The notes below the pieces were generated by a model. It ran no database searches. It saw nothing but the letters and a program-made list of their open reading frames with translations, and had not been told where the DNA came from. The translations under genes and the position numbers were made by a program. From contig CAZVLA010000013.1 of the NCBI GenBank assembly GCA_964627805.1, positions 2,046 through 66,045 on the forward strand: 64,000 nt of DNA, given 5' to 3'. The DNA comes from an uncultured Desulfurococcaceae archaeon (lineage in GTDB: Archaea > Thermoproteota > Thermoprotei_A > Sulfolobales > NBVN01). Each line of letters opens with the position of its first letter. Within the stretch, counting starts at the first letter, position 1. Shown here piece after piece: positions 1 through 64,000 of the stretch.

Positions 1-2
1 TA

Positions 3-1019
3 AGAGCCAGACCTAAACCTGTGAAACTGTACTATGTAGGTCCCGTATTTAGGTATGAGGAACCGCAGTTTGGTAGGTATAGGGAATTCTTTCAAGCAGG
101 TACTGAGTACTTAGGGGATTCATCTACCTACGCTGATATTGAGCAATTACTGATAATTAGGGATTACTATGGCGAGTTAGGACTTAAGGACTACGTAGTT
201 AAGGTAGGTAGTGTAGGTATCGTAAGGAGATTGTTAACTATATGGGGAGTTGATGAAGAGACTCAAGACATTATTATTCACTACATAGATAAGAAGATGT
301 GGGAGGAGGTATTAAGGGTACTCAAGAGGTATAATAAAGCTGATATAGGGGTTATTGAGGGCTTAATTAATTCTAGAGTTAAGGACTACCGAGAATTAGA
401 TGAAGTATCAAGTGAGATAGGCCTGAGTAAGTTAGGTGATGATATTATAAGTAATGAACTAGCAAGATTAAAGGAGATCGCATCAGCAGCTAAGGAATTA
501 GGTATTAACATGTACATCGACTTAAGCTTTGCTAGGGGACTAGCCTACTACACAGGCTTTATCTTCGAGGTTGAGGTGCCTGACCTACCCTTCAGTATAG
601 CTGGTGGCGGTAGATACGATAATCTCATTAGTGTATACGGAGGACCAAATACACCAGCTACGGGATTTTCAGTAGGTATTGACAGAAGTTATATAGCGTT
701 AATTAAGCAAGGTATCGACTTAGATTCCAGAGTAGCTAGGGTTAAGGTAATGCTAATAGCTACTAAGGACGTAAGTACAAGTTATATTGATGAAGTCGCT
801 TCTATGTTAAGAAGAAAGTTGTATGTAGTTAATGTAAGGATAGTCAAGCCTAAGAAAATAGCGGACGTTATAGGACTGGCCTCAAGGCTTAACTATGATT
901 ACGTGATTATAATAGGTACTAAAGAATATAAGAAAGGAAAAGTTACTGTAAAGAATCTAGTTAAGAGAACGCAGGTAAGTGTAGATAAGGACGTTATTAG
1001 GGAGGGATTACCTACGTAG
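3..1019 (+). CDS. hisS: histidyl-tRNA synthetase, C-terminal ~339 codons (5' end outside window)
   Basis: The frame is open from the window edge, and the track ORF starts at an internal GTG at 21. HisRS class II signatures are present: YYVGPVFRYEEPQFGRYREFFQAG (motif 2 region), GGGRYDNLI (motif 3 region) and a C-terminal anticodon-binding-like domain. Confidence 0.9.
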   Translation, partial: RARPKPVKLYYVGPVFRYEEPQFGRYREFFQAGTEYLGDSSTYADIEQLLIIRDYYGELGLKDYVVKVGSVGIVRRLLTIWGVDEETQDIIIHYIDKKMWEEVLRVLKRYNKADIGVIEGLINSRVKDYRELDEVSSEIGLSKLGDDIISNELARLKEIASAAKELGINMYIDLSFARGLAYYTGFIFEVEVPDLPFSIAGGGRYDNLISVYGGPNTPATGFSVGIDRSYIALIKQGIDLDSRVARVKVMLIATKDVSTSYIDEVASMLRRKLYVVNVRIVKPKKIADVIGLASRLNYDYVIIIGTKEYKKGKVTVKNLVKRTQVSVDKDVIREGLPT

Positions 1020-1035
1020 TTAAGGGTGTAACGTA

Positions 1036-1977
1036 ATGGATAGGTACGTATGTACGGAATTAGTTAAAGACGTTAGGCTTAGGAAGGGAATGAAGGTAAG
1101 TGATTTAATTAACGTATTCAGGAACATACATGGATTTACAGCATACCACGTATCTAAAGCAGCTGAGATAATTAGGGAAGGTATTAGGGTATGCGATGCT
1201 AGATTTCTATCATTCACAGCAAACGTAGTAGCTACTGGCTTAAGAGGTATACTGGCTCAGTTAATAGATATGGGCTACTTCAACGTAATCATAACGACAT
1301 GCGGTACTATAGACCATGATATAGCTAAGTCCTTAGGAGGGAGGTACTGTAAGGGGTACTTTGATGCTGACGACATCGAATTAGGTAGTAAGGGCTTACA
1401 CAGGCTAGGCAACATATTCATACCTAAGGATGATTACGGACTAATAATAGAGAAATTTACTAAGGAATTAGTTAATGATTTAGTCAAGATTAAGAAGGAA
1501 TGGGGGGTTAGGGAGTTACTAATGGAAGTAGGTAAGAGATTAAGAAATGACGAAAACTCCATATTAGGTGCTGCTTACAGAAGCGGTGCTAAGGTCTATG
1601 TGCCAGGTATTGTTGATGGTGCCTTCGGGACAGACCTATTCATAGAATCTCAATTTACTGGACTCAAGATAGATATCCTAAAGGATATGAAGGAACTTAG
1701 TGATATAGTATTCTCCAGTAAGTCGTCAATGGCGTTAATAATAGGTGGTGGAATAAGTAAGCACCATACTATATGGTGGAATCAATTTAAGGGAGGACTC
1801 GACTACTCCGTATACATAACAACGGCTGTTGAGTGGGACGGGAGCTTAAGTGGTGCTAGAACTAAGGAGGCAATAAGTTGGGGCAAGATAAAGCCCTCAG
1901 CTAAGCACGTGACAGTTTATGGTGACGCTACGGTACTCTTACCTATAATAGTCTCTTATGTAATAGATAGTAGTTAG
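1036..1977 (+). CDS. dys: deoxyhypusine synthase
   Basis: 313 aa with an ATG start. Motifs ITTCGTIDHDIAK, GIVDGAFG, IIGGGISKHH and EAISWGK are typical of deoxyhypusine synthase. Confidence 0.9.
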   Translation: MDRYVCTELVKDVRLRKGMKVSDLINVFRNIHGFTAYHVSKAAEIIREGIRVCDARFLSFTANVVATGLRGILAQLIDMGYFNVIITTCGTIDHDIAKSLGGRYCKGYFDADDIELGSKGLHRLGNIFIPKDDYGLIIEKFTKELVNDLVKIKKEWGVRELLMEVGKRLRNDENSILGAAYRSGAKVYVPGIVDGAFGTDLFIESQFTGLKIDILKDMKELSDIVFSSKSSMALIIGGGISKHHTIWWNQFKGGLDYSVYITTAVEWDGSLSGARTKEAISWGKIKPSAKHVTVYGDATVLLPIIVSYVIDSS

Positions 1978-2085
1978 CCGATGCAATTACTACGCTATGA
2001 CGAGATGTATGCTTCACTGTACAACAATATGACAATACCTTTATTTTGAGGGCTTAAAAGGAATCAAATACATACCTACTATTAG

Positions 2086-3672
2086 GTGTGGGGGATGGTA
2101 GCAGCAACTATAGAGAGATTTAGGGAGTTGACGCCTTCGGAGTTCTTCTACCGTAATAAGGAGATAGCAGGTTTCTCTAACCCGGTTAGGGCTCTGTATC
2201 AGACAGTTAGGGAGTTAGTTGAGAACGCCTTAGATGCTACTGATGCTCATGGCATCTTACCAACAATTAAGGTGGTCGTTAAGAGGGAATATGATGGTGG
2301 TAGGGGGAATATATATTCAGTAACGGTTGAGGATAACGGCATAGGTATACCACCGAATCACGTACCTCAAGCATTTGCTCAATTACTGTATAGCTCAAAG
2401 TACGTACTTAGGCAAACAAGAGGTATGTTCGGATTAGGAGCTAAGATGGCTGTACTTTACGGGCAAATAACTACTGGTAGGGCAGTTGAGGTAATAACAT
2501 CACCCATAAATTCATCTAGGGTATACTACTTTAGGTTGAGAATAGATGTTAAGAATAATAAGCCAATAATACTTAAGAAGTCATCGCATAGTAACGGTGA
2601 TTCATGGCATGGAACCATAGTTAAGGTGTATTTAGAGGGTGAGTGGAGTAGAGCTAGGTCTAAAATATATGAGTACTTAAGAAGAACAGCCATCATAGCT
2701 CCTTACGCCGAAATAGTGTTTGAGGATCCTGATGGTAACGTTATCTACTTTGAGAGGAGCACCAAGTCAATGCCCGTACCTCCTAGGGAGGTCAAACCCC
2801 ATCCATTAGGTGTTGATATTGAAATGATTAAGATGATGGCACATGCCACTACAGCAAGTAATGTTAAGGAGTTCCTTATTAAGGAGTTTCAATGTGTAGG
2901 TGAGGTAACGGCGAATAAGATATTAAGTAAGGCTGGCATTGACCCAAACTTAAGTCCTAAGAGATTAAGTATTGAGCAAATAGATAGGCTAGTACGTGCT
3001 ATCAAGGACTTAGCTAAGGAGATAAGACCTCCTAGAGCCGACCACCTCTCCTACTTAGGTAAGGAGATAATTAAGACGGGATTAAAGGCTATCCTAAAGC
3101 CCGAATTCGTTGAGGCAATCACTAGGAAACCATCGGTTTATGAAGGGCACGCCTTCATTGTTGAGGTAGGTATAGCTTACGGAGGCGCTATAAAGCCTAC
3201 GGATAAGCCTCAATTACTTAGGTACGCTAATAAAATACCCCTACTGTATGATGAGGGTTCAGACGTATCACGTAAGGTTGTAGATAGTATTGACTGGAGT
3301 TACTACGGAGTGTCGTTCCCAGCTCCGCTAGTTGTTCTGGTTCACATATGTAGTACTAAAATACCCTATAAAGGAGTCGGTAAGGAGTCGATAGCGGACG
3401 TCCCCGAGATTGAGAGGGAGATTAGTTTAGGTATTAAGGAGGTGGCACGTAAGTTAAAGAGTTACTTGATTAAGAAGAGGAAAGAAATTGAAGAGGCTGA
3501 GAAAGCAGTAACCATAGCTAAGTACATACCAGACGTAGCTAGGTCGTTAGCGAAGATCGTTGAGGAAATACCCCCTGAGAGGATAGAGCATGAACTACTC
3601 AAGATGCTTAATAAGAAATTAAGGGCGATAAGGATTACTTCACTCAACGACATAATAGTCAGTATTGAGTAG
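2086..3672 (+). CDS. top6B: DNA topoisomerase VI subunit B
   Basis: 528 aa. GHKL/Bergerat ATPase motifs ELVENALDA, EDNGIGIP and GMFGLGAK are present, and the gene lies directly upstream of top6A. The start could be GTG 2086 or ATG 2095. Confidence 0.95.
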   Translation: MWGMVAATIERFRELTPSEFFYRNKEIAGFSNPVRALYQTVRELVENALDATDAHGILPTIKVVVKREYDGGRGNIYSVTVEDNGIGIPPNHVPQAFAQLLYSSKYVLRQTRGMFGLGAKMAVLYGQITTGRAVEVITSPINSSRVYYFRLRIDVKNNKPIILKKSSHSNGDSWHGTIVKVYLEGEWSRARSKIYEYLRRTAIIAPYAEIVFEDPDGNVIYFERSTKSMPVPPREVKPHPLGVDIEMIKMMAHATTASNVKEFLIKEFQCVGEVTANKILSKAGIDPNLSPKRLSIEQIDRLVRAIKDLAKEIRPPRADHLSYLGKEIIKTGLKAILKPEFVEAITRKPSVYEGHAFIVEVGIAYGGAIKPTDKPQLLRYANKIPLLYDEGSDVSRKVVDSIDWSYYGVSFPAPLVVLVHICSTKIPYKGVGKESIADVPEIEREISLGIKEVARKLKSYLIKKRKEIEEAEKAVTIAKYIPDVARSLAKIVEEIPPERIEHELLKMLNKKLRAIRITSLNDIIVSIE

Positions 3673-3683
3673 GGGTGTGATTC

Positions 3684-4850
3684 TTGACGTACTCTTCCAA
3701 GGTAGATTTAGAAGCTAGAAAGAGGGCGTTAGGTAAGTTAAGGGAGTGCTTTGGTGAGCTAGTTAAGAAAATACTAGCAGGCACCCCACCAGTATTGGAG
3801 ATAAGGAAGCGAACCTTAGCTAACACATTGTACGATCCAGATAAGAAGATGCTGATACTGGGTAATGAGGTGCTTCATAGGTCATTCCTAAATGCTGGTG
3901 AGGCAAAGAAATTTATGCAGACAGTACTAATGGCTAGCATAATATACGAGGCCCTAAAGAATAATGAATACCCGACAATAAGGGATCTATATTATAGGGG
4001 TAAGCACACTATAAGATACCGTAAACTACCTTCAGGTAGGATTAAGGAAGAGAATACATGGGATGAGCAGCAGGAATCTGATGCCGTCATAAGAGATATT
4101 GAAGTACTCATAGATATGTTAAGAGAGGAGATGTTAATACTAAGTAAGGAGAAAGGTAAAGTAGTTGGTAGAATGAGGATAAAGTCAGGTGATGACATTA
4201 TCGACTTAAGTAAGATGGGTCACGGAGCATACGCTATAGAACCCACACCCGACTTTATAGAATTCATAGATGTTGACGCAGAGTTCGTACTAGTAATAGA
4301 GAAGGATGCAGTATTTCAGCAGCTACACCGAGCAGGCTTTTGGAAGAAATATAAGGCTATATTAGTGACAAGTGCTGGTCAGCCAGATAGGGCGACGAGG
4401 AGGTTCGTTAGAAGATTAAACGAGGAATTAGGGCTTCCCGTATACATATTGACCGACGCGGATCCTTACGGATGGTACATATATAGCGTTTTCAAAGTGG
4501 GTTCAATTAACCTCTCTTACGAGAGTGAGAGATTAGCTACACCTAATTCGAAATTCCTCGGGGTTAGTATGGTCGATATATTCGGTAGTAAGAGCTTAAG
4601 AAAGAGGCCTTACCTAAGTGAAGCAGAACGCAGAAACTTCATCATTAAGGCTACCGAAAGGGACCTAAAGAGAGCTAAGGAGTTAATGTCGTATACCTGG
4701 TTCCAAACAAGGAGATGGAAGCTGGAATTAAAAACTTTCTTGGATAAGAAGGCTAAGTTAGAGATAGAAGCCTTAACAAGCAAGGGACTTAAATTCCTAA
4801 TGGATAAGTACCTACCTGAGAAGATACAGGCAGGTGATTGGATTGATTAA
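3684..4850 (+). CDS. top6A: DNA topoisomerase VI subunit A (Spo11 family)
   Basis: 388 aa. It has the catalytic-Tyr region TIRDLYYRG and the Toprim acidic motif ILTDADPYGWYIY, and starts 11 nt after the top6B stop. Confidence 0.95.
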   Translation: MTYSSKVDLEARKRALGKLRECFGELVKKILAGTPPVLEIRKRTLANTLYDPDKKMLILGNEVLHRSFLNAGEAKKFMQTVLMASIIYEALKNNEYPTIRDLYYRGKHTIRYRKLPSGRIKEENTWDEQQESDAVIRDIEVLIDMLREEMLILSKEKGKVVGRMRIKSGDDIIDLSKMGHGAYAIEPTPDFIEFIDVDAEFVLVIEKDAVFQQLHRAGFWKKYKAILVTSAGQPDRATRRFVRRLNEELGLPVYILTDADPYGWYIYSVFKVGSINLSYESERLATPNSKFLGVSMVDIFGSKSLRKRPYLSEAERRNFIIKATERDLKRAKELMSYTWFQTRRWKLELKTFLDKKAKLEIEALTSKGLKFLMDKYLPEKIQAGDWID

Positions 4851-5553
4851 GCAAGAGGGTATTAATTGGGATGAAGTACTAAGGAGATTAGCACCCAATA
4901 TAAATTCACTGATAGATCAAACCTTACTTAAGTATGATAGAGGTATTAAAGATTATGAGAGATTCGTCGAGGAGTCAGAGAGGTATAACTTTAGATCATT
5001 AGTAGTTCCTCCATCCATGGTTAAGTACGTAGTCGATATTTCTAGAACACCTATAGCCACGGTTATAGGTTTCCCGCATGGTTACACTACGTTAAGCAGT
5101 AAGGTAAGGGAGATTGAGGATGTAGCTAACTTAGGTGCTAAGGAGGTAGATGTAGTAATTAATAATATATACGTTAAGGATGGAAGGTACGACCTCCTAC
5201 GTAATGAAGTGAGAACTTTAGTCAGTAAAGCACATGAATTAGGGCTGGTTATTAAGGTCATCGTAGAAACGAGCGTATTGAATGATGATGAATTAGTTAA
5301 TGTTGCGAGAGTAGTTAGGGATGAAGGTGCAGACTTCATAAAAACGAATACGGGATTCGGCGCACGTGGCGTCACTCCGAGAGATATAATAGTCATAAGA
5401 AGTGCAGTAGGGGGTGAATTGAAGATTAAGGCATCAGGAGGTATTAGAACGGCCTTAGATGCTGCTCTCCTAATAACTTTAGGTGCTGACATTATAGGTA
5501 CTAGTAGAGGTATAGAGATTGTTAAGCAATTTAGGAGGTTTTTAAAGAATTAA
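4834..5553 (+). CDS. deoC: deoxyribose-phosphate aldolase
   Basis: 239 aa with a GVG-type GTG start overlapping the top6A 3' end by 17 nt. DeoC-type motifs are VIGFPHG, KEVDVVIN, ADFIKTNTGFG and LKIKASGGIR (Schiff-base Lys context). Confidence 0.85.
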   Translation: MIGLIKQEGINWDEVLRRLAPNINSLIDQTLLKYDRGIKDYERFVEESERYNFRSLVVPPSMVKYVVDISRTPIATVIGFPHGYTTLSSKVREIEDVANLGAKEVDVVINNIYVKDGRYDLLRNEVRTLVSKAHELGLVIKVIVETSVLNDDELVNVARVVRDEGADFIKTNTGFGARGVTPRDIIVIRSAVGGELKIKASGGIRTALDAALLITLGADIIGTSRGIEIVKQFRRFLKN

Positions 5554-5567
5554 AGTAATTCCTCATA

Positions 5568-6416
5568 TTAAGCGGACTTTAAGGCCTTTATAATGCAATC
5601 TTTAGTTAGTAAGCCGATTAATTCATCAGTTTCTGCGTTAACTACAGGTAACGTACCTAACCTATGCTTAACCATTATGTCAGCAGCTATTGATAAGTCC
5701 TCATCAGGTGTTATTACTATTGGGTCCCTGGTCATGATATCGCTAACCAACGGAAGTATACAGACCCTATAGCTAAAATCGATGTCGCCACCAGTAAGTC
5801 CTAGTTTCTTAATTACGTCCTCACTACCTCTAAGTAATGGATTAATACCTAAGAACATAATATCGGACTTAGTTATTACACCAATAACTCTACCCTCGTC
5901 ATTAATCACCACAACCTTCCCTAAGCCAGTATCCTGCATTAAGCTTATTACATGGTAAACGGTGTGTGCAGGGGTGGTTGTTGGGACGCGCTTCAGCATA
6001 AATTCTGAAACCCTAAACCTCCCGCTATACCTCTCAGCATAAGCCCTAACTAGGTCAGTCTTAGTTATTATCCCTAATAACTTACCGTTCTCAACAACAA
6101 GTAATGAACCTATATTCTTACGGAGCATAGCATTAGCAGCTGCCTTTATGGTCTTTGATGGTTGGATAGCGTAGACCGGGCTAGTCATTATTTCGTAAGC
6201 GTAAATTCTAGTTAATGGTTTAGAGCATCTTTTTCTGTTATACAGTATCCTAATAAAATCACTCTTACATATTATCCCAGCAATCACGCTTCCCTCAGTA
6301 ACGACTACCCTACTTATCCTATGCCTAATCATTAGTCTCCGAACGCGGAGCAAGTCATCGTCCTTAGAGACCGTAATTACGGGTTTACTCATGTATGTTG
6401 AGATTTTAGGGGGCAC
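5568..6416 (-). CDS. CBS-domain-only protein (four CBS motifs)
   Basis: 282 aa built from repeated CBS motifs (GIITKTDLVRA, GVITKSDIMF, GLLTKDCIIKAL). No other domain is recognisable. Confidence 0.8.
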   Translation of the reverse strand: MPPKISTYMSKPVITVSKDDDLLRVRRLMIRHRISRVVVTEGSVIAGIICKSDFIRILYNRKRCSKPLTRIYAYEIMTSPVYAIQPSKTIKAAANAMLRKNIGSLLVVENGKLLGIITKTDLVRAYAERYSGRFRVSEFMLKRVPTTTPAHTVYHVISLMQDTGLGKVVVINDEGRVIGVITKSDIMFLGINPLLRGSEDVIKKLGLTGGDIDFSYRVCILPLVSDIMTRDPIVITPDEDLSIAADIMVKHRLGTLPVVNAETDELIGLLTKDCIIKALKSA

Positions 6417-7365
6417 TGCCGCTCACCACTAACATACCAAAGAGAATATCCCTCTCAGTAATTATCCCTTCTAGCCCCCCATCCTTAACTACTAAGGCGT
6501 AATCTTCGTTATAATCCTTTAGCTTAGTAGCTACGGATCCTATGTCTTCCTCACTACTTACTACTATGGGCTTCGATATTTCGATATTATTTATTCTTAA
6601 GTTAAGTAATTCGTTAATTAATGCACTATGTATTTTCTCAAACACTATATGCTTACCTAGTAAGTCAAGTATGTTCTTCCACGTTAGTACACCAATTACG
6701 CTCCCCTCATTATCTAATACTGGTAATCTCCTAATTCCTGATAGGATCATAACGGTAATAGCATCCTTAAGGCTCTTGTTATTACTTATAGTTATTACTT
6801 CCTTAGTCATTACTTGGGAAACTTTAACGTTAAATTTACGTCCACTAAACATCCTAACGATTGATCCTTCCGTAAGTATTCCTAAAAACTTCATTTCATC
6901 ATTAATAACTGGTAGTGAACCTAAGTTATTATTTATCATGTACTCTAGTGCCTTGGATAATTTCATATTGACAAGTACGGATATAGGGTTACTACGCATT
7001 ACATGCCTGATCTCTAAATTAATTAAATCATAAATACTAACGTTGGCACCTTTTTCCCTACTAAGACCTAATTCAGTTAAAGGACTACCTAGTAAGCTAA
7101 TTATATCCATAGCATTTATTATACCTAATAGTGTCTTATCGGGATTTACTATAGGTAATGTCCTTAATGTACTAGTACTCATTTTCTCGCATGCATTCAG
7201 TATTGTAGATGTTGGGTAAAGGAGTGGTACATCCTTAATGATTACGGGATATAATTCAGGTACTACTTTATGTATGCTCGACTTAAAATTAGGTTTACCA
7301 TCACTTCTCAGCCATCTATTTCTTTCATATATTCTCCTTGGGGTGAATATCTTAGACAATCCCAA
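6406..7365 (-). CDS. CBS-domain-only protein (four CBS motifs)
   Basis: 319 aa. CBS motifs are GIINAMDII, GILTEGSIVRM, GVLTWKNILDLL and GIITERDILFG. It overlaps the downstream CBS gene by 11 nt. Confidence 0.8.
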   Translation of the reverse strand: MGLSKIFTPRRIYERNRWLRSDGKPNFKSSIHKVVPELYPVIIKDVPLLYPTSTILNACEKMSTSTLRTLPIVNPDKTLLGIINAMDIISLLGSPLTELGLSREKGANVSIYDLINLEIRHVMRSNPISVLVNMKLSKALEYMINNNLGSLPVINDEMKFLGILTEGSIVRMFSGRKFNVKVSQVMTKEVITISNNKSLKDAITVMILSGIRRLPVLDNEGSVIGVLTWKNILDLLGKHIVFEKIHSALINELLNLRINNIEISKPIVVSSEEDIGSVATKLKDYNEDYALVVKDGGLEGIITERDILFGMLVVSGSAP

Positions 7366-7373
7366 GTCACCCC

Positions 7374-8180
7374 CTACTTAATTAAGCCATAGTTAATTAA
7401 TGCCTTAGAAACATCATATCTGTCAACTATGCCTATTAATTTGCTTTTGTCATTAACTACGGGTACTCTACCTATTTTCTTATCTAGCATTACCTCAATA
7501 ATATCCAGTAATTCAGTATTAGGTGATACTGTAAGAGCTGGTGTAGTCATTGCATCCCTAACTTTAGTACCTTTCTTTGGTCCACTTTCAGACTCTAGTT
7601 CAATCCTTGTATAGCCTCTCTTAAGTAGATCATGCTGTGTTATTATTCCTATAACCTTAAGCTCTTTATGATTATTCACTACAGGATAACCGCTTATTCT
7701 GTAAACTATTATATTTCTCCATACCTTACTAACTCTGTCCTCAGGTAGTACGAACTTAACCTCTCTAGTCATGATGTCCTTAGCTACTACTTTACTGATG
7801 TTTCGTTCCCTACTTCGTGATAGGGAGATACTCATGAAGTTATCTAAAGAAGCTATTCCTACGTATCTGCCACTACTATCAACGACTGGTACATACCATT
7901 CATCAAACTCAAGCATAACCTTTACTGATGTTATTAGATCTTCATTTACCTTAAAAACTATGTTTGGATCATCCATTAAATCCTTAACTAATGCGTTGGA
8001 TCTAGTTGATGTTAATCTAAGTACGTGAACTCTCTTAAGTATGCCTACAACACGTTTATCTGAATCTACTACGGGCATCAATGTTAAGGCTAACTCCCTC
8101 ATAAGTGCTCTTGCATGAGTAAGTAAATCATTCGGATGTAATGTAGGGTAATGAATATCTAATATGTGTTTAATCCTCAA
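7374..8180 (-). CDS. CBS-domain-only protein (four CBS motifs)
   Basis: 268 aa. CBS motifs are GILKRVHVLRL, GIASLDNFM, GIITQHDLLKRG and GIVDRYDVSKAL. Confidence 0.8.
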   Translation of the reverse strand: MRIKHILDIHYPTLHPNDLLTHARALMRELALTLMPVVDSDKRVVGILKRVHVLRLTSTRSNALVKDLMDDPNIVFKVNEDLITSVKVMLEFDEWYVPVVDSSGRYVGIASLDNFMSISLSRSRERNISKVVAKDIMTREVKFVLPEDRVSKVWRNIIVYRISGYPVVNNHKELKVIGIITQHDLLKRGYTRIELESESGPKKGTKVRDAMTTPALTVSPNTELLDIIEVMLDKKIGRVPVVNDKSKLIGIVDRYDVSKALINYGLIK

Positions 8181-8228
8181 TCTAGCACCATAAGATATAG
8201 TGCTACCAACCTTAATATTTCCCTAAAG

Positions 8229-10214
8229 CTAAAACTTATGTTTCCATACTTTCTTCACTATTCTAGACTTACCGGGTATTCTCTCTAAAACATTGTTCAC
8301 ATTTAGCTTCAGTAATCTACGGTCATTACTCTTAAAGAACTCTACGATTTCCTTAGCTACAACCTCCTTTCCGTCATTACCGGGAACTAACACTACATAA
8401 CCTACGCACCGCTTAGAGACTAACTCCTCAGGACCACAGAAAATCCTCATGTACCTATTGTTGATTACTTCAATACCTAACGCTAATTCTAACTTAACTC
8501 CCCTTATATAATTCTTCTTACCCTTAATAGCGAAAGCACCTACACTAAGGTATTCACCAGCAGGTGCTGCCTTACTGACTTGGTAACCCTTAACCCAATA
8601 TACATCGATGGCCCCTAGACCCGCTTTCCAAGCCTTACTATAGCATGCAGCTAGGGTAGCTACCTCCATGAGATCCAGAATGTCGGGTTCCTTGTTATTA
8701 CATAAGATTACGAAGGCTGAGCCTCCGTGTATGTCGGCATGTACGAATATATCCTTATCTCTAAGATACCTCCTTACAACCCTTTCATTCTGTTCAGCAT
8801 TCCTACCTCCTATTGCTATAAACCCATTAGTGGTTATTATCCAGTGATACTTACTGAACCAGTCAATACGAAGTAGTAACGCCTCCTCGACTTCCCTAAC
8901 CTTAACTTCATTTATGATCTCCTTTAATTCCCTTTCTATTTCTTCTTTCTTCTCCTTAATCTTAGCTAATTTCTTTTCAAGAATCTTAATCCTCTTAATT
9001 AATTCAAAGTACTGTTGATTTAATGGAGCGTTTATCTTTAAGTTTATTTCCGTACCTTCTATATTTAAAGTAATCACTCCCTTATCTTTTGAGAAACTAC
9101 TAATTCCACATTTGATTAGTAGATCTTTATCCCAGCCGACATTCTTAATTACCCTTACGCAGCAATTAAGTACTTTATCTATAACTAGGTAGTTGTTTGA
9201 TAGAACATTCAGAACCCTATTTAATTTTTCCAATTCCTTGCTTACTTTACCTTCTTCCTCTTCCATATTCTCTAATACCTTACTTAACCTAGTAACTTCA
9301 TCCTTCTGTTTTTTTACTTCTTCATAAATTACCTCCTTGGATGTAATTTCTCGGTAGTATTCATCAACTACTTCGTTAAATGAATTATATAGAACTACCC
9401 TACAGTCTTTACATAGGGTTTTCTTAGGCTCAAAGGGGTGGAAAGACACATAATTACCCTCACTATTAATTACTATTGAGGGTCTAGGGGACTTAATTAC
9501 TTTTTTCATGAACTCTACTAACTCCTTCAAAGCTCTACTAACTTCATCAATGTCTAAGTTACTTAACTTCTTACTTCTTAGTTCAGTACCTAATACTTCA
9601 TTAACTATCTCAGGAGCTATACCCATAGCCCTAACAAGGGCAGATCCTAATGTAGTATTCTTTAAGGTGTCGTTACTTAGTAGTCTATTAGTTAATTCGG
9701 TAATTGATTCACTCAGCACGTTAGGGAATTTAGGCGGTGTTACGTACTTAAGACCTATTCTTAACTCCCTATCCCGTGTAGATAATGATTTACTTATGAA
9801 GAGTATTCTCCCATCATTATCTGTAATGCACAGCACTCCTCTAGGTATTAACTCAATAATTAACTTCCTACTACCTTCCGATGATGCAGTACTGATTTCA
9901 ACTATCCTCTCGAAATCATGTTGTTTAATTTCGGTTATCTTGGAATTTCTCAGGAATCTCCTTAATAAGCTAATCTTACCAGTACATATTAGGTCCGTAA
10001 TGTACTTCGTAAGATTAATTCTACATCCAGGCTCTATATAGAGGTAGCTATACTCACCATTAACTTTCCTGATCTTAAGTACGTATGCTTCGTTACCTGT
10101 TACTGATTTTACTCCATAAATGTTAACTACTCTGCTACTTAATAACGTACCTCTAATTTCATTAGTTATTACAGCTACGTCTAATGATGTTAAGGCTTTC
10201 TTCACTTTTACCAT
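8229..10214 (-). CDS. NFACT-family protein (archaeal Rqc2/NEMF/FbpA homologue)
   Basis: 661 aa. It has an NFACT-N-like N-terminus, a long central coiled coil (KLAKIKEKKEEIERELKE) and the NFACT-R/DUF814 motif DIFVHADIHGGSAFVIL. Confidence 0.8.
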   Translation of the reverse strand: MVKVKKALTSLDVAVITNEIRGTLLSSRVVNIYGVKSVTGNEAYVLKIRKVNGEYSYLYIEPGCRINLTKYITDLICTGKISLLRRFLRNSKITEIKQHDFERIVEISTASSEGSRKLIIELIPRGVLCITDNDGRILFISKSLSTRDRELRIGLKYVTPPKFPNVLSESITELTNRLLSNDTLKNTTLGSALVRAMGIAPEIVNEVLGTELRSKKLSNLDIDEVSRALKELVEFMKKVIKSPRPSIVINSEGNYVSFHPFEPKKTLCKDCRVVLYNSFNEVVDEYYREITSKEVIYEEVKKQKDEVTRLSKVLENMEEEEGKVSKELEKLNRVLNVLSNNYLVIDKVLNCCVRVIKNVGWDKDLLIKCGISSFSKDKGVITLNIEGTEINLKINAPLNQQYFELIKRIKILEKKLAKIKEKKEEIERELKEIINEVKVREVEEALLLRIDWFSKYHWIITTNGFIAIGGRNAEQNERVVRRYLRDKDIFVHADIHGGSAFVILCNNKEPDILDLMEVATLAACYSKAWKAGLGAIDVYWVKGYQVSKAAPAGEYLSVGAFAIKGKKNYIRGVKLELALGIEVINNRYMRIFCGPEELVSKRCVGYVVLVPGNDGKEVVAKEIVEFFKSNDRRLLKLNVNNVLERIPGKSRIVKKVWKHKF

Positions 10215-10872
10215 GACCTAATACTCCCCAGCAGAGTATCTCGTTATGTCTAATTATTCTACACTCACTTAGATTTAATTCATTCTTAAGATGTTTGGAC
10301 ATGTTAATTAACTTGCTCCTATCTCTACATATAACTGTGAAAATAAGGAAACCATTACTGGCCAAATATGTACTTATAAAATACTTAAGTATATTGCTAA
10401 TGTTATACTCACATAGAAGTACGCTGAAGAATGCCACAATGTTAAAGTTAGTGTAGGGTCTTAGTGGAGGGTATTTAAGGTCACAAGCTATTATATCGTA
10501 AATAACATTATTACGGATCTTATTCCTCCCTAACACTAGCAGTGAATAACTTATATCCATACCTACGTAATATACTAAATTAGCTTTCAGTATCTTGGAT
10601 ACCTCCAGTAGGTAGTTGAGTAATTCTAAGGTACCACAGCCAACATCTAATATCCTTAAATCACGTACGACGTTAACACCTACTCCAATATTGATTAACT
10701 TCATTAGATTATTATACTTGATTCTTTGCTCACTTACGTATAAATCATCATAGGAATTACTTATGCTTTCATACCATTCAAAGACTTTAATTACAGTATC
10801 CTCTCCTATGCTCCTCCTGAGTAACTTACTTAAGTAATCATTATCATATCTATGTTTATTTATTTTAGCCAT
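10162..10872 (-). CDS. class I SAM-dependent methyltransferase
   Basis: 236 aa with motif I RILDVGCGTLELLNYL followed by YYVGMDIS. The 3' end overlaps the NFACT start by 53 nt. Confidence 0.65.
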   Translation of the reverse strand: MAKINKHRYDNDYLSKLLRRSIGEDTVIKVFEWYESISNSYDDLYVSEQRIKYNNLMKLINIGVGVNVVRDLRILDVGCGTLELLNYLLEVSKILKANLVYYVGMDISYSLLVLGRNKIRNNVIYDIIACDLKYPPLRPYTNFNIVAFFSVLLCEYNISNILKYFISTYLASNGFLIFTVICRDRSKLINMSKHLKNELNLSECRIIRHNEILCWGVLGHGKSEESLNIIRRSCNN

Positions 10873-10881
10873 CGAGTAACC

Positions 10882-11190
10882 CTATCCTAATATCCTTATG
10901 ATTACGGTCTTATATACGTCAAATATTACTACCCAAGTTAGGAACTCAATACAGTAAAAGGTTAGTGTTCCTTTAGTAAAGAGCTCCTTTATGCTATATG
11001 TATACTTAAACATTAGAAGGCATACTATGAACGTCGGTATTAAACTTAGGAAGTATATAATTAATAATATGTAATTAAAATCTACACCAAGTACCGTTCC
11101 TTTATTGAATATTGAAAGTATAGCTAATAAAACACCGAAAACAATACCTGCAATCACTTTTAGCCTAACTAATGGATCCATGCACTTCAC
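10882..11190 (-). CDS. small membrane protein, function unknown
   Basis: 102 aa with three hydrophobic helices. It is tightly packed between neighbouring same-strand genes, and no motif is recognised. Confidence 0.4.
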   Translation of the reverse strand: MKCMDPLVRLKVIAGIVFGVLLAILSIFNKGTVLGVDFNYILLIIYFLSLIPTFIVCLLMFKYTYSIKELFTKGTLTFYCIEFLTWVVIFDVYKTVIIRILG

Positions 11191-11207
11191 CGTGTTCCTA
11201 CCTAAAG

Positions 11208-11759
11208 TTAGTCCTTACTAACTAAAGTATTTATGAAGCTGATTAATACATTAATTAAATCATGCTTAACATAACTTAAACAATCGAGTCTTAGATTTAA
11301 TGCTGTTGTATGGATTAAGTCATACTCGGTTATGTCTCTGTTAACTATTAGTGGAAGTATTTTCATTACTTTTCTATCTTCATTATTAATTACTATGATA
11401 TATACGTTATTACTAACCTTAAATGATATCCTAACCTCGCTACCTATCTTAACCCTTAAAGCGGACTCTCTAGTAATGGCGCTCCTTAGCTTATTGTATA
11501 CGTCATCATTACTTTGAAAAACTACGGCATTTACTGAGGCGTAGCAGTAACTGCTCAAATCATTGATTTTAAGAATTAATTCTTTAATTCTGTTCTTACC
11601 TATACTTAAGTCCGAAGTAGTTAGTATTACTTTAAACTCGTTAGTATATTGATCTAGGTTGGTGAGTCTGCACTTGAACTCCTTAACTACTCTACTTAAT
11701 GTAGTATATGTCCTCCCTTTAAGCATGCCCTCAATACTGACTAATAATTTAATGGGCAT
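11208..11759 (-). CDS. hypothetical protein
   Basis: 183-aa ORF with composition like its neighbours. No motif is recognised. Confidence 0.45.
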   Translation of the reverse strand: MPIKLLVSIEGMLKGRTYTTLSRVVKEFKCRLTNLDQYTNEFKVILTTSDLSIGKNRIKELILKINDLSSYCYASVNAVVFQSNDDVYNKLRSAITRESALRVKIGSEVRISFKVSNNVYIIVINNEDRKVMKILPLIVNRDITEYDLIHTTALNLRLDCLSYVKHDLINVLISFINTLVSKD

Positions 11760-11836
11760 AACTCCCTATAATACATTATCAATACATTGTTTTAACTTTA
11801 ATTAGACTCACTCACTACTTTGGTTAGGGCTCTGTA

Positions 11837-12076
11837 GTGACTAGGAAATTAGTATGTATAGTCTGCGGAAGGAAATTCCCTCAAGGACAGGGTGTCGTGA
11901 TAAGTATTGAAGGTAAAGAATACACCTTTCATAGCAAGTCCTGCGCTATCAAGTTCTTGAGGAGAGTAATTGATGAAGCGCAGGAGTTAGGAATTAAGAG
12001 GATAATGGATTCCGTGGAGAAGGAGTTTATTGAGGAACTTAAGAGAAGGGAGGAATTACGTAAGAAAGTAATTTAG
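11837..12076 (+). CDS. small zinc-ribbon protein (L24e/TRASH-like CxxC...HxxxC) with charged C-terminal helix
   Basis: 79 aa with a GTG start. CIVCGRKF...YTFHSKSCAIKF resembles the L24e/TRASH zinc ribbon. Confidence 0.5.
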   Translation: MTRKLVCIVCGRKFPQGQGVVISIEGKEYTFHSKSCAIKFLRRVIDEAQELGIKRIMDSVEKEFIEELKRREELRKKVI

Positions 12077-12102
12077 GGTTAAGGTGTAGCATATACTGCA
12101 GC

Positions 12103-12158
12103 TGGGATGATGAGTGTGGCGGTCTCGGATTAATGAAGACTTAGGAGCCCCCTGACCT
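12103..12158 (+). ncRNA. candidate C/D box sRNA
   Basis: C box ATGATGA 12107-12113, 12-nt spacer GTGTGGCGGTCT, D'-like CGGA 12126-12129, C' ATGAAGA 12133-12139, 12-nt spacer CTTAGGAGCCCC, D box CTGA 12152-12155. It is intergenic, and its 3' end touches the dcd stop. Confidence 0.7.
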
Positions 12159-12699
12159 ACTTTAATGACCTTAACTTAGGTAGTGTAGCACCTCTCTGTC
12201 CTTGATATTTACCACTGTACGGCCTACTTACGGGTGTTGTTAATTTAGCAAATACTACGTGAAGGAACCTAGTGCCTATGGGTATAGCTATAGGGAATGA
12301 AGTACTTAGTACTTCTATAGTTATCTGACCCTCAAACCCTCCGTCAATTATTGTTGGAGGCATCATTATACCTAGCCTAGCAAAGGTACTTCTAAGCTCT
12401 ACAAACCCCATTAGCTCAGGAGGTAGTTTTAAGTACTCTAGCGTATGTAGGAGGTACCTCCTATTGGGCTTTAATACTACGTAATCCTTAGCCTCACCGC
12501 ACTTAAATAGCTTATTAACGTTAGCACCTTCTCTAATGTAGAATACCTCATCATCTTCCATTATCTCACAATACTCACTACCTATCCTTAAGTCAAGTCC
12601 ATTCTCTCTAATTATCTTATTATCCAATGGCTCCACATGTAACCTACCGCTACTTAGGTATGACCTTAAGTCAAAGTCGGATAGGATCATACTTCCCAC
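12157..12699 (-). CDS. dcd: dCTP deaminase
   Basis: 180 aa. Motifs are the N-terminal ILSDFDLRSYL, NGLDLRIG and IIDGGFEGQITIEV (dUTPase-like fold). It overlaps thyX by 13 nt. Confidence 0.9.
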   Translation of the reverse strand: MGSMILSDFDLRSYLSSGRLHVEPLDNKIIRENGLDLRIGSEYCEIMEDDEVFYIREGANVNKLFKCGEAKDYVVLKPNRRYLLHTLEYLKLPPELMGFVELRSTFARLGIMMPPTIIDGGFEGQITIEVLSTSFPIAIPIGTRFLHVVFAKLTTPVSRPYSGKYQGQRGATLPKLRSLK

Positions 12700-13331
12700 C
12701 TACAGTAATTATTTACTAAGTGCCATATCTCAGGTATTATCTTGGACACTTCCTCAATCATTAATTTAACTACTTCACGTATTTCCCATTGTGCTTCATT
12801 ACTTAATCTTAAACAAGCAATGTGTAGCAATTCCCTCAAATTAACAGTCATAAGTATAGTCGTCTTAACAGCCTGAGGAAGTACGAATCTAGCATCCTCA
12901 GGTCTCACGCCCTTACTTATCAAGGACTTATAAACCTGAAATGAATGTGAGACTACATTCCTAAATAACTCCCTTAATTCATCATTACTCATTATTGATA
13001 TAGGTACTACGTAATCCTCACTAACTACTGAATACCTTTGTGATTCTTGAGTGTAACTGGCGATCCTATGCCTAACTAACTGATGTGACGTAACTCTACT
13101 TACATCACTTATTAAGAAAGTAAATACGACATGTTCAAGTACACTAGGGAATTTATAGGATAATCTTACGTACTCACTAACCTTCTCGTCGGGGTAATTA
13201 CTTAAGTAATACTCAATACCCTTCCTAGACACCTTCCCGGAAGATACCTTAAATGCTATCAGTAATAGCCTCCTTGGATCCCTAATAGTGCCGCCACTCC
13301 ATGAAATTAATGTTACCTTAACCATGAGCAC
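12687..13331 (-). CDS. thyX: flavin-dependent thymidylate synthase
   Basis: 214 aa carrying the ThyX signature RHRIASYTQESQRY (RHRxxSxxxxSxR). Confidence 0.9.
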   Translation of the reverse strand: MLMVKVTLISWSGGTIRDPRRLLLIAFKVSSGKVSRKGIEYYLSNYPDEKVSEYVRLSYKFPSVLEHVVFTFLISDVSRVTSHQLVRHRIASYTQESQRYSVVSEDYVVPISIMSNDELRELFRNVVSHSFQVYKSLISKGVRPEDARFVLPQAVKTTILMTVNLRELLHIACLRLSNEAQWEIREVVKLMIEEVSKIIPEIWHLVNNYCRWEV

Positions 13332-13407
13332 CCTCAGAGGTTCTCCTAAACTACTTAATTTTATATAAGGGTTAAGGCACTTACTGCAATAGTTCCAGTA
13401 CGTGGTC

Positions 13408-14061
13408 TTATCCTATACACCTTTCTAAGTACTCACTACGTAAGGATCTCTCAATAACATCCCCCGAAGGACTTACTTCCCTAAAGGTCCTAGCGTAGAA
13501 CTTCGATATCTTAACCTTATCAGATAGCCAGCAATCTGGGGGCATCCCAGCCTTAATGCAGGTCTCCGAAAGGAACGTTTCTTCATCCCAGCAATACTCT
13601 ACGGGAACTTCCGGAAGTAATAATCCCTTATAGAAACCATACTCTATTATTAAACCGTCCCTACCTATATCTACCTGATTAACTATATCAAAACCCTTAG
13701 CGTCAATCCTAATCGCTTGCGAAAGCACGGAAACCTCTATAATGACGCTACTTAACTCATTAATAGTTAATGGAGGAAATCTAGGGTCTTCAGTAGATGC
13801 GGCGATTGCTGCGCTAACTACGTTCTTTGCTAGTGGCTCTATGGGTGCGGTAAAGCCTATGCAACCCCTTAACTCATTACTAGGGTACTTAAGAAGAGTT
13901 ACGAAGCACATACCCTTCTTGAGTAACTTCTTAGGTACTTCATTACTTACATCAATTACTGAACCACTCTCTAAGTACTTCCTAATAGCTTCCCTAGCTA
14001 TCCTAACTAGTAATGCACCGTCCTCTATAGTTAATTCATCAGGTACAAGGACTTCATTCAC
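13408..14061 (-). CDS. AMMECR1-domain protein
   Basis: 217 aa with LRGCIGF, TEDPRFPPL and LLLPEVP motifs. Confidence 0.85.
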   Translation of the reverse strand: MNEVLVPDELTIEDGALLVRIAREAIRKYLESGSVIDVSNEVPKKLLKKGMCFVTLLKYPSNELRGCIGFTAPIEPLAKNVVSAAIAASTEDPRFPPLTINELSSVIIEVSVLSQAIRIDAKGFDIVNQVDIGRDGLIIEYGFYKGLLLPEVPVEYCWDEETFLSETCIKAGMPPDCWLSDKVKISKFYARTFREVSPSGDVIERSLRSEYLERCIG

Positions 14062-14078
14062 TACTTAACACCCCAATA

Positions 14079-14624
14079 CTATCTTCTATGACCTCTTAGT
14101 AATCTCTTTTGCACCTCATCGATGATCCTCTCTATAGTCCTCCAGTGATTACCTTGCCAGTAAACCTTACCGCATTTAGGACACTTCCAGAACTTATCGT
14201 ACCTAGTACCAACAGATGCAGGTACTAGGGATAGTGCCTCAGCTTTACTAATGGTCACTAATCTAGTATTGCAGAGTGGGCATCGGGTTTCGTTAGGCTT
14301 GAATGAGGGGTCAATTCCGGTTCTTAATGATATCTTAAGTAAGGCGTCTTCAATCTCATCATCTGGGTTGAGTAGGACAGCCTTTAGCCTCCTCTTTATT
14401 GCTCTCCTAAATAAACCGGTATCCCTAGTTACGATAACTCTTCCTTCCCTCTCAGCGATCCTAAGTACATCATTGTCATCGTAACTCCTTGAGTATTTAG
14501 TATCGTAACCTAAAATCCTTAACCACCTAGCTACATCACCTAACATAGCATCCACTATAAACTTCACTTCCCTACCCACAGAACCATGAAATACAGTATT
14601 AATTAACTTATACTCTGCACGCAC
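14079..14624 (-). CDS. Mut7-C/DUF82 PIN-like RNase domain protein with C-terminal zinc ribbon
   Basis: 181 aa. Motifs are FIVDAMLGDVARWLRILGYD and CPLCN...CPKCGKVYWQGNHW. Confidence 0.8.
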   Translation of the reverse strand: MRAEYKLINTVFHGSVGREVKFIVDAMLGDVARWLRILGYDTKYSRSYDDNDVLRIAEREGRVIVTRDTGLFRRAIKRRLKAVLLNPDDEIEDALLKISLRTGIDPSFKPNETRCPLCNTRLVTISKAEALSLVPASVGTRYDKFWKCPKCGKVYWQGNHWRTIERIIDEVQKRLLRGHRR

Positions 14625-14638
14625 ATGCTAAGATAACC

Positions 14639-14646
14639 TTATAAAT
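14639..14646 (+). promoter_or_regulatory. TATA-like box upstream of rpl35ae
   Basis: TTATAAAT ends 34 nt before ATG 14680. This is AT-rich context, so the evidence is weak. Confidence 0.35.
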
Positions 14647-14679
14647 TCCTACTAAAAACTCATAGTCTAGGGGCTAATT

Positions 14680-14949
14680 ATGGTGAGAGGAGTAGGTATA
14701 GTACTTGGATATCAAAGAGGTACTAAGACACAGTATGTCAATAATGTATTAATTAAGGTAATAAGTAGTGAAGTAGGTAATGTAGCTAATTTGATAGGTT
14801 CTAAGGTTCTCGTAAAGGATAAGTATGGTAATGAATACGTAGGTAAGATTATTAGAGTACATGCAAGAGGTAAAAACAACGTAGTTATAGCAAGGTTTAA
14901 CAGAAACTTACCTGGTCAAGCTATAGGTTCTGAGGCACTAATAACTTAG
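14680..14949 (+). CDS. rpl35ae: ribosomal protein L35Ae (eL33)
   Basis: 89 aa with GYQRGTKTQ and RVHARGKNNVVIARF. Confidence 0.85.
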   Translation: MVRGVGIVLGYQRGTKTQYVNNVLIKVISSEVGNVANLIGSKVLVKDKYGNEYVGKIIRVHARGKNNVVIARFNRNLPGQAIGSEALIT

Positions 14950-14979
14950 ATTAACTTAATAATGTAGATATCGTTAATA

Positions 14980-16764
14980 TCAAGTCTGAATCTTCTTAAG
15001 CTGTCTCTGATACATCTCAAGTAATTCATTAACGGTTGTTGCATCTTCAGGTGACTTATCATCTCTTAACCTAATGAATCTAGGGAAACGTATGGATATT
15101 CCAGCACCCTTCCTAATAACGTCTCTGCAACATGTATGTATAGGCGAAAGCGTTAGCTCAGCACCTATAATCTCGACCACTAAAGCCGGCGTAACCCATA
15201 CGTCAGGCTTCATTATTGAATCAACTCTAGGGTGTTTACTACTTATTATGTAGGGTTTTAAGATCTCATTAAGACGGGCTAAGTCGGCATCAGTAAAACC
15301 TGAACCTACCTTACATACAGTTCTGAAGATGTCCCTATCCGGATCGTAAGCAGCCACTAATAATGCGCCGTACTTACCTGCTCTTCTACCCCTACCAGCG
15401 AATGCACCCACGATAACTAAGTCTACGGTATCAGTCATTTCACTCTTATAGTCGCGCTTGTACTTAATCCATAACCATCCCCTAGCACCAGCTTGGTATA
15501 TTGCCTGTTTATGAATAGCCTTAACCATCACGCCCTCAGCTCCATCTTCAATAGCCTTTAGGAAGAACTTCTCTAACTCTTCGGGATCATCGGTCACTAT
15601 ACTCTGAGCTAATTTAAATGACTCATCCTCCCTAACTATGCTCTTAAGAACCTTTCTTCTCTCAAGTATAGGTTTCATAGTTAAGTCCTCACCATCACTG
15701 TAAAGTACGTCAAATAAGTAAACAGCTACGGGATACTCTTTAATAGCTTCATGGATATCGTGCTTTCTCTTCCTATGCATGAGTTCTTGGAAAGGCCTCA
15801 TCTCGCCTGTGTCGGGATCTATAGCTACGATTTCACCTTCAATTATCGCTTCCTCAGCCACTACATTACTTAATGTCTTCTCAACTACGTCAGGGTATTG
15901 ATGAGTTATGTTCTCAAGTCTCCTTGAGAATATCAGGACCTTATCGCCTTTCTTATGTATTTGCGCCCTCTCACCGTCATACTTATACTCCACTAAGGCC
16001 TTACCGCCAACCTTAGATAGTATTTCCCTAGGGTCATTGAGCCTCTCAGCCAGCATAGGTCTTATCGGGATCCCGACCTCAGGTTTAAGTGCTGATATTT
16101 CCTTAATTCCCTTAGTAGCTAAGATCTTAGCTATCTGACCTAAGTCAGCCCTTATGTTGTACGCCCTCTCAATAATTTGCCTATAATTCTGTGACCCGGC
16201 ATACACTATAGCTAATGCATCCATGATAGTCGCGTCTCCTATACCTAACCTTAATCTACCTTCAACGAACCTTACTAAGTATCTAGCCTCTACGGGGTCA
16301 GCATCAGCTATTAGACCAGCTATTAAGTTTATCTTCACATCTCTACTACCCTCACCAGTTGCTAACGCTACCTTAGTCAATACTTTATAAACCTCCTCAA
16401 CAGTTAATTTCCTTCTCTGAACCGTCATGAATTTAGCTAAGCCTAACGCTGCACTCTCACTTTTACGTTTCAGAGACTCAGCTACTCTACCTAAATCACC
16501 TAATCTACGGTATAATGACTCAACCTCAGACTCCCTACTACGTGTGGCCTTAGCTATTGCCTTAATCAGTAATTTCTCACCAACACCAAGTTCAGGGAGT
16601 CCTGCCCAGTCAGGCCATAGCTTACCCTGAATTAGGTATACAACTTTATCTATTATGTCAGCTGGTGTCTTCCTGAATAAATCCACTAACGCTAAAGTTA
16701 ATTGAGTTCTGCTAGTTACCTTCTCTATTCTGTCAAATGTGCGAGCTAGTATTGATAACTCCAA
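14980..16764 (-). CDS. lig: ATP-dependent DNA ligase
   Basis: 594 aa. It has adenylation motif [13 protein letters not shown], followed by EGEIVA, YLFDVLY, EGVMVK, and [15 protein letters not shown] in the OB domain. Confidence 0.95.
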
Positions 16765-16841
16765 ACGCTACCCCAGTATCTCGGTTCGTTTTAGAATATT
16801 TAATAGTACCCCTACACTACGTAGTTAAGGAGGGTAATTAA

Positions 16842-16897
16842 CCGATGATGATAACCCGGCAAGAAGGTACTGATGCCTTATCAGTGTTACGCTGAGG
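16842..16897 (+). ncRNA. candidate C/D box sRNA (irregular spacing)
   Basis: C box ATGATGA 16845-16851, internal CTGATGC 16870-16876 (D'/C'-like), terminal CTGA 16892-16895. The spacers are 18 and 15 nt rather than 12. It is intergenic. Confidence 0.45.
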
Positions 16898-16922
16898 AGC
16901 AACTATACCTATACCTGAATTA

Positions 16923-17393
16923 TTATTTCTTATGTAATGACTTCCACAAGTACTTTAACGCTATCTCGATCTCCCTTACCGTACTATCACTCTTCACGCC
17001 TCTTACTACGATCTCAGTAATGAATCCTTTATTCTCACGTATGTCGTAATCCTCTATCTCCTCTATTTCTTTCTTATCCTTTAGAAATGGTATCAGGAAT
17101 GAATGTAGTAACTCATTATCTGTGGGTATCGTTTCTCGTAACATTATCCTAACATCACTGTCAAGTCTTACTAAATTAGCTATGACATCGTCATCAACGG
17201 TAATTACTTTAACCTTATCAGGTGTAAAAGCCTGCTTAGAAGGTCTAATCTCCTCACTACTTGAGGTGAGTATAGCTAGTAATGACTTATAAACCTTTAT
17301 CTCTTCCTCAAGTCTCTCTAATTTCTCCTTGAGGTACTTAATTAAGGATTCCTTATCAACACCCTCCACACCTTTACTTCCTGCGTAGTACAT
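16923..17393 (-). CDS. hypothetical coiled-coil protein
   Basis: 156 aa with an N-terminal coiled coil (KEKLERLEEEIKVYKSL). Its start lies 4 nt downstream of the udg stop, so it is probably co-transcribed. Confidence 0.5.
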   Translation of the reverse strand: MYYAGSKGVEGVDKESLIKYLKEKLERLEEEIKVYKSLLAILTSSSEEIRPSKQAFTPDKVKVITVDDDVIANLVRLDSDVRIMLRETIPTDNELLHSFLIPFLKDKKEIEEIEDYDIRENKGFITEIVVRGVKSDSTVREIEIALKYLWKSLHKK

Positions 17394-17397
17394 GATC

Positions 17398-18057
17398 TTA
17401 CCTCATGAAATCAAGGAGGGACTTCCTCTTCTTCATATCTCTAAGGTTCTTCATGGTATTTAAAATTAATTTAAAATCATATTCAAGATAATCCCTTAAC
17501 TTAGGATTATATAATGCAGCCGCTGGGTGGTATGTAGGTATAATCATTACAGACCCTAATTCGGTACTACTTAATTCATAAACCTTACCTCTACACCTAC
17601 TTATTCCTAACCACTTTCTCTTAAGCAAATATTCAAACACGAACTTACCTGCGTAATTACCTAATGTAACTATTACCTTAGGTCTTACCAACTCCAATAT
17701 CTTAATTGTGTGGCGTGAACATGACCTAATTTCATCGTCTTTGGGGTCTCTATTATTAGGTGGTCTACATTTAACTACATTAGTTATGAATACCTCGTCT
17801 CTCTTAATACCTATATCATTAAGTAATGTATCAAGTAACTTCCCAGCAGCACCTACGAAGGGTCTACCTAATTCGTCCTCCCTCCTACCTGGGGCCTCAC
17901 CTAGGAAGAGTATGTCAGCACTTAGGTTCCCCTCACCTGGGACAGCGTTTCTTCTGTAACTATGTAGTCTGCAAGAGGTACAATTTAGTATTTCATCCCT
18001 TATCTTACTCCATAGTTTAGATTTCTCATTAGTGCTATTCAAAGATTTTACCCTCAA
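17398..18057 (-). CDS. udg: uracil-DNA glycosylase, family 4
   Basis: 219 aa with CTSCRLH, GEGNLSADILFLGEAPGRREDELGRPFVGAAGKLL and YHPAAALYNP. Confidence 0.9.
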   Translation of the reverse strand: MRVKSLNSTNEKSKLWSKIRDEILNCTSCRLHSYRRNAVPGEGNLSADILFLGEAPGRREDELGRPFVGAAGKLLDTLLNDIGIKRDEVFITNVVKCRPPNNRDPKDDEIRSCSRHTIKILELVRPKVIVTLGNYAGKFVFEYLLKRKWLGISRCRGKVYELSSTELGSVMIIPTYHPAAALYNPKLRDYLEYDFKLILNTMKNLRDMKKRKSLLDFMR

Positions 18058-18125
18058 TTACAACCTAGTGCTTAGTTAAACATAAGGTTTTTAGCTTAAC
18101 ACTCTCTGAATCAGAGGGTGGTGGT

Positions 18126-18353
18126 ATGGGACTTAAGCACGGTAAGTACGCGTATGTGAGGATTAGTGAGGGTAGGTATGTTAAAGTCCGCTTACTTAAG
18201 AATCGAGCCGAGGATTTGCCAGAAAGGTACTTAGTAGTGGGACCCGTTGTTAAGAAGCCACCAATTAACGCGACAATTCTCGATATAAGTGAGTTGCCTA
18301 CTAATGTTGCGGAGAGAATAATTAATCAATATTATGAGGTGTTAGTGAAGTAA
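18126..18353 (+). CDS. hypothetical small protein
   Basis: 75 aa with an ATG preceded by GAGGGTGGTGGT (SD-like). No motif is recognised. Confidence 0.4.
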   Translation: MGLKHGKYAYVRISEGRYVKVRLLKNRAEDLPERYLVVGPVVKKPPINATILDISELPTNVAERIINQYYEVLVK

Positions 18354-18368
18354 ATACTTTGATTTAGA

Positions 18369-18680
18369 TTACTTCCCTCTGTTAGGTACAGCAATAATTA
18401 ATTCCCTACTTCTATCAATGAGTTTTAATGTGCCATCGGTTATTAAGCTCCTTATAATTCTCTTCGAAATGGACATCTTAATTGACAAAGCATTAGCTAA
18501 AGCTGATGGTGTTACTACGTCCATTCCCTGAACGACTCTCCTAGCTCTTCTTAATAATTGCTCATCAATTATTGATGGTAAGGTTTTACGCTCTTCCTTG
18601 CTTGTCTTACGTACTCTTAAGGCTTTTCTTCTCTGTTTATCCATAGCGGATAGGGGCTTCTTAGGTTTACCTCCACCCAT
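18369..18680 (-). CDS. rps25e: ribosomal protein S25e (eS25)
   Basis: 103 aa. It has a basic N-terminus GGGKPKKP and the winged-helix segment VVTPSALANALSIKMSISKRIIRSL. Confidence 0.8.
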   Translation of the reverse strand: MGGGKPKKPLSAMDKQRRKALRVRKTSKEERKTLPSIIDEQLLRRARRVVQGMDVVTPSALANALSIKMSISKRIIRSLITDGTLKLIDRSRELIIAVPNRGK

Positions 18681-18839
18681 GACTCACTACCGAAGTAATT
18701 CATTATTAAACCAATCTAAAAGCTTTCTTCAAATATTAACCTAAAATACAATGCACGTATATACCGTAGTGTGACGAATTGGAGGAGTGTTAGTCTTTTA
18801 AGCTTATTCAATAGCCAACAATAGTAATGGTGAGGTAGC

Positions 18840-19067
18840 GTGAGGTTAGTAACAGTTAAGGTTCCTGAAATTTACTTAGAAGGTATTGATGAGTTAGTTA
18901 AATTAGGAAGGTACTCAAGTAGGTCAGAAGTTATTAGAACCGCAATTAGGGATTTACTAAGGAGAGAACTATGGGTCAATAAAGTAACCGCATCAGACAT
19001 AATAGCTACCCACGATTTTGAGTTACCAGGAAAGAAGGTCTTCATACGTAAGATAAAAATAGTATAA
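18840..19067 (+). CDS. ribbon-helix-helix (CopG/NikR-N type) DNA-binding protein
   Basis: 75 aa with a GTG start. [37 protein letters not shown] fits a beta-alpha-alpha RHH. Confidence 0.7.
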
Positions 19068-19578
19068 TCGCTGAAACCTAAGGCAACTTCTTCACTCCTT
19101 AGTAGGGGCTAGAGGTAGTAGTTTATGATGGTTACGGCTACGTAGTAACCCTATAATTAATTACTGGGTATGCTTATATAGTGTATCTACCTAAATCCGC
19201 AGTTAATCAATGCTCTACAATACTGTAATAGCCTCTTTACGAATTGCTATCCCTTACTAATAGTTAAAGTTCCTAAAACGCTCCTCATGAATACTGATGG
19301 ATTCTCAAAGAGCGATAGTATAATGCGAGTATAATGCAAGAAAGATTGAAATATAGTGTAATGATTGCTATGTAATGTTAATTACTATAATCAGTACTTA
19401 ACGTAAGTGTAAGTTAGAGGTATGAGGGATTACATACGCCTAAAGTCTTAGGTACCAGTACATTTCGTTGAGGTACTTCTCCTATTATCAGCATTCTCAT
19501 TTCATAAAGTTCGTGTGTGACCCTACACTTAAAATACCTACTACAAAAGTGTTTTATTGGCAATGAGGAGGGCTGGTA

Positions 19579-20382
19579 TTGCTGAGTAGTGAGGAAGGAC
19601 ACCAGTACCGAGCCGTAGTTAAGGAGGGTGATTTAGTAGTAATATACATCGATGATAAGAGGAAGAAGCTAGTTAGGGTTAGGCGTGGTGACATATTCAA
19701 CTCTGATAAGGGCTATGTGAGGCATGATGAGTTAATAGGTATTGAGATAGGTGATAAAGTAAGATTAAGTACTGGTAAATACGCATACGTACTCAATCCA
19801 TTATTAACGGATATTATTGATTCCTACAAACGTGTTACTCAAGTCATATATCCTAAGGACATAGGATTAATGATAGTACTTACGGGTATTGGTCCGGGTT
19901 CTAAAGTACTTGAGGGAGGTGTAGGTACTGGGTACTTAACTTCGTTCTTAGCCAATATTGTAGGGGATGAAGGTAAGGTATATGCGTATGAATTAAGGAG
20001 GGAGTTCATCGAGGTGGCTAAAAGAAACTTAAGTAAGTCAGGACTACTTAGTAGGGTCATACTGAAGCTCGGTGACATAAGAAAGGATGTTACTGAAAAG
20101 AATTTAGATGCAGCTTTCCTAGATATACCTGACCCTTGGAATGCCTTAGGTATACTCCCTAAAGTCTTAAAGCCCTCATCACCTGTAGTAGCTTTTTTAC
20201 CAACTGTTAATCAGGTCATAAAATTAATCAGTAAGTTAAAGAGCACTCGCGGCTTCATCGATATCAGGGTTTTTGAAACTCAGCTGAGGGAATATAACGT
20301 TGATCCTGAAGCATTAAGACCTAAGCCCATATACGTGGTACACACGGGTTACATGGTGTTCTTTAGGGTAGTAAAGAAATGA
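19579..20382 (+). CDS. trmI: tRNA (adenine-N1)-methyltransferase TrmI/Gcd14 family
   Basis: 267 aa from TTG 19579 (start uncertain). Motifs are EGDLVVIY, the SAM motif VLEGGVGTGYLTSFLA, and FLDIPDPW. Confidence 0.85.
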   Translation: MLSSEEGHQYRAVVKEGDLVVIYIDDKRKKLVRVRRGDIFNSDKGYVRHDELIGIEIGDKVRLSTGKYAYVLNPLLTDIIDSYKRVTQVIYPKDIGLMIVLTGIGPGSKVLEGGVGTGYLTSFLANIVGDEGKVYAYELRREFIEVAKRNLSKSGLLSRVILKLGDIRKDVTEKNLDAAFLDIPDPWNALGILPKVLKPSSPVVAFLPTVNQVIKLISKLKSTRGFIDIRVFETQLREYNVDPEALRPKPIYVVHTGYMVFFRVVKK

Positions 20383-20385
20383 CGA

Positions 20386-21960
20386 TTAAGCTAACCTTAA
20401 CTTACCGACTGCCTTAACCCTAATCTTAACAGCTGTGCCGGGTAGGTAAGGCATTGCTATCTCCTCGATCTCAGCTACTTCAATAGTAGCAGGGTCAGCC
20501 CCAGCCTCAACAACTCTCCTCTTAGCCTCTGATGTCGTTAGTTCGATGGCTTTGTTTCTGCTCATTACTTCATACGAGAATGCCTTCTCAACTACAGCAC
20601 CTACTAAGGCAGTAGCAGCCCCTATAGCATTAGCAAATTGGGCGTACTTAGGTCTAATGATCTCTTTAGCGCCTCTTAACTTCTTAGGCCACATAGCAGA
20701 TCCACCGCCAACTAGAATAACAGTCATAGGCTCTGGGGATGTTTTTATTCTGTCTATTGCTTCTTCAAGTTTACTTACCATGTAGTCATAAGCTTTCTCG
20801 ACTACGTCCTTAGGGATTAATTCTTTAGCACGCATTGGGTTACATCTAGGGTCATCGATCGTCATCATACCCCTAGCTAACGCTATATCAGTAGCTGTGA
20901 TTACGTCCCCACCCCAAGCTACTCCCTTACTAACTAATTCGTAACCTACACTTACAGGACCTACCCTAACTTCACCATTGCTAATACTTACTACGCTACC
21001 TCCGGCTATCCCTAAAGCTATGATGTCAGGTGCCCTTATGTTTGTTCTTACACCAGCTATTTCAATCTCTAATGCTTCCCTAGGATAGCCCTTAGTAAGT
21101 ACTCCTATATTGGATGTGGTACCTCCAGTATCAACTACTATGGCGTCACTAATGCCCGTTAAGACGTAAGCACCACGTATACTGTTAGATATAGGTGCTA
21201 CTACTGTGAATATAGGATAATTCTCGATGAACTCCGCGGATGCGGTCGTACCATCATTCTGTGCGAAGTACATCTTAACATGAGACAACCCGAGCTTGTT
21301 AAGGCTTGTCCTCAACGCATCTATAGTTCTCCTCATAACACCTATAGTAGCCGCGTTAAGTATTGTTGCGTTCTCCCTTTCAAGTAAGCCTAAAGTACCT
21401 ATCTCATGAGAAAGCACTATAGGTACTTCATCACCTAAGACCTCACCAACAATTTCCTTGGCTCTTAACTCATGCTCAGGATTCACTGGTGAAAACACCG
21501 ATGTTATAGCTACCGCATTAACGCGTAGCTCCTTAAACCTCTCAGCAACCCTCTTTAATTCTCCCTCATCTAACTTCGCTAATTCCTCGCCGGTATATTC
21601 ATGGCCACCACCGATAATTACTGATGTATCGCCGACTGCGTACCTAAGGTCAGAGGGCCAGTCAAGCATGGGTGACACGGCAGTGGTTGCTGGCTTTCCT
21701 ATTCTAATCACTCCTACTCTCCATAAACCCTTTCTCTGTACGATAGCGTTGAGTACGTGGGTGGTTCCGAACATTACGGCATTTACTTCATCTGGATTGA
21801 TGTTGTATTTCCTAATTAATCCCTCTAACGCATTAATTATTCCTGTAGTTACGTCAGGAGTTGTTCTAGTTTTGAATCCTCCGATGATCTCATCACGTTC
21901 ATTAATTGCTACCGCATCAGTGTGAGTGCTACCCACGTCTATACCTATTCTTAAGACCAT
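20386..21960 (-). CDS. hydantoinase/oxoprolinase (HyuA-like) family protein
   Basis: 524 aa with ASKHA-type motifs IGIDVGSTHTDAV and VVDTGGTTSNIG. Confidence 0.8.
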   Translation of the reverse strand: MVLRIGIDVGSTHTDAVAINERDEIIGGFKTRTTPDVTTGIINALEGLIRKYNINPDEVNAVMFGTTHVLNAIVQRKGLWRVGVIRIGKPATTAVSPMLDWPSDLRYAVGDTSVIIGGGHEYTGEELAKLDEGELKRVAERFKELRVNAVAITSVFSPVNPEHELRAKEIVGEVLGDEVPIVLSHEIGTLGLLERENATILNAATIGVMRRTIDALRTSLNKLGLSHVKMYFAQNDGTTASAEFIENYPIFTVVAPISNSIRGAYVLTGISDAIVVDTGGTTSNIGVLTKGYPREALEIEIAGVRTNIRAPDIIALGIAGGSVVSISNGEVRVGPVSVGYELVSKGVAWGGDVITATDIALARGMMTIDDPRCNPMRAKELIPKDVVEKAYDYMVSKLEEAIDRIKTSPEPMTVILVGGGSAMWPKKLRGAKEIIRPKYAQFANAIGAATALVGAVVEKAFSYEVMSRNKAIELTTSEAKRRVVEAGADPATIEVAEIEEIAMPYLPGTAVKIRVKAVGKLRLA

Positions 21961-21964
21961 GATA

Positions 21965-23056
21965 TCACCTCTTATGTAGAATCTCTATAGGTACGTAATC
22001 AATGTTATAACCGAAATACTTGGGACCTACAACCTTAAGTCCTTCCTCAGTCCTCCACTTCGGGTCACAGGGAATACCTATCACAGCTACTCTAAGCCCG
22101 TATCTTAACCTCTCAGTAGTTATTGGCTTAGCAGTGTCCTTGTCAAGTACAGTTATTAGGTCTGGCACGGAGGCTATTACCTCACCATCCCTAATAGCCA
22201 CTAGGTTCTCGTTCTGAAACTTAATAACTAACTTACTACCTTTAAAGTCATCTAAGCCTTCAATAATAGCTTCACCTCTAGCAAACCCTCCTACATTCTT
22301 CCTATCTACATCCACTATCTTACCTATGAATAGTAAGTATCCACCACTAGCATCAAGTATGGCGTCGAGGGGGTTCTTACCGTACTTCTTCGAGTTCGTT
22401 ATTGCTTCACCTATGCCTATTGCCTTAGTTAATGTATTTCTAACCGTAGCTCTCTTATAGTCCTTACCACTCATTGGGTATATAGCTATCCAAGCAGTAC
22501 CACCGAACTTTATCGTTACCACTCTAGCTATTCTCTCAGCCCAGTAATTATCTATAGTATCTAACAACACACCATTTCCCTTCTCATCAGCCATACTCAT
22601 GGGGGTTGCCTTAACGCCAAATAGATGAAACGTAACCATCTGAAGCTCGGGGAAGGCCCTGCCCATGCCGTCACCATCAGGTACAGGAATGCCTCTCTCG
22701 GCAGCGGCTACTAAGGGTATAGTCGAGTTTATACCTCCAGCTTCAATACATATCACGTAATCAACCCTTCTACCGAAGTAGGATTCTAGAGTCTTCAATG
22801 CCTTAATAGCTTCCTTACCGTTAGGTATCTTCTCAATAAGGACTGTGGGAGTCCCCATACCAGCTACAGCTACTATAAATGCGTCGTCATCAACATCATC
22901 AGGATTAACTAACACTATATCCTTACCTCTTTCAAGCATCTGAATTGCCATTAACTTACCTATGTAGGGATCACCGCCACCCCCTGTCCCTAAAACAGCG
23001 GCTCCTAGAGCTAGATTTTCGACATCCTCTTTACGAAGCCTAATCATTAGTACCAC
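21965..23056 (-). CDS. DUF917-family protein
   Basis: 363 aa with LGAAVLGTGGGGDPYIGKLMA and CIEAGGINS. It ends 4 nt before the hydantoinase-like gene starts. Confidence 0.75.
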   Translation of the reverse strand: MVLMIRLRKEDVENLALGAAVLGTGGGGDPYIGKLMAIQMLERGKDIVLVNPDDVDDDAFIVAVAGMGTPTVLIEKIPNGKEAIKALKTLESYFGRRVDYVICIEAGGINSTIPLVAAAERGIPVPDGDGMGRAFPELQMVTFHLFGVKATPMSMADEKGNGVLLDTIDNYWAERIARVVTIKFGGTAWIAIYPMSGKDYKRATVRNTLTKAIGIGEAITNSKKYGKNPLDAILDASGGYLLFIGKIVDVDRKNVGGFARGEAIIEGLDDFKGSKLVIKFQNENLVAIRDGEVIASVPDLITVLDKDTAKPITTERLRYGLRVAVIGIPCDPKWRTEEGLKVVGPKYFGYNIDYVPIEILHKR

Positions 23057-23252
23057 CTAGTGCAATGTGTGTTAGTACCTACAAGAACCTATCAACTCGT
23101 ATTTAAAAAGTATAATGAATATATTAGTTACTTTTTAATGTATGAAAAAGTATTTGGTGAATATTCTTGCAATATAAAACAATCGATTGATATGAAATTT
23201 ACTAATGTAGCATAATTATGTAATGAATGTATTAAGTACCATCGTAACTATG

Positions 23253-23330
23253 TGGCGGGCCCGCCGGGATTTGAACCCGGGATCTCCGGCTCCGCAGGCC
23301 GGCGCCTTATCCTGGCTAGGCCACGGGCCC
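23253..23330 (-). tRNA. tRNA-Arg (anticodon GCG), CCA encoded
   Basis: The reverse complement folds as a cloverleaf: acceptor GGGCCCG/CGGGCCC, anticodon stem CCGGC/GCCGG, loop CTGCGGA, T arm CCGGG-TTCAAAT-CCCGG, discriminator G plus CCA. Total length is 78 nt. Confidence 0.9.
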
Positions 23331-23468
23331 TGTGTCATAGTCTCCATCAGTAGTTAAATTGAGTAACTAAAATAACTTAATGGTAATACGGATTTTCAGC
23401 CCTACCTCATGCTTTTGGGGAGGCTCTTTTAAGTTACCTTAAGTTAAGGTGTAGTTAGGGAGGGAGCT

Positions 23469-26171
23469 ATTAAGTTAATTAGTAAGAGAGGTAAGCGAGT
23501 TAAGTATAGGAGCTTACTGGAGTACGTATACGGCGTACCTCCGTCAAAGATAGTTACTCTTAAGTATAATGGATCTGTTGTTAAGGTTATTAAGGCAAGT
23601 ACTGAGGATATTAAAAAGTATTCTGTAATATCTGATATAATAGTACGGGTAAGTAACTTTAAGAGAGCTTATTTACTGGGATCCTACTACTCAGGCAAGT
23701 CATTGAAGGCGTACTTAAGATTCTATGACGACGAGTCAAATAAGGTTTATGAGTTATATGATACCACCGGACATAAACCTTACTTCATAACGGACACACC
23801 ACCTCAGAAGATAAATGATATGAAGAATGTGGTCGAGGATCCCTCCTTTGATCATGTAGAGGTAATTAAGAAATATGACTTATTAAGGGGTGAGTATAGG
23901 GTACTTACTAAGATAGTAGTTAAGGATCCGCAAGCGGTTAGAAGATTGAGAGGTAATTTCAAGAATGTATGGGAAGCTAAGATTAAGTACCATGATAACT
24001 ACATCTTTGATAATCAATTAGTTCCTGGTATGCTCTATACCGCGAGCCACGGTAAACTAACTCGGCTAGATGTTAAGGTACGTAGTGAGATAAGGGAGTT
24101 ATTTAGCAAGGCTGTCGAAGGACTGCCCGATGAGATTAAGAAAAATGCCCTTACTTATATGCCCCTCTTCGAAGCCAAGCCCCCTAAAATACGTAGGGTT
24201 GCGATAGATATTGAGGTATACACGCCTTTTAGGGGTAGGGTACCCGATCCTACGTCAGCGCCTTACCCTATTATTAGTGTGGCTTTAGTATCTAATGATG
24301 GCTTAAGAAAGGTGTTGGTACTTGCTAGGGATGATGTGAAATTTGGTGATTTAAGTAAATTACCTAATGATTTTGAGGTGGAGGTATTCGATAGTGAATA
24401 TGCGTTGTTGATGGAGACCTTCAGAATACTGTCTAAGTACCCATTAGTAATTACTTTTAACGGCGATGAATTCGACTTACCTTATCTATATAATAGAGCA
24501 TTGAACTTAGGCATCGACCCTCACCTAATACCCATAACTGAGGTAAGGGACTTCGTAAGTGTAAGGCATGGCTTCCATATTGACCTATATAGATTCTTCA
24601 GCATCGAGGCTATACAGAACTACGCATTCGGTTCAGCCTACAAGGACAGGACCTTAGATGCCATAGCTCAAGCATTACTAGGTGAGTCTAAGGTTAAGAT
24701 CGAGGAAAGCATAAGTGACTTACCTATGGCGGAACTAATAGAGTATAATGCCAGAGACGCGGACTTAACGTTAAGACTAACTACATTTAATAATGAATTA
24801 GTGTGGAAGTTAATTGTACTAATAATGAGATTAGCTAAAATGAGTTTAGAGGACGTAACACGAAGAAAGGTTTCAGCATGGATAAAGAACTTAATGTACT
24901 GGGAGCATAAGAGAAGGAATTACCTAATACCCAATGACGATGAATTAAAGAGTATTAAGGGGGAGGTGAAGACAGCCGCCAAGATAGGTGGTAAGAGGTA
25001 TGCAGGTGCCATAGTTATCGACCCGATACCGGGTGTGTACTTTAACGTAGTAGTCCTTGATTTCGCCTCACTATACCCGAGCATAATAAAGGTATGGAAC
25101 TTAAGTTACGAAACAATAGATCCACTACCTAACTTCTGTAAGGATGGTGAAATAGCTGAGATAAAGGACGAAAAGGGTAATGTAATACATACTGTGTGTT
25201 TGAGTAGGAAGGGTATAACGTCAGAGATCGTCGGTTTACTTAGGGACTTTAGGGTTAAGATATATAAGAAGATGGCTAAGAGCCAATCAATACCTAAGGA
25301 GGAGAGGGAGTGGTATGATGTTGTTCAGAGCGCTATGAAGGTATACATAAACGCTAGCTACGGAGTTTTCGGTCACGAGAAATTCCCGCTATATACACCC
25401 TCAGTAGCGGAGTCGGTAACTGCCCTAGGTAGGTACGTAATAACGTCAACATTGAGGAAGGCTAGGGAGTTAGGTCTTAAGGTACTATATGGAGATACTG
25501 ACTCACTATTCCTCTGGAACCCTGATGAGAGGGCATTAAAGGAACTTATGGAGTGGGTGGAGAATAACTTCCAATTGGATCTCGAGTTAGATAAGGTGTA
25601 TAAGTACGTAGCTTTCGCACTTAAGAAAAACTACCTAGGTGTGAGGGTCGACGGTAAGATCGACGTTAAGGGTATGGTAGGGAAGAAGAAGAACGTACCT
25701 AAACTACTTCAAGAAACATTTACGAAAGTAGTTGAGCTCATGAGTAATATAGAGGATAACCCAGTAGTGCTTAATGATATCAAGAATAAATTGAAAGAAA
25801 CAATACATGATGTGTACATGAGGCTAAAGAATAGAGAATTCACTCTTGATGAAGTAGCTTTTAAGACAACTTTAAACAAGCCTTTAGAGGAATATACTAA
25901 AACAACACCAATACATGTTAAGGCAGCTAAGCAGCTTAGGAGATACGGCATACTAGTGAGTAAAGGCGATACTATATACTACGTAAAGACCAGAACTAAG
26001 GATAGAGTAAAGGCGGTTCAGTTAGCTAAGCTTGACGACGTTAATATTAATGAATATATAGATACGATGAAGTCTGTACTCCAGCAACTCCTACTGCCGT
26101 TTAGTATTGAGTGGGAAGAGATAGCAGGTAGTATGGGTCTTTATAACTTTATTGCTAACTCGAGAAAGTGA
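23469..26171 (+). CDS. polB: family B DNA polymerase (PolB1/Dpo1-type); start codon uncertain
   Basis: Exonuclease motifs are VAIDIEV, ITFNGDEFDLPYL and YNARDADLT. Polymerase motifs are VLDFASLYPSII, KVYINASYGVFG and LYGDTDSLF. The frame is open from 23448 and the first canonical start is TTG 23703, but conserved N-terminal sequence lies upstream. ATT 23469 is used here as a provisional start. Confidence 0.9.
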   Translation: MKLISKRGKRVKYRSLLEYVYGVPPSKIVTLKYNGSVVKVIKASTEDIKKYSVISDIIVRVSNFKRAYLLGSYYSGKSLKAYLRFYDDESNKVYELYDTTGHKPYFITDTPPQKINDMKNVVEDPSFDHVEVIKKYDLLRGEYRVLTKIVVKDPQAVRRLRGNFKNVWEAKIKYHDNYIFDNQLVPGMLYTASHGKLTRLDVKVRSEIRELFSKAVEGLPDEIKKNALTYMPLFEAKPPKIRRVAIDIEVYTPFRGRVPDPTSAPYPIISVALVSNDGLRKVLVLARDDVKFGDLSKLPNDFEVEVFDSEYALLMETFRILSKYPLVITFNGDEFDLPYLYNRALNLGIDPHLIPITEVRDFVSVRHGFHIDLYRFFSIEAIQNYAFGSAYKDRTLDAIAQALLGESKVKIEESISDLPMAELIEYNARDADLTLRLTTFNNELVWKLIVLIMRLAKMSLEDVTRRKVSAWIKNLMYWEHKRRNYLIPNDDELKSIKGEVKTAAKIGGKRYAGAIVIDPIPGVYFNVVVLDFASLYPSIIKVWNLSYETIDPLPNFCKDGEIAEIKDEKGNVIHTVCLSRKGITSEIVGLLRDFRVKIYKKMAKSQSIPKEEREWYDVVQSAMKVYINASYGVFGHEKFPLYTPSVAESVTALGRYVITSTLRKARELGLKVLYGDTDSLFLWNPDERALKELMEWVENNFQLDLELDKVYKYVAFALKKNYLGVRVDGKIDVKGMVGKKKNVPKLLQETFTKVVELMSNIEDNPVVLNDIKNKLKETIHDVYMRLKNREFTLDEVAFKTTLNKPLEEYTKTTPIHVKAAKQLRRYGILVSKGDTIYYVKTRTKDRVKAVQLAKLDDVNINEYIDTMKSVLQQLLLPFSIEWEEIAGSMGLYNFIANSRK

Positions 26172-26175
26172 CTAC

Positions 26176-26994
26176 TTAAATTATCCTAAACTTCATGCCG
26201 GACCTATTAAGTAAATTAATTAGCTCTTCCTTAGCTTCATTAACTCTACGTGTAGCTAATTCCTTAGTTGTTGAGCAGGTCATTAGGTATACCTCGATAA
26301 CAGGTTCCCTAACTTCATGACCTTTAGGATGACTCTTCACATAGACATCTTCGTACTTCTTAACTAGCTTAGCTATTATAGGTGCTAGGGATGACTCAGG
26401 TAGGCCAACAACCTTAATCCTAGCCTCAGCTAGGTACTTCTTAGGTGCTATTTCTAAGAGCTTGGGCTCAACCCATTTCTCCCACATGGCAGTTAATTCC
26501 TTAGGTACTCCTGGTAATGATATTATTATTGATTTAAGATTAGGTAGCTCAAGCCAAGAACCCGGGGCCGTACCTACAGGGTTAGATATTGCCTTAGCTC
26601 CTCTAGGCAGGTAAGCCATCTTTAATCTCTCCCTAGTCATTTCTAACCCAGCCTCCTCATACTTCCTCCTAACCTCCTTAAGTGCCTCCTCATTGAGTTC
26701 TAAGGGGTTGTTGGTAGCTAATGCAACAGCTTCTAACGTACGGTCATCATACGTAGGTCCTAAGCCTCCAGTAGTAATTATGATTACGGGGGAGAACCTA
26801 TTAATGACTAGCTTTATAAAGTGACTTATTATGTCTACGTCATCGATTAGGGAGATATTACCTACTACATTAAAACCCAGTAACACTAATCTCCTCCCTA
26901 AGTAAGCGGCATTCGTATTTACTACTCTGCCATGCACTACCTCATTACCTAAAGTAAATATGAACGCATTACTTACTTCCTTAATTTGTGCCAT
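26176..26994 (-). CDS. CinA-like molybdopterin-binding (MoCF biosynthesis) domain protein
   Basis: Motifs are FTLGNEVVHGRVVNTNAAYLG and IITTGGLGPTYDDRT. ATG 26994 is preferred over the upstream TTG at 27030. Confidence 0.75.
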   Translation of the reverse strand: MAQIKEVSNAFIFTLGNEVVHGRVVNTNAAYLGRRLVLLGFNVVGNISLIDDVDIISHFIKLVINRFSPVIIITTGGLGPTYDDRTLEAVALATNNPLELNEEALKEVRRKYEEAGLEMTRERLKMAYLPRGAKAISNPVGTAPGSWLELPNLKSIIISLPGVPKELTAMWEKWVEPKLLEIAPKKYLAEARIKVVGLPESSLAPIIAKLVKKYEDVYVKSHPKGHEVREPVIEVYLMTCSTTKELATRRVNEAKEELINLLNRSGMKFRII

Positions 26995-27554
26995 ACGTGA
27001 ATACCCCTCTGTAGGACTGTTACTAAGCAAAGCAATAAAGATATTATTAGTAAGTAATTAGCGTAGACCTTAAATCCCGTAACCGTAAGTGTAGATATTA
27101 CCAAGGTAATAACGACCCTATCTCCCCTTTCCATCAGACCAACACCCTCCATTTTAAGACCCAAAGATTCTGCCTTAGCTCTCATGTAGCTTATTAGGAA
27201 TGATGCTGATAAGGTAATGATAATTAACGTATTATTCAAACCTAGAATGCCTAGTGCTAGTAAATAGCATGCGTCTGAGACCCTATCGCATACAGAATCA
27301 AGGAACGACCCGAACGAGCTTCTGAGGCTAGCCGCCTTAGCTATGGCTCCATCCACTAAATCCAGAATAGATGATACAACTATTAGTATAGGTATTAATA
27401 GTGTAGGACCCTGTAGATACGCACTTATTGGTACGCACAGGCTAATTAGTAATCCAGTTACTGTAACGTAATTGGGTTTAATACCTTTCCTAGCTAGGTA
27501 AGCACCTAACTTATGAAGTACAGGTTTAGCAGCACCTCTAAACTTCGTTAGCAA
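26973..27554 (-). CDS. CDP-alcohol phosphatidyltransferase family protein
   Basis: 193 aa polytopic membrane protein. The signature DLVDGAIAKAASLRSSFGSFLDSVCDRVSD matches D-x2-D-G-x2-A-R/K-x8-G-x3-D-x3-D. Confidence 0.8.
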   Translation of the reverse strand: MLTKFRGAAKPVLHKLGAYLARKGIKPNYVTVTGLLISLCVPISAYLQGPTLLIPILIVVSSILDLVDGAIAKAASLRSSFGSFLDSVCDRVSDACYLLALGILGLNNTLIIITLSASFLISYMRAKAESLGLKMEGVGLMERGDRVVITLVISTLTVTGFKVYANYLLIISLLLCLVTVLQRGIHVWHKLRK

Positions 27555-27654
27555 GTACGTATCACCTAATTCCTAATACTAGTACCAATCCTTAAACTTA
27601 AGCAATTAATAACTAATGAGAACTACACCTTAAATTCCGCAAGTGTAACTACTT

Positions 27655-27716
27655 ACTTGATGTTGAGGAATCCGGGATCTGAGCATGTGCTATGATGTAT
27701 GAAATACTTCTGAAGA
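27655..27716 (+). ncRNA. candidate C/D box sRNA
   Basis: C-like TTGATGTTGA 27657-27666, 12-nt spacer GGAATCCGGGAT, D' CTGA 27679-27682, C' ATGATGT 27692-27698, 11-nt spacer, D CTGA 27710-27713. It is intergenic. Confidence 0.55.
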
Positions 27717-27766
27717 TTTCATTAAGGTATAATAACCCTATACGTTACAGAGCTTAGGTGCTCTAA

Positions 27767-28081
27767 TTGGGTAAGATAAAGAAGCTAATACTCGTAACCT
27801 CACCAAATCACCCGCTGGATAAGCATTTTAGGAAGATATCGAAGAGGCTTTCCGATGAGTTAGGTGTTGATTTAGAGGTGAGAATCGAGGATTACGTATT
27901 GTTAGTTAATTACGGTGATGTTGATGAGTTTGGCATGACATGGTTACCTCAACTTCTTGCCGAGCTTGATGACGGTAGTATAGTGAAGGTACTTACTAAA
28001 CCTAATCTAACTCGTGAGGGTAAGTTAGATGAGGAGTTAGACTATAAATACGCACTCTCTAAGTTAATGAAGGAGAAGTAA
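27767..28081 (+). CDS. hypothetical protein
   Basis: 104 aa with a TTG start. No motif is recognised. The downstream methyltransferase gene starts 2 nt later. Confidence 0.45.
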   Translation: MGKIKKLILVTSPNHPLDKHFRKISKRLSDELGVDLEVRIEDYVLLVNYGDVDEFGMTWLPQLLAELDDGSIVKVLTKPNLTREGKLDEELDYKYALSKLMKEK

Positions 28082-28082
28082 G

Positions 28083-28559
28083 GTGTGTGGGTACATAAGA
28101 GTACCTTTCGTACCTACACCACCTCCTGTAGTCAATGCTATGTTAAGGATAGCTAAGGTTGGGAGTGACGATGTACTCTATGACCTAGGATGCGGTGACG
28201 GAAGAATACCCATAATGGCTGTTGAGCTATTTAATGTTAGGAAGGCAGTATGCATTGAGATAAGGGATGACCTTTACAAAAGAGCGCTAGAGGAGGTTAG
28301 AAAGAGGGGTTTAGAGGATAGGGTGGTCGTAATCAATGACGATATGTTCAACGTGGATATATCAGAGGCAACCGTAGTTACGTTATTCCTACTAACAGCT
28401 GTTAATAGGGAGTTAAGACCCAAGCTTGAAAAGGAATTAAGGAAGGGATCCAGGGTAGTCTCCCATGAATTCGAAATACCTGGGTGGAGACCTGCAAAGG
28501 TAGTTATTTACTATGACGGCATAATAAATCATAAGATATATTTATACGTTAAAGAATGA
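28083..28559 (+). CDS. small class I SAM-dependent methyltransferase
   Basis: 158 aa with motif I VLYDLGCGDGRIPI. Confidence 0.7.
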   Translation: MCGYIRVPFVPTPPPVVNAMLRIAKVGSDDVLYDLGCGDGRIPIMAVELFNVRKAVCIEIRDDLYKRALEEVRKRGLEDRVVVINDDMFNVDISEATVVTLFLLTAVNRELRPKLEKELRKGSRVVSHEFEIPGWRPAKVVIYYDGIINHKIYLYVKE

Positions 28560-28568
28560 TTGGTATTA

Positions 28569-28625
28569 CTGGATGATGAGTGGCGTCCTAGAATGATAAG
28601 TGATTGAAGGACCACTAGCTGATAT
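28569..28625 (+). ncRNA. candidate C/D box sRNA
   Basis: C ATGATGA 28573-28579, spacer GTGGCGTCCTAGA, D'-like ATGA 28593-28596, C'-like GTGATTG 28600-28606, 12-nt spacer AAGGACCACTAG, D CTGA 28619-28622. It starts 10 nt after the methyltransferase stop and overlaps the 3' end of the convergent gene. Confidence 0.6.
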
Positions 28626-30624
28626 CTCTAAGGCTCTCAAAGAAATTATCTAGATTGCTTACTACGAAACCTCTGTCTTTAGCTTCTCTCTCAATTAATA
28701 ATCTACGTTGCGCTCTCACAAGTTCTAATATAAATGGCTTACTAGTGGTTCTAGGTACTTCTTTAGATCTTAGTAGTGCTGGTAATATCACCTTATTAAC
28801 TAATAAATTAGATATAGGGCATAAGTCAATGCAAGAAAGACATCTCAAGCACTTACTCTTACTTATTACTGGTTTCTGATTAATTACTTTAATGGCTTCA
28901 GTAGGGCATATACTCTCGCAAAGTCCGCAATTAACGCAGAAGGCATATCTAATGCCTACCTTAAGTACTAATGACAGTAATTCCATAAAGTTTTCCCCAT
29001 CGATAATTATTCTTAAACTACGTGAGTCAATGATTATTCTAGAGTCTCCAGCATTAATTACACTTAATTCGTTTTTAAGACTGCTTAAGTTACCAATTAG
29101 GAAGTAATTCTCGATTAAGCCATTAATAACTTTTCCCTCTTTGAAAAATATCTCAGCGTGCCTCCCTTCACGATCTAATTTAAGCTCTATCTTAGTCGGT
29201 GAGCGAAGAGATAGTTCACGAATCCAATCACTTACTTTCTTCATTCCCAACCATATCTCAACCCTTCTCCTCCCCTGCCCTAGTGGATCTAACCATCTCC
29301 AAAGGTGATAGCGAACCCAGTTTATGTCCTTATTTAGTTTCCTCCTCCAGAACTCCAGCTCTCTAACCCACCTGCTCCATATGTGAGGGAATTTCTTACT
29401 TACTATGTGGTACTCAGCCATGTAAGCTGCTGGACAGAGGAAGCACCCCAGTCTATCAAATCCCTGGAAATAGAGTTCATTAACGGGTAATCCTTCACTG
29501 ATTATGTACAGCCACTCACATAATTGATCCCATTCACGAATAGGCGTTATATTGAGTGCATATGGCAACCATTTATTCCTCCATACGGAACCTACCCAAG
29601 ACCTATCTACGGACTCTAATGCTCTCTGACCTATTATCGCTAGTAATCCATCACTGAAAAATCTCTTATAGACTTTAGCGATCGGGGCTAACTTAACAAC
29701 TTTACAGCACCACCTATAATCTTTAGCTGGCGGACCGAATACCTTGACGGCATCCCAAAACTTACCATTGGCTGATGCTTCAATTAATTCCAAACCGTAC
29801 CTATTAGTTACATACTCAACATTTCTAATTACGGGAGGTAACTCGATACCTGTATTATTAAATAGTAACTTAGGCTCTATTCCGGCAATTAGGCAGAGAT
29901 GCAGGGATAGTAGCGAATCCTTACCTCCCGAGTAAGAAAGTATCACAGGCAATCTAACCTTACTACTCATTATGTATATATGCTTAACAGACTTCGACAC
30001 TAACTCTCTTAAGTACCCTTCATTAGCTCTATATACATCGTTAAGTGATGTTGAGCTCTTAAGGTTAGGGTATTTAATAGATGTCTTAATTAATGATTGA
30101 ACCCTATACTTACCTCTTCTACATAAAGCCAAAGCTATGGGTTCTCCTGAATTGCTAACTACGACTGCTTGATCACCATCACGGCTGCAGTCACCAAGCA
30201 CTTCAAGAGGTCTTACTTTATCTCTTCTAAAGACCTTAACTAATCCGTAATTAATAGCTAGGAGGATACTGTAACCAGCTAGTCTCCACCTCCACATCAG
30301 GTACTTCGGGTCGAAGTAAACCCTACCTACCTTCTCTCCACCAACAATGACCTCCTTCATGTCGTCGATATGCGGTACCTTATTTAAGTAGGTATTACCT
30401 ACATTCATGTTCAGGGTTTTTCTAATTATGTCCGTACTAAACTCATTTAACAAAGCCTCCTCTATTAATTTTAAGTCACCCTCAAAAGCTGGTCTTAAAT
30501 CGCCTGGCTCCATAATATGTAGTCTCCTAGATTTACCACCGCATATTCCACATATTGGTGTTCTTAAAGGAACGTTACAGTTGCTACACCAGTAGAGCTC
30601 TTTAATTACTCCCCAACGCCTCAT
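28615..30624 (-). CDS. PAPS-reductase/PP-loop family protein with N-terminal zinc ribbon and C-terminal 2x[4Fe-4S] ferredoxin domain
   Basis: 669 aa. It has an N-terminal CSNCNVPL...CGICGG, the PP-loop SYSGGKDSLLSL, WCCKVVKLAPI, DRLGCFLCPA, and C-terminal CVNCGLCESICP plus CLRCLSCIDLCP. Confidence 0.75.
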   Translation of the reverse strand: MRRWGVIKELYWCSNCNVPLRTPICGICGGKSRRLHIMEPGDLRPAFEGDLKLIEEALLNEFSTDIIRKTLNMNVGNTYLNKVPHIDDMKEVIVGGEKVGRVYFDPKYLMWRWRLAGYSILLAINYGLVKVFRRDKVRPLEVLGDCSRDGDQAVVVSNSGEPIALALCRRGKYRVQSLIKTSIKYPNLKSSTSLNDVYRANEGYLRELVSKSVKHIYIMSSKVRLPVILSYSGGKDSLLSLHLCLIAGIEPKLLFNNTGIELPPVIRNVEYVTNRYGLELIEASANGKFWDAVKVFGPPAKDYRWCCKVVKLAPIAKVYKRFFSDGLLAIIGQRALESVDRSWVGSVWRNKWLPYALNITPIREWDQLCEWLYIISEGLPVNELYFQGFDRLGCFLCPAAYMAEYHIVSKKFPHIWSRWVRELEFWRRKLNKDINWVRYHLWRWLDPLGQGRRRVEIWLGMKKVSDWIRELSLRSPTKIELKLDREGRHAEIFFKEGKVINGLIENYFLIGNLSSLKNELSVINAGDSRIIIDSRSLRIIIDGENFMELLSLVLKVGIRYAFCVNCGLCESICPTEAIKVINQKPVISKSKCLRCLSCIDLCPISNLLVNKVILPALLRSKEVPRTTSKPFILELVRAQRRLLIEREAKDRGFVVSNLDNFFESLRDIS

Positions 30625-30726
30625 AGTATTACCCTATGTAATTGCTGATTAATGCACTTACTGCCTAATTTAATTTATCCTTGATTCTTATTAACCCCCT
30701 CAGTATCCTTCCTTGAGGATCGTGAA

Positions 30727-31860
30727 TTGAGAGTAGCTTACGTGAGTAGGTACCCACCCATGCACTGTGGCGTAGCTGAGTATACCCGAATGCTCATTAC
30801 GTTCCTAAGAAGTGTAGCTCCCTCAATTAAGGTTTATGTCTTCTCGACGAACGAGTCCTTAGGCACGGAGTATATTGAGGGGGAGAGTAATGTTAGAGTA
30901 ATACCTTGTTTTAGAAGATTTGAAAGTGATTATACCTCATTATTGAATGCTTTGGAATCTATAGGTAGCTTAGATTTAATACATATTCAGCATGAGTACG
31001 GGATATTCGGATATTCATTAAGTCTATTAAAGGCATTACAGGAGGCTAAAGAGCTTGGGTTAATTAAGAAGATAGTAATTACTATGCATACGGTTCAGCA
31101 TCCATTATCAGGGGATTTCAAAGCTATTAATTTCCAGAGAAGCCTTGCAAAGTTCGTTGATTTGGTCATAGTACATAGTAGGCTTCAAGAATTTGAGCTT
31201 CAGGTTCAAGGTGTAAATATAGGTAAGATAGTTAGGATACCACATGGTACATTACTTAACCCCTACCTAGGTATGCCTAAGGATAAATTATTAGCTAGTA
31301 TCGGTGTTAAAGGTAGGTTAGGGAGGCCGTTATTGGTGCTTCCTGGATTCATTAGAAAGGATAAGGGAGTTGATGTACTAATTAATGCCTTAGATATCTT
31401 AAATAAGAAACCAATACTAGTAGTGGCTGGTGAGCCTCGAGATGAGGATGTTCTAGAGCTAATTAAGGATAGGAAGTACGTAGTATTACTTAGTAAATAC
31501 CTAAGTAGTGACGAGATACTTAGGGTTACTGCCTCAGCAGATATAATAGTCATGCCCTATAGGGATAGGCCGGGAACGTACTCCGTAAGTGGCATACTTC
31601 ACCTCTCTATGGGTGCTTTAAAACCCATCGTGGGTACTAGAGTACCTAGGCTCGTGGAACTCTATGAGAACGCTAATAAATTAACCGTAACTCCTGAGGA
31701 CTCTAAGGAATTAGCTAAGGTAATTAACTGGGTACTAAATCATTACGACTACGCAGTGGTTTACGCTTCATCACTATATAGCTACGCAGTAAGGGTGCAA
31801 TGGGCGCGGATGGCTAGGAGGCATCTAAGAATTTACAGAAGAATATCTAAGGTTAAGTAG
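30727..31860 (+). CDS. glycosyltransferase, GT-B fold (GT4-like)
   Basis: 377 aa. It has the N-terminal VSRYPPMHCGVAEYT and the C-terminal donor-binding-like region VVAGEPRDE...ADIIVMPYRD. Confidence 0.75.
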   Translation: MRVAYVSRYPPMHCGVAEYTRMLITFLRSVAPSIKVYVFSTNESLGTEYIEGESNVRVIPCFRRFESDYTSLLNALESIGSLDLIHIQHEYGIFGYSLSLLKALQEAKELGLIKKIVITMHTVQHPLSGDFKAINFQRSLAKFVDLVIVHSRLQEFELQVQGVNIGKIVRIPHGTLLNPYLGMPKDKLLASIGVKGRLGRPLLVLPGFIRKDKGVDVLINALDILNKKPILVVAGEPRDEDVLELIKDRKYVVLLSKYLSSDEILRVTASADIIVMPYRDRPGTYSVSGILHLSMGALKPIVGTRVPRLVELYENANKLTVTPEDSKELAKVINWVLNHYDYAVVYASSLYSYAVRVQWARMARRHLRIYRRISKVK

Positions 31861-31911
31861 AGACTAATCACAAGAACCCTTTAATACCCCCCTATAATTA
31901 CGGGTGGGGAG

Positions 31912-32175
31912 GTGAGCGTACTAAGCTTTATACAGCAACTAACGACTCAGCTTATGTCAATAGCTTGGCTTCTCTTTCTAGTCACTTGGATAGTTGGTTG
32001 GGCAATAAAAGGTTCTCCAGTTCCTTTCCATAAAGTTAAGAGAGCTGGGCAGAGCCTAGTTGAGGATGCAGTAATGGCTGCGTTCTGGATGGCTATGGGC
32101 TCAACTATCTTCGCTATAATATCGTACATAGTCAATAATGTATACCAACCGATGCCACCTGCACCCTCACCTTAG
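31912..32175 (+). CDS. small two-helix membrane protein (VirB2/CedA1/TedC-like hairpin architecture, tentative)
   Basis: 87 aa. Hydrophobic helices IAWLLFLVTWIVGWAI and AVMAAFWMAMGSTIFAIISYIV are joined by the basic loop KGSPVPFHKVKRAGQS. A GGGGAGGTG SD-like run sits at the GTG start, and the exact start is uncertain. Confidence 0.5.
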   Translation: MSVLSFIQQLTTQLMSIAWLLFLVTWIVGWAIKGSPVPFHKVKRAGQSLVEDAVMAAFWMAMGSTIFAIISYIVNNVYQPMPPAPSP

Positions 32176-32189
32176 AAGGTGATGCCTAG

Positions 32190-33560
32190 TTGGACATACT
32201 TATACTAGCATCTAGCTTAGCGATGCTAAGCTACGTAATTGGTGTTATAGTATATGCTTTACCTGTGCCCTATAGGCCTATTAAGAAACTAGGTATGGCT
32301 TTCATAATTGATGCTATCGTAGCAATGATTCTAATAACTATCTATAACGTATTCATTTACGTAGGTGACTTCATATTAAATCTACTTAATTTAACGTGGC
32401 TTGACTTTTATAGATGGTTGGTAAGTAGAACAGCTGTGTTAGTTGGTGTATTTACGGGGCTTTCATACTTACTATCAATGATTAAGGTCTCGCAGTACTC
32501 ATTTATTCTCTCTCCCCTTAATCTAGTCCTTACGTATATCTCACTTTCCCTATCTGCATTAAAGATTGTCTACTTTCTCTCGACACTCATCTTTAAGTTT
32601 CGTAAGGAGTTAGTACTACTTGGAGTGCTTCTTTACTCATTACCGTTTAGGATAGGTAAGGGAGTAGGGGCGTTCTTAATAGCTTGTTCAATAGTACTCT
32701 ACGTCGGTTTCCCTCTAATGCCTGCTTTCGTGAGTTACTTTGAGGGTAACATAATTAGTAGCGGTAACTTCGGACCGACCACAATATATGGTACTATAGT
32801 TGATGGAGCTGGTAATTACCTACCGTACTCAGTACTTTTAGTATACCTAAAGAAAGTAAGTAGCCCTCACGCAATACCGTCGGCAGTAATACTAACTAAT
32901 GATAGAGGTAAGTTCGTATTAGGTGATGGTAAGGATATAATACCTAAGAACACTACGTTGTATCTACGTGTAGAGTATTTAGGCTACGTATTTGTACCTC
33001 AGCCAAATGAATTCATCGCTAAAGGATTTAAGAAGAATATAGTATTGAGGGTGAATTCCATTATTTACTCAGCAGGTGTAGCATTACTCATACCTTTTAA
33101 CTATGTATTACTGAATAAGTTCATTACTGGCAACCTAATCGATGTAACATTAAAGCCTATTAGTAATAATAAAGTACTAAGCTTAACACTAATTAAGTAC
33201 CACAGCACACCAATATACAGAATAGCAATCAATAACAAAGAATATATATGTAATTGGTCGGTCTTGAGCTGGAGGGGTATTAAATTAAGTTCTTGCACAT
33301 TAAACATTAAGCTAAGTAATGACTTATTCAATATAATAATATTCCATGAATCTATGGAACCCAAGAGACCCAATGTAAATCAGAAGAGATTACTATTATT
33401 AAGTGGTATAAGCGACTTAATAGCTGGCTACATATCATTAGGTGTTTCACTTCTTTACTCATTGATTTTCCTGCCAGGTATGTACGTCTCACTTCTCTTA
33501 GCTATGTCAGCGGCTCTTTCTAGGGTATTAGGTGGTGGAATAAGAATTAAGCTAATATAG
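32190..33560 (+). CDS. polytopic membrane protein with central beta-rich extracytoplasmic domain
   Basis: 456 aa. It has about six N-terminal TM segments, a ~200-aa hydrophilic beta-rich insert (GTIVDGAGNYLPYSVLLVYL...) and two C-terminal TM segments. The TTG start is preceded by AGGTGA. Confidence 0.6.
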   Translation: MDILILASSLAMLSYVIGVIVYALPVPYRPIKKLGMAFIIDAIVAMILITIYNVFIYVGDFILNLLNLTWLDFYRWLVSRTAVLVGVFTGLSYLLSMIKVSQYSFILSPLNLVLTYISLSLSALKIVYFLSTLIFKFRKELVLLGVLLYSLPFRIGKGVGAFLIACSIVLYVGFPLMPAFVSYFEGNIISSGNFGPTTIYGTIVDGAGNYLPYSVLLVYLKKVSSPHAIPSAVILTNDRGKFVLGDGKDIIPKNTTLYLRVEYLGYVFVPQPNEFIAKGFKKNIVLRVNSIIYSAGVALLIPFNYVLLNKFITGNLIDVTLKPISNNKVLSLTLIKYHSTPIYRIAINNKEYICNWSVLSWRGIKLSSCTLNIKLSNDLFNIIIFHESMEPKRPNVNQKRLLLLSGISDLIAGYISLGVSLLYSLIFLPGMYVSLLLAMSAALSRVLGGGIRIKLI

Positions 33561-33569
33561 GGTGAGGAA

Positions 33570-33755
33570 ATGATGAGTAGGTTAAGAAGATATAGCATAG
33601 AAATTCTATTGACGGTATTTATAGTGTCTGTACTCCTAAGTGAGGCTGATAACGCATCCCGTAGCGATATAATTATACTTTCCATAGTGTTAATTACGGC
33701 TTTAATAGCTACTAGGTTTCTTAGGAAAACCTTAGGTACCGTAGCTACACTCTAG
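33570..33755 (+). CDS. small two-helix membrane protein
   Basis: 61 aa with helices IEILLTVFIVSVLL and IIILSIVLITALIATRFL. The ATG is preceded by GGGTGAGGA, 9 nt after the upstream stop. Confidence 0.4.
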   Translation: MMSRLRRYSIEILLTVFIVSVLLSEADNASRSDIIILSIVLITALIATRFLRKTLGTVATL

Positions 33756-33805
33756 TAAGTCGATACGTGGTCTTAATGAGTAATGTGATTAACACTTCAG
33801 ACCTA

Positions 33806-34054
33806 TTACCTAAATATTACTAAATCTTTCTTACGCCATTTTACACTATCTCTTCTTAGGTATTCTTCGACACCCTCAGCCGTCCCTTCTATGGATACGA
33901 AATATAATTCCTTAACCACCTTACTTCTCACGGCCTTAATTACTTTGTACCTTCTAGATATCTCTTCAATGATCTTCCGTGCTTCATCGTCATTAAACGT
34001 TACGAATACTACATCAGTTCTTACGTACTTAACGCTCCTTAACTGCTTGCTCAT
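33806..34054 (-). CDS. hypothetical small protein
   Basis: 82 aa. It overlaps the 3' end of the upstream gene by 26 nt, and no motif is recognised. Confidence 0.4.
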   Translation of the reverse strand: MSKQLRSVKYVRTDVVFVTFNDDEARKIIEEISRRYKVIKAVRSKVVKELYFVSIEGTAEGVEEYLRRDSVKWRKKDLVIFR

Positions 34055-34490
34055 TAATTACCTGCCCTCCCTTATTACTTAATACGTAGTTATATAGTTT
34101 TACCGCTATCTCCAGCTCCTTACTAAAGGCATGGATTACCCTCTGAGGAGCCACGGAATCTCTCCTTACATTAGCTTGAACCCAATCACAAATAAATGAT
34201 AGGTGCACCTCACCAGTTTTTATGTTTACTAACAAGGGAAACATACTGCAGGAGGCAGGTTTCTTATCATGTATTCTACATGAGGAACTAGATACATCGT
34301 AGAATGGGCAGAAGCCACTAATAATCCAAAGATAGAATATACCCCCTAGATGCTTAAATAGTAGTTTAACGTTAAAGCGCTTACTAAGTTCCTTTAATCT
34401 CTCAACCTCAGGCTCGGTGACTATTGGGTACTCATTAGGAGTAGTGAAGAAGCAGCAATGCATGCACCTATAACACTTAAACTCATTCAT
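34029..34490 (-). CDS. YkgJ/UPF0153-type Zn/Fe-chelating (CxxCxxCC) domain protein
   Basis: 153 aa with FKCYRCMHCCF plus downstream Cys residues (FCPFYD, SCRIHD, ASCSMFP). Confidence 0.65.
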   Translation of the reverse strand: MNEFKCYRCMHCCFFTTPNEYPIVTEPEVERLKELSKRFNVKLLFKHLGGIFYLWIISGFCPFYDVSSSSCRIHDKKPASCSMFPLLVNIKTGEVHLSFICDWVQANVRRDSVAPQRVIHAFSKELEIAVKLYNYVLSNKGGQVINEQAVKER

Positions 34491-34493
34491 GAT

Positions 34494-34898
34494 TTACCCA
34501 CCACACATAAGCTTTATTGTCACTATATCATTATCGTGTAACATAAGCTCCTTCCTCAGCCCAATATCGCTGACTACCTCTAATACCTTCGTATCATGTT
34601 TACTCCTGAAAGGCCTCAATACGATCACACGTAAACTCCTGTTTCTAAACCTTATGAATCCATACCAATAAATGAATCCTCCATAGATTCTACCATTACG
34701 CTCGATATTATTCATGAGGGACGGTTTGCATTTATTTACTAATGAATTTAGATCTAATTCATTAATTAACTTAATATTTAACGTACCTGGATAAGGATCC
34801 TTCTTAAGTAATTCCCTAAATAATTTCCTATATACATCCATAGACATGAACTTCCTACCTAAGCCTAACCCCGAAGTAACTACTCCTTTAATAATCAC
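34494..34898 (-). CDS. ribK: CTP-dependent riboflavin kinase (archaeal type)
   Basis: 134 aa with GVVTSGLGLGRKFM, PYPGTLNIKL and VLEVVS. Confidence 0.8.
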   Translation of the reverse strand: MIIKGVVTSGLGLGRKFMSMDVYRKLFRELLKKDPYPGTLNIKLINELDLNSLVNKCKPSLMNNIERNGRIYGGFIYWYGFIRFRNRSLRVIVLRPFRSKHDTKVLEVVSDIGLRKELMLHDNDIVTIKLMCGG

Positions 34899-35567
34899 TT
34901 ACGCTCTCCTCCTTAACCTTCTCCTCTCTAACTTACTTATTAAGTCAGCAACGTACGTAGGTTCGGGGAGGTAGTGATTACCCTTAAACAGTTTAGGAGC
35001 TAGCTCCTCAATATCACTTAATGACACCTTATGTCCTATACTTAGATATACATACTTACTGCCTCTTCTAACAACTAAAGCTGCGGGTTCACTATCTATA
35101 AACAGGTATTCCTTACTTCCCACGACTCTTACGTTACCAGTAAGTACCCTCTTAGCAGCACCTATTGTTGGTACATCAAGTACTACACCTATATGTGACG
35201 CTATACCAAACCTCCTAGGATGCGTTATTCCGTGACCATCAACTACTACCAAATCAGCGTCTCTACCTATGGACTTAGTAAGGACTTCATACGCTTTAAA
35301 TAAGAGAGGGGCCTCCCTAAAAGCTAGTAGGCCAGGGACGTAAGGTATGTGTATGGGACCCTTAATGACTACATACTTAATTAATTCGAGGCTAGGGAAT
35401 GAATGCATCGTAGCAACAGCTAAGCCTATACCCGATACGTAAGATACGTCAAGTCCAGCAACTAGGCTTATCTTACTTAAATCTAATGAGACATTAGTTA
35501 TTACTAGAGATGATAACTTCCTTTGAAGGGCTATAGCTTTAGATGCTTTAAACTCTATATTATCCAT
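34899..35567 (-). CDS. nfi: endonuclease V
   Basis: 222 aa with AGLDVSY, GLLAFREAPLL and VVDGHGITHPRRFGIASHIGV. Confidence 0.9.
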   Translation of the reverse strand: MDNIEFKASKAIALQRKLSSLVITNVSLDLSKISLVAGLDVSYVSGIGLAVATMHSFPSLELIKYVVIKGPIHIPYVPGLLAFREAPLLFKAYEVLTKSIGRDADLVVVDGHGITHPRRFGIASHIGVVLDVPTIGAAKRVLTGNVRVVGSKEYLFIDSEPAALVVRRGSKYVYLSIGHKVSLSDIEELAPKLFKGNHYLPEPTYVADLISKLERRRLRRRA

Positions 35568-35596
35568 GACTCCTACACTATCACTTTAAGTATTAA

Positions 35597-36211
35597 TTAC
35601 CTAATTAAGTGTGTGTACTCCCTACTACCTTCTGGAGAGATTACCACTACATCAACACCATCGCCTGAAACAGCATCCCTACTTATCGCTGCCTCAATAG
35701 CTTTAATGGCTAGTTTCTCAGCATCCTCTAAACTAATGTCCTTCTTATATCCGGACTCTAGAATACCTATAGCTATAGGTGCGCCAGTACCTATAGCTGC
35801 GTAATCATCCTCTATCAATGAGCCTAAAGCATCCATTACGTACAGATGAGGTCCTGTCTCATCAATACCCGCGAATATAACCTCAGAGAGGAAAGGAAGT
35901 GCCTTGTACTGATACAGGATTACTGAAAGTAACCTAGCTGCTGACCTAACACTTATTGGTCTCATATTCTCAATTTCGTAGGAGTGGATCTGTACCTCCA
36001 TAACCCTCTTTAATGTCTGTATATCAGCGAACAACCCCGCAAAAGCTAATCCATACCTATCCTTTATCTTAAATACCTTCCTAGCTGACTTACTAAGGAC
36101 GAAACCACCATACGATACTCTCTTCTCAGCAGCTAATACTACTGAGTCCTTGGTTCTAATCCCTACAGCAGTTGCTCCAGTACCTAACCTCTCATACCCC
36201 ACTCTAAGCAC
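35597..36211 (-). CDS. psmB: proteasome beta subunit (Thr1 position apparently Ala)
   Basis: 204 aa. GTGATAVGIRTKDSVVLAAEKR aligns with the canonical G/TTTVGIxxKDxVVLAADKR. The Glu17 and Lys33 equivalents are present, but Ala occupies the Thr1 position. Confidence 0.9.
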   Translation of the reverse strand: MLRVGYERLGTGATAVGIRTKDSVVLAAEKRVSYGGFVLSKSARKVFKIKDRYGLAFAGLFADIQTLKRVMEVQIHSYEIENMRPISVRSAARLLSVILYQYKALPFLSEVIFAGIDETGPHLYVMDALGSLIEDDYAAIGTGAPIAIGILESGYKKDISLEDAEKLAIKAIEAAISRDAVSGDGVDVVVISPEGSREYTHLIR

Positions 36212-36251
36212 CGAGGCTAACTACGCTATAGAAATTTAAGAGTTTAGTTAA

Positions 36252-36527
36252 GTGGTATGTCTTGGATTGGTTAATGTGAGGCGTGGGGAGCTTACGGATA
36301 TTATGAAGAGGATTAAATGGGTGTATAGAGGTAGGTATGACTTAGTAGAGATATCGTATATTGAGAGATTAGGTGGGAATGAAGTAATTAAAGAATTATC
36401 CCTAAATAACGATATAGAACTTTCATTAGATAGGATAGTAGTTGGTGATAAGGTAATACCAATACATAGGGTAGTAGCCATTAAGGTAGGGGGTAAGGTA
36501 GTTTGGGAGAGGCTAAGAAGTGCTTAA
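36252..36527 (+). CDS. DUF504/UPF0248-family small protein
   Basis: 91 aa (or 74 aa from ATG 36303). RIKWVY...ISYIER...IPIHRVVAIKVGGKVVWER matches the DUF504 pattern. Confidence 0.55.
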   Translation: MVCLGLVNVRRGELTDIMKRIKWVYRGRYDLVEISYIERLGGNEVIKELSLNNDIELSLDRIVVGDKVIPIHRVVAIKVGGKVVWERLRSA

Positions 36528-37564
36528 GTGACCTACTGAAGGGCGTATACGTACCTCCATTCGAGGAAATTAGAAGGAAAGTACTGGAAATATACAATGA
36601 ACCAGTACCTCTACAGAAAGGTATTAGGAGAAGAGCGTTAGTTAAGTACCTAATAAGAATAAGGAAGATGGATAACTACGTAAACACTCATGTATTTAAT
36701 GAAATAGAAAAACTGCCTCGTGGGGATGCTATTCATAAATTTTACTTAGAACTAATGAAGTTAGGCGGAGTTAACAATTATGAAGAGATAATTAATGATT
36801 TAATGCGTAGACGATACATAGTGAATAAACTAACTAGGGAATACCTAGAGAAAGTCAGAATGAGTTTTGACGTAGCTGAAGCTAAGAAAATGACACGAGA
36901 GTACGTAGGTAGGTTACTCTCAGTCTTTAGACGAAGTAGGCACTACCTTAACGCATTGAGTAGAGCTATTAAAGAGTTAAGAAGTATGCCATGCATCGAC
37001 ATGGATCTACCTAAGATAGTGGTTGCTGGCATGCCTCAAGTAGGTAAGTCAACCTTCGTAAGGGTAGTATCAACAGCTAAGCCTGAGGTCTCTCCTTTCC
37101 CATTCACAACGAAGGAAATAATAGTGGGGCATAGGTTAATTAATTATCAATACGTCCAAATAATAGATACTCCAGGAATTCTTGATAGACCATTCAATAA
37201 ATTAAATGAAATTGAGAGAAGAGCTCTTACAGCAATAAAGTACCTTACAGATGCTTTAATATTCCTCATAGATCCTTATGAGGCATCATATTATCCATTA
37301 GAAAGTCAAATAAATCTCTTAAAGAACATTATTACACACCTTATTAATTCTGAGAAAGTTGTTGTTGCCGTAAATAAGGTTGATGTAGTAAGTAAGGAAA
37401 GAATATCGTTCGTAGTAAGCAGGATTAGGGAGGTATTTAAAGGTGATATAATGGTTATGAGTGCTTTAAAGAATTATAACGTACTTAATGTACTTAATAG
37501 GGCATTAAGTAAGATTAGTAATGAACTGAATCAACAACATTCGGAATCGTTAACTCGTAAGTAG
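36503..37564 (+). CDS. NOG1-like GTP-binding protein
   Basis: 353 aa with a helical N-terminal domain, then G1 AGMPQVGKST, G2 FPFTT, G3 IIDTPGILDRP and G4 NKVD. Confidence 0.8.
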   Translation: MGEAKKCLSDLLKGVYVPPFEEIRRKVLEIYNEPVPLQKGIRRRALVKYLIRIRKMDNYVNTHVFNEIEKLPRGDAIHKFYLELMKLGGVNNYEEIINDLMRRRYIVNKLTREYLEKVRMSFDVAEAKKMTREYVGRLLSVFRRSRHYLNALSRAIKELRSMPCIDMDLPKIVVAGMPQVGKSTFVRVVSTAKPEVSPFPFTTKEIIVGHRLINYQYVQIIDTPGILDRPFNKLNEIERRALTAIKYLTDALIFLIDPYEASYYPLESQINLLKNIITHLINSEKVVVAVNKVDVVSKERISFVVSRIREVFKGDIMVMSALKNYNVLNVLNRALSKISNELNQQHSESLTRK

Positions 37565-38302
37565 TTTCTGGAACCTTAACGCGTCATCACGCATATACAC
37601 GTTATTAAACATTACAAATATTTCATTACTGCCTCCTAAATTCTTTACAAAATCCTTAAGCTTAATTAGGTCTTCATCTTTATATCTATACCTATAATTA
37701 ACATCCTTCCCACCTATTCCGTGTAGCCTCATGTAGGTTACTTCCTTAATCACAGCTGGTGATAGTCTAAACGGATCAAATACGTGAATTATATTCTTAT
37801 TAATATTTACTAATTCACTAATTAATTGAGTGTTCTTTGTCCAATCACCTCGAAGCTCTAAACCTATTATGTAATTGCTTGAGCTTACCGATTTTAAGAA
37901 CTCGGTAGCGTTATTGAAGTTTTCCTTGGTGCATTTGAAGGCTGACGGTAGCTGAATAACTATTACTTTAGCGTTTAATGCTCTAGCACCTTCACGTACC
38001 TTCTCCCAAGCATCAAAATTCTCTTTGGTAGGTCTAAGAAATCCGTACTTATTCCAAAGATCTTTAGGAGGCTTGAATTTGGATCTTCTCCATGTAGGCA
38101 TTGATGGAGGATGCGTTATCGCTTGCCATGCCTTCATATTAAATATGAAACTCGGAGGAGCTTCACTCCTTAACTTAGCTAATCTACCGGTATCGGGGGG
38201 ATTATAGAAAGTATCTTGTAACTCGACTGTCTTAAATAGTCCATAGTACTTACTCCTACCCATAGGGAATCCACAAGTTCCTACGTAGATTACCTTACTC
38301 AT
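37550..38302 (-). CDS. DUF72-family protein
   Basis: 250 aa. The N-terminal IYVGTCGFP...FKTVELQDTFYNPP and the later VIQLP...FDPF pattern are typical of DUF72. Confidence 0.8.
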   Translation of the reverse strand: MSKVIYVGTCGFPMGRSKYYGLFKTVELQDTFYNPPDTGRLAKLRSEAPPSFIFNMKAWQAITHPPSMPTWRRSKFKPPKDLWNKYGFLRPTKENFDAWEKVREGARALNAKVIVIQLPSAFKCTKENFNNATEFLKSVSSSNYIIGLELRGDWTKNTQLISELVNINKNIIHVFDPFRLSPAVIKEVTYMRLHGIGGKDVNYRYRYKDEDLIKLKDFVKNLGGSNEIFVMFNNVYMRDDALRFQKLLTS

Positions 38303-38706
38303 TCTATTAACCTCCCTACAGACTCCATAGATAATACCGTAAGTCCTTCCTTATTAACGATGTTCTTGATGTGAATTGCCATGGCATAATCAATAACGCC
38401 AATCGTAATCGTACATACGTATTCGCCCTCTTCCTTCCGGCATCTAAATTCAATTACCTCAGTACCTTCCCTAGCAAGTTTATCTACTATATTTACTATA
38501 TCGGCAGGCTCCCTAAGCACGATTTTCATGCTAACGATTAACTCACCTGACTTAGTAACTGGCTTAATAATTATCTCTTTCCTATCCTTAGCAGTAACGA
38601 TCTCAACGTATGACTCCGGCTCAATACCTACTTCCTCCCTTATGTATAGAGGTATAGTTATCCTACCCTTACTATCAACGCGTACTATGGCCTTCATATT
38701 AACCAC
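38299..38706 (-). CDS. AbrB/SpoVT-domain DNA-binding protein with extra C-terminal domain
   Basis: 135 aa with VRVDSKGRITIPLYIREEVGI. It has a 4-nt overlap with the downstream DUF72 gene. Confidence 0.7.
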   Translation of the reverse strand: MVNMKAIVRVDSKGRITIPLYIREEVGIEPESYVEIVTAKDRKEIIIKPVTKSGELIVSMKIVLREPADIVNIVDKLAREGTEVIEFRCRKEEGEYVCTITIGVIDYAMAIHIKNIVNKEGLTVLSMESVGRLIE

Positions 38707-38783
38707 CTACTATTGTCTCATTATATTAACTCACATTAAATAAAATGTAATTAACGTTTTTTGCCTCTAACCAAAGATCTTAT

Positions 38784-38840
38784 ACGGTGATGAGCGGATC
38801 ACGGATTGACTTGGTGATGAAAACCCCGTATTACTGATTA
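38784..38840 (+). ncRNA. candidate C/D box sRNA
   Basis: C GTGATGA 38787-38793, 12-nt spacer GCGGATCACGGA, D'-like TTGA 38806-38809, C' GTGATGA 38814-38820, 13-nt spacer AAACCCCGTATTA, D CTGA 38834-38837. It abuts the stop codon of the convergent decarboxylase gene. Confidence 0.7.
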
Positions 38841-40004
38841 ATTAGAGTCAGTAACAGTTCTCTTTAAATCACTTAGAAATTCGTTGATTACCTCCTCATT
38901 AGTATGAGGCATTAAGGTTACTTTAATCCCATTAATGAATGGACACCTGTATAGGTGCCATCCTCTCCTTATAAGTTTAGTCATTACCGTGTGGTTAAGC
39001 CTACCCTTACCTAAACTAAAGCATATAATGGGTAAGTCCGGCTCCACCACCTTGCAGTTCAAGTTGATCAGAGCATCAGTTAGGTACCTAGTCAACTTAA
39101 TTAACCTATCAACAATAGCTTTAAAACCGTAAAAACCTAAGTAGTTAATACTTGCCCATAGGGCAGCTGCAGACGCTGCTGTCCTAGTCCAAAGTAAGCT
39201 ATATTGGTGTGTTTGATTTATAAAATACTTTGATTTGAAAGTGATTGGTTTTAAATAGTCGTTGTTCCTTAATATAAGAGCACCTGAAGGTATGGGCGTT
39301 AGACCCATTTTATGCCCATCAATACCTATGCAAGCTACGGTGGGTATTTTAAATCCGTAATAAGGTATACTACTGCTTTCTTCTATGAATGGCGTTATTA
39401 ATCCACCAAAAGCAGCATCAACAACTACTTCAGTATCCGGTAATTCTTCATAGAGTTGCTTAACATCATCAATAGTCCCGGTTTCTGTGTTTCCAGCCGT
39501 CAGTACTACAAACACTCTCCTCTTACCTAATTTCCGAACAACTTTAACTACGTCACTTATGCATGCTTGATTCCTTTTATTTACTCCGGTACGTACTACT
39601 CTTAACTTAAGTATCCTAGACGCCTTAAGTACGGATTCATGCGCGTTCTGCGGTACTACTACCGTGTCGTAACCGAGTTCTCTCATTATATACAGTGACG
39701 TTAAGTTAGCTTCACTACCTCCGTAGGTAATAATGCCTGCAGGAATGGGCTTATTACCGTGTAGCTCCTCTAGAGATCTAATCACTTCATCAGCTAACAA
39801 CTTAGACATTCTAAAGTACGAGTACTCATTTAGGTTCCTATCAATAAACTTCACAAAGGCGTGGAGCGATGCTTTTAACGGCTTACTCATCATAGGTCCT
39901 AAGGACTTCCTACTTCCTAACCTAGGTTCTATACTATCCAATACGTCAATTATCTGAAGTACCCGATCACCAAGTCCTCTCATAGGGAAATACTTAAGCC
40001 CCAA
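38838..40004 (-). CDS. mfnA: group II PLP-dependent decarboxylase (MfnA-like tyrosine/aspartate decarboxylase)
   Basis: 388 aa with GGSEANLTSL and the PLP-Lys context IGIDGHKMGL. Confidence 0.8.
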   Translation of the reverse strand: MGLKYFPMRGLGDRVLQIIDVLDSIEPRLGSRKSLGPMMSKPLKASLHAFVKFIDRNLNEYSYFRMSKLLADEVIRSLEELHGNKPIPAGIITYGGSEANLTSLYIMRELGYDTVVVPQNAHESVLKASRILKLRVVRTGVNKRNQACISDVVKVVRKLGKRRVFVVLTAGNTETGTIDDVKQLYEELPDTEVVVDAAFGGLITPFIEESSSIPYYGFKIPTVACIGIDGHKMGLTPIPSGALILRNNDYLKPITFKSKYFINQTHQYSLLWTRTAASAAALWASINYLGFYGFKAIVDRLIKLTRYLTDALINLNCKVVEPDLPIICFSLGKGRLNHTVMTKLIRRGWHLYRCPFINGIKVTLMPHTNEEVINEFLSDLKRTVTDSN

Positions 40005-40103
40005 CCTAAGACCCTCTTAGGTAAGTCTGAGGCTAGAAATAAATTAACGTCGTGAATACAGGTAACGAATTATGTAAGCCCTTAGAGGGGGTATCTCAAT
40101 ATG

Positions 40104-40111
40104 TTTTATAA
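40104..40111 (+). promoter_or_regulatory. TATA-like box upstream of leuS
   Basis: TTTTATAA predicts a transcription start around 40131-40137, just before the GGTG motif and the in-frame ATT 40144. Confidence 0.35.
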
Positions 40112-40143
40112 GCTAGTACCTACCTTTTAGTTTGGTGTAGCCT

Positions 40144-43110
40144 ATTGCTGAAGATAGTATTGATAAGTATATTGAATACCTTAAGAATGTAGCTAGGAAA
40201 TGGTCCGAGAAGTGGTTTAGAGATAAGGTTTATGAGGCGGATCCGAAGCCCGGTGTACCTAAGTACTTCACAACCGCAGCATTCATGTATCCTAACGCAC
40301 CAGCACATATAGGTCATGCAAGGACGTACTTAATTCCTGACATCATCGCTAGGTATAAGAGGGCTGTCGGTCATAACGTACTATTTCCGATGGCATTTCA
40401 CTACACAGGAACACCTATATTAGTAATGGCGGAGAGGATAGCATGTAATGACGAAGCATTCATTAATAAATTAGTAAGTAACTTTGGAATACCTAAGGAA
40501 GTACTAATGAAGCTTAAGGAACCACTCTCGCTTGCTAGGTACTTCCACGAAGTTAGTAAGGACGCCATGAAGTACTACGGATTAAGTATTGATTGGCGTA
40601 GGGAATTCACTACAATAGACCCTGAATTTAAGGCGTTCATAAGGTGGCAATTTAAGAAATTAAGGGATAAGGGATTTGTAACACAAGGATCACATCCGGT
40701 AGGTTGGTGTCCAAGGCATGAGATGCCTGTAGGTATGCACGATACTAAAGATGATGTTGAACCCGAGATAGAGGAATTTACTGTTATTAAGTTCCCCATG
40801 ACTGATGAAGAGTACGTACTACCGACGGCGACATTAAGGCCTGAAACAGTGCTTGGAGTAACGAATGTATGGGTTAATCCTGAGGAGGAGTATTGCTTAT
40901 GTAGAGTCTATACTAAAGAGAGTAAGGTGGAGAAGTGGGTATTAGCATGTAAGGCTGTTCATAGGCTTAAATATCAATTAACCGTAGAAGTGGAGAGTAG
41001 GATCTTAGGTAAGGAATTAATAAATAAGGAGGTAATTAACCCGGTTACTGGAAGGAAAGTTAAGGTATTGCCTGGGAGGTTCGTGAATCCTAAGTATGGA
41101 ACCGGTGTGGTTATGAGTGTACCGGCGCATGCACCTTATGATTATATAGCAATAGCTGATTACCTAGGTAACTTAAGTGATGAGTCGTGGGGCGACTTAA
41201 GACCTATACCGTTAATAAGGGTTAGCGGTTACAGTGACGTACCTGCAAGGGATGTAATTAAGAAGCTAGGTATTAAGTCACAGAATGATAAGGAACTACT
41301 TGATAAGGCTACTAAGGAGGTATATAGGGTAGAGCTAGAGAATGGGATAATGAGGGATGACGTCATTGAGTTAGTTGTTAAGGAGTTAATACCTAATATA
41401 AAGTACATCATAGAGAGTAAGGTAAGGGGTAAGAGCGTTAAGGAGGCAAGAGAAGTAATTAAGGATACCTTACTCACTTCAGGATACGGTGATGTGATTT
41501 ATGAATTAATAAATGCTCCCGTCTACTGCAGATGCGGTACTGAGGTTGTTGTTAAGTTACTAAGGAATCAATGGTTCTTGGACTACGGAAATAGTGAGTG
41601 GAAGAAATTAGCTAAGGAATTACTAAGCATGATGAGGATCATACCGGAGGAGGCACGTAATCAGTTCTTAGCAGTTATAGATTGGTTAAGAGCTAGGGCA
41701 TGTGCTAGGTCACGTGGCTTAGGTACTGAGATACCTTGGGGTGAGGGGCACTGGATAATTGAGTCCTTGAGTGACTCAACAATATACATGGCATTTTATA
41801 CTGTGGCTCATAAGATAAGGAAGTACAGGATACATCACTCAAAATTAACTGAGGAGTTCTGGGACTACGTACTATTGGGTACGGGTAATGCTGAGGAGGT
41901 GGGTAGGAAGTTAGGAATCGATCCTAATATACTTAAGGACCTAAGGACTGAATTTACGTACTGGTATCCATTGGATTCGAGGCATAGCGGTAAGGACCTA
42001 ATACCTAATCATCTATCGTTCTTCATATTCAATCACGCAGCGATATTCCCACGTGAATTATGGCCTAAGCAGATAGTAGCTAATGGCTGGGTCCTAATAC
42101 GTGGCGAGAAAATGTCGAAGTCTAAAGGTAATGTTAAGACTTTAATGGGTCTAATAGAGTCCTACTCTCCTGATGCTGTAAGACTTGCATTAGCTACTAT
42201 AGCAGAGGTTGAGCAGGATCTAAACTTCGATGAAGAATCAGTTATTAATGCGTTAATGAAGATATTAGATATAGAGTCATTAATTACCAAGCTGTATAGC
42301 GAGGCAAATAATGAAGTATATGAGTTACCAGAGAGATGGATTATGAGTAGGTTATACAGCAGTATCTCGAAGATATTAAGTGATCTAGAAAATGTGCGAA
42401 TTAGAAGTGCTGGGGTAACTACCTACTATACCATGTACTCGGACCTCAAGAAATATCTTTGGCTCTCTAAGGGGAGGGTATCTAAGTGCGTGAGAGACTA
42501 CATAAGAGAATGGATTAAGGTGATATCTTGGTTCACACCCTTCATTGCCGAGGAGTTATGGCACAGACTAGGCTTTAGCACCTACGTTGTTAAGGAGAAA
42601 TTAACTGACATAGAAGAACTTAAGAAATACTACGATCCTTTAGCTGAGCTATCTATATTCTATGCTGACGCGGTGGTTGAAGATATAAGAAGTATTATGC
42701 GCGTAGTTAAGGGTAACGTCGTCGCTGTTTACGTAGCTAATGATAGTGATTACGAGATCATTAAAGAGGCTATAGATGTAATTGAGAATAACGGTAAATT
42801 ATCAGACCTAATAAGGAAGTTAAGAAACGTAATACCTAAGTTAGGTTATAGCTTAAAAGACCTACCATTAATATCTAAGCAAATCTACGAAATAGTGAGC
42901 AAATTACCTGCAGATTTAAGGAAGTATTTAAGGAGTTTAGGTAGGTTTGATGAGAAGGAAACCCTAGAAAAGCTAAGGGGGTATATAGAAGGTAGATTAG
43001 GGATTAAAGTGACTGAAATTAAGTCTAAGGACGAGGTTAAGGTGAGTTATGGAAGAATTGAGGGTAAGTTAATACTTCCTCTAAAGCCAGCAATATTAAT
43101 CAAGCAATAA
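40144..43110 (+). CDS. leuS: leucyl-tRNA synthetase; start codon uncertain
   Basis: It has the HIGH motif NAPAHIGH, the KMSKS motif GEKMSKSKGN and a large CP1 editing insertion. The frame is open from 40141 and the first canonical start is ATG 40285, only 8 codons before HIGH. The upstream in-frame sequence ...ARKWSEKWFRDKVYEADPKPGVPKYFTTAAF is LeuRS-like. ATT 40144 is used as a provisional start. Confidence 0.95.
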   Translation: MAEDSIDKYIEYLKNVARKWSEKWFRDKVYEADPKPGVPKYFTTAAFMYPNAPAHIGHARTYLIPDIIARYKRAVGHNVLFPMAFHYTGTPILVMAERIACNDEAFINKLVSNFGIPKEVLMKLKEPLSLARYFHEVSKDAMKYYGLSIDWRREFTTIDPEFKAFIRWQFKKLRDKGFVTQGSHPVGWCPRHEMPVGMHDTKDDVEPEIEEFTVIKFPMTDEEYVLPTATLRPETVLGVTNVWVNPEEEYCLCRVYTKESKVEKWVLACKAVHRLKYQLTVEVESRILGKELINKEVINPVTGRKVKVLPGRFVNPKYGTGVVMSVPAHAPYDYIAIADYLGNLSDESWGDLRPIPLIRVSGYSDVPARDVIKKLGIKSQNDKELLDKATKEVYRVELENGIMRDDVIELVVKELIPNIKYIIESKVRGKSVKEAREVIKDTLLTSGYGDVIYELINAPVYCRCGTEVVVKLLRNQWFLDYGNSEWKKLAKELLSMMRIIPEEARNQFLAVIDWLRARACARSRGLGTEIPWGEGHWIIESLSDSTIYMAFYTVAHKIRKYRIHHSKLTEEFWDYVLLGTGNAEEVGRKLGIDPNILKDLRTEFTYWYPLDSRHSGKDLIPNHLSFFIFNHAAIFPRELWPKQIVANGWVLIRGEKMSKSKGNVKTLMGLIESYSPDAVRLALATIAEVEQDLNFDEESVINALMKILDIESLITKLYSEANNEVYELPERWIMSRLYSSISKILSDLENVRIRSAGVTTYYTMYSDLKKYLWLSKGRVSKCVRDYIREWIKVISWFTPFIAEELWHRLGFSTYVVKEKLTDIEELKKYYDPLAELSIFYADAVVEDIRSIMRVVKGNVVAVYVANDSDYEIIKEAIDVIENNGKLSDLIRKLRNVIPKLGYSLKDLPLISKQIYEIVSKLPADLRKYLRSLGRFDEKETLEKLRGYIEGRLGIKVTEIKSKDEVKVSYGRIEGKLILPLKPAILIKQ

Positions 43111-43140
43111 ACTCTTTTATCCTTCATAGAAAATACGTAT

Positions 43141-43197
43141 TAGATGATGCCACGATGGGCGGACTGAGTAAGTGATGAACCACTGTAGCGCTGATGT
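43141..43197 (+). ncRNA. candidate C/D box sRNA
   Basis: C-like ATGATGC 43144-43150, spacer CACGATGGGCGGA, D' CTGA 43164-43167, C' GTGATGA 43172-43178, 12-nt spacer ACCACTGTAGCG, D CTGA 43191-43194. It lies 30 nt after the leuS stop. Confidence 0.65.
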
Positions 43198-43219
43198 AAT
43201 TACCTTCATGGTTAGGGAT

Positions 43220-43480
43220 TCATTTACTAATGAGTTTACTTCTTATCTTTCTGGATATCTTGTACCAGCTAAGTAACCATAGAGCATTAACTACTAGGAA
43301 GAGTATCGTAGTTACTATTTGGGATAGAATAAGCAAAATGTAGTTATACCTAAACATAGCGGAGAATCTCCGTAGCTGAATTATTACTAAGGGCTGTATA
43401 GCTATCCATGCAATTGCGTATATCGATAGTAACGAAGGTATTACAGCTGCCTTTAACGCGTCCCTAACCATCTTAAGCAC
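43220..43480 (-). CDS. small membrane protein, function unknown
   Basis: 86 aa with two or three hydrophobic helices and a basic C-terminus. No motif is recognised. Confidence 0.35.
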   Translation of the reverse strand: MLKMVRDALKAAVIPSLLSIYAIAWIAIQPLVIIQLRRFSAMFRYNYILLILSQIVTTILFLVVNALWLLSWYKISRKIRSKLISK

Positions 43481-43520
43481 CCTAGGTATAGCCTTAAATA
43501 TATTCCAAATAATTTTAATA

Positions 43521-43577
43521 AGGAGTGATGAATACCTCCGGTCCTGATAAGTGATGTGAAGGCATTTGCCTGATTAA
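43521..43577 (+). ncRNA. candidate C/D box sRNA
   Basis: This is a textbook layout. C GTGATGA 43525-43531, 12-nt spacer ATACCTCCGGTC, D' CTGA 43544-43547, 3 nt, C' GTGATGT 43551-43557, 12-nt spacer GAAGGCATTTGC, D CTGA 43570-43573. Confidence 0.8.
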
Positions 43578-43726
43578 TCACTTATAAGGGGTAAGCAGCG
43601 TGGGTTTCTCATCATATTCTAAAGTCAGCGCTTATAGACCCAGCCCATCCCCCCAAGCAGAAAAATTTACTTCGTGTCTTTAAATGTTAAATCCTTTCGT
43701 TTCGATTCTTCCTATAGGGTACGAGA

Positions 43727-44410
43727 ATGAAGTGGAGCCCTGGAAGGAAATATAGAGAGTTAAGGATAAGGTTGGATGCTGTGGAGTCGCTAGCGGCTAT
43801 TAAGGACGTATTCTCATATGATGAGTTATCTCCACTTCTAGGATTGCCAGCTTCAGTTTTAAGTAGGTACTATCAGGGTAGTATGATACCTAACGTTGAG
43901 ACAGCTAAGACTATGTTAAACGTATTTCTATCTAAGGAATTTGCTAGAAACTTTATTTATAAAGCGATCCATGAGAAGTACGGCGGTAGTTTATGTAGGT
44001 TACTGAGTAACTCAAAGATCATGAAATACGTTAGCCTCTACATGTATAGTAGGATAATCGATAAGTTAGCAGGAAGTAAAGTATCGGTAATTCTGTCACC
44101 TCCTAATTACTCCCTAGCTATGGCCTCAATAATAGCTCAGAGATTCGGGATTAACGTAGTACTAATGACTAACTACTTATACGGAGGATTAAGAAGTAAC
44201 GTGTCTGATGTTAAGGTATCTTCACTGCATCACGGAAATATAGCTGTAGCTATATTCATGACCTTCAGTAAGGACGATCTCGCAGCTATTAAGGAATTCA
44301 TAAGTAAGTATAGACTAGAGCTTAAGCTTATTGAGACCATAGTATTAGCCGATATAATCCCCAAAGATCAATTACCTATAGGTGCTGAGATTGAGTACAT
44401 ACTACCGTAG
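43727..44410 (+). CDS. putative HTH protein with phosphoribosyltransferase-like C-terminal domain (degenerate PRPP motif)
   Basis: 227 aa. The N-terminal SYDELSPLLGLPASVLSRYYQG is HTH-like. The C-terminal KVSVILSPPNYSLAMASIIAQRFGINVV...GNIAVAIFMTFS resembles a type I PRTase fold without the acidic/TG motif. Confidence 0.45.
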   Translation: MKWSPGRKYRELRIRLDAVESLAAIKDVFSYDELSPLLGLPASVLSRYYQGSMIPNVETAKTMLNVFLSKEFARNFIYKAIHEKYGGSLCRLLSNSKIMKYVSLYMYSRIIDKLAGSKVSVILSPPNYSLAMASIIAQRFGINVVLMTNYLYGGLRSNVSDVKVSSLHHGNIAVAIFMTFSKDDLAAIKEFISKYRLELKLIETIVLADIIPKDQLPIGAEIEYILP

Positions 44411-44422
44411 TAGAGATAGTTG

Positions 44423-44519
<97 letters not shown>

Positions 44520-44606
44520 TGCCGCACTGTACTTTTTTTAAGTCGGTAAAAATAGGTTCCGGATATTCGCTTATGGTTAAGTTACTTGTATTTTAAGGGT
44601 TAAAGC

Positions 44607-44614
44607 TTATAATT
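44607..44614 (+). promoter_or_regulatory. TATA-like box upstream of the rpoH-rpoB-rpoA operon
   Basis: TTATAATT lies 38 nt upstream of ATG 44652, which is itself preceded by GGTGGTGA (SD-like). Confidence 0.4.
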
Positions 44615-44651
44615 AGTGTATCGGAATCCCGAATAGTTGAGTGGTGGTGAT

Positions 44652-44900
44652 ATGCCCAGTAAAAAGAGATTTAAGGTAATTGAGCATGAGTTAGTCCCTA
44701 AGCATGAAGTCTTAAGTCCCGAGGAAGCAGTTAAGGTACTGAAGGAGTTAGGGGTAACTCCGGAGATGCTTCCTTGGTTACGTGCCTCAGACCCTGTAGC
44801 TAAGGAGATAGGTGCTAAGCCTGGAGACATAGTTAGGATTGAGCGTAGATCTCCAACGGCGGGTAAGGTAATTGTTTACAGATTCGTTGTTGCTGGGTGA
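44652..44900 (+). CDS. rpoH: DNA-directed RNA polymerase subunit H (Rpo5)
   Basis: 82 aa from ATG 44652 (the track begins at TTG 44637). Motifs are [19 protein letters not shown] and [25 protein letters not shown]. Confidence 0.9.
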
Positions 44901-47900
44901 TATGCTTGGTTAATGATAATACATGGTTAACACCGGAGGATCGTTGGGCTATTATGGAGGCATTCATTAAAGAGAAGGGATTAGTTAGGCAGCACTTAGA
45001 CTCCTATAATGCATTCGTGACTTCATGGATTAAGCAGATAGTCAAGGAGGTAGGTAGAATCGAGACTACACAGCCTGGAGTGTATATAGAAATCGTTGAT
45101 ATAAAGATAGGTGAACCTCAATTTAGGGAAGTTGAAGGAAATATTGAGAGAATAACACCTATGGAGGCTAGGATACGTAACCTCACGTATGCAGCACCTC
45201 TTAAGTTAGTAGTAGCTCTATACGAGAATAGCGTCGAGATAGCTAGGCAGGAAATACCGCTTGGTGAATTACCTATTATGATAAGGTCTGTGCTAGACCC
45301 CACTTCAAGAATGAGTAGGGAGGAGTTGATAGCTATTGGTGAGGACTGGAGAGATCCTGGTGGTTACTTCATAATTAATGGTTCTGAAAGGGTCATAGTT
45401 ACCCAGGAGGATCTAGCACCCAATAGGGTGTTCGTTGATAAAGCTAAGGAAGGAACTAACATAACGCATACTGCTAAAGTCATATCTGCTTCAGCCGGGT
45501 ATAGAGTACCGATAATACTTGATAGACTGAAGGATGGTACATTAGTAATTAACTTCCCGCCAATACCTACTAAGATACCCTTCGCGGTAATGATGAGGGC
45601 TTTAGGACTTGAGAGTGATAGGGATATAGCATTAGCTGTATCGACGGACCCAGAGATTCAGAATGAGCTACTTCCATCACTACTTCAAGCAAGGGAAATA
45701 AAGACTCAAGAGGATGCTTTAGACTACATAGGTTCTAGGGTAGCTATTGGGCAGGCAAGGGAGGCTAGGATTGAGAGAGCGGCTCAGATAATAGATAATT
45801 ACTTCTTACCTCACTTAGGTACATCACCAGCTAGTAGAATTAGGAAAGCCCTCTACTTAGGTCAGATGGCTAATAAGTTACTGGAGCTAGTGCTTGGGAG
45901 GAGGAAACCCGATGATAAGGATCACTACGCCAATAGGAGGTTAAGGTTAGCAGGGGATCTACTTGCGCAGTTATTTAGGGTGGCGTTCAAACAGTTCATA
46001 AAGGACTTCAAGTACCAAGTGGAACGACATAGATTGAGGGGTAGGAGACTTAATCTGAGGGCATTAGCTAGGCCTGACATAGTGACTGATAGGCTAAGGC
46101 ATGCTCTAGCAACAGGTAATTGGGTAGGTGGAAGGACAGGAGTTAGTCAGATATTAGATAGGACAAACTGGATATCAGCTCACAGCCACTTAAGGAGGAC
46201 CGTAGCGCCATTAAGTAGGGGCCAGCCTCACTTTGAGGCTAGGGATCTACATCCGACACAGTGGGGTAGGATATGTCCCTTCGAGACCCCGGAAGGACCT
46301 AACTGTGGGTTAGTTAAGAACTTAGCCTTAAGTGCTCATATATCAGTAGGTATTGACCCAGCACCAGTAATTGAAACGCTTAAGGCCTTAGGAGTAGTAC
46401 CTATTGAGGAGATATTCGCAAGGTTACATGCTGGGGATGAGGAACTTATAAATAACTTAACTAAGTACGCTAAAGTATTTGTTGATGGTACGCTAATAGG
46501 TTACTACCTTAAGGAGGATGCATCAGACTTAGTGATGAGGATTAGGGAATTAAGGAGGTTAGGTAGGATACATCATGAGGTAAATATATCTTACCTAAAG
46601 ACTGAGTACCTTAATGAGGTATACATAAACTGTGACGCAGGTAGGGTTAGGAGGCCGCTACTCATAGTTGATAATGGTAAGTTAAGAATAACTAAGGAGA
46701 TCGTGGAGAGGCTTAAGAGAGGGGAGCTTACATTCTCAGATTTAGTAGCCTTAGGTTACATTGAGTATCTAGATGCTGAGGAGGAAGAGGATGCCTACAT
46801 AGCACTAAATCCAGAGGACATAACTCCGGAGCATACTCACTTAGAGATATGGCCTCCAGCAATAATGGGTATAGCAGCAGCTACCATACCGTACGCGGAG
46901 CATAACCAATCACCTAGGAATGCCTACCAATCAGCTATGGCTAAGCAAGCAGTAGGTTTCTACGCATCAAACTTCCACTTAAGATTTGATAGTAGAGCTC
47001 ACTTCCTACATTACCCGCAGAAGCCTATTGTTCAGACGAAGTTCCTTGACGTAATAGGCTATAATGACAGACCATCAGGGCAGAACTTCGTAGTTGCGGT
47101 ACTTTCATTCACGGGCTACAATATGGAGGACGCAGTAATAATGAATAAATCCTCGATAGAGCGTGGATTAGCTAGGTCAACATTCTTTAGGGAGTACAGT
47201 ACCGAAGAGCTACGATATGCTGGTGGGCAGAGAGACAGAATAGAGATACCTGACCCAAGCGTTAGGGGATATAGGGGTAGGGATCACTACAGATTACTAG
47301 ATGAAGACGGGATAATCAGTCCCGAGGTAAACGTGTCTTCAGGTAATGTACTTGTCGGTAAAACCTCGCCACCTAGGTTCCTTGAGGAGTATAGGGAGTA
47401 TGCAACGACAACCGTTATGAGGAGGGACACATCATTAACTTTAAGGCATGGAGATAAGGGAGTAGTTGATTCGGTAGTCATTACTGTGAGTGCCGAAGGT
47501 AATAGATTAGTAAGAGTTAGGGTGAGAGACCTTAGAATACCTGAGATAGGTGACAAGTTCGCATCAAGGCATGGCCAGAAAGGTGTTATAGGGTTATTAG
47601 TACCTCAGTATGACATGCCGTACACTCCGGAAGGCATTACTCCTGATTTAATAATTAATCCACATGCTTTACCATCAAGAATGACCGTAGGGCAGTTAAT
47701 AGAGTCAATAGCTGGTAAGGTAGGTGCTTTAGCTGGTAGATTAGTGGACGGTACACCATTCTACGGTGAGAAAGGAAAGAAGCTACAGGAGGAATTACTA
47801 CTGCTTGGTTACCCAGCTGATGGAACTGAACCAATGTATGATGGAAGAACTGGTGAATTAATAATGACTCCCATATTCATAGGTATAGTGTATTACCAGA

Positions 47901-48298
47901 GACTACATCATATGGTAGCTGATAAGATGCATGCAAGAGCTAGGGGACCGATACAGCTACTGACAAGGCAGCCTACCGAGGGAAGAGCTAGGGAGGGAGG
48001 TCTGAGATTCGGTGAGATGGAGAGAGACTGCTTAATAGGTCATGGAGCCCCACTACTTCTCCAGGAGAGGTTATTGGAGAATTCGGATAAGGCAGTAATA
48101 TACGTATGTGAGGAGTGCGGATTAATAGGTTGGTACGATAGACGCAAAGGTAAGCTGGTATGTCCAATACATGGTGAGAGAGGTAGGCTTTACCCAGTAA
48201 CGGTATCGTACGCATTCAAGCTACTCCTGCAGGAACTCATGAGTATGTTGATTTACCCACGAATAATACTTGAGGATAAGATTAAGAGGAGTAGGTGA
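44897..48298 (+). CDS. rpoB: DNA-directed RNA polymerase subunit B (unsplit, Rpo2)
   Basis: 1133 aa with [41 protein letters not shown] and the C-terminal zinc motif CEECG...CPIHG. There is a GTGA overlap with the rpoH stop. Confidence 0.97.
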
Positions 48299-50943
48299 TG
48301 GGTATGAGTAGTGAGAAAATCATAGGAGGTATTAAGTTCGGGATACTATCCCCTGAAATGATTAGGAAAATGTCAGTAACTGCTATAGTAACCTCTGAAG
48401 TGTATGATGAGAACGGCATGCCCGTTGATGGTGGAGTGATGGATAGGAGACTAGGAGTTATTGAGCCAGGACAGAGATGCGCTACATGTGGAAACACATT
48501 AGCAAGGTGTCCAGGACATTACGGTCACTTAGAACTAGCTAGGCCTGTTATTCATATAGGATTCGTAAGGCACATTTACGACTTACTTAGGGCGACATGC
48601 CGTAGATGTGGTAGGTTAAAGATACCTGATGAAGAGATAGATAGGTACTTAGAACTCTATGAAAAACTAAAGGATAGGTGGCCACAATTAGCTAAGTCAC
48701 TTACTGAGTTCGTTAAGAGGAAAGCTATAAAGAATATGGAGTGCCCGCACTGTGGTGAGAAGCAGTACAAGATTAGGTTGGAGAAGCCAACTACATTCAT
48801 TGATGAGGGGCCTTTAGGTAGGTTATGGCCTAACAAGATTAGGGAGTGGCTTGAGAGGATACCTAATAGGGACTTAAGAGTACTGGGTTATGACCCCGAG
48901 TACGCTAGGCCTGAATGGATGATAATAACGGTCTTGCCCGTTCCACCAATAGCTGTTAGACCATCAATACTCTTAGAGACTGGTATTAGATCCGAGGACG
49001 ACTTAACTCATAAGTTAGTGGACATCATAAGGACTAATGAGAAGCTCAGAGAGAGTATAAACTCAGGAGCTCCTGAGGTCATTGTTGAGGATCTATGGGA
49101 GTTACTTCAGTACCACATAACTACGTACATAGATAATGAAGTACCTGGCGTACCACCAGCTAAGCGTAGATCCGGAATGCCTCTAAGGACGTTAGCTCAG
49201 AGACTTAAGGGTAAGGAGGGTAGGTTCAGAGGTAACTTATCAGGTAAGAGGGTTGATTTCTCAGCTAGGACAGTAATAAGTCCAGACCCGAGCTTAAGCA
49301 TTAATGAGGTTGGGGTACCTATTGAAATTGCTAAAATCCTAACAGTACCTGAGAGGGTCACTCCATGGAACATAGAGGAGATGAGGAAGTACGTACTGAA
49401 TGGACCATACAAGTACCCAGGAGCTAACTACATAATAGATCCTAACGGAAGGAGAATCGACTTAAGATTCATTAAGGACTTAAAGGCTGTTGCCGAAGGA
49501 TTACGTCCTGGATACATCGTTGAGAGGCACTTAAAAGATGGCGATATAGTTCTGTTTAATAGGCAGCCATCACTGCATAGGATGTCAATAATGGCTCACA
49601 TAGTTAAGGTACTACCCGGTAAGACCTTCAGGTTGCATCTAGCCGTATGTCCACCATACAATGCTGACTTCGACGGTGACGAGATGAACCTGCACGTACC
49701 TCAAACCATAGAGGCTAGGGCAGAAGCTAGGATACTACTACTTGTTCAGGAGCACATACTCTCACCGAGGTATGGAGGACCTATAATAGGCGGTATTCAA
49801 GACTACATAAGCGGTGCTTACCTCCTCTCATCGAAGGTCACCTTACTAACTAAGGATCAAGTATCTGACTTACTAGCTAGCATGAATTACGCAGGCGAGA
49901 TACCGGAACCAGCTATTCTATCACCTATAAGGGCATGGACGGGTAAGCAGATAATAAGCCTACTACTACCTAAGGACTTCAACTTCTCGAAGGAGGCTAA
50001 GATATCGAGTGGCGCCTTAAAATGTAGTGATTATGAGTGCTTCTGGGACTCCTACCTAGTCATAAAGAAAGGTAAATTACTACTTGGAGTACTTGATAAG
50101 GCAGCCATAGGCGCTCAGCAACCCGAGTCAATGCTTCACTTCCTAGTCATGGAGTACGGTAACGACTTCGGTAGGGAATTTATGAATAGAGCGTTTAAGC
50201 TCTTCCTAAGATTTATTGAAATGAGAGGCTTCACGATGACCCTTAACGACATAGCAGTACCAGCTAAGGCTTATGAAGAGATAAGGGAGGTTATGGAGGA
50301 GGCTAGAAAGGAAATTGAGAGGTTAATAAGGGAGTACAAAGAGGGTAAGCTTGAACCAACACCAGGAAGAACCTTAGAGGAGAGTCTAGAGATTAAGATA
50401 CTGGACGTACTATCTAAGGCTAGGGACAAAGCGGGTGAAGTAGCGACTAAGTACCTAGACCCGTTCAATAACGTATTCATAATGGCTAAAACTGGAGCTA
50501 GGGGAAGTACATTAAACATAACGCAGATGGCCGCTATGTTAGGGCAACAATCAGTTAGAGGTAAGAGGATCCACAGAGGATTTAGAGACAGAACATTACC
50601 TCACTTCAAGAAAGGAGATATAGGTCCTGAAGCTAGAGGATTCGTATCAAGTTCGTTCGTTAAGGGACTCTCACCCATAGAGATGTTCTTCCACGCAGCT
50701 GGTGGTAGAGAGGGACTGGTGGACACTGCAGTTAGGACTTCGCAGAGTGGCTACATGCAGCGTAGATTAATTAATGCCCTCCAAGACCTAAGAGTAGAGT
50801 ATGATGGTACGGTTAGGTCAGCCTATGGTCACCTAATACAGTTTAAGTATGGTGAGGATGGAGTTGATCCTAAGAGCACGTCATTTGGTAAGGCAGTAAA
50901 TGTGGATAGAATTATAGAGAAGCATGTAGGGTGGAAGAAATGA
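48295..50943 (+). CDS. rpoA1: DNA-directed RNA polymerase subunit A' (Rpo1N)
   Basis: 882 aa with zinc motifs CATCGN...CPGHYGH and CPHCGE, and the catalytic [12 protein letters not shown]. Confidence 0.97.
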
Positions 50944-52439
50944 GTCCTCGTAAGGGAGGTAAAGGTAGGAGAGGCAGAAAGAAAGCAAGAGTAGAGGAAG
51001 ATATTCGTGAGATATTGAGAAAGATAAAGGAACCTGAGGAAATAGTTGGTAAATTAATGACTTTAGTACCAACTGACCTACCTCCTCAAATCACTAATAT
51101 TATTAGAAGGCGATTAACTAAGGAAGTTATTGAATTAGGTGAAAAGATAGACTATGACTTACTTGTTAATAAGTTAAACGGCTTAGTAAGTAACGGTAAA
51201 AAAATAGTTAAGTACATAGAGGAGGTTAAAGACATACTACCCGAGGCAATTTACGATGAATTACTTAGCAAATTATTTGAGACGTCATGTGAAATAGAAT
51301 TAAGTGATGAAGAGATACTAGCTATTAGAGATGACGTTGTTAAGAGGTACTTAGAAGCACAGGTCGAGCCCGGTGAGCCCGTAGGTACGGTTGCTGCGCA
51401 GTCAATAGGTGAGCCAGGCACTCAGATGACCCTCAGAACCTTCCACTACGCAGGTGTTAGGGAGCTTAACGTAACCTTAGGTCTACCTAGGTTAATAGAG
51501 CTTGTAGACGCTAGGAAAACACCTGAGACGCCAATGATGCGGGTATACCTCGATGAGGAGCATAAGTATGACAGGGAAAAAGCAATCGAAGTAGCTAGGA
51601 AAATAGAGATGACGAAGCTTGAAAACATAGTTGATGTAGTTGACATTGATTTGCTCTCGATGCAACTGATTATCAGATTAGATCCTGATATGCTTGAGGA
51701 TAAAGGCCTTACTAGGGACGATGTGATTAAGGTACTAAGTAAAAGTAAGACACTAGCTGATAGGGTTAAGGCAGATCCTAACGATCCCTACCTAATAATC
51801 GTCGACATACCTAAGAACTACGACATAATTAAGGCTCAGAAGTTTAGAGATAGGTTACTAAGGATTAAGTTAAAAGGAATTAAGGATATAAAGAAGGTGA
51901 TACCTCAGAAATTAACTGATCCCGAAACTGGCAAGGAGTACTATGTACTAATAACTGACGGCACCAACTTAGCAGCAGTACTTAAGGTTGACGGTGTTGA
52001 CCCGACTAAAACGACATCCAACAGTATTCACGAAATCGAGAATGTATTAGGGATCGAAGCTGCTAGGGAGGCCCTGATTAGGGAGATAATGAATACCTTA
52101 AGAGAGCAAGGTCTAGATGTTGATATTAGACATATAATGCTCTTAGCGGATACCATGACTTGGTCAGGAGTTGTCAAGCAGATAGGTAGGCATGGAGTAG
52201 CGGGTGAGAAGCCCAGCGTCTTGGCTAGGGCTGCTTTCGAAGTAACGGTTAAGCAATTATTTGATGCTAGTGCTAGGGGTGAGGTTGACGAAATTAAGGG
52301 AGTTACTGAGAACGTAATTATAGGTCAGATAGCCCCTGTAGGTACAGCCTTAGTTAAGCTACGTATGAACCCAACTAAATTAAGTAGTGGGAATACCTTA
52401 AAAGGGGTAAGTAGTGCTAAAGTAGAAGGTGGTGAGTGA
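50940..52439 (+). CDS. rpoA2: DNA-directed RNA polymerase subunit A'' (Rpo1C) with N-terminal basic extension
   Basis: [21 protein letters not shown] is present. The ATG overlaps the rpoA1 TGA (ATGA), and an alternative GTG start lies at 50931. There are about 146 residues before the VEPGEPVG block. Confidence 0.95.
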
Positions 52440-52759
52440 TGTGGGCTAGTAGGGGCGAGGCTCTCTCCTTGGAGGATGAGATAAGGACATTACTTAAGAC
52501 AGGAAAGGTCATCATAGGTGCTAAGAGAGCTATACAGGCAGTTAAACTAGGTAAGGCTAAAGCAGTAATACTAGCCAGTTTAATACCTAAGTGGATTGAG
52601 GAGGACGTCAAGTATTACGCTAAGTTAGGTAACATAAAAGTTATTAGATACCGAGGTACAAGTTTTGAATTAGGGACTCTTTGCGGTAAGCCCTTCCCCA
52701 TAACGACTATAGCCGTGATAGATCCTGGAGAATCAAGAATACTTGAGTTGGAGGGTTGA
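52436..52759 (+). CDS. rpl30e: ribosomal protein L30e (eL30)
   Basis: 107 aa with [26 protein letters not shown] and [14 protein letters not shown]. The start is GTG 52436 or ATG 52439, overlapping the rpoA2 stop. Confidence 0.9.
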
Positions 52760-52765
52760 TAGGAC

Positions 52766-53197
52766 GTGCCTGTAAGGATAACAAGCGATGAGTTAAGGTT
52801 CATGGCTCTCTTACATGACGTAACCGGGGTATCAGCTAGGGACTGTATCTTGGATGAGAATACTAATAGCATAATATTCATAGTACCTCCAGGTACTGCA
52901 GGCTTAGCCGTAGGTGCTAAAGGTAGGAATGTTAGGAGGCTATCTAAGATACTAGGCAGGAGAGTTGAGATCGTCGAGTGGGCGGAGAACTTAGAGAATC
53001 TAGTGAAGAATATATTCCTACCAGCACGTGTAGTTGGGATAACGCTAAATAAAACACCCGATGGTAGGAGGATACTCTACGTTAAGGTAGATCCTAGGGA
53101 TAAGGGAATAGCCATAGGCAAGAATGGAAGAAACGTAAATAAAGCTAGGTTAATTTTAAAGAGGTACTTCAATATAGACGTGGTCTCAGTAGTTTAA
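52766..53197 (+). CDS. nusA: NusA-like transcription termination/antitermination factor (two KH domains)
   Basis: 143 aa with GLAVGAKGRNVRRL and GIAIGKNGRNVNKA. Confidence 0.85.
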   Translation: MPVRITSDELRFMALLHDVTGVSARDCILDENTNSIIFIVPPGTAGLAVGAKGRNVRRLSKILGRRVEIVEWAENLENLVKNIFLPARVVGITLNKTPDGRRILYVKVDPRDKGIAIGKNGRNVNKARLILKRYFNIDVVSVV

Positions 53198-53248
53198 GCT
53201 TATAAGGTGAACTAGTACTAGATGCCGTAGTAGCTAGGTGAGGAGGGT

Positions 53249-53692
53249 ATGCCCGGTAAGAAATCTCCCTCGGGGCTATACGCCGCTAGGAAGCTAAGGT
53301 TAAAGAGACTCAAGTTTAGATGGAGTCAGCGAGAATTCAGGATAAGGATGCTTAGGCTTAAGGAGAAGTACGACCCACTAGAAGGAGCTCCTATGGCGAG
53401 GGGTATAGTTCTTGAGAAAGTAGGCGTTGAAGCTAGGCAACCGAACTCGGCACTAAGGAAGTGTGTTAGGGTTCAGCTAGTTAAGAATGGTAAGGTAGTA
53501 ACAGCTTTCGTGCCATACGACGGTGGTGTAACGTTTATTGATGAACATGATGAAGTAATAATAGCTGGTATAGGTGGAAGTAGAGGTAAGTCAATGGGTG
53601 ACCTACCAGGAGTTAGGTATAAGGTAATAATGGTTAATGGAGTATCTCTAGATGCGCTAATAAAGGGTAAGAAACAGAAACCAGTTAGGTAG
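53249..53692 (+). CDS. rps12: ribosomal protein S12 (uS12)
   Basis: 147 aa with [17 protein letters not shown] and DLPGVRYKV. The SD-like AGGTGAGGAGGGT lies upstream. Confidence 0.95.
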
Positions 53693-53704
53693 TTATTAAA
53701 AGTG

Positions 53705-54196
53705 CTACATATCAATTAATCCACCGCCTTCCTCCTCGTCCTCCTCACTCTCGAGTTCCTTAGATATTCTTAGTACTTCATCAGTAACGTATATGGGTTT
53801 GCTGAATAATAGAGCAAGGAATATGGCGTGACTAGGTATCATTACTTTTCTTATTCGTATTCCGTCAACCTCTATATACAGACTCGCCCTATACGTCATC
53901 GTACTCATGTCAAAGTGATCTATGATGACCATACCTATACTCTCACCAATATCTCTTAACTTAGGAGAGAGCATTATCAGTAACTCATATATGGTCTCCC
54001 TAATATCCTCCCTGGCCTCAAAGTACGCATCATCACTCCTAAGCTTGGATATCGCTCTCGCTATCTCCGGAGGGACGTTATACAGTACGAAGCTATCTCC
54101 ATTCTCCAAATAGCAAGTTAATAACCCTATCTCGAACTCACCTTCCTTAGCCACCATAGGCTCAATATCCACTACCTTATGTAGTTGCTGAGTCAT
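53705..54196 (-). CDS. bifunctional-nuclease (BFN/DUF151)-like domain protein with acidic C-terminus
   Basis: 163 aa. The pattern FVLYNVPPEIARAI...ETIYELL...VIIDHFDMSTMTYRASLYIEVDG...MIPSHAIFLALLFSKPIYVTDEVL parallels the DUF151 core (wedge helix, then xRPSDAIxLAxxxxxPIxV). Confidence 0.55.
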   Translation of the reverse strand: MTQQLHKVVDIEPMVAKEGEFEIGLLTCYLENGDSFVLYNVPPEIARAISKLRSDDAYFEAREDIRETIYELLIMLSPKLRDIGESIGMVIIDHFDMSTMTYRASLYIEVDGIRIRKVMIPSHAIFLALLFSKPIYVTDEVLRISKELESEEDEEEGGGLIDM

Positions 54197-54312
54197 TCTA
54201 TCCTACCACGCATACCTAATATGAAGTTACTCTAGCAGTTTTTAGCAGTAATGTACATACTAGCTAAAAAGTATTAATAGCTCAGTACGTAAGCAGGATA
54301 GGTTGAAGGTGT

Positions 54313-54918
54313 ATGAGTGGGAGAGAAACTACTCAGGTACTCGAACCTAAGCCTGAGGAGATAAAGTTATTCGGTAAGTGGAGCTTCGATGGTGTCGTAG
54401 TTAGGGACCCTAGCCTTAAGAAGTATATATCATTAAGACCCGTATACCTACCACATACTGGGGGTAGACACGAACATAAGAGATTCGGTAAAGCTGAGGT
54501 ACCTATCGTTGAGAGATTAATGAACATGCTGATGAGACCGGGAAGGAATACGGGTAAGAAGCACCTCGCCTACAACATCGTTAAGAGAGCATTTGAAATC
54601 ATACACATAAAGACCGGAGAAAATCCGCTTCAAGTCCTCGTAAGGGCTATTGAGAATGCAGCACCTAGAGAGGAAACTACTAGGATTATGTATGGAGGTA
54701 TCATATACCACGTAGCAGTTGATGTCTCACCTCAAAGGAGAGTCGATCTAGCACTAAAGTTCATTACAGAAGGTGCTAGAGCGGCTGCATTTAGATCAAC
54801 TAAGAATATAGCTGAGTGTTTAGCTGACGAAATAATACTGGCAGCTAAGGGAGACTCAAGAAGCCACGCAATCTCTAGGAAGGAGGAGATCGAGAGGATA
54901 GCATTAAGCTCGAGGTAA
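54313..54918 (+). CDS. rps7: ribosomal protein S7 (uS7)
   Basis: 201 aa with [22 protein letters not shown] and [18 protein letters not shown]. Confidence 0.95.
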
Positions 54919-54980
54919 GGATACCTAATTAAAACTTTTATAAGTTACACAACCTAAACTAGTGGAAAGGTGAGCATATT

Positions 54981-56300
54981 ATGAGTAGGCCTAAGAAGGA
55001 ACATCTAAACCTCGTAGTAATAGGGCATGTAGACCACGGTAAGAGTACATTAGTAGGTCATATGTTACTAAAGCTAGGAGCCATTGATGAGAAGACCGTT
55101 AAGGAAGTTGAGGAAATGGCTAAGAAATTAGGTAAGGAATCCGAGAAGTATGCTTGGTTCCTAGATAAGCTTAAGGAAGAGCGTGAGAGAGGTCTAACCA
55201 TATCACTATCATTCATGAAGTTCGAGACACCTAAGTACTACTGGACAATAATTGACGCACCCGGTCATAGGGACTTCGTTAAGAACATGATAACGGGTGC
55301 GAGCCAAGCAGACGTAGCTCTATTGGTGGTATCCGCTAAGACAGGAGAGTTTGAGGCAGGTATGAGTAGGGAAGGTCAGACTATGGAGCACATAATACTA
55401 GCTAGGACTATGGGTATTAGCCAGATGGTAGTAGCCGTTACTAAGATGGACATAACGGATCCACCATGGAGTCAGAAGAGATACAACCAAGTAGTAGCTG
55501 TACTCAAGAAGTTCATGAAGAGCTTAGGGTATAAGGTTGATCAAATACCATTCGTACCCGTATCAGGGTGGACCGGAGACAACATAATAGAGCCATCACC
55601 TAACATGCCTTGGTACAAAGGGCCTACATTAGTTCAGGCTCTAGACTCAGTTCAGCCACCACCTAAGCCTATTGATAAGCCATTAAGGATACCAATTCAG
55701 GAGGTCTACAGTATTTCAGGAGTAGGTACGGTACCTGTAGGTAGGGTTGAGTCAGGTAGGTTAAGGGTTAAGGATAAGGTAGTATTCATGCCTCCAGCAG
55801 TAGTTGGTGAGGTAAGATCCATAGAAATGCATCACGAGAGACTTGAGGAGGCAATACCGGGTGATAACATAGGATTCAACGTTAAGGGAGTATCTAAGAC
55901 TCAGATAAGGAGGGGTGACGTCTGCGGGCACTTAACTAACCCACCAACCGTAGCTGAGGAATTCACAGCTAGAGTATACGTAGTATGGCACCCAACAGCT
56001 ATTCATGTAGGGTACACACCAGTAATTCACGCGCATACAGCATCAATAGCTGCTAGAATAGTTGAGATAGTGGGTAAGCTAGACCCTAGAACCGGTAAGA
56101 TCGCCGAGAAGAATCCACAGTTCGTAAAAGCCGGTGAGTCAGCTATTATGAGGTTTAAGCCCATAAAGCCTATGGCTGTAGAGAAGTACAGTGAATTCCC
56201 AGCACTAGGTAGGTTCGCTATGAGGGACATGGGTAAGACCGTAGGTATAGGTATCATAATGGACATAAAGCCGGCTAAGATAGAGATTAAAGCTAAGTAA
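54981..56300 (+). CDS. tuf: translation elongation factor 1-alpha
   Basis: 439 aa with GHVDHGKST, DAPGHRDF and TKMD. It has the full three-domain length. Confidence 0.97.
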   Translation: MSRPKKEHLNLVVIGHVDHGKSTLVGHMLLKLGAIDEKTVKEVEEMAKKLGKESEKYAWFLDKLKEERERGLTISLSFMKFETPKYYWTIIDAPGHRDFVKNMITGASQADVALLVVSAKTGEFEAGMSREGQTMEHIILARTMGISQMVVAVTKMDITDPPWSQKRYNQVVAVLKKFMKSLGYKVDQIPFVPVSGWTGDNIIEPSPNMPWYKGPTLVQALDSVQPPPKPIDKPLRIPIQEVYSISGVGTVPVGRVESGRLRVKDKVVFMPPAVVGEVRSIEMHHERLEEAIPGDNIGFNVKGVSKTQIRRGDVCGHLTNPPTVAEEFTARVYVVWHPTAIHVGYTPVIHAHTASIAARIVEIVGKLDPRTGKIAEKNPQFVKAGESAIMRFKPIKPMAVEKYSEFPALGRFAMRDMGKTVGIGIIMDIKPAKIEIKAK

Positions 56301-56403
56301 AATACCACGTATTTTATTACCTAAAATATAAAAAGCATAATAAACCATAATTTCTGAGGTATTAACTTAAAAACCCCACAAACTACTCAAGGAGGGGATT
56401 GGG

Positions 56404-56715
56404 GTGAGTAGTAGAGTAAGGATAAGACTATGGAGCACCAACGTCGATCACCTCAATGAAGTTGTCAAGCAATTAGTTGAGATAGCTAAGAAAGCAGGCG
56501 TTGAAGTCAGGGGCCCGGTGCCGTTACCTACTAAGAGACTGGTAGTGCCTGTGTTAGTACCTCCGCACGGTGAGGGCACTAAGGTCTACGAAAAGTGGGA
56601 GATGAGAATCCATAAGAGATTAATAGACATAACAGCTGATGAAAGAGTAATGAAGCAGATAATGCGTGTTAAGGTACCCGATGACGTTTACATAGAGCTA
56701 GAATTACTTAGGTAA
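56404..56715 (+). CDS. rps10: ribosomal protein S10 (uS10)
   Basis: 103 aa with [15 protein letters not shown] and [12 protein letters not shown]. Confidence 0.95.
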
Positions 56716-56808
56716 TAAACTACGGCTAAATTAAAGTGTAATATCCTTCTTCATGATCTGTTAATAAGGGTAAAATTAGAAAACCCTTGAACTTAAGTCA
56801 TTAGTGGG

Positions 56809-56895
56809 GCCGGGGTGCCCGAGCGGCCTAAGGGGCCGGCCTGGAGAGCCGGTGGGCGTCAGCCCGCGCGGGTTCGAATCCCGCCCCCGGCGCCA
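56809..56895 (+). tRNA. tRNA-Ser (anticodon GGA), CCA encoded
   Basis: Acceptor GCCGGGG/CCCCGGC, anticodon stem CCGGC/GCCGG with loop CTGGAGA, long variable arm TGGGCGTCAGCCCGC, T arm GCGGG-TTCGAAT-CCCGC, then G plus CCA. Length is 87 nt. Confidence 0.9.
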
Positions 56896-57041
56896 CTTCA
56901 TGGTACTTAGTCACTAATTACTTACGTGTCTTTGCTTACTTTTATTAATCGTTAGTTGTGATGTCCTTTTTAAGTTTCATTAATTTAAAGCTTAAATACC
57001 CTGTGAAGTAAGGTTGGTAGGTATTGGGTGGTGTTGAGGTC

Positions 57042-57494
57042 ATGAGTGAGGGTACGTCGTTTAGGCATATCGTGAGGATCGCTGGTGTTGATGTGGAGGG
57101 TGATTTATTACTCCCTTATGGGTTAGCTAAGATTAAGGGAGTTGGTTATAACCTAGGACTAGCTATAGTTAGGGTATTAGGTTACGACCCTAATATGAGG
57201 GTTGGTTACTTAACTGATGAGGATGTTAAGAAGATTGAGGAAGTAATTCAGAATCCACTTAAGTTCGGGATACCTCCTTGGTTCTTAAATAGGAGGAAAG
57301 ATTACGTAACTGGTGAGGATAAGCACTTAGTAGGTGCAGATTTAATATTTGCTGCAAGGCAGGACATCGAGCGTGAAATGAGGATAAAGTCATGGAGAGG
57401 TATAAGGCATTCATTAGGACTTAAGGTTAGGGGTCAGAGAACCCATACCACAGGTAGGTTTGGACCGACCGTAGGTGTCAGTAGGAGGAGGTGA
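57042..57494 (+). CDS. rps13: ribosomal protein S13 (uS13)
   Basis: 150 aa from ATG 57042, which is preceded by GAGGT (the track begins at TTG 57024). Motifs are FRHIVRIAGVDVEG, IKGVGYN and WRGIRH. Confidence 0.93.
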   Translation: MSEGTSFRHIVRIAGVDVEGDLLLPYGLAKIKGVGYNLGLAIVRVLGYDPNMRVGYLTDEDVKKIEEVIQNPLKFGIPPWFLNRRKDYVTGEDKHLVGADLIFAARQDIEREMRIKSWRGIRHSLGLKVRGQRTHTTGRFGPTVGVSRRR

Positions 57495-57499
57495 TGTAG

Positions 57500-58036
57500 G
57501 TGGGAGATCCTAAGAAACCACGTAAGAAGTGGGAAAGACCAGGTCACCCATGGATTAAGCAGAGACTTATTGAGGAGATGGAGTTAGTGGGTACTTACGG
57601 ACTAAGGAATAAGAGGGAATTATGGAAAGCACAGACACTACTTAGGAGGATTAGGGAGAGGGCTAGATCCCTACTCTCACTGCCACCCGATGTTAGAGCA
57701 GTAAAGGAGAGGGAACTAATTAAGAAACTTTATAGGATGGGTATACTTGAGAGTGAGAACGTAACCTTAGATGAGGTATTAGGACTTAATGTATCAGCAA
57801 TACTTGAGAGGAGATTACAGACCATAGTGTATAGGAAGGGACTAGCTAAGACAATACATCAGGCAAGGCAACTAATAGTTCATGGACACATAGCCATCGG
57901 TGGTAGGAGGGTACAGTCACCTGGATACTTAGTCAGTAGGGATGAAGAGGAACTAATAGACTACGCACCTACATCACCCTTTAGGGAGAAGAGGGAGTTA
58001 GTCCAAGGTCAGTCAGTCGGGAGTCAAACCCCATGA
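57500..58036 (+). CDS. rps4: ribosomal protein S4 (uS4)
   Basis: 178 aa with MGDPKKPRKKWE, YGLRNKRELWKA and the S4 domain RRLQTIVYRKGLAKTIHQARQLIVHGHI. Confidence 0.93.
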   Translation: MGDPKKPRKKWERPGHPWIKQRLIEEMELVGTYGLRNKRELWKAQTLLRRIRERARSLLSLPPDVRAVKERELIKKLYRMGILESENVTLDEVLGLNVSAILERRLQTIVYRKGLAKTIHQARQLIVHGHIAIGGRRVQSPGYLVSRDEEELIDYAPTSPFREKRELVQGQSVGSQTP

Positions 58037-58047
58037 GGTGATGCTGT

Positions 58048-58449
58048 ATGGCGTTCACATCACGTGAGATTAAGTGGGGTGTGGCACATATATTCTCCTC
58101 ATTTAATAACACTATAGTACACATAACCGACTTAAGCGGGGCTGAAACAGTCTCTAGATGGTCCGGAGGTATGGTGGTAAGAGCTGATAGAGAGAAGCCG
58201 TCGCCCTACGTGGCAATGATGATAGCTTACAGAGCAGCTCAGGAAGCTATGGAGAAGGGAATAATGGCTATACATATAAAGGTGAGGGGACCCGGAGGTC
58301 ATGGACCCAAAATACCTGGACCCGGGGCTCAAGCAGCCATTAGAGCATTAGCTAGGGCTGGATTCATTATAGGTAGGATAGAGGATGTAACGCCGATACC
58401 TCACGACACCACTAGGAGACCTGGAGGTAGGCGTGGTAGGAGAGTGTAA
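58048..58449 (+). CDS. rps11: ribosomal protein S11 (uS11)
   Basis: 133 aa with [18 protein letters not shown] and [22 protein letters not shown]. Confidence 0.93.
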
Positions 58450-58460
58450 GGTGTTTCAAC

Positions 58461-59318
58461 ATGTCTAGTAGAAATAGTGCTGATGTTGAGATCATTGAAG
58501 CTAGCGAGAATAAACTGAAACTATTATTTAAGAACGTGCCCCTAGCTATCGTTAATGCCATTAGGAGAGCCGCGTACGAGGAAGTACCTACTATGGCTGT
58601 TGATTATGTAGTATTTAGAACTAATACAACCTCCCTCCACGATGAAATAATAGCTCATAGATTAGCAATGATACCCCTAAGGTCCGAGGAAGCGATTAGG
58701 AAGTACAGAAGTCCTGAAGAGTGCGTAGGCGGTGAGGAGGCTTTCTATAAAGAGGGGTGTTATGTAACACTTTACTTAGAAGCGGAGACGGGTGAGGATG
58801 AGAAGAAGGTTGTTTACTCTAGCGAGTTAAGACCTCTAGACGATCCTAACGTAGTTCCTGTATACAGTAACATACCAATAGTTGTCCTAGGACCTAATCA
58901 GAGAATATGCTTAGAAGCTAAGGCAAGACTCGGTAGGGGTAAGGAACATATTAAATGGTCACCAGTAACGGTGGCTGTATCGACGTACGTACCAGTAATC
59001 GAGATAGATAGTAGTAAATGCGTTGGTTGCGGTGAATGCATCGTAGTATGTCCTAAGGGAGCCTTAACGACAGGCGATGAGGGTAAGCCCATACCAAACC
59101 CTGATAAATGTAACCTATGTAGGCAGTGTGTTAAGGCATGTCAGTATGACGCTATAAATCTTAAATGGAGAGAAGATGAATACTACCTAATGATTGAGTC
59201 CTCAGGAGCCTTAAGACCTGAGACTATAATTTATGAGTCAGTCAAGGAGATAATTAAGAAAATAGATGAGTTAATGGATAATTTAAAATCCTTACCTAAG
59301 GATGTTAGGAGGGGGTAG
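58461..59318 (+). CDS. rpoD: DNA-directed RNA polymerase subunit D (Rpo3) with ferredoxin-like Fe-S domain
   Basis: 285 aa with LAIVNAIRRAAYEEVPTMAV and cysteine clusters CVGCGECIVVCP and CNLCRQCVKAC. Confidence 0.9.
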   Translation: MSSRNSADVEIIEASENKLKLLFKNVPLAIVNAIRRAAYEEVPTMAVDYVVFRTNTTSLHDEIIAHRLAMIPLRSEEAIRKYRSPEECVGGEEAFYKEGCYVTLYLEAETGEDEKKVVYSSELRPLDDPNVVPVYSNIPIVVLGPNQRICLEAKARLGRGKEHIKWSPVTVAVSTYVPVIEIDSSKCVGCGECIVVCPKGALTTGDEGKPIPNPDKCNLCRQCVKACQYDAINLKWREDEYYLMIESSGALRPETIIYESVKEIIKKIDELMDNLKSLPKDVRRG

Positions 59319-59321
59319 GGC

Positions 59322-59687
59322 ATGGTGCGGAGGACAGGACCTACTAACATAGTCATAAGGAAACTAGTAAGGGAGTTACGCAAGTATGCTAGAACATATA
59401 ACGCACCCATATGGTCCTATGTCGCCGATCTTATAGAAAGACCTACCAGGAGGAGAGTGGTTGTTAACGTTAGTAAGTTAAATAGATACTTAAGGAATGG
59501 AGAGGTTGCAGTAGTTCCTGGTAAGGTCTTGGGTGCTGGAAAATTAGAGAAGAAGGTTACGGTAGCCGCCATAAGCTTCTCTAAGTCAGCTCTTGAGAAA
59601 ATTAAGGCTAGCGGTGGTTCAGCTTTATTTATTAGTGACTTAATTAGGGAGAACCCAAGAGGTAGTAGGGTGAGGGTAATAATATGA
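59322..59687 (+). CDS. rpl18e: ribosomal protein L18e (eL18)
   Basis: 121 aa with [19 protein letters not shown] and [11 protein letters not shown]. Confidence 0.85.
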
Positions 59688-60166
59688 CGTCTAAGTTAGG
59701 TAATGTTAAGGTGGATAGGACTGTTGTCATTGACGCAGAAGGAGCTATACTGGGTAGGTTAGCTAGTGTAGTCGCCAAGCTATTGCAGGAGGGATTCAGA
59801 GTGTATGTAGTTAATGCTGATAAAGCCGTAGTTAGCGGTGATAGATTAATGGTTATTAAGTCATATCATATCTGGTTAGAAATCAAGACATTAAGGAACC
59901 CTCAGAAATCATCACCAAAGAGACCAAGATCTCCAGAGGCGATAATTAAGCGTGCAGTTAAAGGTATGCTACCTAAGGATAATTGGAAAGGCATCGAAGC
60001 CTTAAAGAGATTAAAGGTCTTCGTAGGTATACCTAAGGAATTAAAGAATAAGGAATTCATTCGTATTCCCGAAGCAGATAAATCAAGGTTAAGAGGTGAT
60101 TACATAACCGTAGCTGAAATAGCTAAATCTATGGGGTGGAAGGGGTATGAGTGGGCAGGTAGGTAA
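59684..60166 (+). CDS. rpl13: ribosomal protein L13 (uL13)
   Basis: 160 aa with [18 protein letters not shown] and AVKGMLPK. Confidence 0.9.
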
Positions 60167-60563
60167 GATAGTCATCGCTACGGGTAAGAGAAAAACATCA
60201 ATAGCTAGAGCAGTTATTAAGCCAGGTAAGGGTAGAGTATGGATTAATGGAATACCATTAGAGATCTACCCAATAGAGATGGCTAGGCTAAAGATGATGG
60301 AGCCATTACTCCTTGCGGGTAAGGAGATATGGAATTCAGTCGATATTAAGGTTAATGTAAGGGGAGGTGGTGTAATGTCTCAAGCGGAGGCTGTTAGATC
60401 AGCAATAGCTAGGGGCTTAGTTGCGTATACAGGTAGTGAGTTACTTAAGAGGATATATAAGGAGTACAGTAGGCCTATGTTAGTGAATGATCCTAGGAGG
60501 ACAGAGCCTGAGAAGTGGATGAGGTATAGCGCTAGGAGATGGAGGCAAAAGTCCTATAGGTGA
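60147..60563 (+). CDS. rps9: ribosomal protein S9 (uS9)
   Basis: 138 aa with GKRKTSIARAVIKPGKG, VRGGGVMSQAEAVR and a C-terminal KSYR. Confidence 0.9.
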   Translation: MSGQVGKIVIATGKRKTSIARAVIKPGKGRVWINGIPLEIYPIEMARLKMMEPLLLAGKEIWNSVDIKVNVRGGGVMSQAEAVRSAIARGLVAYTGSELLKRIYKEYSRPMLVNDPRRTEPEKWMRYSARRWRQKSYR

Positions 60564-60569
60564 TGGGGC

Positions 60570-60773
60570 ATGGTACTCTTCCCAGTTAGGTGCTTCACAT
60601 GCGGTGCAGTAATAGGTGATAAGTGGGAGGAATTTATTAAGAGAGTAAAGGCTGGTGAAAGCCCTAAGAAGGTACTTGACGACCTAGGTATTAGGAGGTA
60701 CTGCTGTAGACGCATGTTCATATCACATGTTAACCTTATAGATGAGATAATATACTACTCTAGGAAGGTGTGA
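60570..60773 (+). CDS. rpoN: DNA-directed RNA polymerase subunit N (Rpo10)
   Basis: 67 aa with [12 protein letters not shown] and RRYCCRRM. Confidence 0.9.
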
Positions 60774-61411
60774 TTATGCAGGACACATCAAGAGGTAGGT
60801 CAGCTGCGGTTGAGTTGCTTGTTCCGTTAAACGTGTACCTAGAGGCGGGTGTCCACATAGGTACCTACATATGTACTAAACACATGAAGAGGTTCGTATA
60901 TAAGCAGAGGCCTGACGGACCTTACATACTTGATATACGTAAGGTCGATGAGAGAATAAGAATCGCTGCTAAGTTTCTCGCAAGGTATAAGCCAGAGACG
61001 ATATTAGCTGTATCAGCGCGTCAATACGGCTTCACCCCCGTTAGGAAGTTCTCTGAGTACGTAGGGTGTAAGTACATTATCGGTAGGTTCATACCGGGAA
61101 CCCTAACTAACCCGCACTTAGATATTTACGTAGAGCCCGACGTACTACTAGTTACCGATCCTAGAGTTGATCAGCAAGCAATTATTGAAGCATCGAGGGT
61201 AGGCATACCTGTCGTGGCTATTGCTAGTACCGACGCTAAGCTAAGCTACATAGATGTAGTAATTCCAGGCAACAATAAAGGTAGGAAGTCCTTAGCTACT
61301 ATATACTGGTTACTAACTAGGCAAGTACTTAGAGAACGTGGCGTAATAGCTCCTGACGGAGACTTACAGGAAGGTCCTGAAGCATTCGAAACTAAGATCG
61401 TTCATAGGTGA
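60770..61411 (+). CDS. rps2: ribosomal protein S2 (uS2)
   Basis: 213 aa with [33 protein letters not shown] and IPGNNKG. Confidence 0.9.
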
Positions 61412-61436
61412 TTTTAAGTAAAGGGGAAATCAATCT

Positions 61437-62297
61437 GTGGCTAGCTTATCTGTAAGAGCACGTGGTTACCTACTAATTAATTACGTACCTGCACTATATA
61501 GGGACAATCCCCTCGTAGTAATCCCAACAACATCGCATACACACATAAGGATTAAATTAAGTGCCCTACCCAATGAAGGAGTAAGTGACGACGTTAATGT
61601 AAGTATTCAAGCACCCTTACCCAACGACTTAACGAAAGCGTGTTCGGACTTAATAAGGGAATTCGTAATTAAAGTATTTAATGAGGTTGGATTTAGGGGT
61701 AACGTAAGTATTAAGGTAAGTTCTAGTAAACCCCAACAACTTAAGCTAATCTACGTACTAACCACTAATTACTTAATTAATCTATTATGCGGTGAATTAA
61801 CTAAGGAATTGATAGATTCTATATGTTCACTCGATAAGCTACTGAAATTAGGTAATGATGTGTTAGCTTTAAGATACACTACACTCTGTAGAGGTAGGCC
61901 TATGATATGGAGATTAGGTGAGGGGTATTTATGCCACGAATCTAAGGTAGTCGTGGATATAGAGAAGATATTCTACGTTCCATGCCGTGATGGATGCGTT
62001 AATGAAGCAGTAATTAAAGAGTTCCCCAACTCAATAACTAATGCGTTAGTGCATTTAGTAGGAGCTGCGGGTATTGAGATCTTTCGAAAACTGAACTATT
62101 CAAGTGACTACCTAAAGTCGTTACTTAAGATTGTAGGTTCACTAAATTACTTAGTGCTTAATGATGAGGTGGCTCATGAATTAATTAAGTTATATAGTAG
62201 GGAGCTTTGCGATATTAGAAGTGATGAGAGGTACTGCATAATTACGCAAGACATAGGTAATGTAGCAGAGGTAATTAGTTTTAGGATAACCTACTAA
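61437..62297 (+). CDS. hypothetical protein; possibly a GHMP-kinase-like fold with degenerate ATP-binding motifs, in the position usually occupied by mevalonate kinase
   Basis: 286 aa with a GTG start. By-eye parallels to mevalonate kinase are ARGYLLINYVPALYRDNPLVV vs PGKxILFGEHAVVYGxPAI, and VSIKVSSSKPQQLKLIYVLT in place of IxSxIPxGxGLGSSAA. The glycine-rich motif III is absent. The call is tentative. Confidence 0.4.
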   Translation: MASLSVRARGYLLINYVPALYRDNPLVVIPTTSHTHIRIKLSALPNEGVSDDVNVSIQAPLPNDLTKACSDLIREFVIKVFNEVGFRGNVSIKVSSSKPQQLKLIYVLTTNYLINLLCGELTKELIDSICSLDKLLKLGNDVLALRYTTLCRGRPMIWRLGEGYLCHESKVVVDIEKIFYVPCRDGCVNEAVIKEFPNSITNALVHLVGAAGIEIFRKLNYSSDYLKSLLKIVGSLNYLVLNDEVAHELIKLYSRELCDIRSDERYCIITQDIGNVAEVISFRITY

Positions 62298-62332
62298 ACT
62301 GCCCTACTACTTAATAAATTAGGAATTAAGAG

Positions 62333-63142
62333 ATGCGTGAAGTAAAGATAGTGAAGATAGGTGGATCCGTGATTACGTATAAGGATAGGCCTTACACCGT
62401 AGATTACGATTCCTTAGCTAACGTAGCTAGGCAGTTAAGTAAGTACGTACGCGACATAGGCAAGCCATTAATAATAATTCATGGAGGAGGCAGCTTCGGT
62501 CATGCAGCAGTCAAGGAGTGTGGTAATAAAGATAGCTTAGACCCTCTCTGCGCTTCTAAGGTTATTAATGCAATGATGAGATTGGATAGTATATTCTGTG
62601 ATGAGTTAATTAAATTAGGCTTGGCAGTAACTCCATTACCACCACATGCAGTATTTTATGAGGTTAAGGACGTGAAGCACCCTAAAGGTATTTTAAAATA
62701 TGACTTAAGTTTAATTAAGTACTATATAGGCGTAGGCGTTAATCCCGTACTTTTTGGTGATGTAATCACTGTGCTTAGCATGGACTTAAGCCATAGTACA
62801 TTTAGGGTGCTTTCAGGAGATGAAATCGCATGGATATTAGCTAAGGAGTTAGGGATTAAAGAAATAATATTTGTAACAAGAGTTGGTGGATTATATACAT
62901 CAGACCCCCACACCTCAAGTAGCGCTTCTCTTATAAGAAGTATAAGTAAGTCGCAATTAAGTGAGGTAGTATTTGCTAAGCCCCAAGGATATGACGTAAC
63001 GGGCGGTATGGAGTTCAAGATAAGGATGGGCCTAGAGTTAGGTATTGAGGGGGTCAAGGTTAAGATAGTTGGTTATGAAGGTGATAACCTATATAACTCC
63101 TTGGTAGGTCTTGATTTTAGAGGAACTACAATATGGTATTAG
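62333..63142 (+). CDS. ipk: isopentenyl phosphate kinase
   Basis: 269 aa with the amino-acid-kinase fold motifs VKIGGSVIT, IIIHGGGSFGH and YDVTGGM. It lies immediately upstream of fni. Confidence 0.85.
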   Translation: MREVKIVKIGGSVITYKDRPYTVDYDSLANVARQLSKYVRDIGKPLIIIHGGGSFGHAAVKECGNKDSLDPLCASKVINAMMRLDSIFCDELIKLGLAVTPLPPHAVFYEVKDVKHPKGILKYDLSLIKYYIGVGVNPVLFGDVITVLSMDLSHSTFRVLSGDEIAWILAKELGIKEIIFVTRVGGLYTSDPHTSSSASLIRSISKSQLSEVVFAKPQGYDVTGGMEFKIRMGLELGIEGVKVKIVGYEGDNLYNSLVGLDFRGTTIWY

Positions 63143-64000
63143 ACAGGAATCAAGTTAGGAAGTTAGAACATATAGATATAGTCATTAATAGGTCGGTTGA
63201 GGGACCTCTAACTAACTTCTTAGAGTACGTATTCCTAATACATCAAGCACTACCTAACGTATCAGTTGATGATGTCGACCTATCTACAGAGTTCCTCGGT
63301 AAGTACTTGGAGGCACCAATAGTGATATCAGGTATGACGGGAGGTGCCCCCGGTACTGAGAAGATAAATGAAAGTATAGCTAAGGTTGCTGAGGAATTCA
63401 GGATAGCCGTTGGAGTAGGTAGTCAGAGGGCAGCCTTAGGTAATTCTAGCTTAATTAGTACTTACGCAGTAGTTAGAAGAGTATGTAGAGATGTTCCAGT
63501 GATAGCGAATATAGGTATCTCAGAAGTATCTGAATTACCAGTAAGTAAGCTTGAAGAGGTAGTTAATATGATTGAGGCGGATGCGTTAGCGGTGCATCTA
63601 AATCTACCTCAAGAACTTGTTCAACCCGAAGGTAAAGTTAGTTTAGTTAATGCATTCAGTAAAATTAACGAGCTTAAGAATAGACTGCGTGTCCCCCTGA
63701 TCATTAAGGAAGTCGGGTTCGGGCTATCCATGGAAGTCGTAGGTAAGCTCCGTAGGTTAGGTATTAAAATATTTGACATAGCAGGTGCTGGAGGCACTAA
63801 TTGGGTTATTGTAGAGAAATACAGAGCTATGAAGAGGGGTGATGTAATTAGGGAGTTAATGGCTGATAACATTAAGGAATGGGGTATACCGACGGCAGCG
63901 TCCATAATAGAAGCAAGATATGCGGCACCTGATGCAGTGATAATAGGTAGTGGAGGAATTAGAACAGCTCTTGAGGCAGCAAAGGCCATAAGATTGGGTG
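63133..64000 (+). CDS. fni: isopentenyl-diphosphate delta-isomerase type 2 (FMN-dependent), 3' end outside window
   Basis: This ORF is not in the supplied track because it has no stop inside the window. ATG 63133 overlaps the ipk stop. My own translation gives APIVISGMTGG, AVGVGSQRAAL, PLIIKEVGFG, AGAGGTNW and GSGGIRTALEAAKAIRLG. Confidence 0.85.
   Translation, partial: MVLDRNQVRKLEHIDIVINRSVEGPLTNFLEYVFLIHQALPNVSVDDVDLSTEFLGKYLEAPIVISGMTGGAPGTEKINESIAKVAEEFRIAVGVGSQRAALGNSSLISTYAVVRRVCRDVPVIANIGISEVSELPVSKLEEVVNMIEADALAVHLNLPQELVQPEGKVSLVNAFSKINELKNRLRVPLIIKEVGFGLSMEVVGKLRRLGIKIFDIAGAGGTNWVIVEKYRAMKRGDVIRELMADNIKEWGIPTAASIIEARYAAPDAVIIGSGGIRTALEAAKAIRLG

Follow-up and report, generated by a model that had tools for sequence, protein, structure and literature searches.

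Three co-directional open reading frames (ORF) were found on the + strand at 31912-33755 of the window, which is the whole 64-kb stretch of DNA analysed here. ORF 1 (31912-32175) encodes 87 aa from a GTG start codon, ORF 2 (32190-33560) encodes 456 aa from TTG, and ORF 3 (33570-33755) encodes 61 aa from ATG, with gaps of 14 and 9 nt between them. GGTG/GGTGAGG motifs were detected ahead of all three start codons. The preliminary description had reported these sizes and gaps and an SD-like motif before each ORF, and the ORF coordinates and motifs bear it out. A candidate promoter/leader of the operon could be read off the sequence at 31877..31911 (+), including A/T-rich TATA-like boxes TTTAATA (31880-31886) and TATAATTA (31893-31900); a G-rich GGTGGGGAG run lies immediately 5' of the first start codon. 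The promoter/terminator scan, which is of bacterial type while the host is an archaeon, returned 7 sites against 7.9 expected, and visual inspection of the 51-nt spacer upstream of cedA1 showed no ANTTTC-type motif, which is defined for Sulfolobales only.

The Pfam-A search gave no significant match for the three proteins, and PF27251 (“CedA1”) was assigned to the 87-aa protein in the precomputed Pfam annotation of the genome collection only. Through comparison with NCBIfam, the 87-aa protein (cedA1, 31912..32175, +) matched NF041797 (Ced_CedA1) with 120.3 bits and E 2.8e-35, above the equivalog cut-off of 100 bits, and its residues 4-77 aligned on model positions 2-75 of 75. It also matched the solved structure of the A. 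pernix Ced pilin (PDB 8dfu, 8dfu_B “Pilin protein”) at E 1.3e-22, its residues 3-75 aligning with 4-76, and has the same length, 87 aa, as APE_0220a. The profile search against PDB sequences returned the CedA1 pilin only. Two hydrophobic helices with the basic loop KGSPVPFHKVKRAGQS between them were found in the protein, and the peptides and loop quoted earlier for such a hairpin are present. Compared with the nearest relative (locus L030), 72 of 73 residues are identical and 27 third-codon positions changed. The 87-aa product is thus shown by homology to be CedA1, the VirB2-like pilin of the Ced pilus.

The 456-aa protein (cedA, 32190..33560, +) matched NF041796 (Ced_CedA) with E 4.1e-39 and 134.7 bits, residues 2-192 aligning on model positions 6-199 of 259. 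This score is below the equivalog cut-off of 330 bits; the model fits the short Sulfolobales form (367 bits), and the A. pernix CedA is also below the cut-off with 109 bits. The window CedA is “divergent” only in this sense, as a long form below the NCBI naming cut-off. Its alignment with the short-form Sulfolobales CedA by hhalign had a probability of 100% and E 6.5e-46 over 191 columns (residues 1-191), and BLASTP aligned residues 2-455 with the A. pernix CedA of 452 aa over its full length (E 1e-22, 24% identity). The LPFRIG(K/R) loop is conserved, and P152, F153, R154 and G160 are invariant in long and short forms. The 23 homologues collected are 408-475 aa long, most of them about 450 aa, and the profile search revealed 234 members of the CedA family. 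Homology therefore shows the 456-aa product to be a long-form CedA, a VirB6-like polytopic membrane protein and presumed channel and pilus-assembly platform.

Residues 1-58 of CedA (32190..32363, +) are an N-terminal hairpin of two helices with homology to the CedA1 pilin: NF041797 also matched CedA residues 2-55 at E 1e-6, and the A1 profile matched 8dfu at E 2e-5. This is in agreement with Beltran et al. 2023, in which the CedA N-terminal hairpin resembles CedA1 (PMC9905601). The AlphaFold2 model of the 456-aa protein (pLDDT 83.8) contains six N-terminal helices (2-23, 29-50, 52-66, 70-99, 104-150 and 157-184), followed by an all-beta region at 199-386. The six N-terminal segments and the beta-rich insert of the preliminary description were thus recovered, but the two C-terminal transmembrane segments proposed there are a single 43-residue helix (404-446) in the model. 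This long hydrophobic helix (33399..33527, +) has an FLPG kink, with a conserved Pro-Gly at 429-430, and is followed by the basic tail RVLGGGIRIKLI, the C-terminal tail having a net charge of +1.95. Y432, L436 and G449 are kept between the long and short forms.

The insert, residues 199-388 (32784..33353, +), is about 200 aa in size, relative to a Sulfolobales CedA of 260 aa in which it is without counterpart; in alignment A2 the short-form CedA lacks about residues 206-400. Modelled by itself with AlphaFold2, it folded into two beta-sandwich domains with pLDDT 92.3 and pTM 0.88. The Foldseek matches were weak and fell on surface beta-sandwich proteins (best E 1.5e-4, TM-scores 0.26-0.34), including Gram-positive pilins and the S-layer protein SlaB, and CarboxypepD_reg weakly matched the insert in three of 14 members. 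Charged residues make up 16-18% of the insert against 23-31% in the cytosolic proteins of the window, and N+S+T+Y make up 27-28% against 14-20%. N-glycosylation sequons are twice the shuffled expectation, the Cys354/Cys369 pair is conserved in 19 of 22 sequences, and the loops on the opposite side of the neighbouring helices are positively charged. Because of this composition, the sequons, the Cys pair and the flanking charge, we infer that the insert is extracellular. The positive-inside analysis of the N-terminal half gave contradictory orientations, so the placement is proposed for the insert only. In a search of 1.84 billion representatives, the long form predominates among the best 150 relatives listed, and the named short forms are all from Sulfolobales. 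No mention of the two-domain insert was found in the accessible Ced literature.

The third gene (33570..33755, +) lies 9 nt 3' of cedA and encodes two hydrophobic helices, as expected from the second two-helix hairpin noticed earlier. A two-helix ORF of 49-72 aa was found directly 3' of cedA in 24 of 26 related loci, and in Ca. Aramenus a 52-aa cedA2 holds the equivalent position. In sequence, 21 of 49 residues are identical with the L030 counterpart, which is without a canonical full-length start, and neither Sulfolobales CedA2 nor the small ORFs of the more distant relatives showed detectable similarity. Against NCBIfam, including the CedA2 model NF041798 (cut-off 80 bits), the 61-aa protein had no match at E<=1; the protein in the cedA2 position of Ca. 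Aramenus reached 23.9 bits only with this model. With a profile of the small ORFs, the window ORF scored 4.2 bits and CedA2 1.4 bits, neither above the shuffled controls, and profile scores were therefore rejected as proof that the window ORF is homologous to the small ORFs of relatives or to CedA2; the positional and architectural conservation was kept. By position and architecture, the 61-aa protein may be a fast-evolving, CedA2-like accessory membrane subunit.

The genome collection yielded 29 related loci, and cedA1 adjoins cedA in every one of them, as it does in Ca. Aramenus and A. pernix. Since the pair is kept in 29/29 loci and the changes in CedA1 are mostly at third-codon positions, the arrangement is not due to chance. 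A GT4 glycosyltransferase gene (30727-31860) lies on the same strand 51 nt upstream of cedA1 in the window and in its closest relative L030 (70%-identical); in the other 27 loci GT4 is absent, and cedA1 directly follows a divergent PAPS-reductase-like gene. Synteny in relatives was one of the comparisons suggested at the outset; the conserved GT4 linkage that would have spoken against the Ced reading was not found, and the outcome favours that reading.

No ATPase was found in the 64-kb window: its ten largest ORFs are housekeeping genes, and no ORF resembles the seven Ced-linked ATPases of relatives, so the absence stated in the preliminary description is correct. In the more distant relatives (Acidilobaceae, Calypsonella and Pyrodictiaceae) and in A. 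pernix, the long-form cedA has CedB/CedD/VirB4-like ATPases as immediate neighbours. In Sulfolobus an ATPase unlinked to the ced locus is the norm (PMC11823120), and CedB and CedD are present in most Desulfurococcales, with VirB4 in Desulfurococcus (PMC11868833).

In this uncultured archaeon of Desulfurococcaceae type, the three genes very probably constitute the chromosomal locus of Ced (Crenarchaeal exchange of DNA), a domesticated minimal type IV secretion-like apparatus. A Ced-type module had been suspected from the gene architecture, together with a Ted-type system or an undescribed relative as alternatives. The profile comparison proposed with CedA1 and CedA gave specific Ced matches for the 87- and 456-aa proteins, and the passed CedA1 model, the 8dfu match (E 1.3e-22), the CedA match (E 4e-39), the full-length alignment with A. 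pernix and the Sulfolobales gene order all point to the Ced system proper; with a pilin of CedA1 type and a known system, the two alternatives are set aside.

The closest described likeness is the A. pernix Ced locus (APE_0220a CedA1, PDB 8DFU, with a 452-aa CedA). As in the window, the 87-aa CedA1 is unprocessed, cedA1 lies directly 5' of cedA, and CedA, at about 450 aa, is likewise long-form and contains the beta-rich insert. The two loci differ behind cedA, where A. pernix has a 461-aa CedB-like ATPase directly 3' and no small third ORF, whereas the window has the 61-aa two-helix ORF and no ATPase. The order cedA1-cedA-cedA2 of Sulfolobales (S. acidocaldarius Saci_0569/0568/0567; Ca. Aramenus, L031) is identical to that of the window, with spacers of about 10-15 nt, but the Sulfolobales CedA is about 260 aa and lacks the insert. 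Sulfolobales use Ups pili for cell contact. Their CedA is short and no Ced pili are visible (PMC11823120).

With bacterial type IV secretion systems (T4SS), Ced shares a two-helix pilin with a basic loop and a polytopic partner with a pilin-like N-terminus, as in VirB2/VirB6 (PMC9905601). No direct sequence or Foldseek match of the window proteins to VirB2 or VirB6 was found. Ced differs from the bacterial conjugative T4SS in that DNA moves by import and the locus is chromosomal. To our knowledge, no VirB3, B5, B7, B8, B9, B10 or B11 homologues exist for Ced.

We considered whether the CedA1 pilus serves mainly in adhesion, aggregation or biofilm instead of DNA import, with the CedA insert as a surface attachment. 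In its favour, the genetic demonstration of DNA import through Ced comes from Sulfolobales only, where CedA is short and Ced pili are not seen (PMC11823120); the insert is similar to surface proteins with an adhesive or structural role, among them Gram-positive pilins and SlaB, and neither an ATPase nor a DNA-processing gene lies within the window. However, these fold matches are of a generic kind (E values not below 1e-4, TM-scores 0.26-0.34), the CedA1 and CedA of the window are orthologous to proteins required for DNA import (PMC11868833), and in relatives the gene pair adjoins FtsK/HerA/VirB4-type DNA-translocase-like ATPases. We regard this adhesive role as improbable.

An integrated conjugative element, a plasmid T4SS or a Ted-type system in place of a domesticated chromosomal Ced locus would also explain VirB2-, VirB6- and VirB4-like parts, which are common to Ced, Ted and plasmid T4SS (PMC9905601). 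In Thermoproteales, the Ted system (TedC/TedA/TedB) follows the same three-part logic, with adjacent pilin and channel genes, but its pilin TedC, whose signal peptide is cleaved, is not similar in sequence to CedA1 (PMC9905601). The window pilin is of the CedA1 type, close to the A. pernix CedA1, with which it aligns from residue 3 in the unprocessed form; it is not a TedC-type pilin with a cleavable Sec signal peptide. In more than 20 genomes the locus also has the same housekeeping neighbours (genes for a PAPS-reductase-like protein, endonuclease V, proteasome beta and a NOG1-type GTPase), and 19 of the 20 large window ORFs scanned are housekeeping genes, the remaining one having no family match. 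A mobile-element origin of the locus was rejected on this context, and we consider an element or Ted-type system very unlikely. Slimmer still is the chance of a glycan or cell-envelope module made up of the three membrane proteins and the upstream GT4 glycosyltransferase, since this co-directional arrangement, common to the window and L030, is missing beside cedA1 in the other 27 loci, on which synteny the linkage was rejected, and the proteins have specific Ced homology.

Sulfolobus genetics, together with the structure of the A. pernix pilus, suggests a working scheme for the Ced locus. An oligomer of CedA in the membrane would act as translocation channel and platform, on which unprocessed CedA1 with bound lipids would be extracted from the membrane and polymerised into a hollow pilus; CedA1 is known to build a conjugative-type pilus (PMC9905601). 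HerA/VirB4-like ATPases (CedB/CedD or VirB4), with their genes at other sites of the genome, would then pull DNA of a neighbouring cell in through the pilus conduit. At the base of the pilus, the tandem beta-sandwich insert might reach out of the cell, where it would serve as a contact domain or, spanning the space beneath the S-layer, as a collar or stalk.

More tentatively, in a reading that we hold to be less likely than not, the insert, which defines a “long-form” CedA, could serve outside the cell as a stalk, a collar or a module for cell contact. With it, these archaea would be able to push a true Ced pilus through the S-layer and to find partners without Ups pili, the missing VirB5/VirB8-10 being functionally replaced. 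Sulfolobales would have lost the insert once Ups pili took over contact, which, if true, would explain the absence of extended Ced pili there, and the fast-evolving small ORF after cedA would be an overlooked CedA2 counterpart outside Sulfolobales.

The locus is largely ordinary, because Ced is a known DNA-uptake system of related archaea, including Desulfurococcales, apart from the poorly described, probably outward-facing domain of CedA. Ced genes are known from Sulfolobales, Desulfurococcales and Acidilobales (PMC11823120). Annotation has probably missed some of the Ced loci outside Sulfolobales, because long-form CedA proteins score 100-167 bits against the cut-off of 330 in the NCBI naming model and the named long-form relatives carry the label “hypothetical protein”. 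Statements in the literature that CedA2 lacks conservation beyond Sulfolobales need qualifying, since a small two-helix gene keeps its place after cedA in Desulfurococcaceae. A. pernix, the sole organism with a solved Ced pilus, has a CedA of the long form, and the confidently folded, probably extracellular module of this form offers a handle on how the pilus crosses the envelope and on how partner cells are contacted without Ups pili.

The three-gene cluster at 31912-33755 is a previously unannotated member of the known archaeal DNA-import system Ced. It consists of three forward-strand ORFs: cedA1 (31912-32175, 87 aa, GTG start), cedA (32190-33560, 456 aa, TTG start) and a 61-aa ORF in the cedA2 position (33570-33755, ATG start). 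Spacers of 14 and 9 nt separate them and a GGTG-type motif lies ahead of all three starts; re-read from the sequence, the sizes, strand, spacing and SD-like motifs were as given in the preliminary description. The window as a whole has a G+C content of 40%. Its remainder contains housekeeping genes, including topoisomerase VI A and B, RqcH, DNA ligase, PolB, LeuRS, RNA polymerase B/A'/A'' and EF-1alpha among others, so the cluster is chromosomal.

The earliest canonical start of the family-B DNA polymerase gene (PolB) is a TTG at 23703 (region 23445-23705), and no ATG, GTG or TTG was found in frame between the stop at 23445-23447 and this codon. The 68 in-frame codons 5' of it (23499-23702) showed 78% identity with the N-terminus of the orthologue in the nearest relative (GCA_054043105.1, locus L030), and GTT stands where that orthologue has its GTG start, suggesting that the gene either uses a non-canonical start or contains a base error. 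The tRNA-Lys(UUU) at 44423-44519 is 97 nt long, a length that suggests an intron-containing archaeal tRNA gene.

The 87-aa protein scored above the cut-off of the NCBIfam CedA1 equivalog model NF041797 (120.3 bits vs 100, E 2.8e-35). Its residues 3-75 matched Aeropyrum pernix CedA1 (PDB 8DFU, E 1.3e-22), the sole solved Ced pilus subunit. CedA1 is, judging from codon changes, under strong purifying selection, because 72 of 73 residues are identical in the L030 orthologue despite 27 changed third-codon positions.

Residues 2-192 of the 456-aa protein matched NCBIfam NF041796 (E 4.1e-39) at 134.7 bits, far under the equivalog cut-off of 330 bits. This low score is due to the long-form architecture, with an insert of ~200 aa (residues 199-388): the 261-aa Sulfolobales CedA of Ca. 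Aramenus scored 367 bits, and all tested long relatives (Fervidicoccus, Pyrodictium, Acidilobaceae and A. pernix) scored 100-167 bits, in the N-terminal part only. Profile-profile comparison of the long family with the short CedAs gave a probability of 100% (E 6.5e-46, 191 columns); in the multiple alignment the C-terminal helix is common to both, and short forms are without approximately residues 206-400. The 452-aa A. pernix CedA, whose gene adjoins APE_0220a (cedA1), aligned end to end with the window protein (residues 2-455 including the insert, 24% identity, E 1e-22). In the AlphaFold2 model built on the family alignment (pLDDT 83.8), six helices make up the N-terminal part, residues 199-386 are all beta, and a helix of 43 residues lies at the C-terminus. 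CedA residues 2-55 were matched by the CedA1 model, and the long-family profile matched 8DFU at E 2e-5; the pilin-like CedA N-terminus has been published already (PMC9905601).

When 1.84 billion representative proteins were searched exhaustively with a profile, 234 family members came up at E<=1e-3. Of the best 150, most have 445-500 aa and match over their full length, and ~25 have 246-300 aa and match in two stretches. Among the matches listed, named short forms are all from Sulfolobales and labelled "DNA import protein CedA", and the long forms that carry a label, from Desulfurococcales, Fervidicoccus and Thermoprotei MAGs, are entered as "hypothetical protein". By these lengths and labels, the 456-aa CedA appears as an ordinary member of the form that is commoner, but unnamed, among the best 150 of 234.

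Scanning 185,579 species genomes gave 29 loci, all in Desulfurococcales in the broad sense. cedA1 lies directly 5' of cedA in every related locus with sequence present. Most loci are flanked upstream by a PAPS-reductase-like gene and downstream by an 82-aa gene, a CxxCxxCC protein, riboflavin kinase, endonuclease V, proteasome beta and a NOG1-type GTPase. Sequence comparison shows that the pilin and its polytopic partner are orthologous to the Ced proteins and that their pairing is conserved. Among known systems, the Ced locus of A. pernix comes closest and that of Sulfolobales next. The cluster had been read as Ced- or Ted-type; the Ced part is upheld by the CedA1 score, the CedA homology and the conserved pair, and a Ted identity is rejected.

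The preliminary description had proposed that linkage to the GT4 glycosyltransferase gene, if conserved in relatives, would speak against such a module. This gene (30727-31860) sits between the PAPS-reductase-like gene and cedA1, and no homologue was found in the 27 other syntenic loci. It is common only to the window and the 70%-identical L030, so it is a lineage-specific neighbour outside the module, and looks like a recent insertion. The PAPS-reductase-like protein itself (28615-30624, reverse strand) has 669 aa and a C-terminal 4Fe-4S ferredoxin domain (NCBIfam PRK13795, "hypothetical protein"). Its gene is a conserved divergent neighbour of cedA1 in ~20 Desulfurococcaceae loci, an adjacency that is probably plain genome collinearity.

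As had been noted, no HerA/FtsK/VirB4-type ATPase was found among the ORFs of the 64-kb window. The Sulfolobus ATPase is also unlinked (cedB, saci_0748; cedA, saci_0568; PMC11823120). One or two ATPases adjoin long-form cedA in Acidilobaceae, Calypsonella, three Pyrodictiaceae and A. pernix; those in the Acidilobaceae, Pyrodictiaceae and A. pernix loci are at L025:1645-3165, L027:4852-6720(-), L028:4719-6701(-) and 11551-12939, L029:2930-4540(-) and 6494-7729, and L034:11649-13034. The adjoining ATPases matched models for CedB, CedD, HerA and VirB4, with E-values from 1e-7 to 1e-20. The better ones reached 46-72 bits, all far below the NCBIfam CedB/CedD equivalog cut-offs of 600-700, so Desulfurococcales Ced ATPases are probably under-annotated, like CedA. 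Most Desulfurococcales are reported to have CedB together with CedD, and Desulfurococcus to have VirB4 (PMC11868833).

The 61-aa ORF had no match in Pfam or NCBIfam. In Sulfolobales, cedA2 occupies this position; in Ca. Aramenus, cedA1 (77 aa) is followed by cedA (261 aa) and then by a 52-aa ORF weakly matching the CedA2 model (23.9 bits). Of 26 related loci, 24 have an ORF of 49-72 aa that starts only a few bases from the cedA stop codon; its product has a basic N-terminus and two hydrophobic helices, as well as a short polar loop. Against a profile of the other small post-cedA ORFs, neither the window ORF nor Sulfolobales CedA2 scored above shuffled controls. Similarity was found solely with L030 (21/49 identical; codon-position differences 24/15/27). 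CedA2 is reported as non-conserved outside Sulfolobales and absent from A. pernix (PMC9905601, PMC11868833); in agreement, no small ORF of this kind follows cedA in the A. pernix locus. We consider a fast-evolving CedA2-like gene the fairly likely identity of the 61-aa ORF. Its L030 counterpart (L030:11378-11560) is conserved at the protein level and has no canonical full-length start; the next TTG would cut the first helix, leaving 43 aa, and a GTG just upstream is in a different frame. This suggests a frameshift, assembly error or gene decay.

Modelled alone by AlphaFold2, the CedA insert forms two beta-sandwich domains (pLDDT 92.3, pTM 0.88). Foldseek against the PDB gave weak generic matches (best E 1.5e-4, whole-query TM-scores 0.26-0.34) to tandem beta-sandwich surface proteins: the Gram-positive pilins SpaA, EbpB and BcpA, the teneurin carboxypeptidase-like domain, the Sulfolobus S-layer protein SlaB, the SusC N-terminal extension and transthyretin. 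Pfam CarboxypepD_reg gave weak matches, with a best E of 0.0095, in 3 of 14 family members. Charged residues make up 16-18% of the insert and 23-31% of nine cytosolic window proteins; for N+S+T+Y the shares are 27-28% and 14-20%, respectively. N-X-S/T sequons reach 1.7 per 100 aa family-wide, twice the shuffled expectation and several-fold the cytosolic density. The cysteine pair C354/C369 is kept in 19 of 22 sequences, and the far-side loops of the two insert-flanking helices are positive (L4+L5 +2.6, C-terminal tail +1.95). From these five features of composition, sequons, cysteines and flanking charge we infer that the insert is extracellular; the positive-inside rule gave no self-consistent orientation for the CedA N-terminal half. 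Tentatively, the insert might form a collar, stalk or contact module outside the cell, where the pilus has its base.

Overall, the Ced interpretation is supported, and novelty is limited to two modest points, the probably extracellular insert of the long form and the positionally conserved CedA2-like ORF, for neither of which a description was found in the literature searched. Following S. acidocaldarius and Sa. islandicus genetics and the A. pernix pilus structure, CedA would act as membrane channel and platform, and CedA1, pulled out of the membrane together with its lipids, would be polymerised to give a hollow pilus. Unlinked ATPases would power the import of DNA from partner cells, which would serve recombinational repair.

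Follow-up and report, generated by a model that had tools for sequence, protein, structure and literature searches.

A Shine-Dalgarno-led AUU codon as the probable and conserved start of the leucyl-tRNA synthetase gene in a Desulfurococcaceae archaeon and its relatives

Here we describe the start region of the leucyl-tRNA synthetase (LeuRS) gene, leuS, of an uncultured Desulfurococcaceae archaeon. The gene lies in a stretch of 64,000 nucleotides (contig CAZVLA010000013.1, GenBank assembly GCA_964627805.1), hereafter the window, in which the following features were recorded.

40104 to 40111, forward strand: TATA-like box TTTTATAA, putative leuS promoter, read directly from the sequence; it ends 22 nt before GGTG
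40132 to 40140, forward strand: in-frame TTG-GTG-TAG, read as incidental 5'-UTR (Shine-Dalgarno core and spacer), its homologous bases varying among relatives
40134 to 40137, forward strand: Shine-Dalgarno (SD) core GGTG, 6 nt ahead of ATT 40144
40144 to 40146, forward strand: ATT, proposed leuS initiation codon (AUU decoded by the initiator tRNA as Met), from its conservation and the SD
40144 to 43110, forward strand: proposed full leuS CDS, 988 codons plus TAA, an archaeal-type class I LeuRS by motifs, Pfam and structure match
40285 to 40287, forward strand: ATG of an internal Met (FMYPN), read from the database gene calls as a false start of automatic gene callers

All three criteria tested identify the product as an archaeal/eukaryal-type class Ia leucyl-tRNA synthetase. 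The translation contains APAHIGHARTY (HIGH) and GEKMSKSKGN (KMSKS), and precomputed Pfam assignments for its public protein record, P0121, comprise PF00133, PF09334, PF13603, PF08264 and PF01406. The presence of PF13603 (tRNA-synt_1_2) and PF08264 (Anticodon_1) in P0121 and its homologues indicates that the CP1 editing and the anticodon-binding/C-terminal domains are present. Pyrococcus horikoshii LeuRS (1WKB/1WZ2) is matched with E = 5e-51, chain residues 7-215 pairing with residues 14-218 counted from ATT 40144, and a full-length alignment with 32 relatives has a mean column identity of 61%.

In the leuS frame, TTG 40132, GTG 40135 and TAG 40138 are followed directly by CCT, ATT 40144 and GCT. 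The first in-frame ATG, GTG or TTG after TAG 40138 is ATG 40285, which encodes the Met of FMYPNAPAHIGH, with the first His of HIGH 7 codons further on. The 48 codons ahead of it, free of any such codon, encode PIAEDSIDKYIEYLKNVARKWSEKWFRDKVYEADPKPGVPKYFTTAAF, and ATT codons occur in the same frame at 40144, 40159 and 40171. Given that 4.1% of leuS codons are ATG, GTG or TTG, a 48-codon run without them has a chance probability of P = 0.13; run length alone is not improbable, and what rises above chance is the conserved, selected LeuRS N-terminal homology inside the run. Against the closest relative (locus L073), 25 of the 47 codons ahead of ATG 40285 are unchanged, 13 differ synonymously and 9 replace the amino acid, and the stretch is under purifying selection. 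Every archaeal LeuRS shows N-terminal homology to these codons, with P. horikoshii residues 7-47 aligning there, and a product begun at ATG 40285 would miss about 41 residues ordered in 1WKB, including the strand preceding HIGH. An earlier note on this DNA had pointed out the TTG-GTG-TAG triplets, the start-free codons, the ATT positions, the GGTG at 6 nt and the TTTTATAA box, and all of these statements on the leuS frame are correct.

The centre of an archaeal TATA box usually lies near -26/-27, and the position of the box puts the predicted transcript start at about 40133-40135, within the 40131-40137 given in the earlier note; if transcription began at 40134, the SD would lie at the extreme 5' end of the mRNA. 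Loci L073, L163, L003/L004, L161, L157, L156 and L159 likewise carry an A/T-rich box whose end lies 21-23 nt ahead of the SD. Within the window, GGTG occurs at most 25 nt from the start in 20 of 60 genes with a spacing peak of 6-8 nt (14 of 21), and ATT 40144, at 6 nt, lies within this peak, which we count in favour of an AUU start. No SD precedes ATG 40285, ATT 40159 or ATT 40171 in the window sequence. In the P. abyssi aEF1A model mRNA GGAGGUGAUUUAAAUG, 6 nt likewise separate GGUG from AUG (PMC6237735).

The start region was compared across 149 leuS loci, of which 19, all from closer relatives, have no ATG, GTG or TTG at least 40 codons upstream of HIGH; distant LeuRS genes all have one at -43 to -50 relative to HIGH. 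Lineages were counted at two protein-identity thresholds, giving 16 at <90% and 13 at <75%. In about 13 lineages at <75% identity, represented by Desulfurococcales- and Sulfolobales-like MAGs, GGTG(A) or GGGGT stands 5-9 nt before an in-frame near-cognate codon, which is ATT in ten and ATA, ACG and ATC in one each, and a canonical alternative start is absent in 11 of the 13. The SD and ATT line-ups, which read GGTG(A) or GGGGT, 6-8 nt and then ATT (mostly ATT GCT), comprise the window, L073-75, L163, L076-78, L001, L002-5, L161/162, L160, L007, L008, L006/85/87/88, L030/L028 and L065. Outside the pure ATT rule stand L157 with ATA, L159 and L083 with ACG, and also L095 and L097. A scan of genome contigs for LeuRS gave a best match of 57% identity, and exact look-ups of the window protein (40285-43110 and P0121) matched no encoding locus.

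Inside the genes, an SD at 6-8 nt combined with an in-frame ATT was counted 6 times in 14,772 codons, a background of about 0.6% per 15-codon zone, as against 15 of 16 loci at the N-terminal site, where the choice of ATT was partly guided by the hypothesis, with one candidate per locus and SD spacing not used as a criterion. Ten ordinary invariant Ile columns served for comparison: none is codon-fixed, their codons drift among ATA, ATT and ATC, and ATT accounts for 20% of the codons in these columns and for 28% of Ile codons overall. The start-site codon is ATT in every locus of the ATT lineages, and in an alignment of 15 start regions no other block is fully invariant; the triplets CCT-ATT-GCT are fixed in the window, L073 and L163. 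At the same aligned, SD-anchored position L127 and L089 carry ATG, L093 and L091 GTG, and L030, L028 and L065 ATT, and TTG also occurs among sister lineages.

Upstream of the ATT the bases vary. Those homologous to TTG-GTG-TAG read GGTGT ATG in L073-75, GGTGT ACG in L163 and TTG TGG TGA in L002-L005, so that the position of the window's TAG is occupied by ATG in L073 and by ACG in its sibling L163, which is at least 90% identical to it. The stop just ahead of the start is TAG in the window, TGA inside GGTGA in L002-L005 and TAA elsewhere, and L006, L008, L076 and L065 have no mini-ORF ahead of the ATT. The TTG of L001 falls out of frame in L076-78 through a 1-nt indel within the conserved element AGGTTGGGGTT. 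On these alignments, canonical codons upstream of the ATT in relatives are incidental.

In summary of the locus, the SD/ATT anatomy is conserved, canonical alternatives are lacking, the N-terminal codons are selected and the bases between SD and ATT are variable. We consider it very probable that leuS starts at AUU 40144 behind the SD, and that this is an inherited and selectively maintained feature of a broad Thermoprotei clade, not a lesion of one genome. The clade sharing the weak leuS start would comprise Desulfurococcales-like and some Sulfolobales-like lineages. With no canonical start, a functional SD spacing and conservation at the codon level, leuS has the sequence features of a conserved, SD-led AUU gene of the infC type. 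The earlier note had offered AUU initiation, a single-base error and readthrough as explanations and had proposed an orthologue comparison; that comparison resolves the choice in favour of ATT 40144, since an SD, 6-8 nt and an ATT recur in many lineages without a canonical start, and it disfavours the other two.

Under the AUU reading, leuS would be transcribed from the TTTTATAA promoter with a start at about 40134, leaving a leader of about 10 nt that consists essentially of the SD core GGUG and the 6-nt spacer UAGCCU, in which TAG 40138 would be untranslated 5'-UTR. Docking of the 30S subunit on the SD would place AUU 40144 in the P site, where initiator Met-tRNA is proposed to read the near-cognate codon, giving a LeuRS of 988 residues that opens M-A-E-D-S-I-D-K. 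The expected N-terminus would be AEDSIDKYIEYLK, or M-AEDS with Met retained. The weak AUU may hold LeuRS synthesis low and/or sensitive to the start-codon stringency set by aIF1.

A counterpoint is offered by the nearest relative, since L073-75 have an ATG two codons upstream of the ATT and the window spacer is 1 nt shorter; in that sub-lineage the ATG could be used instead of, or besides, the ATT. The true start might by extension be an ATG at the position of the TAG, as in GGTGT ATG CCT ATT, from which the window would have lost one base (GGTGTA[T]G) by error or by recent mutation, leaving the gene mis-recorded or crippled; the sequence would then be GGTGTATG / GGTGTATGCC in place of GGTGTAGCCTATT within the stretch 40125-40150. 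Three assemblies of this 76%-identical relative (L073, L074 and L075) read AGGTGT ATG CCT ATT GCT, a single missing T separates the window from them, and their protein is called as 992 aa from MPIAEDS. However, L163, from the same cluster as L073 at 90% identity or above, has ACG there and is called from MYPN, so that the ATG is unconserved even within a species-level group. It would also stand only 1 nt past GGTG, as against the 6-8 nt peak of the window genes, and eleven further lineages lack a canonical start. Records of the 941-aa window protein come from four sources (NCBI, JGI, Logan and ENA), a point that speaks against an isolated assembly error, and the remainder of leuS is intact and conserved. 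We therefore regard a lost ATG as unlikely. A pseudogene or sequencing artefact in general is disfavoured: the start-less layout recurs in many lineages, the N-terminal codons are selected and the ORF is otherwise intact and conserved.

Less probable still is a start at some other non-canonical codon, ATT 40159 or ATT 40171 for example. Many distant orthologues have their Met1 at the position aligned with ATT 40171, P0003 and P0009-P0016 beginning M-E-[FY]-L-K where the window has I(40171)-E-Y-L-K. Neither site is SD-led, however, and the Ile of Y-I-E-Y-L varies in relatives (ATT, ATC, ATA, GTT), unlike ATT 40144; the residues between 40144 and 40171 are moreover conserved with L073 and L163.

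Initiation at TTG 40132 or GTG 40135 of an mRNA that may be leaderless, with UAG 40138 read through or recoded, would fit the two in-frame codons directly before the TAG, the predicted transcript start near 40134 and the similar in-frame TTG TGG TGA of L002-L005. We give it hardly any credence, since the identity and position of the stop vary by lineage, L006, L008, L076-78 and L065 are without any upstream start, and conservation ahead of the ATT is confined to SD-like nucleotides and does not extend to amino acids. Programmed readthrough is disfavoured, there being neither a conserved stop flanked by homology with a canonical start nor a downstream recoding element, and TAG as a general sense codon is ruled out by the intact long ORFs. 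No conserved RNA structure to drive recoding was found, nor an RNA operator or leader structure comparable to that of E. coli thrS: RNAalifold returned 0 pairs over 15 start-region sequences, the window start region folded with z = +0.77, and an Rfam search matched only tRNAs. A frameshift from another frame was likewise discarded, as ATG 40101 opens an ORF of only 9 codons and a stop closes the +1 frame near 40190. The earlier note had held that resequencing TAG 40138 to a sense codon would make TTG or GTG the start and refute AUU initiation; such a change would not settle the matter, because relatives do not conserve TTG or GTG as starts.

The current database annotation, in which ATG 40285 begins a LeuRS of 941 residues that lacks the N-terminal 47, follows from this codon being the first canonical in-frame start and hence the one picked by gene callers for P0121. 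It is very improbable as the true start in view of the selected codons ahead of it, their match to archaeal LeuRS N-termini including the pre-HIGH strand of P. horikoshii, and the missing SD.

Near-cognate starts are known on other aminoacyl-tRNA synthetase genes, the yeast genes GRS1 (UUG) and ALA1 (ACG) encoding non-AUG-initiated isoforms. Those are additional, N-terminally extended and organelle-targeted isoforms made beside an AUG form, whereas the near-cognate start of leuS would yield the sole functional product. A closer likeness is bacterial infC, encoding IF3, which is described in PMC4705826 as having a conserved, autoregulated AUU start against which the start-codon fidelity factor discriminates. 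Like leuS it is an essential gene of the translation apparatus with a phylogenetically conserved AUU behind a normal SD. It differs in being bacterial and IF3-dependent, where the archaeal discriminator of leuS would be aIF1, and in encoding the fidelity factor itself; leuS encodes a synthetase, any feedback would be indirect, and its regulation is something we only infer.

The aIF1 of Sulfolobus solfataricus is reported to make 30S complexes reject an SD-led AUU model mRNA in vitro (Hasenohrl et al. 2009, as cited by PMC4705826 and PMC6237735), and for this reason efficient use of AUU in vivo is not guaranteed. That system shares with leuS the phylum, an SD-led mRNA and the codon, and by the same accounts the crenarchaeal 30S can bind the AUU mRNA without aIF1. 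Its AUU is described there as an artificial AUG-to-AUU mutant serving as a negative control, whereas that of leuS would be a natural, conserved start. A rare ATT start has also been inferred for the Asgard tubulin AtubA, where the database model is N-terminally short and an upstream ATT at a plausible distance from the RBS restores the first beta-strand (PMC13394414). That case concerns one gene in one genome and presents no comparative conservation test, while the leuS ATT is found in about ten lineages with statistical controls. Our literature searches on archaeal AUU/ATT starts and on non-AUG starts of leuS returned nothing on leuS.

To our knowledge, archaeal initiation is usually described with AUG, GUG and UUG only, and AUU figures as a negative control that aIF1 rejects. 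If the present reading is true, AUU is a natural start on an essential synthetase, replaced by AUA, ACG or a canonical codon at the same SD-anchored site in sister lineages, and selection can maintain near-cognate initiation in archaea. The leuS transcript would then be a native mRNA for testing aIF1-dependent stringency and possible translational control of aminoacyl-tRNA synthetases. By analogy, the leuS AUU may have a regulatory, aIF1-sensitive role. A bolder proposal, which we put forward tentatively and think rather doubtful, is that leuS is deliberately kept on weak near-cognate starts (mostly AUU, elsewhere AUA or ACG) that couple LeuRS to aIF1 stringency; this would give archaea an infC-like circuit, and aIF1 discrimination its first natural substrate in vivo, and polB might share the regulon. 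The earlier note had reported the same start pattern for polB, which holds in outline and fails as a genome-wide habit: a survey of the window for GGTG, 5-9 nt and a near-cognate start yielded leuS alone as meeting the strict combination, and near-cognate starts as a general trait were rejected. The homologues retrieved for polB were all distant, at 59% identity or below.

The consequences for annotation reach beyond this genome. P0121 (941 aa; NCBI, JGI, Logan, ENA) is the public call of the window LeuRS from ATG 40285, and at least 11 other clusters of the clade are likewise called from MYPN.... This amounts to a probable systematic annotation error, with at least 12 public protein clusters shortened to MYPN... 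and others wrongly extended through the SD, with effects on predicted structures, on orthology and on measures of completeness.

The leucyl-tRNA synthetase (LeuRS) gene, leuS, reads in frame TTG(40132) GTG(40135) TAG(40138) CCT ATT(40144) GCT GAA GAT, and the first in-frame ATG, GTG or TTG past the TAG is ATG 40285, the Met of FMYPNAPAHIGH. Two elements lie upstream:

40104-40111, forward strand, TATA-like box TTTTATAA
40134-40137, forward strand, Shine-Dalgarno (SD) core GGTG, 6 nt before ATT 40144

The earlier note had described this region (TTG-GTG-TAG, 48 start-less codons, GGTG and the upstream box) just as it stands in the window. A 48-codon stretch free of ATG, GTG and TTG is unremarkable alone (chance P = 0.13); the real anomaly, as judged by sequence comparison, is the conserved LeuRS N-terminal homology within the start-less run. 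In a six-frame survey of the 64-kb window, a large start-less in-frame extension was found in only two long, evidently real genes:

leuS, forward strand, extension of 48 codons
23448-26171, forward strand, polB-like ORF, extension of 85 codons

The host is an archaeon (intron-containing tRNA-Lys, ~40% GC), and its LeuRS is nearest to those of uncultured Desulfurococcales-, Zestosphaera- and Sulfolobales-like Thermoprotei. Public databases hold this LeuRS solely as a 941-aa product from ATG 40285 (protein cluster P0121). GGTG stands ahead of 20 of the 60 genes in the window; its spacing peaks at 6-8 nt (14 of the 21 GGTGs), a range that includes the 6 nt separating it from ATT 40144. The well-studied P. 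abyssi aEF1A mRNA, GGAGGUGAUUUAAAUG, has an equal 6-nt SD spacing (PMC6237735).

We gathered 149 leuS loci (given L numbers here) from species-representative genomes, metagenomes and individual protein look-ups, and anchored each on the LeuRS signature motif HIGH. No ATG, GTG or TTG was present at least 40 codons upstream of HIGH in 19 of the 149, all closer relatives; every one of the distant LeuRS (Bathyarchaeia, Nitrososphaeria, Pyrobaculum, Ignisphaera) has ATG or GTG at -43 to -50. At least 12 protein clusters of the clade, that of the window's own LeuRS among them, start at MYPN... and so lack ~47-55 N-terminal residues (P0121, P0123, P0125, P0126, P0140, P0150-P0152, P0154, P0156, P0163 and P0236); others are called from arbitrary internal Mets. 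Further clusters, P0160, P0166, P0169, P0215 and P0124 among them, are probably over-extended through the SD, giving spurious N-terminal peptides like ...G-x-x-I-A.... The wrong leuS starts in these clusters are a systematic gene-calling artefact.

The earlier note had proposed an orthologue alignment; once run, it showed an SD followed after 6-8 nt by ATT, conserved across many lineages, most of them start-less.

Leader regions of leuS, written as SD-spacer-ATT and the following codon
Window: GGTG-tagcct-ATT GCT
L073-75: AGGTGT-atgcct-ATT GCT
L163: AGGTGT-acgcct-ATT GCT
L076-78: GGTTGGGGT-tcgttt-ATT GCT
L001: GGTTGGGG-tttgtt-ATT GCT
L002-5 and L082: GGTGA-gat[ag]tt-ATT GCT
L161/162: GGTGA-ctgttt-ATT GCT
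L160: AGGAGGTGA-acgcct-ATT GTT
L007: AGGTGAT-gtagtc-ATT GCT
L008: AGGTGT-acgtct-ATT GCT
L006/85/87/88: GGAGGGGTA-gaacct-ATT GCT
L030/L028: AGGTGAC-ctcaca-ATT ACG
L065: AGGTGAT-cgaacg-ATT ACT

Protein identity cut-offs of <90% and <75% divide these loci into 16 and 13 lineages, respectively; 11 of the 13 are devoid of a canonical alternative start, and the distance from the 3' end of GGTG to ATT is 6-8 nt in all the loci. With the ATT of each locus picked by position and following base (one candidate per locus, partly hypothesis-guided, SD spacing playing no part), SD (6-8 nt) plus ATT occurs at the homologous N-terminal site in 15/16 loci. The 14,772 internal codons of these 16 genes contain the same combination, with ATT in frame, 6 times (4e-4 per codon), a background of ~0.6% per 15-codon zone. 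The N-terminal Ile codon is ATT across every lineage compared, and in the start-region alignment of 15 lineages ATT forms the sole fully invariant columns. None of ten ordinary invariant-Ile columns in the same genes is fixed to a single codon; ATT has a share of 20% there and of 28% among all Ile codons, ATA being dominant. The SD/ATT anatomy and its conservation are plain from these alignments; actual use of AUU 40144 we infer, SD-anchored initiation there by initiator Met-tRNA being the best-supported reading. It would yield a 988-residue LeuRS starting M-A-E-D-S.

Close to the leuS SD, canonical codons are incidental. The TTG that the gene caller picked in L001 sits within the nucleotide-conserved AGGTTGGGGTT element; in L076-78 a 1-nt indel shifts this element, so that TTG is out of frame and no canonical start is left, and ATT GCT is retained in place despite the shift. 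In the closest relative (L073-75, 76% identical) an ATG occupies the site of the window's TAG (GGTGT ATG CCT ATT vs GGTG TAG CCT ATT, a 1-nt difference), just 1 nt past GGTG and far off the 6-8 nt optimum. L163, which falls into one >=90% protein cluster with L073, reads ACG there and is called from MYPN. Very close relatives thus carry ATG, ACG or TAG at this site, with CCT ATT GCT fixed. Elsewhere two sister lineages (L127/L089 and L093/L091) have a canonical codon at the SD-anchored site homologous to ATT.

Aligned SD-anchored starts
L127/L089: GGTG-8 nt-ATG AGT ACC GTA GAC GAG TTC
L093/L091: GGTG-9 nt-GTG AGT AGC GTA GAC GAG TTC
L030/L028/L065: GGTG-8 nt-ATT ACG ACG GCT GAG GAG TTC

Such swapping of ATG, GTG and ATT at one aligned, SD-anchored position is the behaviour expected of a start codon. 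That a real ATG was instead lost, through error or mutation, is improbable given L163, the SD spacing, the many start-less lineages and a 941-aa call recorded from four sources (NCBI, JGI, Logan, ENA). Initiation at another ATT is more doubtful still: the others have no SD and their codons are not conserved. The window's ATT 40171, for one, encodes the Ile of Y-I-E-Y-L, a position that varies among ATT, ATC, ATA and GTT.

In the window, L073, L163, L003/4, L161, L157, L156 and L159, the SD is preceded by an A/T-rich TATA-like box whose end lies 21-23 nt upstream of it. Archaeal TATA boxes are centred near -26/-27. Transcription is predicted to start at or just before GGTG, ~40133-40135, so that the leader would be ~10 nt, SD plus spacer; TAG 40138 would then belong to the untranslated spacer, and TTG 40132 would fall at the mRNA 5' end or outside it. 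RNAalifold found no conserved base pairs in the leuS 5' region across 15 lineages, the window's 84-nt 5' region is not stabler than shuffled sequence (z = +0.77), and the only Rfam matches in the window were its three tRNAs. These results give no support to an operator or recoding structure at the leuS start; with SD-led initiation, the initiation region is expected to be unstructured. UAG readthrough from TTG/GTG is scarcely credible, since no recoding structure was found here, the stops vary among lineages and several lineages have no upstream start.

The 47 codons 5' of ATG 40285 are, by homology and by their pattern of change, translated. Archaeal LeuRS in general have homologous N-termini, in agreement with the earlier reading of these codons as the LeuRS N-terminus, and counting from ATT 40144, residue 14 is the one aligned with residue 7 of P. 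horikoshii LeuRS (1WKB/1WZ2). On that alignment a product from ATG 40285 would lack ~41 structured residues, including the strand preceding HIGH. Compared with L073, 25 codons are identical, 13 differ synonymously and 9 carry replacements, mostly conservative ones, which is the pattern that purifying selection leaves on protein-coding sequence. Farther upstream the non-coding DNA has diverged, except for a TATA-like box and the SD. A truncated LeuRS from ATG 40285 is contradicted by both this selection and the structural alignment, and hardly merits belief.

Bacterial infC is a well-known example of AUU initiation; a response of leuS to the fidelity factor aIF1 would be formally alike, except that leuS, as the gene regulated, is not the fidelity factor itself. 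In vitro, crenarchaeal aIF1 discriminates against AUU (Hasenohrl et al. 2009, summarised in section 9 of PMC4705826 and the introduction of PMC6237735), so that a conserved AUU would hold LeuRS translation low, and leuS translation could be responsive to aIF1 activity. In the literature searched, archaeal AUU initiation turned up in just two settings, as a negative control in vitro and as the start inferred for a single Asgard tubulin gene (PMC13394414); no work on leuS, or on near-cognate starts conserved in archaea, came to light. This kind of mechanism is familiar. What appears unreported in that literature is its conservation on an essential archaeal synthetase gene, where the presumptive gatekeeper is aIF1.

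Other near-cognate codons occur in the clade. L157 (~245-262; leuS of P0151, ENA REYS20-1 scaffold_4) reads AGGTGA-tggagt-ATA TCA with no canonical upstream start, a candidate AUA start; an out-of-frame ATG 1 nt past its GGTG opens a 9-codon ORF. L159 (~370-400) and L083 read AGGTGA-agtagtc-ACG GGC with no canonical start; L158 was grouped with them, but its start region is masked by an N run. In their Zestosphaera-like relatives L156 (395-412), L080, L081 and L084, ACG is conserved at 6-8 nt and the GTG/ATG taken by gene callers overlaps the SD. The Zestosphaera-like group as a whole, L159 and L083 included, may initiate at ACG. The pair L095 (GGTGA-atga-ATC TTT GTT) and its sister L097 (GGTGG-aaa-GTC TTT GTT), 51-52% identical to the window, have no canonical leuS start, and no shared near-cognate codon is evident between their start regions; both have short out-of-frame ATG ORFs across the SD. 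With these ATA, ACG and ATC cases, the clade leans to weak leuS starts, not to ATT alone.

The polB-like ORF had been said to share the leuS pattern, and the six-frame survey upheld this as a start-less extension: no canonical start occurs for 85 codons past a TAA, the first being TTG 23703. Its start region reads TAA GGTGTAG TTAGGGAGGGAGCT ATT(23469) AAG TTA ATT. The PIP-box-like N-terminal motif KYRSLLEYVY lies 14 residues past ATT 23469, just as far as it does from Met1 in the homologue P0242, and matches [KR]SLLE[FY] close to the Met of the homologues P0242, P0245, P0254 and P0258; it is far upstream of TTG 23703. Among the homologues compared, all at <=59% identity, this motif suggests that polB is probably a second ATT-initiated gene, with a purine-rich GGAGG-type SD at shorter spacing. 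The near-cognate survey proposed earlier, covering the window, detected GGTG plus 5-9 nt plus a near-cognate codon at leuS only; polB, with its different SD-like run, fell outside this strict definition.

The leuS neighbourhood (38838-48298) keeps its order in L073/L074: PLP-dependent decarboxylase (minus strand), leuS, a small minus-strand ORF, a 227-aa ORF, rpoH (Rpb5) and rpoB. The intron-containing tRNA-Lys(UUU) lies at 44423-44519. Three intergenic stretches, 18680-19579 (~900 nt), 43110-43727 (~620) and 33560-34029 (~470), are unusually long for a compact archaeal genome and hold no ORF of at least 100 aa; within 43110-43727, an 86-aa minus-strand ORF (43220-43480) is syntenic with an 88-aa gene of L073/L074. 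The gene at 54313-54918 begins GGTGt ATG (54300-54315), only 1 nt from SD core to ATG; the ATG of L073 is placed just as tightly, and the gene's true start or initiation mode may merit attention.
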